Of a DNA stretch of 64,000 nt, positions 1-64,000 are shown piece after piece; positions within the stretch are counted from its first letter, which is position 1; the number at the start of each line of letters is the position of its first letter. The notes under the pieces were generated by a model, which worked only from the letters and a program-made list of their open reading frames with translations, did no database searches and was not told the DNA's origin. Source of the stretch: Massalongia carnosa (taxonomy: Eukaryota); assembly GCA_965645245.1 (NCBI GenBank), contig OZ287079.1, forward strand, positions 806,001-870,000, in the 5' to 3' direction. The translations under genes and the position numbers were made by a program.

Positions 1-71
1 GACAGCCGTAGGTGCTATGTTCATCGTACTGATAGGTGTTCATTGTGCTGGTAGGAATTGGATATTCAACA
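1..71 (-). repeat. Partial 3' LTR of copia-1
   Basis: Exact match to 5323-5393; adjacent to the PPT. Confidence 0.93.
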
Positions 72-139
72 CCCCCCCTCAAGTCCTACCAGTACTTGTT
101 TCCATCGTGGATTCAACCGTGGTTGAACTTCTTTAACTC

Positions 140-3100
140 TCATGTCTGTTTGTCCATGTTGAGCTGTCTGATAAAGGAGAAGAACTTGACGTGCATGAGG
201 GTTTTTGTCAGTCCATCTGCAATCATGTCTTCGGTCGGAACATAGGTGAGGTCGATTCTTCCTTCTAGCACCTCGTTTCGTATGAAGTAGTGCTGAATGT
301 CGATATGCTTGGTCCTGGAGTGTAATACGGGGTTATTGGCCAGTGCTATGGCGCTTTGATTGTCGCCTTTCAACGCAATTGTGCCTTCTCCTCTTAACAC
401 GTTTATTGTCGGGGATCCGTCATCAGAAGTCATCAATCCGAGTTCGGTCATCAGTAAACGTAGCCATGTTGCCTCCTTTGCTGCTAAGGTGAGTGCCATA
501 TACTCTGCTTCGGTTGATGACAATGTGACGGTTATTTGTCTTTTGGAACACCAGCTTATTGGTCCATTGTTCAGCATGAACACATAACCCCAGTTGGATT
601 TTCGCTGCTATTTGTCGAAGGTGATGTCTCTATTCTTGGTACCGCTAAGGTATCTGAGAATGTGTTTGGCCGCTTCCATATGTGTTTTGCCTGGATTCTT
701 TGCATTTCGACTGATTACGGACGTTGCGAAAGCTATGTCTGGCCTGGTTTCTATCATTGCGAACGTGATGGATCCGACCATGCTTTGATATTGCTTTATG
801 TCCTTGTCGGAGTCCTGAAATTCATTGATGAAGAGACAGCCTTCTCGCATGGGAGTGCTTTATGGTTTTGTTGACTCGATCTCGTTCGACTTTAAGGCCT
901 AGATAGTAGCTGATTGGTCCCATGTCTACCATCTTGAAAGCTAGCTTGAGCTGTTTCTTGACTTCTGTGATCATCGGGGAACCCTTTGGGCTTATGATGT
1001 TCAAATCGTCAACGAAAGAGGTAACAATGTGTCCTTTTATCCCTTGAGGTGTGACGAAAATGTTATGATCTGCGTGGAGTTTCTCCAATCCTAATTTGCT
1101 CAATAGAAAAGCTGACAGTCGTTCATACCAGGGACGCGGAGACTGTTCAAACCGTACAGGGCTTTGTTCAACCTACACACCATGCCAGCTGTGTCATATC
1201 CTTTCGGCATGTGGACATAGATGAGTTGATAATGAGACCGTTCAGAAAAGCTGTCACTATATCCAGTCGCTCGATGTGCAGATAATGATGAGCAGCTAAC
1301 GCGAGTAGCAAGCGAAAAGCCATTGTTTGGCCATAGATGCAAAGGTTTGATCGAAATCTACTCAGTATTGTTGGAGATATCCTTGAAAACCCATCTGGCT
1401 TTAAAGCGAACGATCTTTTCATTTACGTCCCGTTTCAGCTTGAATACTCATTTGCCACTTAAGACTATATGTTCGGGTTCCATGGACTCGGTAGGTAATG
1501 TATCCCAGGTTTTATTCTCCAGCAGACTTTTGATCTCATCCATTACCCAGACTGACTCCATTCGTTTGCGTATTTGGAGTTCATTGCTCGATGATATGTT
1601 GAGTCGTACGTGGGTAGATCGGTCCTATCCTTGAATGTGGCGTCTTCATGAATTCGTAAGTTCTTGACCCTGATGACCTTGTAGTCTTTTCCATAAAGAC
1701 GCGATAGATGGTGCTTCTGTCATATCCACACAGGATTCCTTTCTGAGCCCTCGGAGAAAATTTAAACAGCCTTGCTGTTTATTCCTTTTCGCTCTTCTTC
1801 GTGAATTAATGCATAGACTGTAGATCCGAGAATTCTCAGGTGATCCAGCTTAGGTGACTTCTTCTCGAAGATCTCATACGGGGTTTTACCTGCTAAGGCG
1901 TTGGTTGGTCTGACGTTCTTGGTGTAACCATGGCTAGAACCACTTCTGCCCACAAGTAGTCTGGAATGTCTCCGGCAATGACACTGCATCTTGTCATGTC
2001 TATGATGGTTCTGCCCATTCGTTCCGCGACTCCGTTTTCATCTTGAGAGTATGGAGCAGCTGTTTCAAACGTTATGCCTTGTTCCAAGGACCAAACGTCT
2101 GACTTGTGACTGCGAAGCTCCGCGCCGAAGTCAGTGCGCAAACTGCTTATGAGTTTAGCCTCTCCGGATTTGTTTTGAGCCATGCTGTAGTATGTCAACA
2201 AGTGATCAAACCATTCACTCTTCTTGTGTCCGGTATAGACATGAGTGTATCTGCTAGCATCACAGGTGAAAGTGAAGAGGTAAAGTTCTTCAAGAAGTCC
2301 TGATGGCTTGATTAGTCCCACAAGGTCAGAGTTTATCTTTTGAAAGAGCTCTGTGGCCTTCTCTTGCCGTGTTCGGTTGTATATCTTTTTGGCTTTTCCC
2401 ATTTCGCATGCATGGCAAAACCAACCGTGGTTGATATCGTCATCGTACGTTATGTCTAGCGTTTTCAGATATTTTCGACACGTTGCTATGTTGAGATGAC
2501 CAAGCCTTCCATGCCATGTAGTGAGTTTTGATTTAACAGATAATGACGTCCAGTCCTTGGATAGGTATCCTCGTCCACTTTGCTCAAATGCATCCTCAAA
2601 TCTGGAGTGTCAATGGTCGTTGAAATGTTGGTTGATGTATGAGATAAGTCCGCCTTCGTTTCTAACGAGGTAGTCTTTTGTTCCTTTGCTCTTCCGGATT
2701 CGAGCGAACTTCTATGTCTTTTTAACTGTGGAAACTTCTGCAAACAGGTATCTAGCCAATGACGAGTGTTCTTTCTCTTGACACATTAAGAGAAGGTGCA
2801 GTTCCCTGATGGGGCTCGACCTCTTGAGTCAGGTGTGCTGATATGAAGTGCCTTGGTGATTTTCATGTTGACATAATAAGCAATAATGGTCTTCATTGCT
2901 TCCGACAGGTTTGTGGTTTCGTATGTTCAATCTCGTCGAAGTTGGGCTATCAATGGGGAATAGACGTCTGGTGTTACCCAGCATCATTCCCTTAAGCATA
3001 AACTCCACGGTATGCACATCCACTTTGGCCTTGTCGTCCAGCATTCCTTTAATCTTGTTTAAAGCGCTCTCGTAATATGCACAGTATAGACTGGTCGTCT

Positions 3101-3521
3101 CGAAGTCGGTCATCTTCTTGGAACTAACCTTCAGAATGATGTCGCTGATGCTCATTGGTGCTATATCTTGGAATCTATCCTTCAGGATTTTCCACATTTC
3201 TGCCACATTCTTGTTGTCGATGAGGCTGTAATGGCACTCCGCAACTAATCCGTGAATGATTCCTATAGCCTTGGTCATCTCGGCCTTCTGTCTATTCTTC
3301 TAGTCACGCAGTTCTTTTACCAAGATGCTGACTGAAAGACCTTTGGCGTCGAAGCCTGCTTGTATTAAACCTTCCTTGATGGTTTCAGCGGTGATTTCTG
3401 ATTGATTCTCCAGAATGGCTCCTTCGCAGTTGTTCTTGAGCAGAATGCCCTTCGTATAGCTTGCCCATGCCGAATATCTTTCGGCTTTCTCCAAAAGATG
3501 TGACGTATCTATGATAGACAT
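140..3521 (-). pseudogene. Copia gag-pol pseudogene (multiple frameshifts, stops and deletions)
   Basis: Fragments in copia order: gag (MSIIDTSHLLEKAERYSAWA...), WHGRLGHL, integrase (SDLVG...RTDFGAE...ENGVAER), RT (FVDDL, YQSMVGS...TRPDIA), RNase H (SSTEAEY, DNQSAI, RTKHID). Confidence 0.92.
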
Positions 3522-4015
3522 AATGGGAGAATGGGGAGCAATTGAACAAGGCGAGAAACTTAGTAGTGACTGAAAGAATGTGGATCTGTGACCTTTCTTA
3601 TAGACAAGGAAAAAACAGTCCCTCCTTAGCCAGTGTCCACTCTGATGTCTCAACAGAGAAACCTGTTTGCTTAACATGCTTGTTTGCCATGATGAGAATT
3701 TCAACTCCGGCTTTTTCAAGGGTCCAATTGCCCAAAAGCAAATTGAGCGCAGGGTTATTCCAATTTGATTTAACCGGCCTTAGGCCGGTTAAATAATAAG
3801 AGGCAACTGCCGCACAATCTCATCTAGTGCCTTAAGGAGGCATAATTGCCAAAAAGAAATGTCTTTGTGCCTTCGATCAATGAGTTTACTAAGCTCTTTG
3901 ATGTCCGAGGGATTTTGTATTTTTTGCGTGTCCAGAACTCAACCACGGGTGAACTGACGCTTTGATGATTTTTGAACCAATGGGGCGCTCAGGGCCAGCA
4001 ATATACTTTTTTTGT

Positions 4016-4870
4016 CTTCGACCATCGAGCTTAGCGAGCTCTTTTGGTGTCCGAGGACTTGGGTGCCTTCGACCATCGAGCGTAGCAAGCTCTTCTGGTG
4101 TCCGAGGACTTGGGTGCCTTCGACCATCGAGCGTAGCAAGCTCTTCTGGTGTCCGAGGACTTGAGTGCCTTCGACCATCGAGCGTAGCAAGCTCTTCTGG
4201 TGTCCGAGGACTTGGGTGCCTTCGACCATCGAGCGTAGCAAGCTCTTCTGGTGTCCGAGGACTTAAGTGCCTTCGACCATCGAGCGTAGCAAGCTCTTCT
4301 GGTGTCCGAGGACTTAAGTGCCTTCGACCAGCGAGCGTAGCAAGCTCTTCTGGTGTCCGAGGACTTGGGTGCCTTCGACCAGCGAGCTTAGCAAGCTCTT
4401 TGGTGTCCGAGGACTTGGGTGCCTTCGACCATCGAGCTTAGCAAGCTCTTTGGTGTCCGAGGACTTGGGTGCCTTCGACCATCGAGCTTAGCAAGCTCTT
4501 TGGTGTCCGAGGGCTTGAGTGCCTTCGACCATCGGGCTTAGCAAGCTCTTTGGTGTCCGAGGGCTTGAGTGCCTTCGACCATCGGGCTTAGCAAGCTCTT
4601 TGGTGTCCGAGGACTTGAGTGCCTTCGACCATCGAGCTTAGCAAGCTCTTTGGTGTCCGAGGACTTGAGTGCCTTCGACCATCGAGCTTAGCAAGCTCTT
4701 TGGTGTCCGAGGACTTGATTGCCTTCGACCATCGAGCTTAGCAAGCTCTTTGGTGTCCGAGGACTTGAGTGCCTTCGACCATCGAGCTTAGCAAGCTCTT
4801 TGGTGTCCGAGGACTTGAGTGCCTTCGACCATCGAGCTTAGCAAGCTCTTTGGTGTCCGAGGGCTTCGGT
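4016..4870. repeat. Tandem array in copia-1 5' leader: about 7 x 51 bp then about 10 x 50 bp
   Basis: Unit CTTCGACCATCGAGC(G/T)TAGCAAGCTCTT(C)TGGTGTCCGAGGACTT(G/A)(G/A)GTGC. Period is 51 from 4016 to 4372, then 50 (GCAAGCTCTT at 4391, 4441 ... 4841). A degenerate copy sits near 3868-3915. Confidence 0.97.
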
Positions 4871-5119
4871 GTAGTACGATCAATGTGTTCATGCTCTTTC
4901 TAACACGCAGTTTTTGTGCTTCTGACAAGAAATCGCTGTGTACAGAAGAGAGAACTGATTGATGTGATTTAAGGGATCGTTTCTAAAGACACAGAAAGAT
5001 TTTAGTCATGTGTCTACGATTCATTGAATAGGAACGATGCTTAGCTGATTGCACTGCGAAGCTGCGGATTAAAAGTTTCGATTCGTTTAAATCGATAGCA
5101 CCCTTCCGGGCTCATAACC

Positions 5120-5393
5120 TGTTGAAATAGGTGTATGACTATGGCTATATGGCTATGTAATAATAAAGGTATGTATGACCGTGATGTTAAGGATGAAGAG
5201 TTGCTAGGCAGCAATCTTTTCCTATTACTGGTCACCCCCTTCTAAGCGAGGTGATCTTATCTTATCTTGGGACTAAGCCTAATGCGGCATCTACGGTTTC
5301 CGTAGATGATCTGTCCATCTAGGACAGCCGTAGGTGCTATGTTCATCGTACTGATAGGTGTTCATTGTGCTGGTAGGAATTGGATATTCAACA
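5120..5393 (-). repeat. 5' LTR of copia-1 (274 bp)
   Basis: TGTTG...CAACA termini, adjacent PBS, matches the window start. Confidence 0.92.
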
Positions 5394-5986
5394 TCTTGTG
5401 TTTGCCCGTGTAAAACGTGCTCTCATCACTGAATCGAACTCGTTTCCAAGCATGCGTCCAGTTCTCGAACTTTATAGAGAAAGCGAGTCGAATTTTTCGA
5501 TTCTTTTCATTAATCAAAGGTTTCGGACATGCTGTGTATTTGCGATAGCCCAACCGAGCTAAACGTCGTGCAAGAATTCGAGGATGAATTGATAAGTTGT
5601 GACGTTTGCATAAATGAGCAAATGACAAACGTCTTCCGAGATATTTCTCCTTAAGCACCCAATTGAGCACCTTTTTGATTTCCCAATCGGAGACTTTTCG
5701 TGCTTTTCCAGTCCGTTCAGCACCTTTTCTCCTGACTGTGTGCCCAACATCGCGCTGTTTTCGCCATTTGCGGAGAGTGTCCCGATGCACCCCTGTGGCA
5801 GCATGAGTTTTATGCAGTGACTGTCCTGCATCCATGCTACCGTAGCACTGATTTTTGGTTGGTGTATCCCATTCTAAATCATGATAACCACCTCGTTTAC
5901 GAATACTTCGAGAACTGCGTGTAATGGCCATGTGATTGATGAATAATTAATGAAAAGTGGGGCACGGACCAATGTCACCTAACTTT
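5394..5986 (-). mobile_element. Tc1/mariner-type element 1, 5' part only, interrupted by copia-1
   Basis: ORF from ATG 5931 encodes an HTH-like region and WKRVRFSDESTF (first catalytic D), then runs directly into the LTR at 5393. Confidence 0.88.
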
Positions 5987-7267
5987 GCACGCGCGTGACA
6001 AAAATGGCCGAACACCAAAATTTAGCGATTTGTTGGATTTACATTTATATCCACAACTACAGCTATTTTACCATCCAGTAAGCTTACCCTGCATGTCTAA
6101 CACGTCATCAATTCTTTTGGGCATTGAATCGATCCATTGATTGATTTTTGCCGGAGAAAGTTTGGCCCAACCCTCCTTAATTGCAGCAATTGTGGTATCA
6201 TCATCCCATTGAGGTTGACGTCCAACCGTTTGTTTTGGAACCTGCCAACAATTCTCGATGGGAGAAAGATCAGGAGAATGAGGACAATTGAAGTAATATC
6301 GTAGCCCATTTGCCTCCTTCCATCGTCGTACGATATTATCCTTTCCTGAACCATGCCCGGAGTCTCCATCCTCTTCCAATACGAATTCATGACCTTCTTC
6401 CATCCATGATTTGACAACCGGCTCCAGAATGGAGTCAATATACACTCGTTGACTCATCATTCCATTCGAATAGCTGGGAACCTTATAAAATATCAACTGC
6501 GACTTGAAATTCCAGCCCACCGCGGCCCAACAATGATATCGTTTCTGCTTTTTATCCTTCTCTTCTGGCTGACGTTGTTCTTGAATGCAGTCCTCACACG
6601 TACGTTGACCAGGCTTCAAAATGATTTGAAGCTTTCGTTGTGGACCTCGCCCGAAGTGAACCTCGTCAGAAAATCGTACCTTTTTCCAATCATTCAAAGA
6701 CCAGGTGTGTCTTTTCTCCCAAGCCCAATCTCTTCGTGTTTTCATCAGATTTTCTGGCACGAAGGTCTTCGTGCAAGCAGTGCATTTATGATAGTTTCGT
6801 TCTTTCAGAGCTCGTTGAATCGTACGCCATGAAACGACGGGAGCCTCCGCAGCTACAGCCAATTGAGTCCAGGTCATCGATCGTCCCTCCAAGCCCCATG
6901 TCTCCAAAATTTCAAGCATACGATCAATTTGCTCTTTAAGCAGCTTATGAAGTCGACCTCGAGGCTCTGCTATGTAAGAATTATGTAAACGACGATTGGT
7001 GCTGATGTCGTTCAGCATTGCATAACCCTGAGTTCTTCCCACTCCGAAAAAATCAAAAACGTCCTGTTTGCTATGCAAAATTCCTTTCGCCTGTGCATAT
7101 TCAATGGTTCCCTGAACCTTAGCCTTAGTAGGAGTAGTATGCGGTTGTTTTTCAGTCAATCGTAGCTCTAAGTTGGGCTCCATATTGGGGGTTTAATGTG
7201 ACTGTACAATCAAAGAAATTTCGCCTAAATTTTGGTGTTCGGCCATTTTTGTCATGCGCGTGCCTTG
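5987..7267 (-). mobile_element. Tc1/mariner-type element 2 with ~40-bp TIRs
   Basis: GCACGCGCGTGACAAAAATGGCCGAACACCAAAATTT (5987-6023) is inverted at ~7227-7263. The right end is followed by TA at 7268-7269; the left TIR lacks its outermost bases. Confidence 0.93.
6068..7183 (-). CDS. Intact Tc1-like DDE transposase (371 aa, DD37E spacing)
   Basis: Uninterrupted ORF with FSDEVHF, EEDGDSGH and SPDLSPIENCW; 37 residues between the second D and E. Confidence 0.92.
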   Translation of the reverse strand: MEPNLELRLTEKQPHTTPTKAKVQGTIEYAQAKGILHSKQDVFDFFGVGRTQGYAMLNDISTNRRLHNSYIAEPRGRLHKLLKEQIDRMLEILETWGLEGRSMTWTQLAVAAEAPVVSWRTIQRALKERNYHKCTACTKTFVPENLMKTRRDWAWEKRHTWSLNDWKKVRFSDEVHFGRGPQRKLQIILKPGQRTCEDCIQEQRQPEEKDKKQKRYHCWAAVGWNFKSQLIFYKVPSYSNGMMSQRVYIDSILEPVVKSWMEEGHEFVLEEDGDSGHGSGKDNIVRRWKEANGLRYYFNCPHSPDLSPIENCWQVPKQTVGRQPQWDDDTTIAAIKEGWAKLSPAKINQWIDSMPKRIDDVLDMQGKLTGW

Positions 7268-7269
7268 TA

Positions 7270-8605
7270 CAGTACTAGGTCAAAAGTTTCCGACAGCCCC
7301 ACCATCAACTTTTTACCCCCCCACTGCTTTGAATTATCAACTATCAAGTTGTTATTTTGATGTCTTGAAACTTCGTACGATGATTACATACATTATAGCA
7401 AGTACATTGGGCTGAGAAATATATTTTTAATATTTCGTATACCATCCTTTTGACTGGATGCAAGCTTCAATCCTCCTTTCCATGCTGTCTACTAAACTCT
7501 TCAGCATTTCCTCATCTATCAAGGCCCATGCTTCTTCCAAAGCTTTCCAAAGTACCTCGCGGACCCTATCATCACCACCAGTCACCGAGTCGATGTCCGG
7601 ATTGACCTGGTAGACGAGCTTTTTGAGCACGTACCAAACGTGCTCGATGGGATTCAAATCAGGAGAATAAGGGGGCCAATCGATGACTGTTATACCGTTT
7701 TCATCGAACCATTTCTTCACCTTTTTGGCAGTGTGAATGGGGGCATTATCCTGCATGAAAATGAGACCTGGTTCCCAAATTCCAAGCAGATTATCGTTCA
7801 ATAATTCCAAATATGAATTCGCGGAGTACCCCATCTTCTTTGCCTCGAAATCGCGGGCCAATTTGTAAAGATCCGACCTCCCCCCCCCCAAAAAGCCCCC
7901 CATACCATGACCTTAACCTCTTTTCCTTTGCCGTACGGTTGTATCATAGGTTTTTTCCATTTTTCGTCCGGAAACCTGAACACCCATTGATGCTGTTTTC
8001 CCGACCCCTTTTCCACCGAGCACTCGTCTGACCATATTATTTTTGACCAGTGCTCAAAATTCCACTCACGCCGAAGCAAGCACCAGTCCAGTCTCTTCTT
8101 TGCCACCTCGGGCGTCAATAAAGGTCGCTTTTTAGCTAGCCAGTTTGTTAGACCATAGTCTTTGAGCGTCCGATAGAGAGTGGATCGACTACATTGCACC
8201 TCAACCTCCGTACGCAGCTGCGCGTAGGTGATGCGTGGATTGATTCGCGCAAGTTTGATGATACGTCATCGATCGCGGTTCGAAAGTATTCCAGGCCGAC
8301 CCGATCGCGATTTGGACTTTTCGTTGTTGCGTTCTGGGTGCTTTTGAAGAGTCTAAATGACGGTGGTTCGAGGCACATTTAATGTCTTTGCAATTCGGCC
8401 GGTGCATGCCCCAACGCCTGGGCTCCAATAATCATACCTCTTTGACATTGATTCAATTCGGTATTACGAGGCTTATTACCAGAAATTGAAGTCAACGGAG
8501 TGCGTGGCATGGTGAAATGATGAGGTCAAAGTTGATGGGTTGGTAGGTTAAAACGCGAAATCACGAAAATCGCGGGTAGAGTCGGAAACTTTTGACACGG
8601 GACTG
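7270..8605 (-). mobile_element. Tc1/mariner-type element 3 (DD34E) with TA target duplication
   Basis: TA|CAGTACTAGGTCAAAAGTTTCCGAC ... GTCGGAAACTTTTGACACGGGACTG|TA. Confidence 0.93.
7427..8510 (-). pseudogene. Frameshifted Tc1 transposase
   Basis: MPRTPLTSISGN..., WSDECSVE, QDNAPIH and WPPYSPDLNPIE are spread over several frames; one shift is at the G-run near 7880-7890. Confidence 0.9.
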
Positions 8606-8611
8606 TACGAC

Positions 8612-11025
8612 TAGGGCTAGGATATGTATTAAACATGTTTATTGACTAACCCGATCGGGAAGTGTTTAATACGTGTCAGTTGGCCCAACTGACAGACACA
8701 GGGATTAGCTACAGGGGAGGGGCGGAAGAAGCGGGAAGATAGAAAGTGGGGAAAAGATACTTTATTTTGTTAGCAATTTTATGTATCTCCTACTCTACTA
8801 GCTAGGTGTTTATCCAAGCTCTCGTCGCATCACCAAATATCGTTTGACTCGCCGGTCTTTTCGATGATGACATGGACGTATCAGATAAAGAGATCTCTTC
8901 TTGCAGTAGTCTATCCTCCATCTCACAAAGATCCGTCTCATTGATGTCGATGCCAGCAAACTGAAGCTTGCTTTTGAAATCTGTTGGCCGATTAAGAGTA
9001 CGCTCATTCATGTAAATAAACATGAGTTTATCGACATTGATGGAATGTAGAGAGTTCCGACTTTTGGTCATGATCAAATTCATGACCGACCAATTTCTTT
9101 CTGCCAGCACCGAATTAGCAGGCAGCATTATTACCTTTCTAGCTATGTTGCTGAGATCAAAAGCAAAGCTTCTGGAAAAGTTCCAAAACAGCTCCGAATC
9201 CGTTTGATATGTCCAGCATTCGGAGGCAGGATAAAAACCGTCTTCTTGATTTCGAAAAGAAAGCCATTGCTTCATTGCCGACTTTGCTTCTTCAACGTTC
9301 AGATATTCAGCAAAGAATCTATGCATGATAGAGAAAAATGCCTGCGACGTGGATACTCCAATCACCTGAATGTTATGATTCTGAGGAACCAACAGAGCTG
9401 CTACCACATGAAGTTCAGTTATTTGACTGAGATATCGATCTTCCCAAACTATCTCTGCAATGTGATGCAAATCCATCTCAGAATCTTCATCCTCTTTGGC
9501 CATTTTATATAGGTGAGATCGAAGCCTGTTCCAATTGGCAGTCACCGCGTACAGTTTATGCCCCTCGGCCTCGGACATGTATTGTGCTTTATGTATGGGA
9601 TCAAGAATTTTCTGTACGATGGCCAGCTTTTTCCAAAACGAGAAGTCGTTGACGAATGTTCCTAAAGGATGACTTCTGCCCTGATCAATGCCCGGAGCAT
9701 TTTGCTGAAAATAATCCAAAATTGCCTGCTTGCTTTTTAGCACCGAGTTCAAAAGGCCTACAGTCGTACCCCATCTGGTCAAAACGTTGAGAATCAGTGA
9801 TTGACGTTGATTGTATGCCTTTGAAAGTTATAAATTAGCAATGACGTTTTGATGCCGCATTGAAATTTCATTCCTACTTACCTTCATCTGAAAATTCCAT
9901 AGAATGGCCAATTCTTTATTCGATCCACGAAAAGCTATCACTATCGACTGAGCTTTTTGCATGATGTCTGCAAAAAAAGGAAGCTTCAAAATGTCTCCCA
10001 AAAGAAGCTGTAAACCGTGACTGTCGCAAGGAACGAAAAAGACGTGTCTCATCCCAGGAAACTTTCGAATTTCAGACCACATGGCCTTCATAGTAGAGCA
10101 AGTATCTGTTCCTATACAATTGACTCTCCAGAGCTGATTATTGGTCGCTTCTCTACAGCCTTTTATCATCCACTCAGCTTGAACAGCTGCAGTCATCGTC
10201 TCAGCGATGCCGGCCATTGCTTTTAAATGAAAGCCCACCCCTCGAGAGGTAGCTGATGAAGGGACATGACAACAGAGATTAATAACCCGTTCCTTCTTAA
10301 TGTTGGCCGTTTCGTCGGTAAAGAAGTTGAGATAACTGCAGGCATCTAACTGCTGATTTATTTTCAGTTTAACCGTCTCATAGGCGTCGTCCAATAATTT
10401 CCCGCCAACGAGCTTATGATGTGGAGGTTTATATCCAGGATGCAGTGCTTGATGATGAGCAATCACATAGGGATTTTCGAAGTGGTTAAACGGAAGATTG
10501 GTCATAAAGACGGACATTGCAGCAGCGCGATGAGCATGCGCAACTTAGGCTTAATTTAAGGGACGAATCAAAGGGGTGATGGGCAACTGAATCAAAGATT
10601 TGCTGCTCCTAGAAGACGTCTCTTGCTGTCTTCTTTCTTGCACTTCTTGAAAGGCATTGCATGTCTGCAAATGCTGCTGACCCCTGGTAGCAACTTTGGC
10701 AGACTGATATCCGCAATGCGTACAACGATGCTGAGGGTATTTCATGCCTTCAATGATGACATCAACGAAATTCTCATCTACCAATGCATTTTTCGGTCGA
10801 CCGCCAGAATGTCCAGATTGTCGAGACATGATCAATGTATGTATAGAGATAATAGGAAGGTACCTCAAATTAGGTAGAAATGTCTAGTAATTTCAGGTAT
10901 TGATCTATGAGAAAGATAAATTTGACATGCTTAAGTAATATTATACCAAAAAGACAGGGTCCAAGTCTGCACGTGACGTATAATACGTGTCAGTTGGCCC
11001 AACTGACGTATTTTTCCTAGCCCTA
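8612..11025 (-). mobile_element. hAT-superfamily DNA transposon
   Basis: TIRs TAGGGCTAGGA / TCCTAGCCCTA. Flanking direct repeat CTGTACGAC at 8603-8611 and 11026-11034. A 27-bp subterminal repeat at 8667-8693 and 10981-11007. Confidence 0.9.
8802..10829 (-). pseudogene. hAT transposase (BED zinc finger, DUF659-like core, dimerisation domain) with two premature stops
   Basis: CTHC...H...C finger, FTDET, TDTC, CDSHGLQLL, TRW and PANSVLAERNWS motifs. GT-AG intron at 9819-9881. In-frame TAA at 10551-10553 and 10545-10547. Confidence 0.88.
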
Positions 11026-11423
11026 CTGTACGACTCTATACCGAATTGACTGTTTATACTTAGTAACCTCAAATCTAGGCTCTATGAAACGAACCTACAG
11101 CCACACTGCTTGAGCTGAACATGACTGTCAGCTTGGTCTTGATTGGCCGAAAGGAGGCGAGACTTATGCATGGTCCTATAATAATAGAAGAAGAGAGTGG
11201 CTAAGCCATGAGGCCGTCAGGCATCAGCCGATATGACATCAATTCGGCGATTTCGCGCCAGCGTGACCTGTCATTCTAATAGTCTGCATTGGTAAATCGC
11301 TTCGTCAGAGTAATTCAGCAAGAAGAAAAAAACGTTGACAACGGTGATGCCACAATATATGCTCCATCCACATGTACAACTTTTAGTTCCATCGACGGCA
11401 CAACTAGTGGCGATTTTGGAACG

Positions 11424-13790
11424 ATGAGCTCAGAACCAAAATCCGAACAATCCAGGACGGTCATCATTGAAGCTCTTGCATTTCGACCCAGACAATGGTT
11501 GGAGGCAACGAAAGGGCGCTTCGTTTTGCTCTGGTCAAGAACTGAGGATATAAGGCATGCATTGAGAGATAAGCTATCTTTTTCAGGCTGGCTGGGGGTA
11601 ACTATCAGTCTTACGACTGGCATTATCGCTCTAAGATACGCATATCAGTCACAGCTGTTAGCCTACAAGTCGATGAAGCTTGCAGAATGGACCGCCAGGA
11701 AAGATTTTCTTGAGTTTTGTCAAGATACAAATGTATGCTTTCTCCCCCTGCTTGCTCCCGTACATAATCTGCGTTCTTGACTAACATTGGTACGATTTTA
11801 AAAGTCCTTGACAGCTAACAGGACGGTTGATTGCGAAAGAGCCTTACAACAAACTTTCCCAGAACCGCCGTACGTTCAATTCGGCGCGCCAGACAGACTT
11901 GAACGACGGATGATGGACGATCTTTGCGGATTCCTTGACCAAGAGCGCCTCAGATCCCAGGTAGATATCCAGGTCCCCATGGATAACAAACCTAAAGCAG
12001 CTGAGTCGGCGAATCGGGCTATCCTCACCATCTTGACAATTCTGGGCTTTTGCTTCATGATTTTACACCACAGACGAAAACTACATCGCCTTTTGAACCA
12101 GATATTTTCGCACCAAGAACGGCCTAAGTTGAGGCATAGGTTTCAGCCGTATCGGCATCATTGCGATACTATATCACGCCCTCCTGAACTCGTCCAGACC
12201 AAGCATGAGGCTCAAATCTCAACTGTGTATGAGACACCCGCTTCGGTGGATGGTCTGCGGCGCCGAAATGCTGGGAGTTCTCTTACATGGCATTTGGACC
12301 TACGGAGCGCTGCAGAGCGAGGCCTCGTTAGAAAGATAAAGGATTGTCTTGCTTGTGGGGTTCACGTGGATGCAGTAGATCCGTTCGGAAGTACTGCATT
12401 GATTATCTCCTCAATGCATGGCAGGGTGGCAGCCGTCATGTATCTATTATCTAAAGGTGCTAACATCAACTTTGAGGGGGGCGTGCATGGTAACGCCTTG
12501 CAATCAGCCTCTCGTAATGGACATGAAAAAGTCGTGAAAACTCTTCTCGAACATGGAGCTAATCTTCGCATATATAGTCAAGGAAGCCTCAGTGCGCTCC
12601 ACATTGCTTGCCGTGAAGGAAACCTATCAACTGTGCAGACGTTAATAGATTTCGGAGCAGATGTCAACTATTGCCGCGAGAAAGAACTGACGGCCTTGCA
12701 GCTTGCCGCTCAGGAAGGCCATGCCCTTGTTGTCAAGCTTCTTCTGCAGCATGGAGCTCAATCCTCTATTGAAGACACCAGCGTGCTCGAAATCGCTGCT
12801 AGAAAAGGATTTGAGACGATTGTTAAATTCATTCTAAACCCTGAAATCAATGCCAGAGCCCTCTCGGAAAGACTTGGTTCTTCGTTACTGGCTGCCGCGG
12901 AGAGAAATCACGAGTCGATTGTGGATTATCTCTTAAACCAAGATCGTCATATTCAAGCTCCCGAAGAGGATCTAGTGCAACTTCTTATATCAGCGGCTGA
13001 AAGCGGGTTCCAGAAGATTGTCAAAGCTCTACTACAATTTGGGGTGAATAAAAATGGGTACAGACTTGGTCGCTGCGCAATTGAGGTAGCGGCTGGTACA
13101 GGGCAAACAGAAATCGTAAGTGTATTATTGGCGCATGGCGCTCGGGTTGACCCACCGTATGGATATCAAGGTGCGCTAGAAGCGGCTGCTAGAGGAGGCT
13201 ATAAAGAACTCGTTATTTATTTGCTGCGCAGGGGGGCCGACGTTAACGCCCGTGACTGCGATCATCAAAGCGCTCTGTCATCAGCTTCATTGAATGGTCA
13301 CGAGCCAATTGTGAAAATGCTGCTAGACTGTAAGGCGGATCCCAACGCTCAGGGTGACTGCTGTGGAAACGCATTGAAGGCCGCCGTGAGAGGAGGTCAT
13401 AGCTCTATTGTGGAATTACTACTCGTGCATGGAGCAGACGTAAATGCAGAATGCGTATTCTGTGGCAACACTTTACACAAGGCCGTGGCGAAAGGCAACG
13501 ATACTATCATCCAGCTTCTCTTGGACGATGGCGCCGAAATCTCCCCAAAGGAACCATATCTTTCTAACCCTATTCGAGGCTATAGCTTGGGACATCTCAA
13601 AAAGGATGCGGTCCCTCTAGCGCGGACTACATATGGATCGCTTGGGCGTTGTTTGCCAGTTCAATTCAACACGGCTAGGAATTTGGTTGACATCGAGGAG
13701 GACAACTCCTCTAAGCCGAGTATGGAGGAGTCTCTCATCCTGGATGATGGGAGCTGCTCAGACGATTCGCTCTTCCACATGGAATTGTAG
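11424..13790 (+). CDS. Ankyrin-repeat protein with two predicted N-terminal transmembrane segments (start uncertain)
   Basis: Exons 11424-11732 and 11805-13790 join in frame across a GT-AG intron with CTAAC. Hydrophobic stretches WLGVTISLTTGIIAL and AILTILTILGFCFMIL. About 11-12 ankyrin repeats (e.g. GNALQSASRNGHEKVVKTLLEHGAN). Confidence 0.85.
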
Positions 13791-15190
13791 CTCACACTCA
13801 TCTGAAGTCCCTACCACGCCTTCCTTGAATTATTTCCTGTATCATACTGTCACGCTAATCAGCGATCACGGATATCACGAGTTCATCCGGCCTCTGCTGC
13901 AGTAGATCTGTGGGGATGTTGTCATATTTCTGCTGTACCATAGCGTATGTACATAATCCGTTGTTTTAGGTAATATCGAAGCCACGGATTAAATTAATTG
14001 CAACTACTACTATATTACCAAGATCTAGATCATGGGTAATAATAAATATAATGTCCTAGAGATTCCCAACACGCCACTCTTTTGTTGTCTCTAGCACCTC
14101 TTGGGTATTTACTGTACACTTCATACCAACATGTCAACCCCTGGTTAACCACGTGCCACGACCAGCAACACATAGAACTAGTCATGAATCAAACGGCAGA
14201 GAAAAAGAACATAAAACGATTCTCAAAGCCCCCCATTTTTATCTGAACCAAAATCACCAAAGCTTCCATACTCTAATATATCGCTAGCAAAAAGCCTGTC
14301 TCACAAACCTTTTGCCATCGCCCCCAAGCTCTTGCCTACAGCCTACATATCTATAGATAGATGATTTTCGTTTTTTATTTTTACCGATATAATAACGCGT
14401 TATTCCGGACGAAAGTCGAAAAGGGAGAAGAAGGGTTTTCTTATAAATGCGTCTTCTCTCGCTCGCATCTCAAACCCCTGGTTGGGAATTTGCACGGACA
14501 AGGCAGTTCTGATGAGGCGAGTTCGCTCTCTCTCCGTCGAAGCGCGGTCGGGCTTGATACGTGGGATTTAGCTGCTGGGTTGTTATTTCTATTGATGGTA
14601 ATGCTCGTGGGGGGTAGGTAGGAGAGCGGGGGATCGGGTTTGTTTTCGCGCCAATGTTGTATTTTCTCCATTTAACTAGTCTTCTTTTTTTGAAAAAAAA
14701 AAAGAATTTGGAAACCCCACTAATCGCTCTTATTCTATTCCCCTCTCCCTTTCCCCCCCTTTCGCCTTTCCATTCCCCCCCCCTTTACCCCCCTCCCTTC
14801 TTCCCCTCCAAACCACGAACTTACAATAGATGCAACAGATTTAATTAAACAAAACCATCACTCCGATACGCTATAGCTAGGCTCTATCACAAATGGGGGC
14901 GTTTTCAAAAGGGTCGATGAAACGAGGAAGCGATTCCAAAACCGCCCTCAGCGAAAACCAACATGGCGTGGGAGATAGAGGTGAGTCATAGTTCGGGAAT
15001 GGACGGGGAGCAGGAGATAGGATTGCAGGGAATAATACTGGGTAGAAAGCTATTGACTCCGACAAGAGTTTTTGTCTACAGTAGGACCAAGATTCGACTT
15101 CGTGGCGGTCTACAAGACGTTCGAATTTCTATCCAAAGCCTTTGGTAATTCTATGCTACCCTCGCGTTCCTCCTCAAAGACCCTTCCCTC

Positions 15191-18100
15191 TTAGAAAGCA
15201 CAGTCCCTCAAAATCTTCCCATCAACAATCTGACCCATGTGCGTCGCACTCCACACTTCTCCCTTTCTTCGCATGTTTAGTAGCGCCTGGATGAGGGGCA
15301 GAGGGCTGGTCATAAACGGGCACGACCACATCACCGCCTCCCGACTGGCCGGGAGTACGAATCCCTCGCTGGAGACTTGGCAGTTCGGCGGCAGTTGCGT
15401 GGTGCCGCCGACCAAGCCGCAAAAATCGCACAGATCCCGATACTCCCGAGCGGATTCGAAGTAGAGCGCTCCGGCGAACAGATTGAGGACGCTCAGCGTT
15501 CTGGGGTCTACGGTGAACGGCGAGGGGGAAGGTATGCTGAGGAAATCGAGACGGCTGAACGAGAGCATGGCCTTGGAGGACCTAGGGGCGTAGACGTGGA
15601 GAACGACGTTTCGGGATTGGCGAATCGCGGGAAGAAGCTCGTTCGCCTCAAAGGGGCTCAGCAGCAACACTTCTGCCACACCTTTGCCTTTGCCGACGAG
15701 AATCCAATTGACTGGCCGAAGGTAATCGTCATAAGGCGTTGCCCGGACTGCGTGGACAAAATCCTCGCTGGCGAAGGCACGAATGTCCAGCGAAGGAATG
15801 TTGTAGTCTTTAGCACTCGTGTGTTGTAGGATATTGAATAAAGATCTGAACCCATCGTTTTTCTCTGGCAGAACTCCCGTACGCACAAATGCTCTGACTG
15901 CGGCGTGAATATTGTGGATCCGCGGCTCGATTTCCCGGGGGCGCTCCACTTGGCGCTCTTGCTCGATTTCGTGAGCTACCTCTCGTTCTTGCTCCTCTTG
16001 TAGAGTAGAATTTCGCTCCACAGCGGCATCTAATTTACGCCATTCCACGGCAAGAGCTTGAGCGATAGGATCATTGAGGTTGTCCTTGAGTCCAGCTGGT
16101 AAATCTGCTCTCTCGTCTTGAGGGTCTACATACATCTCTTTCAAACTCATCGCCTCGCGGTCTTTCACACAGTCCAAATACTTGTCTACCCCATCACACT
16201 TAGCAATAGCGGTGGCATCTTCGGATCCTGCTGCTTGAAGTAGAAGGTCATGAGCTAATCGTCGTTTTGTGTAGTTTACCCCTCTTGTGACCCACAAGGC
16301 ACGTTCACGTTCTACGTGACAACAAGTTCTCTCCAAGGTCCAGCGGATGACATCTGAAATTTCAATCTCATGGGAGGGCTTCTGGACTAAGCTCATAATA
16401 CTACGGTTCACCTCAGGGGGCGCAAAACAGACAACAGACTGGCCATGTCCGAGTTTCCGCATTCGCATACATGCTGTAAACAATAAAATCTCAGCCTTCG
16501 GCCATGGAAAAATCGATTTCCAAAAAGGACATTATACGTACCTTGAACGAATCTATCTTTGGTTAACTCGGGCCCAAGCATCACTGCGGCTCGGTAGGTT
16601 GTAGGGAAACCTAAATCTGTTCCTCGGGTGTGCGCCTCATCTAGGTAAACCACGCAATCGCCCAGTCGCTCGCGGAACGAGGACGCCATCAATCGTTCTA
16701 ATTTTCCTTCTCTGTCAACAACCATCAACTCATCATTCAGATAAAAAAATATCCCAGCCTTTACATCCGGTGCTAGTAGAAGCCATTCTTCGATGACTTC
16801 TCGATTCCCAATCTCCAGTACCTGGGCACCAACGTCAAGCAGCACACGGACTGAAGGTCTCTCGGAAACCAGCATAACAAGCAGTTGCTTTACAGAAATT
16901 CGTTGCTCGTTCTCGTCAGATGCAGCAACATATCGTCGGTTTTCTTTTCGAAGCAAAATATTCAAAACCATAGCGCTGGTGTGCTTCAACTCTGCAAGAT
17001 CCTGTTGATGGATGTTAAGAGGTAAAAGTAAGCGGTTATCATTGGTTCCACTGAACCCAGTTGTCATGGCATATTTACAATCAGCTGGAAGGTCCCACGC
17101 CGAAGCCGAAAGCTTGTAGGCGAATTCTTTGCCCTCGTTCGGGAAAACGATGCGTGCTAGGAAGAAATCAATTGCATTCTTGTTCAACCGTAGATGGGGA
17201 AATATCAAAAGGTTCCATTGGTTTTCATCTTCAAGATTCACGCCGGAAAAATTCCGTAACTCTGCTGGAAGCTTACTGTCTCGCTGCCATTCGTGGTATT
17301 CTAAAGATGGATCGGTCATTTTATCGAGATGTTTGAAACAAGTTCGCAGCTGAACCTTTGTGAGACCCGTGTAGTAATAGCTCAGGCACGTAAGAACTAT
17401 AGCAACATCAGGATGAGCAAATTCGGCCGATACGCTCGGTACCGATTTTGCCCGATAAGGAACAGCCATCAAGCATCTTTTGGGGTCAAGGCCGTAGTTC
17501 ACCAGCCATCGCTTTCTTTGCAAAGAGAATAACAAGATGCCATGAGCAAGGAGGCCCCTTAACAAGAAAATTACTTTGATCTGGACGGTGTCTTTGAAAA
17601 TTTGAAGAACCTTTTGGACAACCCTGGAACTGGGTACCGGATGGCCAATGAATTCAGAAATAATACCTCGAGTAAGTTCGTCACAGTGACCGAAGGATAC
17701 TCCTGCTACAAGGCCACCTAACAGGCTTTCTACTAATCCAGCTATGAGTCGAACACCGACATCAACATCTAGGATGCGGCAAGTGGGAAATGAGCCATTC
17801 CCACGGAAAATCCACTCGATCCCTTTAGGAAATCTAGCGTGAAGAAAGTGTGCATGCTTGTCGATGAGTGAAAACAAGGACTGAACAACAGTCCACCTTG
17901 CTGGTTGCCCATCCAAGCCCATCTGAGTACCGATAGTATAAGCCAGCTCAAAGTTCACATGCAGTAACTCATCGCTTTCATCAAGAATATCTCGACTATT
18001 TTGTTCTAGCCATATTTGAGTATTTATCATAGCAATAGCGGAGCTCGAGGCCCTGGCATATAACCTGTCGATACCCATAAGCTTGAACGAAAGGATGTGC

Positions 18101-21100
18101 TCCGGTTGAATGAGGAGAACGCCCCGAAAGTCCCTGCACTCCCGATATATCTCGTCCAAATGAGCGGCTATATTGTCTATCGATTTCGTCTTGCGCGAGA
18201 AAGGCGCGTAATATATACAACGCCCCACGATTCCGCCAAGACGTTGCGAGAGGACATGTCCCATCTGCCTTGCAAGTGGTTTAAGAACAACACAACGGAC
18301 CAATTTCCGACCGTCTGCCAGGGCACAAGCAAGCATAGGGATTATAACAGAAGACTTTCCCTCTCCCATGTTGAGTTGCATGACGAAATTTTTATTTCCC
18401 TTCGAAGGCGCTATCATCTCCTTCGCCACTTTCGCCTGAATCGGCCGTATAAGAAAATCATTCTCAATTTCCATGAGCCGCCAGTCAGGTTGTTCGTCGG
18501 GGCTCCACCCATCGTTTTTTTGGTTGCTAATCTCTTGGTGAAAGGCCCGAATATTTCCAGCTTCGGCGAACGAAAGAAGCCGTATCGCTTTCTGATGGTT
18601 TGTGATACCTTCTGCATATGCCAGCAGAGCTCGTTTCCAAGAATCATGTAGCTTCGAAATATGCACATGGGATAACCTGGAAAGTAGTTCTCGTGGAGTG
18701 GCAAGCGGCCATATACCAGCTTCTAAAAGTAAAGATTCTGCTGCTCGCCCAGGCTTTGGTTGAAGCTTATCAAAGATCGCTTTGTAACAGTTTCCTTCGT
18801 GCAGTTCGGCCATACGCTGATATGTGATCAATGTATCTATGGAGCAAGAGATTTCATTCATAGCATAACTGAGATTTGCAATTTTCAGCGCCTGCAAACT
18901 CTTGAGCAGCTCATAGCCATATTCTGTCCTAGTTGCATCGCTCCGCGAAGAGCATTCTGTGATGATGCTCTGTAGCTCTACAAACTCATTATCGTTCTCC
19001 AAAATAGGCTCATCCGACCCAGAAAATTGGAGAATTACTTTCTGAGTAACAGGAAGATCAAGGGGGTTTTCGAGCAATTGATCAAGACCTGGGATCGGGT
19101 TTATTTTAATGGTAGGTTTGGAAAATTCCCTATCAAGGCGAAAGTCGACCAATATAGGTCCTTGCGGCTTCAATTGGTTCATTTCACGAAGGATCGGCTT
19201 AACGTCTTCAAAGTGTCGAAAGAGGCTGTAGTTGCGAAACCATACGCTAAATTTGCTCTCCATTGCGATAGTAACCGCTTGTACATTGATCAGGGGTGCA
19301 TGAGTCTGGAAGAAAGCTGGCGGATGTGCTTGCGGCCAATGACGAACGATCTCGTTAACGACGTTCGTGCTTTGCCGTTTGACTTCATTCTGATACACCC
19401 TAGCGGCTTCCTGAATCTCCGTAGCGGATCCTGTGTTCTTAAACTCGTATGCATTTTCCTGTACGATGTCTGATATCACGGATCTTTGCGGCCGGTATCC
19501 TTTCCAAAGCTCATATGCGCCTGATGGAGGCATTTTCGGTAGGCGTGTTGTGTCGGTAAATGCAAAGGCTAAAAGTGAGCGTAACTCCTTCGCGGATACC
19601 CCATTTCCATAGGAAATAGTGCAGAACAGAAAAGAAAGACTGAAGATGTTATCAGAAGAGCAATAGCGACAGTGGCTATATAAAGAGCCCCAAAGAGATG
19701 AAAACGGTATATCTAAAAGCTCTGAAATTGACTGAACTTCGAAAGGTTGACCAAAGCCATCGACAGTTTGCCATTTCATAAGATAGGTATAAATATCGTC
19801 GTCTACTTCAAGTTTGGATGGCCATCTTTGAATCAAGTCTGCGAATTCAAAACTTCGCTTTGCAGATTCGGTTTTCTCATCATGATCCCGAGATATATAT
19901 TCCAAATCAACAGCTTCACCGACTGTCAAATCCTGGACAGTACGGGGATAGAAACCCAAACTACGGCGTGATGCCCTCTGGTGGAGAAACTCCGAACCCC
20001 GAGATTTCAGCGAACGCTTGGCTTCGCCCTCGTATAACCCCATAAATCTGTTATTATAATAAATGATATGCTCCGCAAGCTCATAAAATTTGGCATGCTG
20101 GACTAGAGGGCTAAGGTTGGGATTCCACTGCGTCTTTTGTATGCACTTGAGATATGGCGGATAGAAATCCCGTGCTGGAGTCAAGCTAGCAATCATATTG
20201 AGGAGCTCTAATACGCCTTCAGAAAGTGCAGTGCACGATCGTGCTCTAGTCTCGACAAGACAAGAGACGGCCTCTTCTACTCCCGTACGACCAGTAAACG
20301 GATCCGGTAGGACTTGACTAGTGACTGCGTGCAAATAAGCCCTATAAAACTGCGCCATCAGGTCAGGGCCGCTTCTGACCTGACGAAGGCGCTGTTCGAG
20401 TTGGAATATGAAGTAACGGACTGTCTTTGTTGTTCCAGGATTCACAAATACCTCAGTTAAATCTACTTCCCTGTGCATGGAGATTGATCCGTACGGAACT
20501 AGGATAGAACGACGAGTATGAGAAGAGAGCTTCCCAACCCCGTGTAGGACCAGCCGGCTCTTTAGGCCGCAAAATGTGCCGATAGCTTGATTTTGATCTA
20601 CAACCGCATGGAGCTCAGGACACTCTAGTTGACCTTTCTTATTGACAAAAAATCCAATGCTAAACCTTGGCAACTCAACAAGAATCTCGGCGTCATCCGA
20701 AAGGACAACTTCAATGAATTGTTCATCTTCGATGGGCTTGAATATTTGCTTGATCTGATTACATGTAGAACTCCGAGGGTCTATCAGGGTTCGGTGAGGC
20801 TGGTATAGGATTTGAGGCTCGCTCCTGAAGGAGAGCCGCCAGTTTTTAATTTTGGGAAGCCATAATTCTGCCCACGGTCGAAATTCAATTTCACCGGTGT
20901 TGAGATCAAGCCAGTGAACACAATCGGTAACAAAATTAGCAGGCACATCGCCCTTCAGATACTGACTCGGGATCGCTTCCAGGAAGTGATGACTGTTCTT
21001 GATTCGAATTAGCAAGTCGCCATTCAATGTGCCAAAATAAACTCTGTAATCCGATATTAATCTCGTTGTCTGGTAAGACATTCCTATTTCATCGGCGGCG

Positions 21101-24100
21101 ACGACATCGAGCACAGCAGCCCCGAATATCCTTTTGTATAACTCGCCACCGGTGAATGTGCTCGGAAGCCGTCCCAAGCGACGCCCGTCAACGAGCAACT
21201 CTCCACTTAGTAGGTTATAATGAACCAACTGAGAAAGAGAACCCCCGAACGGTGTTGTATTGGCAAATACCCATCTTTCAAGTGGTGCCTTCATGAATTC
21301 CCAGCTGTCTCCTAGACGAGCTCCATGCCATATGTTCAGGATTCCCTCTGACAAACCAGAAAAGCCTTGCCGAACCAGTTGAGCTATCTTGGGTTCTAAC
21401 AACTGCGCTAGCCTTTGATCTCGAGCTAAGGCATGCTGTAATAGCAATGGTAACTGAGAGACATCGTCAGGAGTAATATCGTGGGCAATAATGCTTAGCT
21501 CAATAAACATAGCAATATCGATACTACTTTGTAGCACCAAATCAACATGCCGAGAGTCCACGAAATATGTCATGCGACATGTCAAGGCGGACTTCAAAAG
21601 CTTGTGTTGAAACTGGCTATTTCCACAAGATTTTCTTTGATCCTGCATCTTCCGCGCCAACTCTTGTGTCCAATGTAGCGTGGCTCGTCGGATTCTAGAT
21701 AGTAGTTGCAGAGCCTGCTCGATGATAAGCTTCTCTACAGTAAGTGAGAGCAAACGAAGCGTTAAGATTGTCAGAAGGCTCATTAAAGTAAGTTCTTTCC
21801 AGCTCGCTTCGATATTTTGGACAGCCCTTGAGAGAACCTCATGCATTCGTTTGCAGAAATCTAAATCTCCGAAGACAGCGTGCGACTCTCGAAGGAGGTT
21901 TTCTAGAAGGGGAGACCCTACCTGCCATGCTGCTTGTGTAAAAAGTATGCCAACTGCGTCCGCATTCAAGTCTAAATTCGATGAGACGAGCTCGCGGATG
22001 ATGTTGTACCATTGTAGGCGCTCGCCTGCGCGCAAAGAACCAAAAGCGTGGAATTCATGCAACGTAATACTAGTTGAGCAAGATATCTGATCAGCGAGCA
22101 CTTCATTCTGGGTATGTCGCGGCGAATCAACCGTCCGTTGTAAATTGGAATAAGGTCCTTTAGGAAGATTTGAGATGCACCAGTAATTAAAAGTAGGAAC
22201 AGCAGACTGCTCACTCGTCCATGAATTCCCGGCAGTATCAAGAACCTGATAAATAAGCCCATTATTGAGTGTAACTTTCTTAGCATCTACTGGAATCTGC
22301 GGCTTGTTGTAATGTGCCCGAAGAAAAGACTTTGCGGTCGATCCAACTGTTATACGCGGGTTTCCTGACTTATAGTATTGCTTTAAATATATATGTATCT
22401 GCTCCTCGACATTTCTTCCGTTTATAGTGTCACGTCGACCAAGGTCATGAATAATCTTGAAAGTCACATCTCGCCAAGCAGTAATAGCTCTAGTTTTCCA
22501 GTTAGCTTGCTCACCAGTCCTGCTGAAAATAAGGTTTGGGTTGTCTGCTTACCCTGGACATGATAATTCAAACACCGCAGCTTTTGCTTGTACGTTGGAG
22601 GCTGGCAAAGGCCATTCATGAACGAGTATGTAGATTCTTTTAGCTTCATTTTCAAGTCCACATTTGGCACACGAATAATCATGATAGCTTATACCACGCC
22701 GGTTGATTTTCATAAGATGCTGAAGTCGGTTGGCTTGTTCTATGAGCGAGCTATACCTCGCATTTTTCTGCGCCAACTCTTCCAGCTTAGCTTCTTTATC
22801 TCTGCTAGCATTATCTTCAATCTCTTGGCGTAACTTTTGAAGCTCATGGGAAGAGTTGAAGTATTGAACACTGAATGATTGATTGGTGATCGTTCCGAAC
22901 ATGGATGGAAGGTTCTTGGTAGCTCTTTGGTGCCGCTGTTCCAAATATCTTTCAATATGCTGAATACGGATCAATTCCTCTCGTCGTGGCAATAGCAATG
23001 GTTGAAGGATACTGGATGGTATTTCTGGAGAATATTGTTCTAGTAGGGGATGTAGTCCCAAGGCTATGATGTCTAAGGCGCACCATAACTCCAAAATTGT
23101 GAGTAACATCAATGACAGATTCTCCGAATCTAGACTGTACTTTTGAATTGCGGAAGATTTATAAGAGTCAATCAGCATTTTCAAGGATTGGCAATCGTCA
23201 CTGCTATGCCGTGAGTGTGCTTCTTCGGAGATCTCAAGCCATCCGGAACTCTGCAGGTTTTTGTTCTCTGGTTTTAGAAGCCATAGTTTCAACTTGTCTC
23301 GAACCCAGCTCTCGAAATCTACAAGCGTCAACATCAGGTGTTTTTCTGGTACATTTAGAGATCCTGGTAATGGCAGCGTCTTATGGGAGCCGGACAGGCG
23401 AGACGGAGCTGATGCAGAGAATTCATTGCGATCTATGCGGCCCAGGCATCTGTTCAGAACGTTGCCAAGGTAAGTCTTGCTTGTATTAAGGCTCAAGGCT
23501 GTGTCAGCGAAGGAAGACAAGACAGTTCGTACTTCGGTTGAATCCGCTCGTCGTGTTACAAGTACACGCTTTTCCATCTGTACTTTACAGTCTTTTACCG
23601 AACTTATAGTAAATATTTCGACAAAATCAAACATTTTTCCAGCCAGCTTAGACGCTCGTCGAGCGGCCTTGGCATTAATGACGAATAGGAGGTCTAACGG
23701 CAGCCTTTTCAGTCTCCCTAACCGTGAGATCTCTGCTATCGCGAAAATCATAAAATTCTTGTACTGAAGGTGAGAATCATCTAATCCCGCATTTACTAGA
23801 GCAAGCTGAATGGCAATCTTGAGAGTAATCCACACAGATGAGCGTCTCCAGGGAAGCCGAGCGTTGTTCAAACAAACATCGTCCCGAGTCCGCTTCTCGA
23901 TGTTGCACACTTTGATGGGCTGTCCATATGGCGCTAGAATGGCCATAAGCAGCTCTGTGACTAGTCGTGGATGAGAAGACTCTCTCGTTTCCACAACCTC
24001 AGAATTTCCTTTTCGAGATTTTGGCATTACCTCGTCCACCTGCTCCATGTCCAGACGTTGTAAGAAACTCGCGAACTCATTAGAGAATTTAGGGTTGTGG

Positions 24101-24622
24101 AAAGTCTTGTAAGGAAGCTGAATAGCGTGCCCAGGAAATTTTCGTCGCAAACAAGTTCTGGAGTTCATGACTGCCTTTGCTGTTGCTGATACCTCAAAGC
24201 ATTCAAAAATAATTCCATCAGCGACCTTTCTAAGGATGATCCCCGCGTTTTGGCATTTTACATCTAGAGCTATGCTTTCTTGAGCGACGTCAGCATAAGG
24301 ATCAAGATCAGGCTTTGAACGTATTGGAACAGGCAGAAAAGCTACCTTCTTCAGCTAGGGTATTCATGACTTGCACTAATGCTTCCTTTGATATCGATCC
24401 ATGCTCAGCGACTTTTACCCACGATTTTAGCATCTTCGTGATGCGGGCCCAGCATGGCTTCCATTTCATTGCCACATTTTCCTGAAAGACTAGAGCTTGG
24501 CTATAAATGAAGTTGATGAGCGCGATCTCCAGTTTCGCATTACTATCGGTTTCTTGGGGGAGCTTTGGTGGAAGAATGACATGATTAATCATGAAATCAA
24601 GAGTTTCGAGCGGGATTGACAT
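15191..24622 (-). CDS. Giant DUF6606/DUF3638/DUF3645-type protein (~3,077 aa) with SF2-like ATPase core
   Basis: Exons 24622-24346, 24278-22553, 22489-16542 and 16473-15191 total 9,234 nt in frame, with GT-AG introns. Motifs: NHVILPPKLPQ, QNAG, MQLNMGEGKSSVI, ILDESDE, MAVPYRAKSVPS..AEFAHPDV, GFSGT, HTRGTDL, QACMRMRKLG, EEQERE. Confidence 0.9.
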
Positions 24623-25603
24623 GATGAAGCCTTGGCACCAAACTACTGACGGTTAAGACTGAAAGCTGTAAAAATTATGACCTTGGGGTGGTTAAAAGAG
24701 TTGAAAATAGAGCAAGACTCATCAGCTTGAAAGCCAGGGACAACACAAAAGATAAAAGTGAGAGATAGCTAATGAAGGAATTGCACAACACGTAGGCAGA
24801 CTAGGAATCAGGTGCTGGATAGACACAAATAGGTGTTGAACCGGACGAAAAAGCGGTCAATGAGGAGACAAAAATTTGTTGAGTAGGTGAGAGCAAGGCT
24901 ATGTACAGAACATGTTGTCTACCGCCATCATGTTTGCCTGAAGGCTGTTATTCACCCATATTCAATTCAAAGAGTCAATCCAATCAAAACAGAATGTATC
25001 AAATTCTGCAGATTGCGATGATCGCTATTGGAGAGATGAAAGGAACAACACATAGACCTAGTGGATTAGGTTTCTAGTGCTTTTTTCTATCTTTCTGAGT
25101 ATGTTCCTACAGCTTTCTACCTAGATAGTACCTTAGAGCTTTTACACCCCACTTGAGGTATAGCCAGCCTTGCAAGCGGAGGCTGGATCATTTTTGTGGC
25201 GCTGAAATCAGCTTTCTACCTATAGAGCTGTTTTTTTCAAGGAGTAAGGTTCCTAACGTGCCGCTAATGATATCGCACAAATGCACGGCACGACATAAAA
25301 ACCATCAATCCATCTTAATCATGTATTGCGTATAGGACCGGTCGACCAAATGTATGCTGTAAGCATCGTTTTCACCGTCTATGATGAACATAATGTGATT
25401 GGGCCTCAATATTGTAGTTCTGAGCCCGTTCAAACTTTGGAGAAAAGCAAGCTGACCTAGAAGTGCACCTTGGCTTCTCTTGCCCGCCCTAACGGGCATC
25501 TAACGCACTTCTTAGCAGAGCTTCCGAAAGCCATGGCCTGATGTGCATCTATAATAAAACTCGAATCATGGGTAGTTCGATTCTCCTAACATCTCAGACT
25601 GTT

Positions 25604-26260
25604 TTAAAACCAATCCATTGGCGCCTCCATATTTCTTGCTAAATACGCTGCATTGTCCTGTTTAAATCTTTGGCTAGGCTGATGCAGGCTCAACCGCTTT
25701 TCGAGAGCACCCTTCAGCGTCCACGAGGGCGCCTCTTCCCTCGTAAAGTTGATGCATCTGGCCTCTGAAAAGTTCAAGGAGCCGTCACGCCGAAGTCCGA
25801 GTTCAAGCCTCCAATTAAACGCATCGACTAGAGCGTCAACCAGATTTGCCAGGATAGCATAGCGTACGGAATCCTTATACTTCGGATCTGGTATGCGAGA
25901 AAGAGCCCATCGACGCTCTGGGTGGTAGAAGAAATACCCGGTTTCGCTACCAATCCGGTTGATCCTGTACGAGCAAAGGTTTTCGTAGAGGCGATAGAGC
26001 GAGCAAAGAGCACTATTGCGGATGCGAAAGAGGGGGATCACAAACAACTAGCGGTTGTTGCCATGACAGTCCACAAGCTCGGGGTTGTCCTGTACTTCTT
26101 CAACAGATCTGCAAGGTTTTGGCAGCTCGAATCTCCAAGGAAATGGCCATAGAAGCTGGGTGAGTATAGTCCATGGTTTCTCGCAGACACTGATACGTCG
26201 TATGGTTGTCCGAACACCAAGTGGTGACTGGTGGTTGATCGTCAGAATCCGAGGCCTCAT
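25604..26260 (-). pseudogene. Fungal 'RYAILA...AFNWRLxLGLRRD' family gene with an in-frame stop
   Basis: The two listed ORFs (26048..26359 and 25604..26047) share one frame, separated by TAG at 26048-26050. Motifs SLYRLYE, IPDP..DSVRYAILA..V.AFNWRLELGLRRD, PSWT. Confidence 0.75.
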
Positions 26261-26448
26261 GAAGAAATGCCCTTGGTATGAAAGATAAGGGCTCGTAATC
26301 TTTCCCGATCTTAATATTCCGTACATTTTACAGCTAAGTGATTGAATATTTTGGCGCAATGCGTATTGATAAGTCTACATATTATATATAATAGATAAAC
26401 AAACCATGTCCTTTTGCCATGAAAATTCTCTCATACTCTACAGTCACC

Positions 26449-26900
26449 TTATTTTCTCTGGACATGTACACAATATAGTTTTAACTTCTCATCAGTTCGC
26501 GTGGGAGTGGACCTTTTCTCTTTTGTCAGCAATCACTTCAATATAGAAATAACATCCATACCACAGTTCGTAAATCCAGTCCAACAGAGCTTTCTAGCCA
26601 AGAAAAGCTCTCATTTGACAGTGTATATGAAAAGGGTTCGGCCTTTCCATAAAATAGCATCTTGGGCAAAGGATGCCTTAAATAATGGCATGACCTTGCT
26701 ATTTACCCACATAGGGGTCAAGTTCAGATTTCTTGGGCACGGTATTGATAGCCTTCTGCAACATTCCCGCTATCTTCCCCCGATCCTGTATCCTAGGATT
26801 GAAGATGTAATCGATGTCTTCAGTCATGGCTCTATTGTGCAAATAACTGCCTGAAACGAAACCTCCTATGGCGATAAGCTTGAGAGGGATTGGTTATTTT
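26449..26900 (-). pseudogene. Nucleotidyltransferase-like (DUF7582/AbiEii-like) pseudogene
   Basis: Manual translation gives IPLKLIAIGGFVSGSYLHNRAMTEDIDYIFNP...KAINTV, then a +1 frameshift to PMWVNSKVMPLFKASFAQDAILWKGRTLFIYTVK*ELFLARKL. The GG-x9-R-xx-T-E-DID motif is at ~26807-26866. Confidence 0.72.
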
Positions 26901-27789
26901 GCGTGGTTTCCGGGATCTTATATGTAATATCCACACCAAATCCTCCAAGGGGCTAACAAATACCATTTGTCTGTTAGATGTCGACTGTTGTCAAGTGAAT
27001 CTGAGGGTTTATTAAAGACTTTTTTTTTACCCTGCTTGAATTATTCAACGTTAAATGTACTCGTATCCTACTGCTGCCGACACGCTATACGTTGGACTGA
27101 AATAGATATTACAAATTGTAGAGAAATACTCCCGTGGGAACAGTGCATTTGAGTAATTGTGAAATGATGACCTGAAAGCATTTATGGTAGAAGCTCTTGA
27201 CTATTTTAGCCTTTGGGGGACCCATGACCCAGAGGAAGTTACGTCTAAAATAGGGGTCCCTTTTGCGTTTGGATTACATTACTTGCTAGACGTAAAAGTC
27301 AAACGCTTTCGAGAAACAACACTTTAGCTATATATTAGTTACAAGGAGAAGTTTTCGAAAAAGGCTGGAGATCTCCTTTGATTTATGTCACCCCCAAACA
27401 CCTCTGGCAAAACTCAAAATATGGTTACACGCAGAGGGCAACTTGCACCAGCATCAGTTTATATGTGCTACTGCTGCAACAGAACATATTGGAAAAGTCC
27501 CCTCGCAGTTTACGGCGTTATGAGGCGCATTGCTCCTAATCTCCTGTCCTCTTGATTGCTATATCTTAGCATTAGATGCTTTTCGTTAATCTGATAGTAT
27601 GGGATACCAAGGAGATCTCCCCTATACGTCACCGGAACGGCTTCAAGACCGCCAGTCCAATCACCCTGACCTGCCTATTCGTATGCTAAACGATGCAGCT
27701 GAAAGATACGAGCAGCGATTAAATCGAGGTCAAAGGATCGTCGACAGCCTTTGAGGAAGTTGCTAGTTAACATTATTATGCCCGATGTT

Positions 27790-28346
27790 TCTCGAATCAT
27801 CATGAAACGACGTACAAGAAAGAAAAGTATAACGAGGTTGATCATACTCGATGCCTACAAAGAACATCTTCCTATTATGCTCGATGACGATTCGAACATT
27901 GTTTTCATGTAAGATGAAGCTAAAACACACAAAATTCGAGAGACAATGAACTGATTCCTAGAAAAAAGATACACGATCATGAATTGATCGACCTACTTTT
28001 TCGATTTGAACCTCATCGAGATGATATGAAAGAAAACGAAGAACATAGTCTTTAAAAGACACTTCAAATTACGCATTCTGTCAGTAAGTGCCTCATAAAT
28101 TTAAGAGATCATTGTTGATTCTGTCTTGAAGACATGAGACTACATAACTGAGGCGTATTTGAAAGATTTAATGCGGTCAATGCCTCGTCGAGTGCAAGTA
28201 GTCCTAAATGTAAATGAAGATTATAATAAATATTAGCTATATGTAAACAAATAATTGCATCCATTTAATGAGCCGTTGATTTTGTAGTAGCAAGAATTAT
28301 CTATTCATACTGCTATGAAATTTGTTTAAATTCGCCTAGTTATCCG
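27790..28346 (+). mobile_element. RIP-like mutated Tc1 remnant (DD34E C-terminus)
   Basis: Frame from 27901 reads VFM*DEAKTHKIRETMN*FLEKRYTIMN*STYFFDLNLIEMI*...SMPRRVQVV...YNKY*, a transition-riddled version of FMQDGA...WPPYSPDLNPIE. Confidence 0.85.
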
Positions 28347-28865
28347 TATTGGAATTTGCCGAGATACCTGAATATTTGCGACCGAGGTTCTTTTGCCTCC
28401 TGCTTACTAATTTCCAGATTAGGCAATCATATGCTATATGCGAAAAGCTTCAGATATCGGCACGACTTCGGCAACTACGAGGAGGCAAAAGTATGCAGCA
28501 AGAATGCTACATTTCGGAGGCAATTCAGCTGTTCATGATCAATGAGTGTCTCGGTGTCTCCGGTCAGCAACGAGGTGTATTTTGCCCAGCTGAAAAGGTT
28601 CAAAGGAAGCAGGTTCATGCATTTGATATAGGCCGAGATGGAGGCCCTCAAGCAGTATAAAGAGACGATGATTCCTCATGTAATTTAGCTATTCAGTCGT
28701 TCAGAATTCAGTTCAGCAGATAGCTAAATTTGGAGTATCTTCACTGGAAATACGGAGTACCTGCATCACGTTTGCCAAGCACTTCTCTTTGCCTATCCTT
28801 GATAGCCCTAGACCCTCTTCTCCTGCATCCCGCTGCCGTATGCCTGGTTGATTTTTTGTTCAACA
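28347..28865 (+). repeat. 5' LTR of copia-2
   Basis: TATTG...CAACA; no difference from the 3' LTR seen by eye. Confidence 0.96.
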
Positions 28866-29010
28866 GGTTATGAGCCCGGATAGCACTCTATTCAAATCCA
28901 GGAGTATTTATCACTAGATCTTTTATCTTAGGGGATATAGCCCGTGTGCTTGTTTGAACTCCTAGCTATCCATTTCGGCACTCGAATAGGACGACTCCTT
29001 CACCACCAAA

Positions 29011-32000
29011 ATGTCTGCCTCTGAAGACAGCCAAGATACCGGAGGTGCCATGAGGGCATCCACCACCCCCGAGGCTAGCAAGGCCTCCTCATCAAAGGAC
29101 AAGGGCCTAGCGGCTATGACAGCCATTGATGGGGGATATAAAAGGGGTGCCGGTGTGAAAGGTGAAGTAAAACTGCCAAAACTTACTAGCGACAACTACA
29201 GGCTGTGGTCCCACCTTTTGAAGGTGCACTTAATTGCCAAAGGGCTCTGGAAAGTAGTCAGTGGAGAGATACTCGAACCACCAGGAAGCATGCCTTTGGA
29301 TAGAGACTCGTGGATCTTTGATGATGCCACAGCAATCACCATCCTCATGGGAGCCATGGATGAAAGGCAGCAGAAGCATGTGCAACTGCAGCAATCTGCC
29401 AAAGGGGTATGGGATGCCCAAAAGGAAATTCACGGCAAAGACTCCAGGACACGCTTGGTCCCCATGCTCCGCCGATTTCATACGTATAAGGCCAAGGCAG
29501 AGGAAGGAGTGGATGAGACTGCAGCAGAGCTAGAAGATATGAGGGATATCATCGCAAACATCAACCCAGAGGTGAAGCCATCCGATATCATGATGGCCCT
29601 AGTCCTAATGGATTCGGTGGATCACGAGCGGTATAATGCGGTGAAATTGCAATTAAACGACTTGGAAAACCTCACGTTTCGGAAGGTGATTGAAAAATAT
29701 AAGGAAATCGAGCAGATGGCCAGAGATAACGCGGGGACCCCCTATGAAATCGCTAATAAGGTCTCCGCCAAGCCCTATAAGTTTAAGGGGAAATGTTACC
29801 ACTGCAAGAAACCTGGTCACGTGAAAACCAAGTGTTTTGAATGGCTTGCCAGTGACGAAGGCAAGGCCTACAATGAAGATACCGCCAGCACGGCCCAATC
29901 AAAGGGCAAGAAAGCCAAGGACGGAGGTAAGGGAGAGGAAAAGTTAAGGGATGGCAGACGTGGCAAGGGCCGAGGAGGTCACCTTGCACGCAAAGCATCC
30001 GGCACAAGGGACAGCGACAGTGAGGATAGCGACGACGAGTCAGTGTACGGTCGCATGGCCATTGACCACGTGGACCAGAGCGACCATGAGGATTACACCG
30101 ACTACGTCAACAATGGGGCGCGCTATCGCACTTCCCAGAAGTGCTCCTCCCCTAAGAGTTTTGCTAGAGTGGCAAAACTCACTTCCAAAGTAATACCCCC
30201 GAATGAGTGGATTATTGACTCAGGGGCCAGTCGCCATATGACGGCCAATCGGAAGCTATTCACAAACTTTACACTGCAGGTAAGTTGGGTGACGATAGCT
30301 AATGGGGTAAAGATTAAATCACCTGGTAAAGGTGATGTGGCTGTGGAGCTGGAGGATAAGAAGTTCAAACTCACAGAAGTGTTATACGTACCTGAGCTGG
30401 ATGCGAATTTGTTGTCAATTTCGGCATTACAAGCTAGAGGAATGATTGTGAGGTTTGGATTGAGTTGCGTCGAAATTTTGAGGAGAGGTACCTGCCTCGC
30501 CACCGGGTTTTTGGTGGGAAAAACGTACCTGCTCCGATCCGCAGGAAGCGGAGTGGCCCTGATAGCCACTGAGGATCCCGAGGAAGAAATCCCTATTACT
30601 TCTGATCCAAATATCAGCGAAAGATCGTCCGGAAATCAGAATTTGCCAAGAATGCCAGAAAATGCAAAAGACAACAAAAAAGCAATTAGCACTCGGTCCC
30701 AATTAGAAAGAGACCGATACCTACTATGGCATGGCCGCATGGGGCACGTGGGAGCATACAGACTCACTGTCCTCCATGAAGCCACTAATGGAGTGGGAGC
30801 CAAGTTACATGACCATGAGAAGGAATGCAAATGCATCACATGTACTCAGACGAAAATGACTCGAATAATCAACCGAAACCCACCAGAACGGGCTACCCGC
30901 CGTCTGGAACGAGTCTATTCAGACTTTTGGGGTCCATATCGGGTGCCCAATAACCAGGGGACCAAGTATTTTGTGTCCTTCACCGACGAAGCCACCGGCT
31001 ACTCGGATGTTTACCTCGGGGCCAGGAGCGAGCTAGAAAAGCTCTTTCGGATGTTCAAAAATCGTGCCGAGATCGAGACAGGGGAGCGAATCAGGCCCTT
31101 GCGATGTGATAACGCTTTGGAGTATGAAAAACTGGCTAGAACGATATTGCCGGAAGGAATAGTGGTGGAGTTTACCACGGCCTATACCCCTGAGCAGAAT
31201 GGGGTTGCAGAAAGACTCAATAGAACGCTGATGCAGATGGTATCAGCGATGCAGATGTGGTCTGGGTTGCCTAGGTCATTTTGGGGGGACGCAGTACTGA
31301 CTGCCAATTATCTGAAGAATCGGCTTCCGTCGAAGCGGTTTGATATGAAGACCCCATATGAGATGTGGCACCAGAAGAAGCCAGAGGTAGGCCATATAAG
31401 GACCTATGGATGCCTCGTACACGTGCACGTTCCTAGCGAAACTCGTGCGAAGATGGATAAGGTATCCCATCAGGGAATTCTCGTTGGATTCCGGTCATCA
31501 AGACAGTATAAGGTGCATAATCCTGATACGAAAACAGTGGGAGTACATACCTCAGTGAAGTTTTTCGAGGATTGGCCAGGAGGCCCTTTACTGAACGCAC
31601 CAGTGGAACCGGGTGAGTGGGAGTTAGATGTTGCAGATTCAGACTACGAACCGGATGAGGAACAAGGAGTTCCTACGCACAAACTTACCAACCCTGAGAC
31701 AGCCTTAGAGTTTCAGGGAACATCAAACCTAGAAAATGACGACGCAATAGTTCTAGGCGATAATGTTCCCGGAGAAAGTATTGAGGGTGCAGAGAATCCC
31801 TCACTGAATGAAGGCGATATTCCCGGAAATCGCGAAACTCCGGGAAATCAAGAAGAAGGAAACGAGACCTCGGAAACTGAAATCCGAGCGCCAGAATTCG
31901 AAGGTCTGCCGACTACTGGGCGAAATTCGCCAGAGCCAGCACAGAATTCAAAAAGGGGGCAGAAAGCCACGCTCCCACCGAAAAATCAACAGCTTGTTTC

Positions 32001-33648
32001 CGCAGCATCTTCCCGGTCAAGACGCACGAAAAAGCCGTATGACTCCAAGGCATTTGATAAGTCAAAAGCACCAATGGCTATCGTTTATATAGCTCGATTG
32101 CCTGAACCGGCTACCTATAAGGAAGCCATGACTGGACCAAATCGCCGTGAATGGAGGGGGGCAACGGAAGAAGAGCTGGAAGCGCTGCGGTGGAAACGCA
32201 CGTTTATCATCGTGCCGAGGCCGAAAAACCGTGAGCTAATAACTTCGAAATGGGTGTTCAAAATCAAATACACATCCGCCGCAGTTATTGAGCGGTTCAA
32301 GGCCAGACTTTGTGCTAGAGGTTTCAGTCAGAAATATGGCATTGATTACGAAGAGACATTTGCACCCACCTTAAGGTTCGAATCTCTGAGAATGTTAATG
32401 GCAATTACTGCGTTACTGAACCTGGAAGCACATCAAATGGACGTTTCAAATGCCTATTTAGAAGGTGAGTTGGAAGAAGAAATCTACATGGAAATACCAG
32501 AGGGAATGGATGTTCCGAACGGAAAAAATAAGGCCCTTCTACTGCAAAAAGGTCTTTATGGTCTCAAGCAATCCGGCCGAATCTGGAGCAGAAAGTTCAG
32601 AAGGTATCTGAGATCCATTGGATTCGAACCAATCTCAGCCGACAATTGTGTGTTCATAAACCTCCAAGCCGGCGTCATTATCTCAGTATACGTCGATGAT
32701 CTTCTCATCTTTGCCGCCAAAATATCCCGCATCAATGCAGTCAAGGCACAGCTAAAACGGGAGTATAAGATGAAGGATTTGGGAGAGGTGGACCATATCC
32801 TGGGAATGCGAGTGCGGAGGAACCGAAAATCTAGAAACCTAACACTAGATCAGTCAGTATACATCAACAACTTCATTTCGAAATATGGGATGGAAAATGC
32901 ACACCCAGTTTCAACTCCTATTGATGGATATGCAGCACTGACTGCCGCCACCCCCACGGAACCCAGGACCGACCAACTGGAGTATCAGAAAAGGATAGGA
33001 AGTCTAATGTATGCCATGACAAGTACCAGACCTGACATAGCCTTTGCAATTGGCAAGTTAAGTCAATTCAGTCACGATCCAGGTGTAAAGCATCGAGTTG
33101 CGCTGGATAGAGTAATTAGGTATTTGAAAGGCACTGCAAGCTTAGGCCTAGTCTATGGCCCTAGCCCGAAAGGCAACACCCCCATAGGGTACGCGGATGC
33201 GGCTTATGCCGATTCCTCGGAAAATCGAAAATCCACACATGGCATGACTTTGCTTCTTGCAAATTCAGCATGCATCTGGACCAGCAAGAAACAACGCACT
33301 GTTTCTACCTCAACCACTGAAGCCGAATACGTTTCGCAATGCCAGGCTTCAAAACAGCTCGTTTGGGCAGGTCGCTGGCTACAGCAACTTGGGATTAGAG
33401 AGAGAGGAGCCATCGAACTTCGGTGTGATAATCAAGGGGCCATTGCACTCGTCAGAAACCCCGAAAACCACTCACGTACGAAGCACATCGATGTGCAATA
33501 TCACTACATTCGCGAGGTAGTGGAGGATGGACTTATCCAAATCAGCTATGTTCCCACCAACGAGATGGCAGCTGATATTCTAACAAAGCCTTTGACCAAG
33601 GCGGCTTTTGAACGCGGACGTGCTCTACTAGGTATGAAGGAAACCTAG
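29011..33648 (+). CDS. Copia gag-pol polyprotein (1545 aa)
   Basis: Single ORF: gag, zinc knuckle CYHCKKPGHVKTKC, protease WIIDSGAS, WHGRMGH, integrase SDFWGP/RCDNALEY/QNGVAER, RT YVDDLL, RNase H GYADAAYA/TTEAEY/CDNQGA. Confidence 0.97.
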   Translation: MSASEDSQDTGGAMRASTTPEASKASSSKDKGLAAMTAIDGGYKRGAGVKGEVKLPKLTSDNYRLWSHLLKVHLIAKGLWKVVSGEILEPPGSMPLDRDSWIFDDATAITILMGAMDERQQKHVQLQQSAKGVWDAQKEIHGKDSRTRLVPMLRRFHTYKAKAEEGVDETAAELEDMRDIIANINPEVKPSDIMMALVLMDSVDHERYNAVKLQLNDLENLTFRKVIEKYKEIEQMARDNAGTPYEIANKVSAKPYKFKGKCYHCKKPGHVKTKCFEWLASDEGKAYNEDTASTAQSKGKKAKDGGKGEEKLRDGRRGKGRGGHLARKASGTRDSDSEDSDDESVYGRMAIDHVDQSDHEDYTDYVNNGARYRTSQKCSSPKSFARVAKLTSKVIPPNEWIIDSGASRHMTANRKLFTNFTLQVSWVTIANGVKIKSPGKGDVAVELEDKKFKLTEVLYVPELDANLLSISALQARGMIVRFGLSCVEILRRGTCLATGFLVGKTYLLRSAGSGVALIATEDPEEEIPITSDPNISERSSGNQNLPRMPENAKDNKKAISTRSQLERDRYLLWHGRMGHVGAYRLTVLHEATNGVGAKLHDHEKECKCITCTQTKMTRIINRNPPERATRRLERVYSDFWGPYRVPNNQGTKYFVSFTDEATGYSDVYLGARSELEKLFRMFKNRAEIETGERIRPLRCDNALEYEKLARTILPEGIVVEFTTAYTPEQNGVAERLNRTLMQMVSAMQMWSGLPRSFWGDAVLTANYLKNRLPSKRFDMKTPYEMWHQKKPEVGHIRTYGCLVHVHVPSETRAKMDKVSHQGILVGFRSSRQYKVHNPDTKTVGVHTSVKFFEDWPGGPLLNAPVEPGEWELDVADSDYEPDEEQGVPTHKLTNPETALEFQGTSNLENDDAIVLGDNVPGESIEGAENPSLNEGDIPGNRETPGNQEEGNETSETEIRAPEFEGLPTTGRNSPEPAQNSKRGQKATLPPKNQQLVSAASSRSRRTKKPYDSKAFDKSKAPMAIVYIARLPEPATYKEAMTGPNRREWRGATEEELEALRWKRTFIIVPRPKNRELITSKWVFKIKYTSAAVIERFKARLCARGFSQKYGIDYEETFAPTLRFESLRMLMAITALLNLEAHQMDVSNAYLEGELEEEIYMEIPEGMDVPNGKNKALLLQKGLYGLKQSGRIWSRKFRRYLRSIGFEPISADNCVFINLQAGVIISVYVDDLLIFAAKISRINAVKAQLKREYKMKDLGEVDHILGMRVRRNRKSRNLTLDQSVYINNFISKYGMENAHPVSTPIDGYAALTAATPTEPRTDQLEYQKRIGSLMYAMTSTRPDIAFAIGKLSQFSHDPGVKHRVALDRVIRYLKGTASLGLVYGPSPKGNTPIGYADAAYADSSENRKSTHGMTLLLANSACIWTSKKQRTVSTSTTEAEYVSQCQASKQLVWAGRWLQQLGIRERGAIELRCDNQGAIALVRNPENHSRTKHIDVQYHYIREVVEDGLIQISYVPTNEMAADILTKPLTKAAFERGRALLGMKET

Positions 33649-33802
33649 AGAGTTAGCGATAGTTTATCGCAACCACATCGGCCCACGAGGGCCCATGGCC
33701 TACCTGAGCATCGTGTTCAGATGGGCAGAACGCGGAGGATTTCTTTTAATTCGTTTTTGGGCATGCGAGGGTATGAAGCCATTCAGATACTCGGAGTGGG
33801 AG

Positions 33803-34321
33803 TATTGGAATTTGCCGAGATACCTGAATATTTGCGACCGAGGTTCTTTTGCCTCCTGCTTACTAATTTCCAGATTAGGCAATCATATGCTATATGCGAA
33901 AAGCTTCAGATATCGGCACGACTTCGGCAACTACGAGGAGGCAAAAGTATGCAGCAAGAATGCTACATTTCGGAGGCAATTCAGCTGTTCATGATCAATG
34001 AGTGTCTCGGTGTCTCCGGTCAGCAACGAGGTGTATTTTGCCCAGCTGAAAAGGTTCAAAGGAAGCAGGTTCATGCATTTGATATAGGCCGAGATGGAGG
34101 CCCTCAAGCAGTATAAAGAGACGATGATTCCTCATGTAATTTAGCTATTCAGTCGTTCAGAATTCAGTTCAGCAGATAGCTAAATTTGGAGTATCTTCAC
34201 TGGAAATACGGAGTACCTGCATCACGTTTGCCAAGCACTTCTCTTTGCCTATCCTTGATAGCCCTAGACCCTCTTCTCCTGCATCCCGCTGCCGTATGCC
34301 TGGTTGATTTTTTGTTCAACA
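33803..34321 (+). repeat. 3' LTR of copia-2
   Basis: Follows the PPT and is followed by TSD ATCCG. Confidence 0.96.
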
Positions 34322-35041
34322 ATCCGGACACTAACGACCGGGATTAGGGTATACTTTGAATACCTTCAAATGCCACCATACTCTACGCCCATAGAGATGG
34401 CAGCAAGGAAGATTTAGACAGACGCTCGAGTATAGATTACCCTACTCTGGACTTTGTACTCGGTACTCTACACTCTACAACCTTCATTTCCAACGCACCT
34501 TCAAGGTGTTTAGCGCCATAGAGTACTCCGTTCAGTCAACCACTGCGCTTTTCGTGTTGCATAACGCTAAAGCCATTTGATAGGTAAGACATTTTCTCAG
34601 TTCCTGTTGATAGATAAGTTGGGTTTCATTGATTAGCCCCGCATCCACATCACGAATCAATGGTGGTGAGGTGCTCGTCGAGGAATGCAAGTAGGTTCGG
34701 AAAGGGCAACGACATTAGGTGGAAGCTTTTACTCGCTAATACCTGTACTTTGTCGGCATCGTATCATGTTTTAGCCTCATAGTGGATGTTGTTTGATACT
34801 CGCGTCTGCAATTCAAAGATCGAATGAACCGAATCGATTGGGCGCGGGTGCGATTGATTTGATTATTCTTACGCCGTTGTGTCACCGGCCGAAGGCCGGC
34901 CCATGCGGGAGATGCTATATAAGCTATGTAATAAGTAGAAAACCCAAAGGTGAAAAACTACTCCTGCGTATCCGCTTCATCGGGGGTTCGCCGCTCCCGC
35001 GGATTGATTCCTGTATCTCGAAAATCTGCGATACCTGTTTT

Positions 35042-38000
35042 TCAAACTGAAGAGAGACTGCCCGGCTGCTGTTCAAGCAGTTGCGTGGCAATGGAATACT
35101 GTGTTAAAATACCTGTGCGCATGAGCCACGCGGTTACTACTTTGAGAGCTTTGGGTTCGGTGATTAGCTTGCGGTAGTCTGACGAGCCTGCCGTTCGTAG
35201 CATGTGCGTTCTGTGTTCGTGCAGTCTGCAGAACATGATTACATGTTTGGCTGTTTGTAAGAGGCTTCCGCAGGGACATGCCGCCGAGTTCACACCTGGG
35301 ACCTTGCGCCGATATAGAAAGTTGGCCAATCCGATTTTTTCCGTTCTTATCTGTGTTGCTAGTGAGCTTTGCGCTTTGTCTAGTAACTTGTGTGCGTTAA
35401 GCCTTTTCCTGTGTATAGGCGCCTGTTGTGCGATCGTGGGATATAACGTGTGTTTTGCTTGATATGCTTTCCACTTGTTGATCCACTGATTCTCAAAGTG
35501 CTTCTTTATTATCCCGTCTCGTTGGTTCTGCGTCGTTACTTGCGCTGTGCGTTGTCTCTTCTGTGCCTCGTCGATCGTTGTCCAGGGAGGGGGAGAGGGT
35601 TGATCCAGTTTAACTGTTTTCGGTGCGTCTTTCGTCATCTTTGTTACCCATTCTCGTTTACGAGTTCCCGGTGTTTTCTCTGCGACTCGCGATTGACCTC
35701 TTTTGCCTCTGAGTTTCACTTGAATTCTATTGCACGCCTGCTTTATAATTTTTTCCTGTTCGCTGTTCGAGATTCTGGATCTCGTTTTTGCTTGTAAGCG
35801 GTCTAGATGTTGCGTTAAAGGAGGGATGTGGGTTTCTGCCTGTAATACTTCAATTGGGGTAGCCTTGTACGCTCCGGCTATGACTCGTAAACACTTGTTT
35901 TGTATGACTTCGAGTTTGCTTCTTGATTCGACTTTGGCTTTCTTTCTTGCTTCGGCTGGCATGTGCCATGCTATCGAGCCGTGCGACATGGCGGGGCGTA
36001 TCACTGCTGTGTACACGTGGCGGGCTCGTAGGAGGGTCGCCCCCCAGGTTGAGGCTGCGATTTTGGTCAGTGCCATTGTTTGTCTCGTCATTTTCTTCTG
36101 AATTTCCTTGTAATGCGCTGCCCAATCGAGTCTAGTGTCAATGTATACTCCCAGGACTCTTATCGAAGTCTTGGTCTTCAGGATCTTGCCTCTTACCGCG
36201 AAGGATGCGTCCAGGTTGAATTTCTTTGGATTCTTTGCCAGGTGTATCAGCTCGTATTTGTGTGGCGCGAATACGGAGCCGTGGCGAGCGGCCCATCGTT
36301 CGCAGTCGTTGTGTATTTTTTCCAGCGTTTTGCAATTCTCTTCGGTGGACTTTCCGTACGCCAGTATATTGACGTCGTCTACGAAACCCATGCCCGCTGC
36401 GTTGGTACCTGGTCTATTGCAAATATCGAGTAAGTCTGCATTATAAAAGAGATATAGAATGGGAGACAAAGGAGATCCTTGCGGAATTCCTATATTCAGC
36501 TGGAATGCGTTGGTTGTTCGTTGATTGATAGTGAGAGTGGTTTCTCTTTCCTTGAGGAAGCTTTCTGTCCATTTCGTGATCCATTCCGGAATTTGTCTCT
36601 TTCTCAGATTATGAATGAGCCTACGATGTGAAACCGTATCGAAGGCGCCTGAGACGTCGATACTAAGAAGCGATGCTACTTTGTCTTTCCCTTGATTCCA
36701 GACCGTGTGTACCTGCTCCGTGAGTAGTTCGAGCGCTGTGTCCGTTGCGCGGCCTGGTCTTGCTCCCATTTGCGTGTCTGGAATTAATCTGAGTTTTTCC
36801 GTTAAATAGCTTATTTTCCTTGCTATAATGGATTCTAGCTTTTTTCCAAGCGTGTTTAGGAGCGCAATGGGTCTCCACGCCTTAGGATCCGCGTAATTAC
36901 TCTTTCCTGGTTTCTTCAGCGTGATGGTGTTGGCGGTTTTGAACGCTCGAGGATGATAACCCTGCTCTGCGCAGGCCTGGAACAGTGGTGTCAGCAACTT
37001 GATCAGATTTTCCGAGCATGCCTTGAGAATTCTATTTGTGATCCCGTCCGGACCGGGTGCCTTGTCTGGTTTCGACCTACGAAGCGCTGCCGCCACTTCT
37101 TCTTTCGTGATCAGGATGGGGCAGTCTGGGGTTTGCGGGTACGTGTATCCTACGATGTCGCTGAGATCTGCGTCCGGGAGTAGGGGGAAGAAAGATTTCT
37201 TTAGCATTTTCGCTTTCTCTTCGAAGGTATTGGCTATCGTATCAGGGTCCTGGGTTGTGGCCAGGGGGGGCATTTTTGGGATTTCTCTGGGGGCGTCACT
37301 TTTGTTTTTACCCCACTTTGCTAGACGGAAGAGTCCGGATTGGGAAGTTGTGATTGTGGCTATTTGCTGTTTGAAGCAGAGATTTTTTGCTTTACCGATA
37401 ATTTTTTGTTTCTTATCGTTTGCTTTAACGTAGTTTTTCCAATCCGCTAGGTTTCTTTCCGCGGTCCAGATTCTTCGTAGCCTACGAGTCTCTCTTGTTG
37501 CGTCGTCGCATTCCTTATTCCAAAAGGGTTTCGCCTCCGGGCTTGGTCTGGCCCATGGTACTGCTTTATCTACGATTTCCTTGAGGTAATCCTGGATTTC
37601 CTTGAGGTAATCCTGGATTTCCTTGGTATATTGATCGATTTCCTCGATGCTGTGCGGCATGCGTGGTGCGGGGGTTCTTTTCTCGATTTCTTTTACCTTG
37701 TCCATGTTTAGAAGTTTCCAGGCCCTTCGTGGGAGCTTTGTCAGGGGTTCGCAGGAGAGCCGCAGTCTCGTTGAAATCGGTATGTGATCGGAATCTTGAT
37801 TCATCTCCGGGACCGTGGTGCAGTGTTCCAATCTCTCCGTTAAATCTTCTGTCATGAACACCAGATCAATGGTGCTGGTCGAGTTTCTTGCTTCCCATGT
37901 AATTGTTCCTCTTGGAAGTGTGAGAGAGAGATTTTTGTTTTCTATAATGTCCAGCAGTTGTTCGGACGCCTCGTGCTGTCCTCGTACCCCTGCTCCACCC

Positions 38001-38470
38001 CAGTATGGGTGATGGAGATTGAAGTCTCCTAGAAGAATATGCTCTCCGGGGTCTTGTAATTGGTGTAATACGGTCGATAGGGTGGACGGGCTAGTTATCG
38101 AGGAAGTGGATAAGGGCGATGGATTGTATACGTTGTGTATGTGAATCATTTTTGTTCCGTTTCCGATTTTTACTTTTATTTTCAATGTGCTCATATCCTT
38201 TGACGGGTATTCCACTTCCCAGCTTTCTGGGTCTATTTTTTTATTGATATAAAAGCAAACTCGCGTGTCGCCCCCTGGTTTATAAAGAAGATGGAACCCA
38301 CTTTGATAGGGGTTAAGAAGTAGGGACGTCGTAGGGTTTTTCCACGGTTCTTGAATAGCTATGATGTCGAAATCCTGTGTTCTTTTATCTGACAGCAAGG
38401 GTATCAGTGTGCCTTTTGCACTTTTCCTGACATTGTACTGCAGTATCGTAAGGGTTTCTGTGTTCTTCAT
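35042..38470 (-). CDS. LINE ORF2: AP endonuclease, reverse transcriptase and C-terminal Cys/His motif (1142 aa)
   Basis: QYNV, IQEPW, GDFNLHH, SDH; KAPGPDG, WRPIALL, PQGSPLSP, FVDD; CPCG...H....C. Confidence 0.96.
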   Translation of the reverse strand: MKNTETLTILQYNVRKSAKGTLIPLLSDKRTQDFDIIAIQEPWKNPTTSLLLNPYQSGFHLLYKPGGDTRVCFYINKKIDPESWEVEYPSKDMSTLKIKVKIGNGTKMIHIHNVYNPSPLSTSSITSPSTLSTVLHQLQDPGEHILLGDFNLHHPYWGGAGVRGQHEASEQLLDIIENKNLSLTLPRGTITWEARNSTSTIDLVFMTEDLTERLEHCTTVPEMNQDSDHIPISTRLRLSCEPLTKLPRRAWKLLNMDKVKEIEKRTPAPRMPHSIEEIDQYTKEIQDYLKEIQDYLKEIVDKAVPWARPSPEAKPFWNKECDDATRETRRLRRIWTAERNLADWKNYVKANDKKQKIIGKAKNLCFKQQIATITTSQSGLFRLAKWGKNKSDAPREIPKMPPLATTQDPDTIANTFEEKAKMLKKSFFPLLPDADLSDIVGYTYPQTPDCPILITKEEVAAALRRSKPDKAPGPDGITNRILKACSENLIKLLTPLFQACAEQGYHPRAFKTANTITLKKPGKSNYADPKAWRPIALLNTLGKKLESIIARKISYLTEKLRLIPDTQMGARPGRATDTALELLTEQVHTVWNQGKDKVASLLSIDVSGAFDTVSHRRLIHNLRKRQIPEWITKWTESFLKERETTLTINQRTTNAFQLNIGIPQGSPLSPILYLFYNADLLDICNRPGTNAAGMGFVDDVNILAYGKSTEENCKTLEKIHNDCERWAARHGSVFAPHKYELIHLAKNPKKFNLDASFAVRGKILKTKTSIRVLGVYIDTRLDWAAHYKEIQKKMTRQTMALTKIAASTWGATLLRARHVYTAVIRPAMSHGSIAWHMPAEARKKAKVESRSKLEVIQNKCLRVIAGAYKATPIEVLQAETHIPPLTQHLDRLQAKTRSRISNSEQEKIIKQACNRIQVKLRGKRGQSRVAEKTPGTRKREWVTKMTKDAPKTVKLDQPSPPPWTTIDEAQKRQRTAQVTTQNQRDGIIKKHFENQWINKWKAYQAKHTLYPTIAQQAPIHRKRLNAHKLLDKAQSSLATQIRTEKIGLANFLYRRKVPGVNSAACPCGSLLQTAKHVIMFCRLHEHRTHMLRTAGSSDYRKLITEPKALKVVTAWLMRTGILTQYSIATQLLEQQPGSLSSV

Positions 38471-38823
38471 AGCATTCTTTCGTTGAGTTGTATCTCGTTG
38501 GTGTTTCTTGCTCTAGTCATCGGACGTCCTCTTTTCGGTTTGGCGAAGACCGACTCTCTGTTTTCTGGGTTCATTATTTTTGCCCTCGTCGACCCCCATT
38601 CTTCCCTCCCTCGTAGAATCCTCCGTTCTTGTGCTTCTTGTGGTGATAACGAGCGCGACCGAGTGACTCTCAGTTCTCTAATTGATCTCGCACTTTCTTT
38701 TCTCTTACTTATCGTCTTCGTAGTTTCTGTCATTTCCACTTCGTTTTCCGCCTCTTCTCCTTCCTGCGGCTCCGCCTCGTTGGTGATGTGTGTCGATGGG
38801 AACTCGTTTTGTGAGGCGTCGGT
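38467..38823 (-). pseudogene. 3' remnant of LINE ORF1
   Basis: Open, low-complexity, charged frame ending ...PKRGRP...ERML*; its TGA overlaps the ORF2 ATG (ATGA). Confidence 0.75.
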
Positions 38824-39233
38824 GGCGCGGGTGCGATGAAGGCAATAAATAATAGAGTAATTTTTTTCTTCAATAAGGGTTGGGACGAAGGAGAGAGAGA
38901 GGATGGGATGGGATGTGAAAGGATGGATGGGGAAAGAGAAAAGGGGAAAGGGAATTGGAAACGGCTGTGGGGAATATAGGGATTAGAGTGGGGAGGTTTA
39001 ATTGATAGATAGATTGGGAGATGGATAGGTGTTGTCGATGTAAGTATTTATGGTTGTGTAATGTTCTTTTTCTTCTCATCCGATTCCCAAAAAAAAGAAG
39101 AAAAAATATCACATAGAGCCCCCCTAACAAACTCTAGCCTAACAATGGAAAAGAGAAAGAAAATATCACCCCTATATCCAGAAAATTCCAATTCCCAATC
39201 CCACCATGCCCGCATACCCTATCCGCCCTACCC

Positions 39234-40167
39234 TCAAGAAGTAATGCTCACCCTCTCCCCTGCCCACCGCTCCCTCTCTCTCCCGTTCACCACCTCCTCG
39301 AAAATCCACCTGCCCACATCCTCCCTGCGCACCGAATACCCCACCGCCGGCTTGCTCTCCGTCCCGACCCTCACCTTCCCCGCGCCTAGCGCCGGCCCGT
39401 CCACCAGAATGGTCGGGCGCATCAACACGAACCCAATAATGGGCTCCCCCTCTCCAGCCCTCGCGTTGGAGCTTCCCGCGGCGGCGGTGGCGGCGGAAAT
39501 TAGCCGCTCCATGTCACGCTTGTCTTTGTGCGCGTTGTGCAGGAAGACTTTGTACAGGGGGAGATATAGGACGGGGACGTCCCGAGCGCCAGCCGAGATA
39601 CCAGTGGTGGCGATAGCGACCACGAGGGGTTTTACGGGGGGGTTGAGGGCGCGAATGGCGGAGAGGATGGTAGTGGCGGCTTCGGCGCAGATGGTGATTT
39701 TGCCGACGGCGTAGATGCCTGGATTTTGGGGGGTTAGCGCCCGTTAAAGATAGAGCATTGTTCATAGTGGTTACAAGGCCCGGGAGGGGGCGAAGTTACC
39801 GATGCCGGAAATGACGATGTTTGCGGTTTCCCCTTCCGGGCACAGCGCGATCTGAACAGCGCTCATATCACGCACGTCACCCTCCGTGATGGTGAGGTTT
39901 GAGTCCATGGCGGACTGCGAGACGCCCTTCGAGAGGAGGAGAGAGGTAAGTTTGGAGGGGTTACGGGCGACTATGTTTGAACAGGGGTTGTTAGATCATC
40001 CCAACTTTCCTGCGTGAAGCGGGGGAGAGGCGGGGATTATAGAAAGCCTTACGCGCTGAACAAAAGTAACCGGCATTCAAGGCTCGAGTCAGGGTTGCGG
40101 CAGCGCAGCCTCCTGTTGCGCCGAAGAAGGCAACGAGGGGTTTGGATGTCTCGTTGGTGGAGGACAT
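39234..40167 (-). CDS. NAD(P)-binding Rossmann-fold oxidoreductase (flavin reductase/NAD_binding_10-like), 3 exons
   Basis: MSSTNETSKPLVAFFGATGGC..., ARNPSKL, GDVRD, HKDKRDME, RPTILVDG, GYSVRREDVGRWIF. Introns at ~40052-39971 and ~39799-39719. Confidence 0.88.
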
Positions 40168-41050
40168 GATCTTTTTGTATTGGGATTGTGTGAATAGTTA
40201 AGAGTTAGGGTTGCGAAGATAGAATTTCCTGACCGTTGAGGGTTGAAGGCGTCTTAACGGAAGGTATTCGATATGGCGAAAGCGACGCCTCAATGTCAGT
40301 TTGATGCATCCTATTCTTCATGGCGAGTCCGCTCCTCTTATAACCGCATCTCCCATCGCCTCCGTCTCTTCGGCAGGCATCTTTGCACAGATTCTGAGTC
40401 ATGGCATCCTCGACATTCAAATCCCCGTATCGGACAATTTTGATTCAAGCGTCGGCCCGCAAATGTGCCGGAGTCGGGGTGAAGTTCACCCGGTCGGCAA
40501 GACTTAGTTAGGGTGAGAGGCGCTGTGGCTCAAGTATTAGCTGTGGCGTTTTCTGTGGCGTTTTCTAAAGCTCAAGCGTACTAGCTCACTAGCTGTACGG
40601 AGTACTTCGTACTCCGAGGATGAACTCAATGGTAATCCGTATTTCGTTTGGATGACAGTAAATGCTAACCCCTTTTAGCGTCAAGAGTGCTAAGAGATAA
40701 CTAACGGCAGAGGCGTCACGGGAAATGTGAGAAAGGAATGCGGGGAAAGTCAAAGCTTAATTCTCTCGTCAGCAAACGCAAAAGAATATTGAAAGGTTAG
40801 AGAAGACACTAGCGAACGTCATATGCTTAGTTACTCTCTGTATGGGACTCTACAACTCCTCGGTCAAAGTTTCCAAGTTCTTTTGTTATTGCATCTGCTT
40901 TTCTGGGCTACTCGCGTATCCCGACGTCGCACCACGTCGCGTAATCATGTGCCCCGCAGCGAAGGTAGTGAGTTATTCTGTACTCCGTACGAAGTACTGG
41001 CTGGAGCAAAGGACGTTTGTCACCGAATCTCGACAGAGTGCAGGATGCAC

Positions 41051-41122
41051 TCCGTACAGCATGCCCCGTACAGCGTACTCCGTACAGCGTACTCCGTACA
41101 GCGTACTCCGTACAGAGTACAG
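41051..41122. repeat. 14-bp tandem repeat (GTACTCCGTACAGC) about 5 copies, upstream of the transporter
   Basis: Directly visible; related TACTCCGTA/TACGGAGTA words also occur at ~40595 and ~40981. Confidence 0.85.
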
Positions 41123-41330
41123 CCATAGGCTCATGGCCCTTCGTCATGTGAAGCTTGTAGGCTAAAGCCGTGGAGCCATGTGAAAGGGTCCAATCTTACC
41201 CGCAAGCTCGCCGGTAAATTGCCCTTCCCCCGCTGCTCTCTTTCCTTTCGCTCTTATCACACCCCCCCCAGACTTCACCTAACCATCAATCTCGCAGCTT
41301 CGTCAAACCGGCACGCTGTCAGTGTTTAAG

Positions 41331-43158
41331 ATGGCATATCAGGATGAGAAGATGCGTGCACGGTCGCCGCCAGACCCTCACCATGAGCCCCAACCTGAGC
41401 ATATGAGTGTGGGCAAATATCTGGCCACGCGCATATCTACCCTCAAGCCTGTCATGGCCGAGGCTCCAAATCCCATCAAGCTGCTTCGCCTGCTGAACCT
41501 TCAGCAATGGCTGTTCTTCCTCGTCGCGTTTTTGGCATGGTCATGGGATGCCTTCGATTTCTTTACGGTTTCGCTGACGGTCGAAGAACTTGCCGAGGAG
41601 TTTCACAAAAAGCCAGCCCAGATCACGTGGGGTATCACACTGGTGTTGAGTGGGTTAAGAATGTATTCTAGCGGGAACCCTGCTTACTGGGAGTAGTGTT
41701 TCGATCGGTTGGTTCGATTGCTTTTGGTAAGCCCGGGCCTTCTCCATGACTCTCGGGCCTCGAACTGATACAGTCCGTGATCAGGGATTGCTGCCGATAG
41801 ATATGGCCGAAAATGGCCCTTTATCCTCAACAACGTTTTGTTCATTATTCTCGAGTTAGGAACGGGGTTTTGCCAAAACTATAAGCAATTCCTTGCATGC
41901 CGAGCTTTATTTGGCATCGCCATGGGCGGCTTGTACGGCAATGCTGCCGCTACAGCGCTGGAAGACTGCCCCGAAGCCGCTCGAGGGCTAATATCCGGCA
42001 TGTTGCAGCAAGGCTATGCCTTTGGCTACCTGCTGGCCACGGTCTTTGCGCGAGGCCTTGTGGGTACCACCTCACACGGTTGGAGACCGCTGTACTGGTT
42101 TGGAGCCTGCCCTCCAGTTTTGATCATCATATTCCGACTCTGTCTGCCGGAGACAAAGTCGTACCGGGAGCGCGATGCGGTTCGACATGCAAAGGGCAAC
42201 CTGACGGGCACTTTCGTGGCTGAAGGCCGGGTGGCTCTCAAACGACACTGGGCGCTTCTGCTATATCTTGTTCTATTGATGGCGGGGTTTAATTTTATGG
42301 TAACGTCGTTAGGGATGGCTTGCGGGTCGCGTGCAATCTGACTCAGAATCAGTCTCATGGCTCGCAAGATCTGTATCCCACTATGTTGGTGAACCAGTAC
42401 AACTTCTCCCCTAACGCGAAAACGGTCACGCAAGTTGTGGCAAATCTTGGAGCAATAGCTGGAGGCAAGAAATTCCTTTCAATTCATAAAGACTCAAGAT
42501 CCGCTAACAGCCCTTCAGGCACAATAGTAGGATATTGTCCGTCAACTTCCCCATCCCCCTCAACCCCCTGAAACTAACCCCTACCCCAACAGCCTCTCAA
42601 ATATTCGGCCGCCGCATCTCCATAATCGTTATGTCCATCGTCGGCGGTCTCCTCCTCTACCCCTACAGCTTCACCCCCAACAAACGTATCATGGCCGCCG
42701 CTTTTTTCGAGCAATTCTGCGTTCAAGGCGCCTGGGGCGTAATCCCGATCCATCTAATGGAGCTTTCCCCCGGCTCCTTTCGGACCTTCGTTGTCGGTAC
42801 GTCCTACCAGCTCGGTAACCTCGTCAGTAGCGCCTCCTCCACCATCGAGTCTACCATTGGCGAACGATTCCCTCTTCCTCCGAAGGGGAAAACGCCCCGG
42901 TACAAGTATGGGCTTGTGATTTGCATCTTCATGGCTTGTGTATACGTTTATGTGATTCTGTTGACGGTGTTGGGGCCGGAGAATCTGGGGCGCAAGTTTG
43001 GGGTCGAGCACGATAGTGATTTGGCGGAGGCGACGGGGAAGGACGCTTTGGTGGCTGTTGTGAGAAGAAACAAGGGCAGGGATGGAGAAGGGGGGAGGGA
43101 TTCTAGCGAAGCGGATGAGGGGGAGAAGGGTGGTCCGCTGGGTAAGGAAATGGTTTGA
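41331..43158 (+). CDS. JEN1: MFS carboxylate:H+ symporter, Jen1 family, 6 exons
   Basis: WDAFDFF, DRYGRKWP, GMLQQGY, Jen1 signature NFMSHGSQDLYPT, QGAWGVIPIHL. Introns 41650-41696, 41727-41784, 42300-42352, 42465-42518 (GC-AG) and 42537-42592. Confidence 0.92.
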
Positions 43159-43862
43159 TTCATCTGTGCGAGTATGAGGCGAGGCTTCTGATAGGGCTTA
43201 TTGTGCTTGGAATTGAGATCGTTGCCCATCAGTGATTGTGGTGCTTGGTTCCAAGCGAGGCGATATATGGTAGGCGTATCCTCACCCAATTAAATCACAT
43301 GACACGGGAATTCTGTTCTTCCTTACTAGCATATCTTCTCATCATGGCGGCACCGACAAAGTTGACGTTGTCTGGTCCGGACCAGTGGACCTTGGGAACG
43401 TACGGAACACACATCTTTCGCGCACACAGTTGGGTTTTCTTATTTGTAAGGGGGAGGTCTGCTAGGATGCATGCAAGGAATCAGACGGTTTGTAGGATGA
43501 GACAAAGGAAATCCTGGGCCAGAGCCTTTCTTCCTGATAAGGCTGCGCTCGGCTTGGAATGCATCCGTAGCGGCAGCGTGGCAATGAGTTGATTTATAGG
43601 TAAGTTCTTGCTGCCATCTTTGTAATTCCTGAAGACAGTCAAGAACCTAGATATACGCAGGGGTCCACCGTCCGTCCTTCAGCACCACGGTTGGGCCTGC
43701 CAATACTTTCCGACCTGAACAAGCTGTTAGGCTCCAAAAGCCTCAAGAATCTGCGATTTGCCCTCTACAGAAGCCCCACCCACAGATGATCGCACGGCTG
43801 TGAGTAGGCCCGACGACCCAGCGCAAAACGACCCTCCATAAAAAGCTCCTATTCCCTCGGCT

Positions 43863-44618
43863 TTATCTCCCTGCTGGTATTGGCGGACCATAGCGTGTAG
43901 GCATTCTGCATCTCACTCCAGTCATGCCGATTCTGGTTTGAAACCAGCTGTCACAGCAGTACACGGCGGGCTGGTTGAGAACGTCGGGTTGTTGGTCAGT
44001 TTTTTTACAGGCTTTGTTCGTCGATGAGAAAAAGGAGCACCCGTTCACCAGGATGGGATACGCGATCCGTGGGCAATCGCAACAGAGCGGAACTAGTTCA
44101 GCCTCACATTGCGAATGTAAGGCGCCATCATCGTGTGGATCAGGATACGTATGGAACATGTACATGGGGTCCGCGAGCTTGATGTCGGTGCACCACATAA
44201 GCCGCTCCGCCGATATCTCCGCCTCTGTGCTAAAAAACGAGTTGAGGTCGGCCTGCGCAAGAGCCGTATCGGGAACGACGGGGTTGACCGGCGCAGCTTG
44301 ACCATCCGGCTCCACCGGGCCGGCCCCGAGATCCCCAAAGGGCCGAAAGGGAAGCCCTTTCGGCGGACCTGTCCCAAGACTGTCGAAAGCGACGAGTTTC
44401 TGTGGGTCAGCCGGGCTGGCCTCCGGATTCGGAAGATTCAAGCTGAGCGGTTCCGCGAAGCTGGCCTGCAAACCGTCGAGCGGAACCGAACCATCCGGAG
44501 CTACGGCGCTGGCATCTGCGCCGGGGGGCAGAATACCATCGCTGCTATCCCTGGGAACGATTCGGGCTCGTGCGGCGGAGCAGACGCCGCCAGCCAGAAA
44601 GACGAGGAAGACACGCAT
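43863..44618 (-). CDS. Putative secreted protein with Pro/Asp-rich linker and Cys-rich C-terminus (251 aa)
   Basis: Signal-peptide-like MRVFLVFLAGGVCSAARA; about 10 Cys in the last ~110 aa, including two CC pairs. Confidence 0.7.
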   Translation of the reverse strand: MRVFLVFLAGGVCSAARARIVPRDSSDGILPPGADASAVAPDGSVPLDGLQASFAEPLSLNLPNPEASPADPQKLVAFDSLGTGPPKGLPFRPFGDLGAGPVEPDGQAAPVNPVVPDTALAQADLNSFFSTEAEISAERLMWCTDIKLADPMYMFHTYPDPHDDGALHSQCEAELVPLCCDCPRIAYPILVNGCSFFSSTNKACKKTDQQPDVLNQPAVYCCDSWFQTRIGMTGVRCRMPTRYGPPIPAGR

Positions 44619-45296
44619 GAATGTCCGGCGGGGGAGAAAATGCGGCGGTTCGATAGCAATTATCTATGGGCGAGTTTCGAAAAACAGAACACCTGGATAA
44701 GGAGCAGGAGGAGGAAATTCTCGGGTACAAGTAGTTAGCCATAACTTTTACCTGCCGCAGAGATACCTAGATCGATCGACCCCGATCGGTCAGCCCGCGC
44801 ATTTCCCTTATTCGCGCTGTAACCAAACTCGAGCCGTGTTTAGGGGCATGCAGATTCCCGCCCGGCTCACGAAACGTTAACGACTTGGGTAATCTGCCCT
44901 GCTCTTGCCTGAAAGCGGTGAGTGGAGGCTTAACTCGAAGCTTTTACGAACTCTGTTTCATCCCCTTCTCTAGTTGACTAGGTATGTTACATAGCCGTGG
45001 CGGTTAGTTACTAGACACGCATGATCATGACATTGCTTCTTTTTTTTTTGGATTGATTGATTGATTGATTGGACGTTGATCGGGTCATTATTTCTTGGAA
45101 GAGGGGGAAGTTTGTAATGCGATAGGGGGGGGTTTTTTTAAGGTGAGAGTTGGGTTTGGGTCTGTAGAAGGGAAGTATTGTTTTGACCAATAAAGACTAA
45201 TGATAATTGATTTTGATTTGATTGAATTATTAAGCGTGCATCACACATGACGCTGTGACTGTTATTTATCATGTAATCTCATATTTATTTATCGCA

Positions 45297-45870
45297 TCAA
45301 GAACGTTCTTCGATCACGCAATTCAACAGCGTATCTTCGCACGTTCGACGGACGGTTTTCTCTTTTTCGACGTTTTTGATTTCAATGGGGAAGAGACGAA
45401 GTCGTGATTGAGGGCAGATAGCCATGTTTTGGTAGATAAAGGGGTGCTCGTTTTGTAACGAATGAACGCTTTCGATGTGATGAAAGACTTTCGCCTGAAG
45501 GGTGTGGTCATTCCGAATGAATGGGCTTCGTATGCCTTCGTGTTGACGATTAATCAGTAGAAACGGTGATAAATCGATGGCCACCAAAACGGGCGTCCGC
45601 GTTGGCGATGATCAGATATTGGCCACCTCCCAGGAGATGTTGATAGCCTGCGCCACGTAGAGGTTTCTAATCCGGCAGACCGATTCGACGGTGTGTTGAT
45701 CAAGTTTCAGTCGCAAACACTAGCTGCGGATTGATGAGTGCAGCTCCGTCCCATGCGTCAATGAGGCTGCTGTTTGAGTTGACTATGTTTTCGTCAACAA
45801 GCAACTCCCGAGAATATGCCTCTGCTGCATCAGACGCAGCGGGGATGGCGTCGAGAACGGGTTTCGGCAT
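45297..45870 (-). pseudogene. Possible decayed gene of unknown family
   Basis: Protein-like fragments (MPKPVLDAIPAASDAAEAYSRELLVDE..., VAIDLSPFLLINRQHEG...) broken by a frameshift and a stop; no recognised motif. Confidence 0.3.
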
Positions 45871-48689
45871 TTTTAAGGATAACGGCTTTGTGGAAAGCAA
45901 TAAAAGCTAGGTTGAAAGCAAGTTTTCTTTGGGTTTTGCCAGAGCGCTCAGCACTTCGAGCATCTGGCCGTAATATATGGGGCTTCAAGTAAGTAGCAAA
46001 AGGATATTGTTTTTTTTTTTTTGGTTTCGAAGAAACAGAAGTCGCTCCGTGACGCAGTATTGACGTCACCCTCCTCCTTGGGCTCATATCCTGCCGTTGC
46101 GGTTGAAAATAATCTTATCTTTTGGTATGACTCCCCACCCTCGAGTCCCTTCCGAATATTACATACAGCATAGGCAAAAGCCAAGTGTTTTTGTCGCATT
46201 CGGACTGCTCCCGGGCCAGATATCGCTTCCCATTCGTCACGTGGCTATCATATGACTATGAAACCAGCACCATCTGCCCGACGATCCATTCACGTGTCCG
46301 TTTGCAGTTTGCATATGAATTTTCCGTTACGCAGAGCACGGAACGGCCTCCTTGTCCTTGACGACCCACTCTACCACTTTGCTGCAGTAGTTCTAGGAAA
46401 CTATATCAGCCGTTAGGGAAGGTTGTCAAGGCGAGGTTTCCCATTGTCCCGTCTCGCTTCCCCTCTCCTCATCCTTTCGTCTATTCTTTAGGGTCCAACC
46501 CCTATTCAACCGATTCCGTCGCGCTCCTCCCCTCGTCCTTTCGCTTCTGCTGCCGCTCCCTCTGTTGATAAATAGTTGACGCCATAAAGTTGACGTTACT
46601 ACAGATGTGACTGCTTACAGTAGCCATGGTGGCCTGTAAAGCTGAGCTAATATAAATAAGGCTAAATTTCTTTACTCTAGTCCAAGTGTTTTCTTTTTTG
46701 AACGTTTACGACTACTGGCTATTGTTCTCATATGTTAAAGTCTAAGCTCTTTTATTTCATATCTTTTCAACAACCTACGCCCATATATTTCTGAGCAATA
46801 GCAATATGTATTCTTAGCAGACTTACCAAATCCCCCTATATCGTTGGAGAAAGAATATTGAAGTCAAGATAGCTAAATTTCGCAAAACCACAACAGCAAA
46901 CGCAGTGGAACAACGGATTCATCACTAGTCTGGGATCCGAGATAGCTACGTCAGGCCTTAACTCAAACCCCAAACTCAAATCCGAATACTTACCTCTGTT
47001 TCCAACCGAAACACCGGCCCTGTCCAAAACGCATTCGTTCTTCTCGCGCCTCTCCTTCCTCATCTCCTTAGATTTAAAGCATTTTTATGTAAAACATTCT
47101 CGAGGACGGTTTTTTACTCGTTCACATTAACTAAGTAGTGAAACTTCGATTTCTTTCATGAAGTTGATAAAATCTGAACGATAAAAAAACTAAACCACTA
47201 TTCGCCACCGCAATGATACGGATCTGTTAATCGCATGACAAGGATGGGTCCAATGATTTGTGGGGGAGGGTTGTTTTTTTGGCTGACGTGTGGGAAGCGA
47301 TGTAGGGAGTACTTTTTTTCTTTCTCTCTTTTTTTGCTCTCCTATGCGTTTTAGGGGAGGGGGATGTTGGGATCTATGAGGTAAATGTTTTCTCCAATGT
47401 GTTGTTTGTTAGGTAAGTCCCTCTTCTCTTTTCGGGAGTTTGTTCTAGCAGGAAACTTTTTAATATAGTTGCAACTGTTCACAAAAAAAGGCGGAGGGGG
47501 AGAGAAAATGAGCTGAGCTGAGCTGATGAACGCCTCCTTTCCGCTGGCTCTGGCGAAGTCGATTAACTACTCTTATCATCTCTTCTCTTTCACTCTTGCT
47601 GCCTCAATATCTGGGAGGGAGGGGGGGAAAATGAAAAATTTTGCTGGATATGTACGTACGTACTCGTACGTACGTACGTATGTATGTACATAGACCTATC
47701 TCCTCCCTTACTTTCCGATCCTCCAACTGGATACATAGTTATCTGGCTCATTATCTACATTTCAGGAGCGTTTTCATTATCATATCCTCCAACTTTGTTG
47801 GAGGATCAGCTTTACCAGGATACTTGCCTACAGCGCACTAGCTAGTCGGGCCACCATATTTTTTCTAGTTAGGGGCTCAGGGCTCACCCAATGCGGGGAG
47901 AAAGGGGGTGCTGGAATAATCGCTTAGCCTTAACTATTTGTACTAGTAGCTCAGCCCTGCTGGTTTCCATAACTCTTATAAGCAGTCACTTCCGTTGTAA
48001 ACTCAACATTATGCCGTCAAATATGCGCTCCTTGGACGGTATCCTTCATATTCATGCATAAACCACGCGTTATCATGTGGCATCAAGAAGATGATGAGCT
48101 GAAAACTCAGACATGGAAAGCGCGACGTCGAAAGGGACACGAAAACGAAGCCGAAACGAAGCTGTAACGTCATCGAAAGGAATGAACCTGATGAGAAGGA
48201 GATCTATAATGGGACCTTAAATGACTAGAGTTTAAATCAAATCATGCAGCGCTAATAAACTCCATGGTAAGATATCGAGCAATGGTCTAGGGTTCTGGGG
48301 AAGTACCACGGCATGACTGCGTATCCGTTGATAGGAGATAGAACTCGTGCTATGTGTATGTATACCTCTATTCTTAATCGGGAAAGAAAGACCATGATCG
48401 AAAGGAAAGAAAGAGAAAGAATACAAAGATATGGAACGTCCGAATACTAGCGTCAAACGCCAACGTTATCCGACTAAATCTTTGTCAAAAGTACGGAGTA
48501 AATTGTCGTTGTACTCTTTGAGCTATGTTCTTTGGCCCCTCCTGCCTCTTCACCACTGAAAAATTTCGAGGAATTTTTCGTCGGGACTACGCCCTCTTTC
48601 CTTTGGCGTCAACACCTTAAGGGCTGTTCTTTCGAAATTGATTCTCTCGCATATAATACTTCTCAAGGCCCTCATTAAAGATTACTCTC

Positions 48690-49062
48690 GGTAATTCGAC
48701 CCCTTTATGGAAGTTCAGTAATGATTGGTTGGGGTAAGTTGAACGTAGGGGCATTTAAAACTGGTGATGATGATCTAGGAGGATTGATTCTAAGCCTTTG
48801 TTTGGAGAGATGAAGTGTACGCACATTCGGGTAAAGGAAGTCGTCCTCCTCGTCCTCTTCCCCCGAAACAGGAGAACAAGAGCTCCCTCCGAGAGTATGC
48901 ATGTTCGTCAACAAAGACATAAACAAATTTGCAAATAAAATCTTTGCAAAAGACAATAAAATTAAGAGGCGGAGGAAGAGAAGAGGATGGAGGCTGCGAA
49001 GACTGGGTAATTCGACCCCTTTATGGAAGTTCAGTAATGATTGGTTGGGGTAAGTTGAACGT
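48690..49062. repeat. 57-bp exact direct repeat (48690-48746 and 49006-49062)
   Basis: GGTAATTCGACCCCTTTATGGAAGTTCAGTAATGATTGGTTGGGGTAAGTTGAACGT occurs twice. Confidence 0.92.
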
Positions 49063-52000
49063 TCAAGATATCATACGTGATACGGAAACAAAGACAGAAA
49101 AAGAGAGGGCTTGAATGCCTACCATACGATCATTGGATGACAAGGTAGAGAAAAGGATAGGGTTATGCTAATGTGAGTGTGAAAGACATTGGAGGGCAAT
49201 TCAATGGGCTGGTTCATGTCATGGCGAGGAACCAGCGCTGCGGCTCGTTCATCAATGCTATGAGCTTAGACTTCTATCCTCAACTGAAGAGCATCCTGAA
49301 TAAACTATCTTTTTCGCTGAAGCATCCGCCAAATTCGAATGTTGATTCCGGAAGACCGTCATCATCGAGTCAAACGACAGTCTTAAGTAAGCACGGTCGG
49401 TGGGAATAACAGAGAAGCGTGGTGTTGAGAAGCCTGGGAATCGAAGAGATACTGGCGTGACTGGATAAAATTTGGAGACCCTATCCATTAGTGCTTCGAC
49501 TAATATATCGTAACGTTTATCATGATGAAAATTATTCAGCTGCTTTTGATCATAGACTGCCGGCTGTACAGAGAGTGAACGTCACTATTACCTACACTCT
49601 GCGTCAGAAATTCGAAACAAGTTTAGTCACGAGTACGAGCTCACTAAGGTTAACTTCATGCTTCGACCTTCCAGAAGTATGTTCTTGTCAACACTCCAAA
49701 CTCATAACGTATTTTCTTACATGTCGATCTACTCTTTCTGAGGTCGATTTGCAGATCGCATTTGCTCCACTCCAGTCTTCCCGTTGGGTCTCTTCAAAGT
49801 GTTGAAGTTGTGTGTTTCGCATTTTCGAGGAGATATTTTATATATTGCCATAACATGGGGAAACAACCTGCCCCGCTTCGTGCTGTAAAACCGCAGCTGA
49901 ATTTTTGTCCTGGTTTCTATAACCACTCCAGCTATCTAACACCCTCCTTCTCCTCTCCCCCCCTCTCGATCCTCCGTGATATCCTCCCCTTCCCCCTCCC
50001 CGGGGAGGGAACTCACCTCCAACCTAGCCTAGATAAGTTTTAGGTAACATGGTCTATAACAGTTGAAGTAGGTTATACTCAAAAACAGGCGAGGGCATTG
50101 CCATGGGAAACAAGCCGTTCGATACTATCCAGGGTGTCCAGGGACCCTCGACTACTCCTCTTCTCGTTCTGGGGCCGATAGTGTTCCCACACGGCCAGAC
50201 GAGACAGTAATGCCGTCCTGCGGCGAGCAAACTGACAACTTCAACCAGAATTTAATCGCACAACTTCGTCCATTTGTCGCATGCAACAATCAGTATCTGG
50301 GGTTTAGATCGGGATGTCATCCATCGTCCCCTATCTCGACCCAGGCTAGATGTAAAAGCTCGATTTACCTCTAAGCCAACCGTAGCGGCTCTGCGAGGAA
50401 TGTAAGGGCTATGGTTATCGGCACTATCGTAGACATCCCCTCAGAACTTTGATTGCGTCCGTCTATCGAGAGCGCCATAGGGATTTCTTGGAGTATTGGT
50501 CCGGAATTTTCCTGCCACTAGGGACATGGATACCTCTGAGGTCTACAAACCCTGTCTTTCCTTAATATGAAGTCGAAGCCACCTCCGTGATCATAGGGGG
50601 GCCTAGTGGGATCGTAGATTTAATCCGGACCCGGGTATCCTCCAAGGGCAAGCTACGCCTGTTCAGCGCTTACTAAGCGATATGGAGTCTTGCTTCAGCG
50701 TACATGGTGGACTCTTCTCTTGTTCCTAGTTTTACATTGGCGAAAACAAAGCTAAAAGTTATTCGAGGTTGACCGTTTTAGAATAGAAGTATGCCCGATT
50801 GCCCCAACTCGAATGCGCCTGAGCTGATGGTTATGGCTATCTACCACCCACAACAGACTTCTCTAAAATATGAGACTCTGACGTTAAATCTCAAAAATAT
50901 ATCGAGATTTCCGTCATGTGTGTTTACAAAGCATTTACATGTTGTAGAAATACGCAGAAAGAAAGGCAAGGTACAGGAGGAGGGAGCAATAGGCCCATAT
51001 AGCTCGCCCCGAGAGCACCGAGTTCAAAGCCATTGGAAGAGAATATCATGAAAGCAGAAAAGGAACCAAATATACTGGCACCGTAAAATGCAAAGTTGAG
51101 GAAGAATAACGACCCATGACAAATATGGCCGCGGCTCATGGAAGTTCAACCCAGTCCCCATGTCTCTAAGGACTTCCCATCTAGATCTTGCACCAGCGTG
51201 AAGAGAAAAGGTTTCACCTGGGTTGACTGTAAAAACACAAAACTTGTCCTTGGTAACATAATTCGTACTGAGTCTGCACTGTCGTGTAACGCCGGCGAGC
51301 TTTTCCTCGTCAACTTCAATATCTTGAGTATGAGCAGAATTTCCATCCTCATGTTCAAGCAGTCGTGAGTTATTCGCCCATTTATCTATGAGGACAATCG
51401 TCCATCTAGTGGAGTCTTGCATTACTCACCAATGCAACCGAAGCTTAGGGAGAATTAGTAGTACGAGTACTCGCAAACAGGTTTATGGTTCTCTCTTGCT
51501 GGACAAGCTCAGCTTTCTTCCTCTAATTCTGTCTTTATTATTCCCTTATTGTCTTATAATTTAGCTATTTTTATTGAGGGCATGTCATCAAGCTGATCTG
51601 CCATTTATTTTCATGATTCTTAAACCCCTACTACCAAGAGTTTTCTTTAAAACTTTACAGGAGTGCGTTTAAAAAGGCGGATGAATATGCATGATGATAC
51701 GTTTGCGGCACCTTTCTCCAATTTGACCTGCTATCTATTACCTTATAGTCCTCTTTAATTTAACGGTGAAGAGCATCTTTCAACTCTCTTCTGGTAGTTC
51801 GATTAATTGTGATACGGCGATTTTGTCGTTCCTTTCTCCGCTTCTGGGCGGCAAAATGTAAGTATTCAAAATCAGCGAATCTTAAGCTCATAGAGATGAA
51901 TACTTCCATTCTCTGCGTTCTAACACACTGTCGGTCTGTATATCATGTGGTGTGCTGACTAAACCCGGTGCCCTTCCGAAAAAGTGCGTCCATCCCAGAA

Positions 52001-54944
52001 AGTGAGACGAAGAGCTTAAAGGAGATAGGGTAAAGAGGCAAAAACAGGAGCGCCAGATCGTCAGGCCAGGAAGCTGTCTATCAGAAAATACACTCGAAGA
52101 CCACATATACGTGGAAATATTGGTGTGCGTTTTCATTACTCTCTTCCGAAAGTAAATATTCTCTTCGTCATCGTCTCTTCACTTGTTGCCATGGACTCCG
52201 CTGTTGCATTCGGACGAGCTAACCTGAAATCCTGTTCGCGTCTCTAGCAACGCAAACACACCAATTCGCTTCCTTGATGCTAAAGTTCCGTTCAGTCGCA
52301 CTTAGTAACAATACAGCTAGGACCAGAAGAGTTTTCTTATCACGTATATATTTTAAAAAAATGGTACCGGTGTTCTCTTGCCTTTTTATAACAACGCAGA
52401 GGCGTCAAGGGAAACATTCAGATGGGAGGCAAGCGTGGCGTTAAACTCGATGGTTTGGAGGCCCGCTGGTCGGTTGAAAGTTCACAAAGAAGCTGATTCC
52501 CCTTGCCATACAGGCGTCGGTTCGGTAACTAGGTCTTATGCAATAATCGACCCGCAGCGTGATTATAGGACAAGCCTTTATTGCAGCAAGACGGGGTTTT
52601 GTAAAGGGGGAAAGTTTCCCGCCCGATTGGGCTTTAAACCAAAAAAAAACGACGATTTTCTTCGTCCCGTTTCCCAGGTCCCCGATGCTACATGCTGTTG
52701 CCAAGTCCAAAATGGCCCCCTCCCCGCCAAAAAAACCTTTCTCTAAAGATTAATTTTTCGCATCTTCATTTAGTTCCATGTCGCTGCAACTTCTTGCTAG
52801 GTAAATGGGCGGGTTTCGTTGAGGCAAGCGGACGTGGTGATGGTAGAAATAGAAACCGATATTGTATGTATATAATTTTTGTATGTATGACTAGTTAGCC
52901 TGTTTTGTTTTTCCATTCCCCTTAATTGGAAACAATTATACTGTTCTCCAGCCATTTGGTGGGTTTTTTGTTTTTCTTCCAGCAAATCTGTGCGTAATGC
53001 GAACAGTTGATCCAACAGTCCCCCCAACCCCTCCCCATCCAATAGCATTGAATTGGATGTGAGGTTATATATTTGCACTGCTTTGCATCACACATGAGGT
53101 TTGCAAAACCCCTCTCGAGCGTTCCATTTCCTTTCCCAGGGCGCAATCCTTCGAACTCACCTCGACGAATAAACATCTCGATCCAGCTTGTTTACTACCC
53201 CGTTTGTTCCCTGACCTAGGAGATTACGTCTCTTCTCTAAATATCCTCGCTGGTGTTAGTATCATCGTCATGACTTCTGGTCTGCTAACGCACCCCTATA
53301 CTCCTGTGGGAAAAGATAATCTGTTCTCCTTGCATGTCTCCTACCCAGCAACAGACAGTCTGGTTTGGTTCCTAATAGATCGCTTCGCTTCACTCGCTTC
53401 TCCCACCTCTCCATGGAATTTCCTCTTCAGGAAGAAAAACCGAAGGTTTTTCTTTTACGGGATTAGTTAACCATCCTGCCTTGTTACTGGTTTTTTCTCT
53501 CCAGAACCAGGTGCGCAATTGACAGGAAATGCCATGCGGAAGCTGACAACTAATCGCGATACCTACCTCACCACTATTTTTCAAACTCCACTGCTCATTG
53601 GCGCCTAATTAATTGATGACGTATTTTCATATTGCAGAAGAGGAGGTGGATCAACCCCCCTCCTTACCAGCGTGCCGAGTAGTAAGTAGTTGAGCAATAT
53701 GAGAAGGAATGAATGAAGTAATATCCGCTTCCTCCCTCCCTCCCTCGCTTTTCATTTCCCCAGTCTTTGTTTATTTCAGAACATGTCGAAACCTCACGAG
53801 CAAAAGCCGCCGATTGAAGACTGTTGATCGTTTGTCCTATCAACGGAAAGGAAAGTGGCAGGGGATAGATGGAGAATATATACGAAATATGTATTATCCG
53901 AGGCAAGGAAAGTAAGGCAAGTATGTATGTATATATGTGAGTGAGAAGATACTTATAGTTAGCCTAGTATAATAATAATAACAAAAAAATATCAGCATGA
54001 AAAAGCGCTGTCGTATACATAATGAAAAAAGACAAGAGTTTTTGCGATAATTGGGGGGGATACATAAAAAGGGATTGAGAAGAGAAGAAGAAAAAGATTC
54101 GCTGAGCAGGATATTTTTATGGAAAAGAGAGAGAGACATAGATACCTAGGCAATAGTAATGTAGGTAGTGAAGGGAACTCCTCCGACTGATCACTCGTTC
54201 ATTCATGTATTTATTATGAATAAAAAGATGAACAACAAGTTACTCGGATACATAACATACGACATCTCCAGCTTATGTGCGAGACAAAGGCCCATTTAAC
54301 TATGTCTAGCGAAACCCCTTTGCTCCCTAAAGAATATGTAATATCGTAGTGAGTGCCAGTGAATCACAACTACAACCACTACCACCACCCTAAGAAAAAC
54401 AACAGAGACAAAAAAAGAAAACTCAATGAAGCTCAAGGAGAATAGAGAAAAGTTGTACACTAATTATGTGTGGATGTGAGGCACTTTAACCTACCTGAGT
54501 TGGTTGTGGTAGGGGCAATTCCTACGGGGAATGGAAGATGGAAAATGGAAAAGAAAAGCAGCGCTGGTGCAACTAAATCACCTAATCAATTCCATTGAGG
54601 TCGAAAGAGAGGGAGCATGCGGTGGGATGCATATATAGTTGGCAGCAGAAGCAACAAAGTTTGTCGGTGATTACATTACGTTTTGACGGTAGCTCTACTG
54701 AATCGGGGTAAAGGACAGTGTGGACCCCTTCCTCCGCACCTTGTCTGGCCTTGCCGGGCGTCGACTCCGACCGATCATGACCAAAGCTAGCTTGGTGGAT
54801 GCGGAAAGCAGAGCAAAAAACCAAAGAAAGAAAGCAGCCCGTTCTAGAAACTTCACCTGCAATCCAGTCTATAGCGGTCAAGCCAGAAAAAAAATCCAAC
54901 TAGGCACACTGCTCCAAATCCATCATGGAAACCGGTGAGCTTCT

Positions 54945-56367
54945 TCATTTCCAAAACCATCCGTCATCGTTCACATTGGTGATGCAGCTGCTCTCCACGC
55001 CCCAGAAGTGATTTCCCTGGCGGCCGGGCAAATAGCCGGCGTCTCGGGTGCTGAAGGTCTGGGAATAAAGTCCACAGTAGGTGCCCTGCGCGACCCCGTC
55101 ACGCTTGATCATATAGGCGTTGAATTGCCTGCAACGGCTGGTGAGGGAGAATATATTAAGCTTGTTGTTGTAAGAATTTTGGGCTTGGGCATAGGCAGCG
55201 CAGAGGTTTCTGGGAGAGAGAATTGTTAGCAAAACCCGCCGCAGTGATTAGTGATTTAACCAATAGTCGAGAGCGGTAGTGAAAGAATATTGTTAGAGGC
55301 CCATGGGTAAGGGGGGTCAACTCACATGTCGAATGGTCCTGGGAAAAATTTCGTACCAAGACAGCTGCGTGGCTCATGGATAATACCGTTGGAGCACTTT
55401 TGCGGCTTGGAGCATCCCTTGGGAGTGACAGGTTGGGTGTTGTTGGTCTTTTCATAGCCGTTGGAACCCGCGATGACGACTTGGAATGCGTTCCTCCATC
55501 CACCAAAGTTGTTGGCAGCAGCAGGCTCGACACCAGATCCCCATAAGGTACATTTAAAGTTTGTAATGCTACTTGGATAAGGGCAGCCCTCGGTAGGGTT
55601 AAGTTTGGGATCACGCTCGATGTAAAGATTGAAACCAGTGCACAGGGTGGTATTGTCACACCACTGGGAACAGCCGAGCGGATCATAGCTCCTGAGTGTG
55701 TGGAGACCAAGGTAGGAATTGGCTGAGACACTAGCGTTAAGATCCTTGAAGGTTCGATCATAGCCAGAGGGGGTCTTAGCATTCTGAGCCCATGTGTGAA
55801 ACTGGGGCATGGCTTCGAAGTTTGTCACGTCATCCGTTGCCGGGACAGGTCCGTAGCCTAAGTCTGATTAGCAACGGTTTGATATAAGAACATCTTATAG
55901 ATACCGTCAGGCTGGGGGGCACAAGGGTCTTCGGGGTTGATGAAGCCGCAGTAGGTGCCCTCCTCGGGAGTAGTGGGACAAGATGACTCAGAGCTAGTCG
56001 TCGAGGTCCCCGTTGAAGAACCCGACGTGGAGATAGTAGTTGATCCTGTAGTTGCAGTCGGCTTTGAAGTAGCGGTTGACGAGGAAACAGTGCTTGACTG
56101 TGTGTTGCTTGCTGTAGCGCCGTTATCTCGCTTGGCTTTGCCCGTGGCAGATGGTGCTGTAGCCGCCTGGGCCACGGAAGTGACTGCTGCAGAACCCACA
56201 GACAATACGGCTGCTACGTCGTAGGAGGTTGTCTGAACGACAGCGATAAGCGGGGGAACTGTCAGGGTTGGGGACGGGGCGGAGTTGATAGCGCCGAAGT
56301 CGAAGTCATTGACGATTGCCGCAACAGCGTATGCGCCCACAGGGGCAAGGAGCAGAGCGAAACGCAT
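54945..56367 (-). CDS. Secreted Ser/Thr-rich protein with two Cys-rich (PAN/apple-like) modules, 3 exons
   Basis: Signal peptide MRFALLLAPVGAYAVAA, a KR site and S/T linker; motifs CAPQPDGYGP, C..FN.YIERDP, FQVVIAGSNGY, CRQFNAY. Introns 55904-55858 and 55325-55210 join in frame. Confidence 0.88.
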
Positions 56368-57832
56368 CTTGCTGATTAAGGATTGGTAGGTTTCTGAAGT
56401 TGTCTTTGGCTCGATTTAGAGAGTGAGATGGAACTCGGAAGTTGCTGATGATCTTGGAGCGCAGAGAATCTCTTTATAGAAGGTCATTGCTCTACTCGCT
56501 TCTAGTCATCGGTAGAATTTGGGACTAGAAGCATACGTAGACCTATGGCAAAGCCATAGGCGCCTGCAGAAGTTTGAAGCATTTTCGAATCTTGGTAACA
56601 GAGTAAGAGTCCAAGAAAACTCAGATGAAGGCCGAGTACACGTACGCTCGATTATTCCAGGCGTATCCGTACTCGGACGCACGACTAACAAAAAGGCGAA
56701 TTGAACAGGTTGATAGCGAGATAACTCAAACTCTAGGGGATATGCTCCGAGTAGGATTTGCTGCTAGCTCCCCCGAAGAAACCTGTGGTGAGATCTATGA
56801 ACCACGATAATAAACATGCAAGACCGATGCTATGGTAGTAAAAAAACACACATACAGTATCCTGCTGCATTTTCTCAGAACAAGCGATCCTCCTCTACAA
56901 GACTGCCACAGGTAGGGACATGAGGTCATACGCCATATAGTAGAATAGGGAAAGTCAAAGCAATATCAAACGTGATTGTGAAGCCATAGACGCCCACAAA
57001 GCTCGAGAGAGCTTAGGTGTAGCCCCACAGCAGAAAAAGGTTAACATGGTCAAACAGAGAGCCGGATTTCGTATCCAGTATGACAGAAATGAGATACGAG
57101 TACGACTAAACCTTCCAAGAGACAAAACTGTTCGAGTGCTTCATGACGACGACAATGTACTCTGTATGTTGCCCCTTCTGGATAATGCCATCGCTAAAAT
57201 TAGTCACTAATTAGGTCATCTGCTTATTAAGCATGGAAATCCGCTTCGAGTTTTGTTTTGCAGGCAAATGATCTTTTCATTAACTTTGCAATGATGTGAT
57301 TTACTGAGTAAACTTTACAGATGCAAATCACAAGGAGAATATGAAGTTTTTGATAGACTACGTTAACTAGCGTATTTAAGCCAAGCAAATCTTGCCGTCT
57401 AAACCCTTGAACATACAATACCAGAAGGGTAGTACAGTGCATATATGCAGGGAGCCCCATCAGTCTCAGCGGGAATGTTCACACTTAAACTTCTACAAAG
57501 AGCGCCGGAATAGCTGAGGGGGCCACGAGGCGCTAAGAAGAAGCTGTTGATACAAGCTAGTACAGAAGTCCAAAGTCTTTCCCAGAGGCGCTGATTGTGC
57601 GAGATGGGTGGCTTTGTGAGAGACGTGAGGGGAACATTACAAGCTACGTTGGAAGAATTATCTCACGTCACCCTTTCACGCCCTAGGTGACGCAGGCCCA
57701 AATTGAGTTCAGCCGAGAAAACAGGCCAGGTTCCCCGAGGATAATGTCAAATAGTCCAACGGCATTGCTTCTAAAGTAAACGTACAGGAGGGGAAAGATC
57801 AGCGCGAAACCAAGAAGGCTCCATCCTTGTGT

Positions 57833-58666
57833 CTACCACGTCTCATCGCTCCCGATATCGCTGAAGGCTTCGCTCGGCATTCTCTGCTCTATCCTGTGTG
57901 CATCCCTGTCCCACATGCTAGGGGATCGGTGGCTGCCGTATCGTCCCTCGCGCGCTTCTAGCTCATGGGAAGGGTGGTGTCGCCGATGACCCTCATGGGG
58001 AATGTGGCTCTGACGGTGGTGGTGGTCCTGGCAATGTTGATGGTGGGGACGATCATGATGATTCTCGTGGGGATGTTCATGATCCTGGCTGGAACGAGGG
58101 TGAACGAAACGGCGATGGGGAGCTCTATGTGTTTGATCGTAAAACTCGATGGGACGGAATCTCTCGTAGCTGTGTCTCCGACCAAGTGTTAAATCCTCAA
58201 AGGAGTCAACAAAAGATCCACCCAGGGAATCATCTGAGCCCCAGATATTGCCGTCCTGAAGGTCAATGTCATCACAAGATGAGCCACCAGGGGAGTCGTA
58301 GTCATCCTCAGTTGGGTGATGTTGGATATGTCCCAAGTGGCGGCCATGATGGTGGTGTTCTGGTTGTCGTCTTCGGTAAAGATTTATTGGGAGCCCATCT
58401 GGAGCAGTAAATCGTACGAGCCTCAACTGTCCATCGCCCATATCACGGATCACATGCTTAGGGGGCTCTAGGAGTGGCAATCTACGATGATGTTCAGTCC
58501 GTTCTCCGTATCTCCTGTCTGGTTGAAGTTTGATCCTTTGCCGCTGCTGTGGACGAGGGAAGTCGTAGAATCGGGCCTGCTGCTCTAACCGCCTTTCCTC
58601 CAATCTCTTGTTGTGCTCGTTAAACCCCAGGAGGTTACTCAGCATTCTTCCTCCAGGGACCATCAT
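57833..58666 (-). CDS. Uncharacterised His/Arg-rich, probably disordered protein (277 aa)
   Basis: Single 834-bp ORF with strongly biased composition; no recognised domain. Confidence 0.65.
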   Translation of the reverse strand: MMVPGGRMLSNLLGFNEHNKRLEERRLEQQARFYDFPRPQQRQRIKLQPDRRYGERTEHHRRLPLLEPPKHVIRDMGDGQLRLVRFTAPDGLPINLYRRRQPEHHHHGRHLGHIQHHPTEDDYDSPGGSSCDDIDLQDGNIWGSDDSLGGSFVDSFEDLTLGRRHSYERFRPIEFYDQTHRAPHRRFVHPRSSQDHEHPHENHHDRPHHQHCQDHHHRQSHIPHEGHRRHHPSHELEAREGRYGSHRSPSMWDRDAHRIEQRMPSEAFSDIGSDETW

Positions 58667-59745
58667 TCTCGATGCTGCGCAATGAATAATGTGTCGAAAC
58701 TGGATCCGACAAAGAGATATCGATCTCTACAAAGGCACGTAGTCCTTGCAGGTGCAGTTGGGTTGTTGAACACTTGCCACGAAAGCAAACTTCATGGCAT
58801 AATGAGAAGGAAGGGGTTGGCTGTTTGCTAAACACATGTGATGGAAGATGTGCTCTCGTAATTAGGACGGAAGGGACAAAGCATTGTGAAGGAATAAATG
58901 TTATCTGCGGAATATCTTTACTTATTATAGACACGGAGGCTCTTAGGTATACGCTCTTTAGGGGAGTCGAATCCCGATGGCAGTCCTGAAGCAATCGAGT
59001 GCGGGTACCACGGCATAGAAGACGTTTGCCCGGGATGACTCCCTCTTGCGGGTCACAAGTGCAAAGGATTGCCAGCGGGTTGCAAGCAATCTTTGGGGTA
59101 ACTCGTCGGATATCTCGCCGCGGGCAATTCCAACGAGAGCATGACTGTCATGATGATCGCATCTTCCCCTTCGTCGCCGTCCTACGACGTGGACGCTTGC
59201 TTACTCTATCGCTTCCAGCCTCTCCCAGTACCTTGTAGTCATGTAATACTCCCACCGTTGTGATGAGATGTTCTCCAGACGAGAAGCACAACATACAGGA
59301 GACACTTCGATACCTAGCCGGGAGTCTGGACTTCTCGTTATTCACACATGCAGTCATTGGGGAGACAGTGTTGAAACTCGGCATTTTTGAATGCGTGCCT
59401 TTTGCGCGTTCTGAAAGTTTCGTTCTCGGCGTACATTCTGGGATGAAGAAACCGTGTGAGAAATAGTCGTCCACTCTTAAAACCCTTCTCCGTTCCAATC
59501 TCCTCCAGAGCCAATTTGATCTTGTGCCTCACACCATCGTACCACCGCAAACCAAACTCCTGCCAAGAGCTCTCCTACCAACACAGGCGTAGTGTATATC
59601 AAGTTGGTCAAGCTTTATGCAACCCTTGATATTCTGCTTAATTTCGACTGCCAGCCAAATTCCGATCTTTTCCAACCCTTCGCACTCCTCAACGCCGCCA
59701 GTTACGATCCAAAACTCACCAAACCCTCATTCGATCCAGAATCGC

Positions 59746-62700
59746 ATGATGCCTTCACCATTTGCCTCGAGCTTCGCTGCAGCGGCAGCGGGTAACACAG
59801 GCGGCGAGCCAAGTGGGAACGGGCGCAACGCCGGGCGAGGGGAAGGAAGTGGAGATTGGTGAGTCCGCCGTCCATTGGCTGATTCCATGTCAACCGGGCA
59901 CTGCCCAAAGCACGCGCTTGGTGAAGTGACGTCGGTCTGATTGCGATGCTGTGCCACAAGGTCACGAGCCCGTACGAACGGTGCGACGCAAACATTCCGA
60001 CGACCGTCGCTAGCAACCAATCTATCGAGTCAAAGAGAGAGCACCCCAAACAACAATACCGCTACGCCAGCTACTGGTGTATATGTTCCGCCACATCTGA
60101 ACTCGAGCTACCAATCTAATTTCAATCGCAACGGGGTAGCTGCCGAGAGTCGCTATTCGAAAGACCAGCTGCTCGATTTGTTCAGAGCTCAGGGTCGGTC
60201 AGGTCAACTGGATGTAAATGTAAGCGATTTGTTTGTGGACGGGTGGAGTCCAGGAGCTGCGAACGGCGCCAACAGTGGGGGCTGGGGGAGGAAAGAAGAT
60301 AATAAGGATGGTGCTGGTGGACCGGAGATATGTTGGGATCACGAAGGCAATGTTCGCCCATTGGCGTTGATTGAAATGGCAGACGACGAGCGAGAAGTAT
60401 GTCTATTGCATGACCACTTCGTCAAAGTAGCGCTAACTGTACTACAAGACATTCGCCACGTCGGTCAACTCTCCGCTTAAGCCTCCAACCCAGAATGCCA
60501 GCAAGGAAAACCCGCAGAATAATGGAGCTGTGGGCCGAAGAACTTCGCTTTCCCAGGCGCAAAGCAATCTGAATACGTATGCCGGAAACTCTCCGTCTGC
60601 TCGTCCGGGCAATCGCCGTAGGGAGTCCAGTGATTTTCTTCCGAGTAATCAGCTGAACTCTCCAACTGGAAATTCCAGGTTTTCTAGAGATGAGTCTCAC
60701 GTTTCATCTCCTCCGCCATCGCTCCTCCGAAGACGGACGGATTTTCGAGAAAATACCTCCGGACAAAATACGGCCGACAAGGATGAAGATAATGAAAAGC
60801 CTGCAATTGAGCCTGACACTTCATTATCGTTTGCATCTCTGAAAAGGACTGCTACTGGGCCAGCCAGCGCTACCGTTGCTGGATCACCGTCCCCTTGGGC
60901 TGGCGGTGCGCAATCGGCGGGATTCGCTCCAATGGGAGCTTTCGGCAGTTTCTCTCTGGGTGCTGCGTCTGGCCAACCTTCAACCCCTGGGGAGAAGAAA
61001 TCTACGTTTAGTCTCCGTGGCGAAAGCCGATTCAAAGGTTTGATGAATAATGATAACTCCGAGGACTCGGGCTCGCGAGCAAAAGATAGTTCATCCCTAA
61101 ACAGTTTTGAGCAATTGGTAGACGGGTCGAAAGATCAACCGCCAACAAGTTGGGCGGGAGCTCGGATAGCGCAACGTCGTGACACAAGGCCCTATCCGGA
61201 TGGCGAGAAATACGGCGCTGGAAGTGCAGCGTTGGGAGGTGATGATGCAAGCCCACCCCGACAAAATCACTCTGGAATCCGAGATCCAGATCCACAATTA
61301 TCCTACGATGACATTGGGTTTGCTTCTCTTGGAGCATCTACTGATGTAGCCCAATTTCGTGATATGAGGCAGCGACGGGAGTTCTCACAAAACATACCGC
61401 AAAGTCAAAGCCAAAGTAATCCACAAGCCAACGAGCCGATGAGCCCGACGAATACGAATCCTTTTCAAAGCCCGGAAGCCGAAAAAGCTACACCCGAGGA
61501 TTTTGACACGGACGATTCGGACCATCAAAACTCTCAGCTTGTTGGCACTCGACCGTTTGCCCGCCATGCCCGAGGCTTCCAGCCGCAGCATGAAAATACC
61601 GCAAGTGACCGAAGCCAGACATCGAGTGCCGGTGCATCCCGAGTATTTCCCTCTTTGGGTTCTCTCGGCGGACTGAGTGGAATAGGCCCTGCGGGTGCTT
61701 GGTCCAATCCACCAGGCGCCATAGGGACCCCTACCAGAGCCATCGCAGGATATTCTGCTCCGTTTGGTGACTCAATCTTCAGCCCATTGGGCGATATTAG
61801 TTCGCAAAACTTCAGCAGCAACGTATCAGGAGCAGGATTCCTTGGTGGAATCCCTTCCGCCGTTGGTAGCGCTGGCCCTGTTGGTCGTGGGAGTAAAATG
61901 GGTTCGCTATTTCCCAACTCTATGCAAGACCAAATGAGAGAGCCTTTGAGGCAAGATCAAGGACTCGGTGATCCAAGCGAGTTCTACCAGCGGAATCCCG
62001 CCTCCTCAAATGCACCGGGATTTGGATCGGCCCTGCGGGAAACAGATAGCCCTATTCGGTCTGGACGAGGCGTGTTAGATGAATTGTTTGGGAACCTTGA
62101 TGTACGAAATCGTAACACTTCATTCACCAGCACCTACTCCGTGAATGAGGCTGGTCAAGTCACCTCAACTCAGGCACCAACGTCTGTTCCTTCGCAATCT
62201 TATTCTGCTGCCTCGACATTTGGTGGTACACCCGCAATGGCCACGCCTGCTAGTAATTCATACTTTGTTCGATCTCATGATCAAGACAACAGCGCCTCCA
62301 TATCAAGCCAAATGCCTGCCTCACAACAACGCCAAATGGTGATGCCAGATCGTATGAGATGGATCTATCGAGACCCCCAAGGCCACACGCAAGGCCCATG
62401 GTCTGGTCTTGAGATGCACGATTGGTATAAGGCAGGCTTTTTCTCACCCGAGCTTCAAGTCAAAAAGCTTGAAGACGCCGATTATGAGCCTTTGGCTCAA
62501 TTGATTCGTCGTATCGGCAATTCTCGCGAACCATTCTTAGTCCCTCAGATCGGCATCCCCCATGGTTCTGCTGTTGCAATGTCAAGCAGCAATGCCTCCA
62601 TTCCAGGGGCCATTCCCGCAACCACACCTTCTACCATGCAGACGAGCTCCGCGCAACCTCCATTCGCCAGTAGCTTTCCAAGTTTTGGTACCACCCTAAC

Positions 62701-64000
62701 CGCCGAACAACAGAATGCTTTGGAAAGGCGCAAGCAGGAGGAACAGTACCTTATGGCGAGACAGAAGGAGCACCTCGCCCAACAACAGGTCATGATAAAG
62801 CAGATGCAGCATCTACAAGGCGGAGCTCATGGACTCCACAGCCAGCAACTCCATCATCATTCTAGTGCTCACAGTTTGCAGAGCCAACCTAGCTACGGCA
62901 GCATAACTTCTCCCACAGGCTATCAACCTTCTCCAGCGCAGGGTCCAATACAGCCACCTGCCGCTGTGGCGGGTTTCTTTGACACGATGCCAAGAAGTTC
63001 GGTTCCGAGCCTTGGCCCTTTAGGCGGCAGCTCTGATACTTTGAGCTCAGTGCGAGAGGATGAAGTAGCAGGTCTCACGGATCGAATGAACACTGGACGC
63101 GCAAGCCAAAAAAACTACGTTGGACCCTCGTTCAATGCAGGCCACCACGAGGGTATGAATCATTCGCAGCAAGTAGCGGCTATGCTACAGGAGAGGGCCC
63201 GAATACAGCGTGAGCAGGAGCATTATGACATGCTTCAGCGCAATTCCGATGACCACCGGGGTACAGCTGACCGGCGTGAACAGTTTCATCTTCTAAGATC
63301 TCAATTGGATGAGCCACAACATTTCCCGCAACCGCTTCCTGCAGGTGGTCACACCGGTCGGCCATTAGAATCGGATGTTCCCGAGCAGCCCCAAGCACAG
63401 GACCGGGGCACGGAGTATCGAGATCTAGCCCAGTCAACATCAACAGCGCAGAAGGGTTCGGAAACCCTTTCATTGTCAGAGCAGGTGCAGAAAGCCGCCG
63501 CAATGGCCAAGCATTCCTCAAGTGCACAGCCTCAATCGCCTTGGGCCAAAATGGAGGTAGGCCTACCCCAGCCATTCCCACCGCCGCAGTCTAGCTCGCC
63601 GCTGCCGGCACCTGCAGCCCAAAGGAATAGGCAGCATGTTGCGGAAGCGCTTACCGCAGAATCGCGATCTCGGTCCCAGACCCCTTTAGTCGAAACCTCA
63701 AGCGCCGCACTTGCTCCGTGGGCAAAGGATACTACAGATAATTCCAAAGGTCCCTCGCTCAAGGAGATTCAAGCTGTGGAAGCAAAGAAAGCAGCGCAAC
63801 AAGAGGAAGCTGCAGCCGCAGCAAGGCGAGCTCTAGCCGAGCAAGAGCGTCACAACCAGCCTCAGCCCATCGCACTAGCCCCCGGTCTACCATTGTCAGC
63901 CAATTGGGCAAGCGGTGTATCGCCAGCGATCCCCATGTCGAACGGTCTATCCGTCTGGATAAAGCCAGGCGTGGGTAAAACGCCTACCGCAACGGCTCCA
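59746..64000 (+). CDS. SMY2: GYF-domain protein (Smy2/Syh1/GIGYF-like), 3' end beyond window
   Basis: Exons 59746-59858, 59961-60396 and 60449 to beyond 64000. RYSKDQLLDL motif; GYF domain WIYRDPQGHTQGPWSGLEMHDWYKAGFF at ~62360-62445; PKGPSLKEIQ near the end. The ORF track misses the long exon because it has no stop in the window. Confidence 0.92.

What the first reader, a model, noticed from the sequence alone, without database searches (positions are those of the whole stretch)
25604..26900. Hidden tandem pair: AbiEii/DUF6036-like nucleotidyltransferase plus partner, a candidate fungal toxin-antitoxin module
Seen: two co-oriented minus-strand genes about 200 bp apart, both broken. The upstream gene (not in the ORF track) carries IGGFVSGSYLHNRAMTEDIDY and later W.N and LARKL; the downstream gene carries IPDP.Y.DSVRYAILA.LV..L...PSWT...L...RN. 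Established: GG-x(n)-R-x-(S/T)-x-DxD is the Pol-beta-fold nucleotidyltransferase signature of bacterial AbiEii/MenT-type toxins, which are encoded next to an antitoxin. Inference, from recalled motif similarity only: the partner resembles the proteins encoded beside bacterial DUF6036-type NTases (P..TGD.RWDA.LAA..E.L....P.W...RG). The pair could therefore be an operon-like poison-antidote, nonself or antiviral module in fungi. Loss of both genes together fits linked function.
Basis: partly seen in the sequence, partly recalled or inferred. Interest (0 to 1): 0.75.

Follow-up and report, generated by a model that had tools for sequence, protein, structure and literature searches.

The report
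Decayed bacterial-type toxin–antitoxin-like pair in fungus
Two broken neighbouring genes in a fungus are remnants of a gene pair that is intact in other moulds and resembles a common, unstudied bacterial pair of a nucleotide-adding enzyme and its partner, which suggests that fungi took over a whole bacterial poison-and-antidote module, though toxicity is untested.

Summary
Observation confirmed. Both genes are pseudogenes here: a nucleotidyltransferase (NTase) at 26384-26893 (-) and a partner at 25604-26260 (-). Intact fungal NTase relatives (Pfam DUF7582) keep G-G, R, T/S, DxD, K and DxxD in 79-80 of 80 sequences, and a model matches MenT1, TglT and Pb27 (Z 7-9). The partner belongs to an unnamed helical family of moulds. 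The families are linked elsewhere: 7 of 25 partner loci carry the NTase next door (all tail-to-tail), 2 of 4 genomes with locus tags in both lists have consecutive tags, one record fuses both, and 11 pairs co-diverge (Mantel rho 0.86). In bacteria, 53 of 60 DUF6036-type NTase loci carry a partner, often fused to an HTH or RHH domain. Its C-terminal domain resembles the fungal partner (HHalign 84%, E 8e-6; reciprocal ranking strongly enriched). Best reading: an unstudied MenAT/AbiE-like pair entered fungi once, as a pair, and died at this locus. Toxicity, binding and rescue were not tested. Many partner genes stand alone. It is not a member of AbiE or MenAT in the strict sense.

The parts
26384..26893 (-). 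Pseudogene of a DUF7582/DUF6036-like nucleotidyltransferase of the MenT/AbiEii fold; three frames, four stops, 5' end unresolved
   Evidence: family by intact relatives
26807..26869 (-). Catalytic motifs I-II, IGG-x9-R-x-x-T-x-D-x-D, still intact in the remnant; T sits two residues before DxD like the phospho-acceptor of MenT1 (T39) and TglT (S78)
   Evidence: conservation; motif positions from PMC11375011 and PMC7205606 passages
26587..26616 (-). Remnant of the EWALERKL motif: the conserved W is a TGA stop (26613); the invariant K survives; the following DxxD motif is degraded
26261..26381 (.). Intergenic gap of about 120 bp
25604..26260 (-). Pseudogene of the partner (unnamed helical family of about 220-260 aa): ATG 26260, TAG 26050, TAA 25606; 7 of 41 conserved columns changed, against 0-6 in 46 family members
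15191..24652 (-). Context: giant DUF6606/DUF3638/DUF3645 gene downstream of the pair
28346..34101 (+). Context: Copia-type retrotransposon with two identical 300-nt repeats and a 1552-aa ORF, upstream of the pair
   Evidence: Copia label from my own reading of the ORF

Best explanation
The locus is the dead copy of a two-gene module that works like the bacterial MenAT/AbiE toxin-antitoxin pairs. Gene 1 encodes a Pol-beta-fold nucleotidyltransferase that, in intact relatives, most likely adds nucleotides to RNA 3' ends (tRNA CCA ends for MenT) and so halts translation. Gene 2 encodes the partner that keeps it off, most likely by binding and possibly by triggering self-phosphorylation of the Thr before DxD. 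The pair is common in bacteria (DUF6036 NTase plus a partner often fused to an HTH or RHH domain), entered moulds once as a pair, was rearranged (tandem, tail-to-tail, fused) and is often lost. Shown: fold, motifs, linkage, co-divergence, bacterial counterparts, decay here. Inferred: toxicity, substrate, binding, phosphorylation, direction of transfer.
For: NTase: G43, R53, D58, D60, K142, D158, D161 in 80 of 80 and T/S56 in 80 of 80; these line up by spacing with MenT1 R37, T39, D41xD43, K137, D149, D152 and TglT G62, R76, S78, D80, D82, K189, D208. Model pLDDT 93.7; best of 48161 chains Pb27 Z 8.9 (rmsd 4.2, 183 aligned), MenT1 Z 8.3 (4.5, 171), TglT Z 7.1 (4.7, 172), MenT4 Z 6.9; sequence profile hits AbiGII 9hlo at E 2e-4; the bacterial profile hits MenT1 at E 2.6e-4. 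Fungal against bacterial NTase profiles: 98.7%, E 1.6e-16. Fungal linkage: 7 of 25 loci, ETB97_010267/8 and M1834_002605/6, fusion record P0197 in the window's order, Mantel rho 0.86, p 0.0002, 11 pairs. Bacterial linkage: 53 of 60 full-flank loci; RHH/TacA-like or XRE-HTH N-termini in 6 of 12 partners scanned. Partner homology: the fungal profile put the ORFs just upstream of bacterial NTases in 10 of its top 10 and 18 of its top 20 among 2591 ORFs, background 5%; HHalign 83.8%, E 7.8e-6, 112 columns, 0 of 60 block shuffles as high; reciprocal search 49 of top 50 among 645 sequences of which 136 were partners. Fungal NTases form one clade, SH-aLRT 98. The NTase is more decayed than the partner here, the order expected if a toxin must go first.
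Against: No functional data for either the bacterial or the fungal pair. Partner homology is remote: 12.5% and 20.5% probability with the smaller fungal alignment, 37% against Ktedonobacteria alone with 1 of 60 shuffles as high, and single-sequence E-values no better than 7e-4. The structural Z-scores of 7-9 are middling by the tool's own note, and antibiotic-modifying NTases score alike (ANT(2'') Z 7.0, LnuA 6.1). 9 of 16 informative partner loci lack an NTase, and 2 of 4 tag-sharing genomes show unlinked hits (PRK78, EMCG). Co-divergence also follows from tight linkage and shared ancestry alone. The fungal partner has a basic, acid-poor N-terminus (30 of 45, against 0 of 78 NTases), which could send it to another compartment than the NTase. 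The tree is a quick tree without a root, and names no donor.
Confidence: 0.55

Rival explanations
1. Linked enzyme and accessory subunit without toxicity: the NTase modifies a small molecule (for example inactivating an antibiotic or making a signal) and the partner activates or regulates it.
For: ANT(2'')-Ia (Z 7.0) and LnuA (Z 6.1) lie among the fold matches; the best match, Pb27, is a fungal NTase-like protein with no toxin role in the passage read; bacterial partners carry DNA-binding domains that fit any autoregulated operon.
Against: The family keeps the K and DxxD motifs and the R..T before DxD that the MenT papers tie to toxicity and its control; small two-gene operons in up to five or more copies per Ktedonobacteria genome look like toxin-antitoxin pairs; partner orphans are common, which fits an antidote better than a needed subunit.
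Confidence: 0.2
2. In fungi the pair became a selfish poison-antidote element (spore killer or addiction module of mobile, accessory DNA) or a nonself-recognition death switch.
For: Tight linkage with 33-87 bp between the stop codons in four tail-to-tail pairs, repeated rearrangement, a broken and a truncated copy in this genome, a transposon-rich neighbourhood.
Against: No population data, no sign of drive or of balanced alleles; the nearest Starship-type recombinase on this contig is about 275 kb away; no copy in viral contigs by two pattern scans.
Confidence: 0.13
3. The linkage in fungi is only historical: the genes arrived together or the partner resemblance is chance, and they now work apart or not at all.
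For: Over half of informative partner loci have no NTase; the partner homology is remote; both genes are dead here.
Against: Adjacency survives in three different arrangements at 20-40% identity between pairs, and two independent ranking tests plus shuffles support the partner homology.
Confidence: 0.12

Closest known systems
MenAT1/MenAT3 (TakA-TglT) of Mycobacterium tuberculosis, DUF1814 NTase toxins
   Same: Fold (Z 8.3 and 7.1), hG-G motif, R and S/T before DxD, conserved K, DxxD; two-gene arrangement.
   Different: 13% identity; R lies three, not two, residues before T; the partner matched no MenA structure in two fold searches and no Pfam family; eukaryotic host; no function shown.
AbiE (AbiEi-AbiEii) and AbiG abortive-infection systems
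   Same: Same NTase superfamily: AbiGII sequence hit E 2e-4; weak AbiEii Pfam hits in 4 of 80 fungal members and above cut-off in 3 of 7 bacterial NTases.
   Different: No AbiEi-type antitoxin model matched any partner in Pfam, PADLOC or NCBIfam; fungal NTases had no PADLOC match.
Bacterial DUF6036 (PF19502) NTase operons
   Same: Nearest bacterial family; same partner domain; Ktedonobacteria have the window's order, NTase then partner, and their two scanned partners lack an HTH.
   Different: Uncharacterised themselves (0 papers for the term); fungal partners have about 28 extra residues in the middle and a basic N-terminal extension.
Pb27 of Paracoccidioides (PDB 5uvd)
   Same: Fungal NTase of the same fold, best structural match.
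   Different: 14% identity and no sequence hit with the fungal profile: a separate fungal family.

Membership tests
DUF1814 (AbiEii/MenT) NTase superfamily | Motif I hG[GS] and motif II with DxD | tested here: met
   G43, D58, D60 in 80 of 80 relatives; present in the remnant; motif definition PMC7205606
DUF1814 (AbiEii/MenT) NTase superfamily | Motif III lysine and motif IV aspartates | tested here: met
   K142, D158, D161 in 80 of 80 relatives; matched to MenT1 K137, D149, D152 by spacing and by the bacterial profile's alignment. In the window copy motif IV is degraded
DUF1814 (AbiEii/MenT) NTase superfamily | Two-lobed MenT-like fold | tested here: met
   Model of relative P0059, pLDDT 93.7; 4 of the top 5 matches are Pb27, MenT1, TglT, MenT4 with 171-183 residues aligned, Z 6.9-8.9, middling; Foldseek best E 0.027
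MenAT / type VII | Ser/Thr phospho-acceptor two residues before DxD | tested here: met
   T 77, S 3 of 80; presence of the residue only, not its phosphorylation
MenAT / AbiE | Antitoxin of the COG5340/AbiEi, COG4861 or MenA1 type | tested here: inconclusive
   No such model or structure matched the partner; absence from these lists does not exclude a remote relation
Toxin-antitoxin system | Genetic linkage of the two genes | tested here: met
   Fungi 7 of 25 loci; bacteria 53 of 60
Toxin-antitoxin system | Toxicity of the NTase and rescue by the partner | not testable with these tools
   needs expression assays
Toxin-antitoxin system | Physical interaction of the two proteins | not tested
MenT toxins | Adds nucleotides to tRNA 3'-CCA ends | not testable with these tools
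   activity of MenT3 from PMC7450476 passages
Pfam DUF7582 (PF24483) | Score above the curated cut-off | tested here: met
   relatives L008 and L009 score 29.9 and 32.6 against 27; 63 of 80 members match at E up to 1; the broken window pieces do not match
Pfam DUF6036 (PF19502) | Score above the curated cut-off for the fungal proteins | tested here: not met
   best fungal E 0.12-0.17; 6 of 7 bacterial counterparts pass

The most novel reading that the evidence does not exclude
Moulds carry a working toxin-antitoxin system taken whole from bacteria: a tRNA-modifying NTase toxin of the MenT kind held off by an undescribed antitoxin domain, itself the mark of a widespread unstudied bacterial family (DUF6036 plus partner). 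In fungi it serves as a death or growth-arrest switch (selfish drive, nonself or antiviral).
Probability: 0.4. Interest if true: 0.88.

Novelty: new variant of a known kind. Interest (0 to 1): 0.72.

Why it matters
Papers read here state that DUF1814 NTases occur in fungal genomes and that not all are linked to an antitoxin (PMC7450476), but none of my searches found a fungal partner or this pair. If the pair works as inferred, it is a rare case of both halves of a bacterial toxin-antitoxin module kept together in a eukaryote, it names a new antitoxin domain shared by bacteria and fungi, and it gives fungal biologists a concrete candidate for poison-antidote or cell-death loci. It is directly testable with small intact pairs in yeast or E. 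coli. The copy in this window is dead; its value is as a pointer to the family.

Tried and rejected
Pfam on the window pieces: no match. Homologue search with the 62-residue NTase piece: nothing; intact relatives came from partner loci instead. Partner fold: no clear match, best Z 5.0 and Foldseek E 3.6; ESM Atlas blank; this shows neither a new fold nor absence. Pattern scan with the fungal partner in prokaryote genomes, both families in viral contigs and an NTase in plasmids: nothing. A Ktedonobacteria donor was considered because these score best (E about 1e-18 to 1e-20) and share the gene order; the tree does not place fungi with them, so no donor is claimed. RIP as the cause of decay: not indicated by the indices of 25001-27000. 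Stop-codon editing of the TAG at 26050: relatives have mostly Q there, not W, so rejected. No intact NTase elsewhere in this genome was found with three queries; the DUF7582 hit on C1 shows no GG/DxD motif. No second metagenome scan was possible, so the share of NTases that stand alone is unmeasured. No RNA holder listed. Run X8 gave no cover, which is no proof of absence. Earlier findings: none relevant. No supplements were read; family lists in them could mention these proteins.

Full report
Observation. The window lies in a 52-Mb genome; the relatives found and the run labels point to a fungus, probably lichen-associated. Both minus-strand remnants are there. The upstream one spans about 26893-26384 in three frames, with stops at 26896, 26613, 26535 and 26483 and frameshifts near 26725 and 26530. 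The downstream one runs from ATG 26260 to 25604 in one frame with a TAG at 26050 and a TAA at 25606; 7 of 41 conserved columns are changed, more than in any of 46 family members. The gap is about 120 bp. Contigs of public runs repeat the sequence, and one from another study shows no indel inside the genes, so both are true pseudogenes. The neighbourhood holds a giant DUF6606/DUF3638 gene and several transposons.

The partner family. The 147-aa piece found 58 proteins among 231 candidates; the 22 with species names are all moulds (placing them in Pezizomycotina is my knowledge). A profile of 46 of them found 529 clusters at E up to 0.001. It has no Pfam family, folds confidently as a mostly helical protein (pLDDT 89) and has no clear structural match.

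The NTase family. Intact relatives came from loci beside partner genes and gave 128 proteins among 3504 candidates, of which 80 were aligned. G43, R53, D58, D60, K142, D158 and D161 are invariant and position 56 is always T or S. These follow the residues that the MenT papers show to be needed for toxicity and for control by phosphorylation (PMC7205606, PMC11375011, bioRxiv 10.64898/2026.01.19.700257 and PMC7450476; of each I saw search passages only). The model matches Pb27, MenT1, TglT, ANT(2'') and MenT4 at Z 6.9-8.9, which is middling but agrees with the sequence hit to AbiGII and with DUF6036 as nearest bacterial clusters.

Linkage in fungi. Of 25 metagenome loci with the partner, 7 carry the NTase within 1.3 kb, all tail-to-tail; 9 with at least 1.5 kb on both sides have none, also with two bacterial profiles; the other 9 are too short on one side. 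L013/L014 and L025/L026 look like duplicates, which leaves 6 of 14. With some 10,000 genes per genome (my assumption), chance adjacency is about 1 in 1000. Four genomes have locus tags in both hit lists: two are consecutive, two are not. Two more pairs share a contig length (551444 and 8600) and were taken as linked. Record P0197 joins NTase and partner in the window's order, and P0269 joins pieces in the other order; either may be a gene-call artefact, but both show co-oriented neighbours. Identities within 11 pairs correlate (rho 0.86); linkage alone can give this. A second, truncated partner in this genome has no NTase within 10 kb.

Bacterial counterpart. 91 hold a DUF6036-type NTase. Of the 60 with full flanks, 46 have the partner upstream, 7 downstream and 7 none; none of the 29 loci without an NTase has one. 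The profile used was built partly from these loci, so the count leans high. 6 of 12 partners scanned begin with an RHH or XRE-HTH domain.

Are the partners homologous? The fungal profile, built before any bacterial sequence was fetched, ranked the ORFs just upstream of the NTases at 10 of 10 and 18 of 20 among 2591 ORFs. Profile-profile comparison gave 12.5% and 20.5% with the 46-sequence alignment and 37%, 78% and 84% with 136 fungal sequences against Ktedonobacteria, other bacteria and both; block shuffles reached the score in 1, 0 and 0 of 60. The reciprocal search put fungal partners at 49 of the top 50. The shared pattern runs helix, D/E-P, Y/W-A-x-L-A-x-x-x-E, P-x-W, F-x-x-R-N/G-I to the C-terminus. 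I judge the homology likely (about 85%) but remote.

History. In a quick, unrooted tree of 89 NTases (30 fungal, 22 of 39 Ktedonobacteria, 37 other bacteria) the fungal ones form one side of a branch with support 98. One entry into fungi is the simplest reading; direction and donor are inferred, not shown.

Mechanism. Most likely the NTase is a translation-blocking toxin of the MenT kind and the partner its antidote (0.55). Fold, motifs, linkage and bacterial operons are shown; toxicity, substrate, binding and rescue are not. Rivals are a harmless enzyme with an accessory subunit (0.2), a fungal drive or nonself element (0.13) and merely historical linkage (0.12). It works like MenAT/AbiE by inference, belongs to the NTase superfamily by test, and is not shown to be a member of AbiE or MenAT, since its partner matches none of their antitoxins.

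Novelty. Searches for DUF7582, DUF6036 and poison, antidote, filamentous fungi, nucleotidyltransferase gave 0 papers; searches listed none on this pair, judged from titles and abstract starts. The library lacks most subscription papers, and no supplements were read. Verdict: a dead copy of a real, apparently undescribed gene pair shared by bacteria and moulds; new variant of a known kind; interest 0.72.

Noticed in passing
L029 (G000:C1:743937-744503): A protein scoring 154 bits on DUF7582 but showing no GG or DxD motif: the Pfam family seems to include a degenerate, probably non-catalytic branch beside the NTases.
   Followed up: partly
L218:4675-5037 (G000:C8 near 1992200): Second copy of the partner, cut off after about 125 profile positions, with no NTase in 10 kb.
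   Followed up: yes
alignment A2, first 35 residues: Fungal partners have a basic, acid-poor N-terminus (30 of 45) where many bacterial ones have a DNA-binding domain; it recalls a mitochondrial presequence but is modelled as ordered helices (pLDDT 84-90 for residues 11-40).
   Followed up: partly
L014:6448-6950 and P0169, P0172, P0175: Some fungal NTases carry C-terminal tails with Trp/Tyr-rich motifs; a possible added domain.
   Followed up: no
window 15191-24652 (-): Giant DUF6606/DUF3638/DUF3645 gene of about 3000 codons, of unknown function, 1 kb downstream of the pair.
   Followed up: no
window 28346-34101: Copia-type element with identical 300-nt repeats and an open 1552-aa frame: a recent insertion, absent or different in some runs was not checked.
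   Followed up: no
window 27700-28250: High-copy repeat fragment (contig depth 25-50 times the flanks).
   Followed up: no
window 3962-4950: Two tandem arrays, 51-nt and 50-nt units.
   Followed up: no
G000: Many DUF3435 (Starship-type) recombinase remnants, 69 matching pieces; nearest on this contig at 556 kb, about 275 kb from the pair.
   Followed up: partly
G001 and its class: The NTase-partner pair is strongly expanded in Ktedonobacteria, with five NTase matches in Ktedonobacter robiniae.
   Followed up: partly
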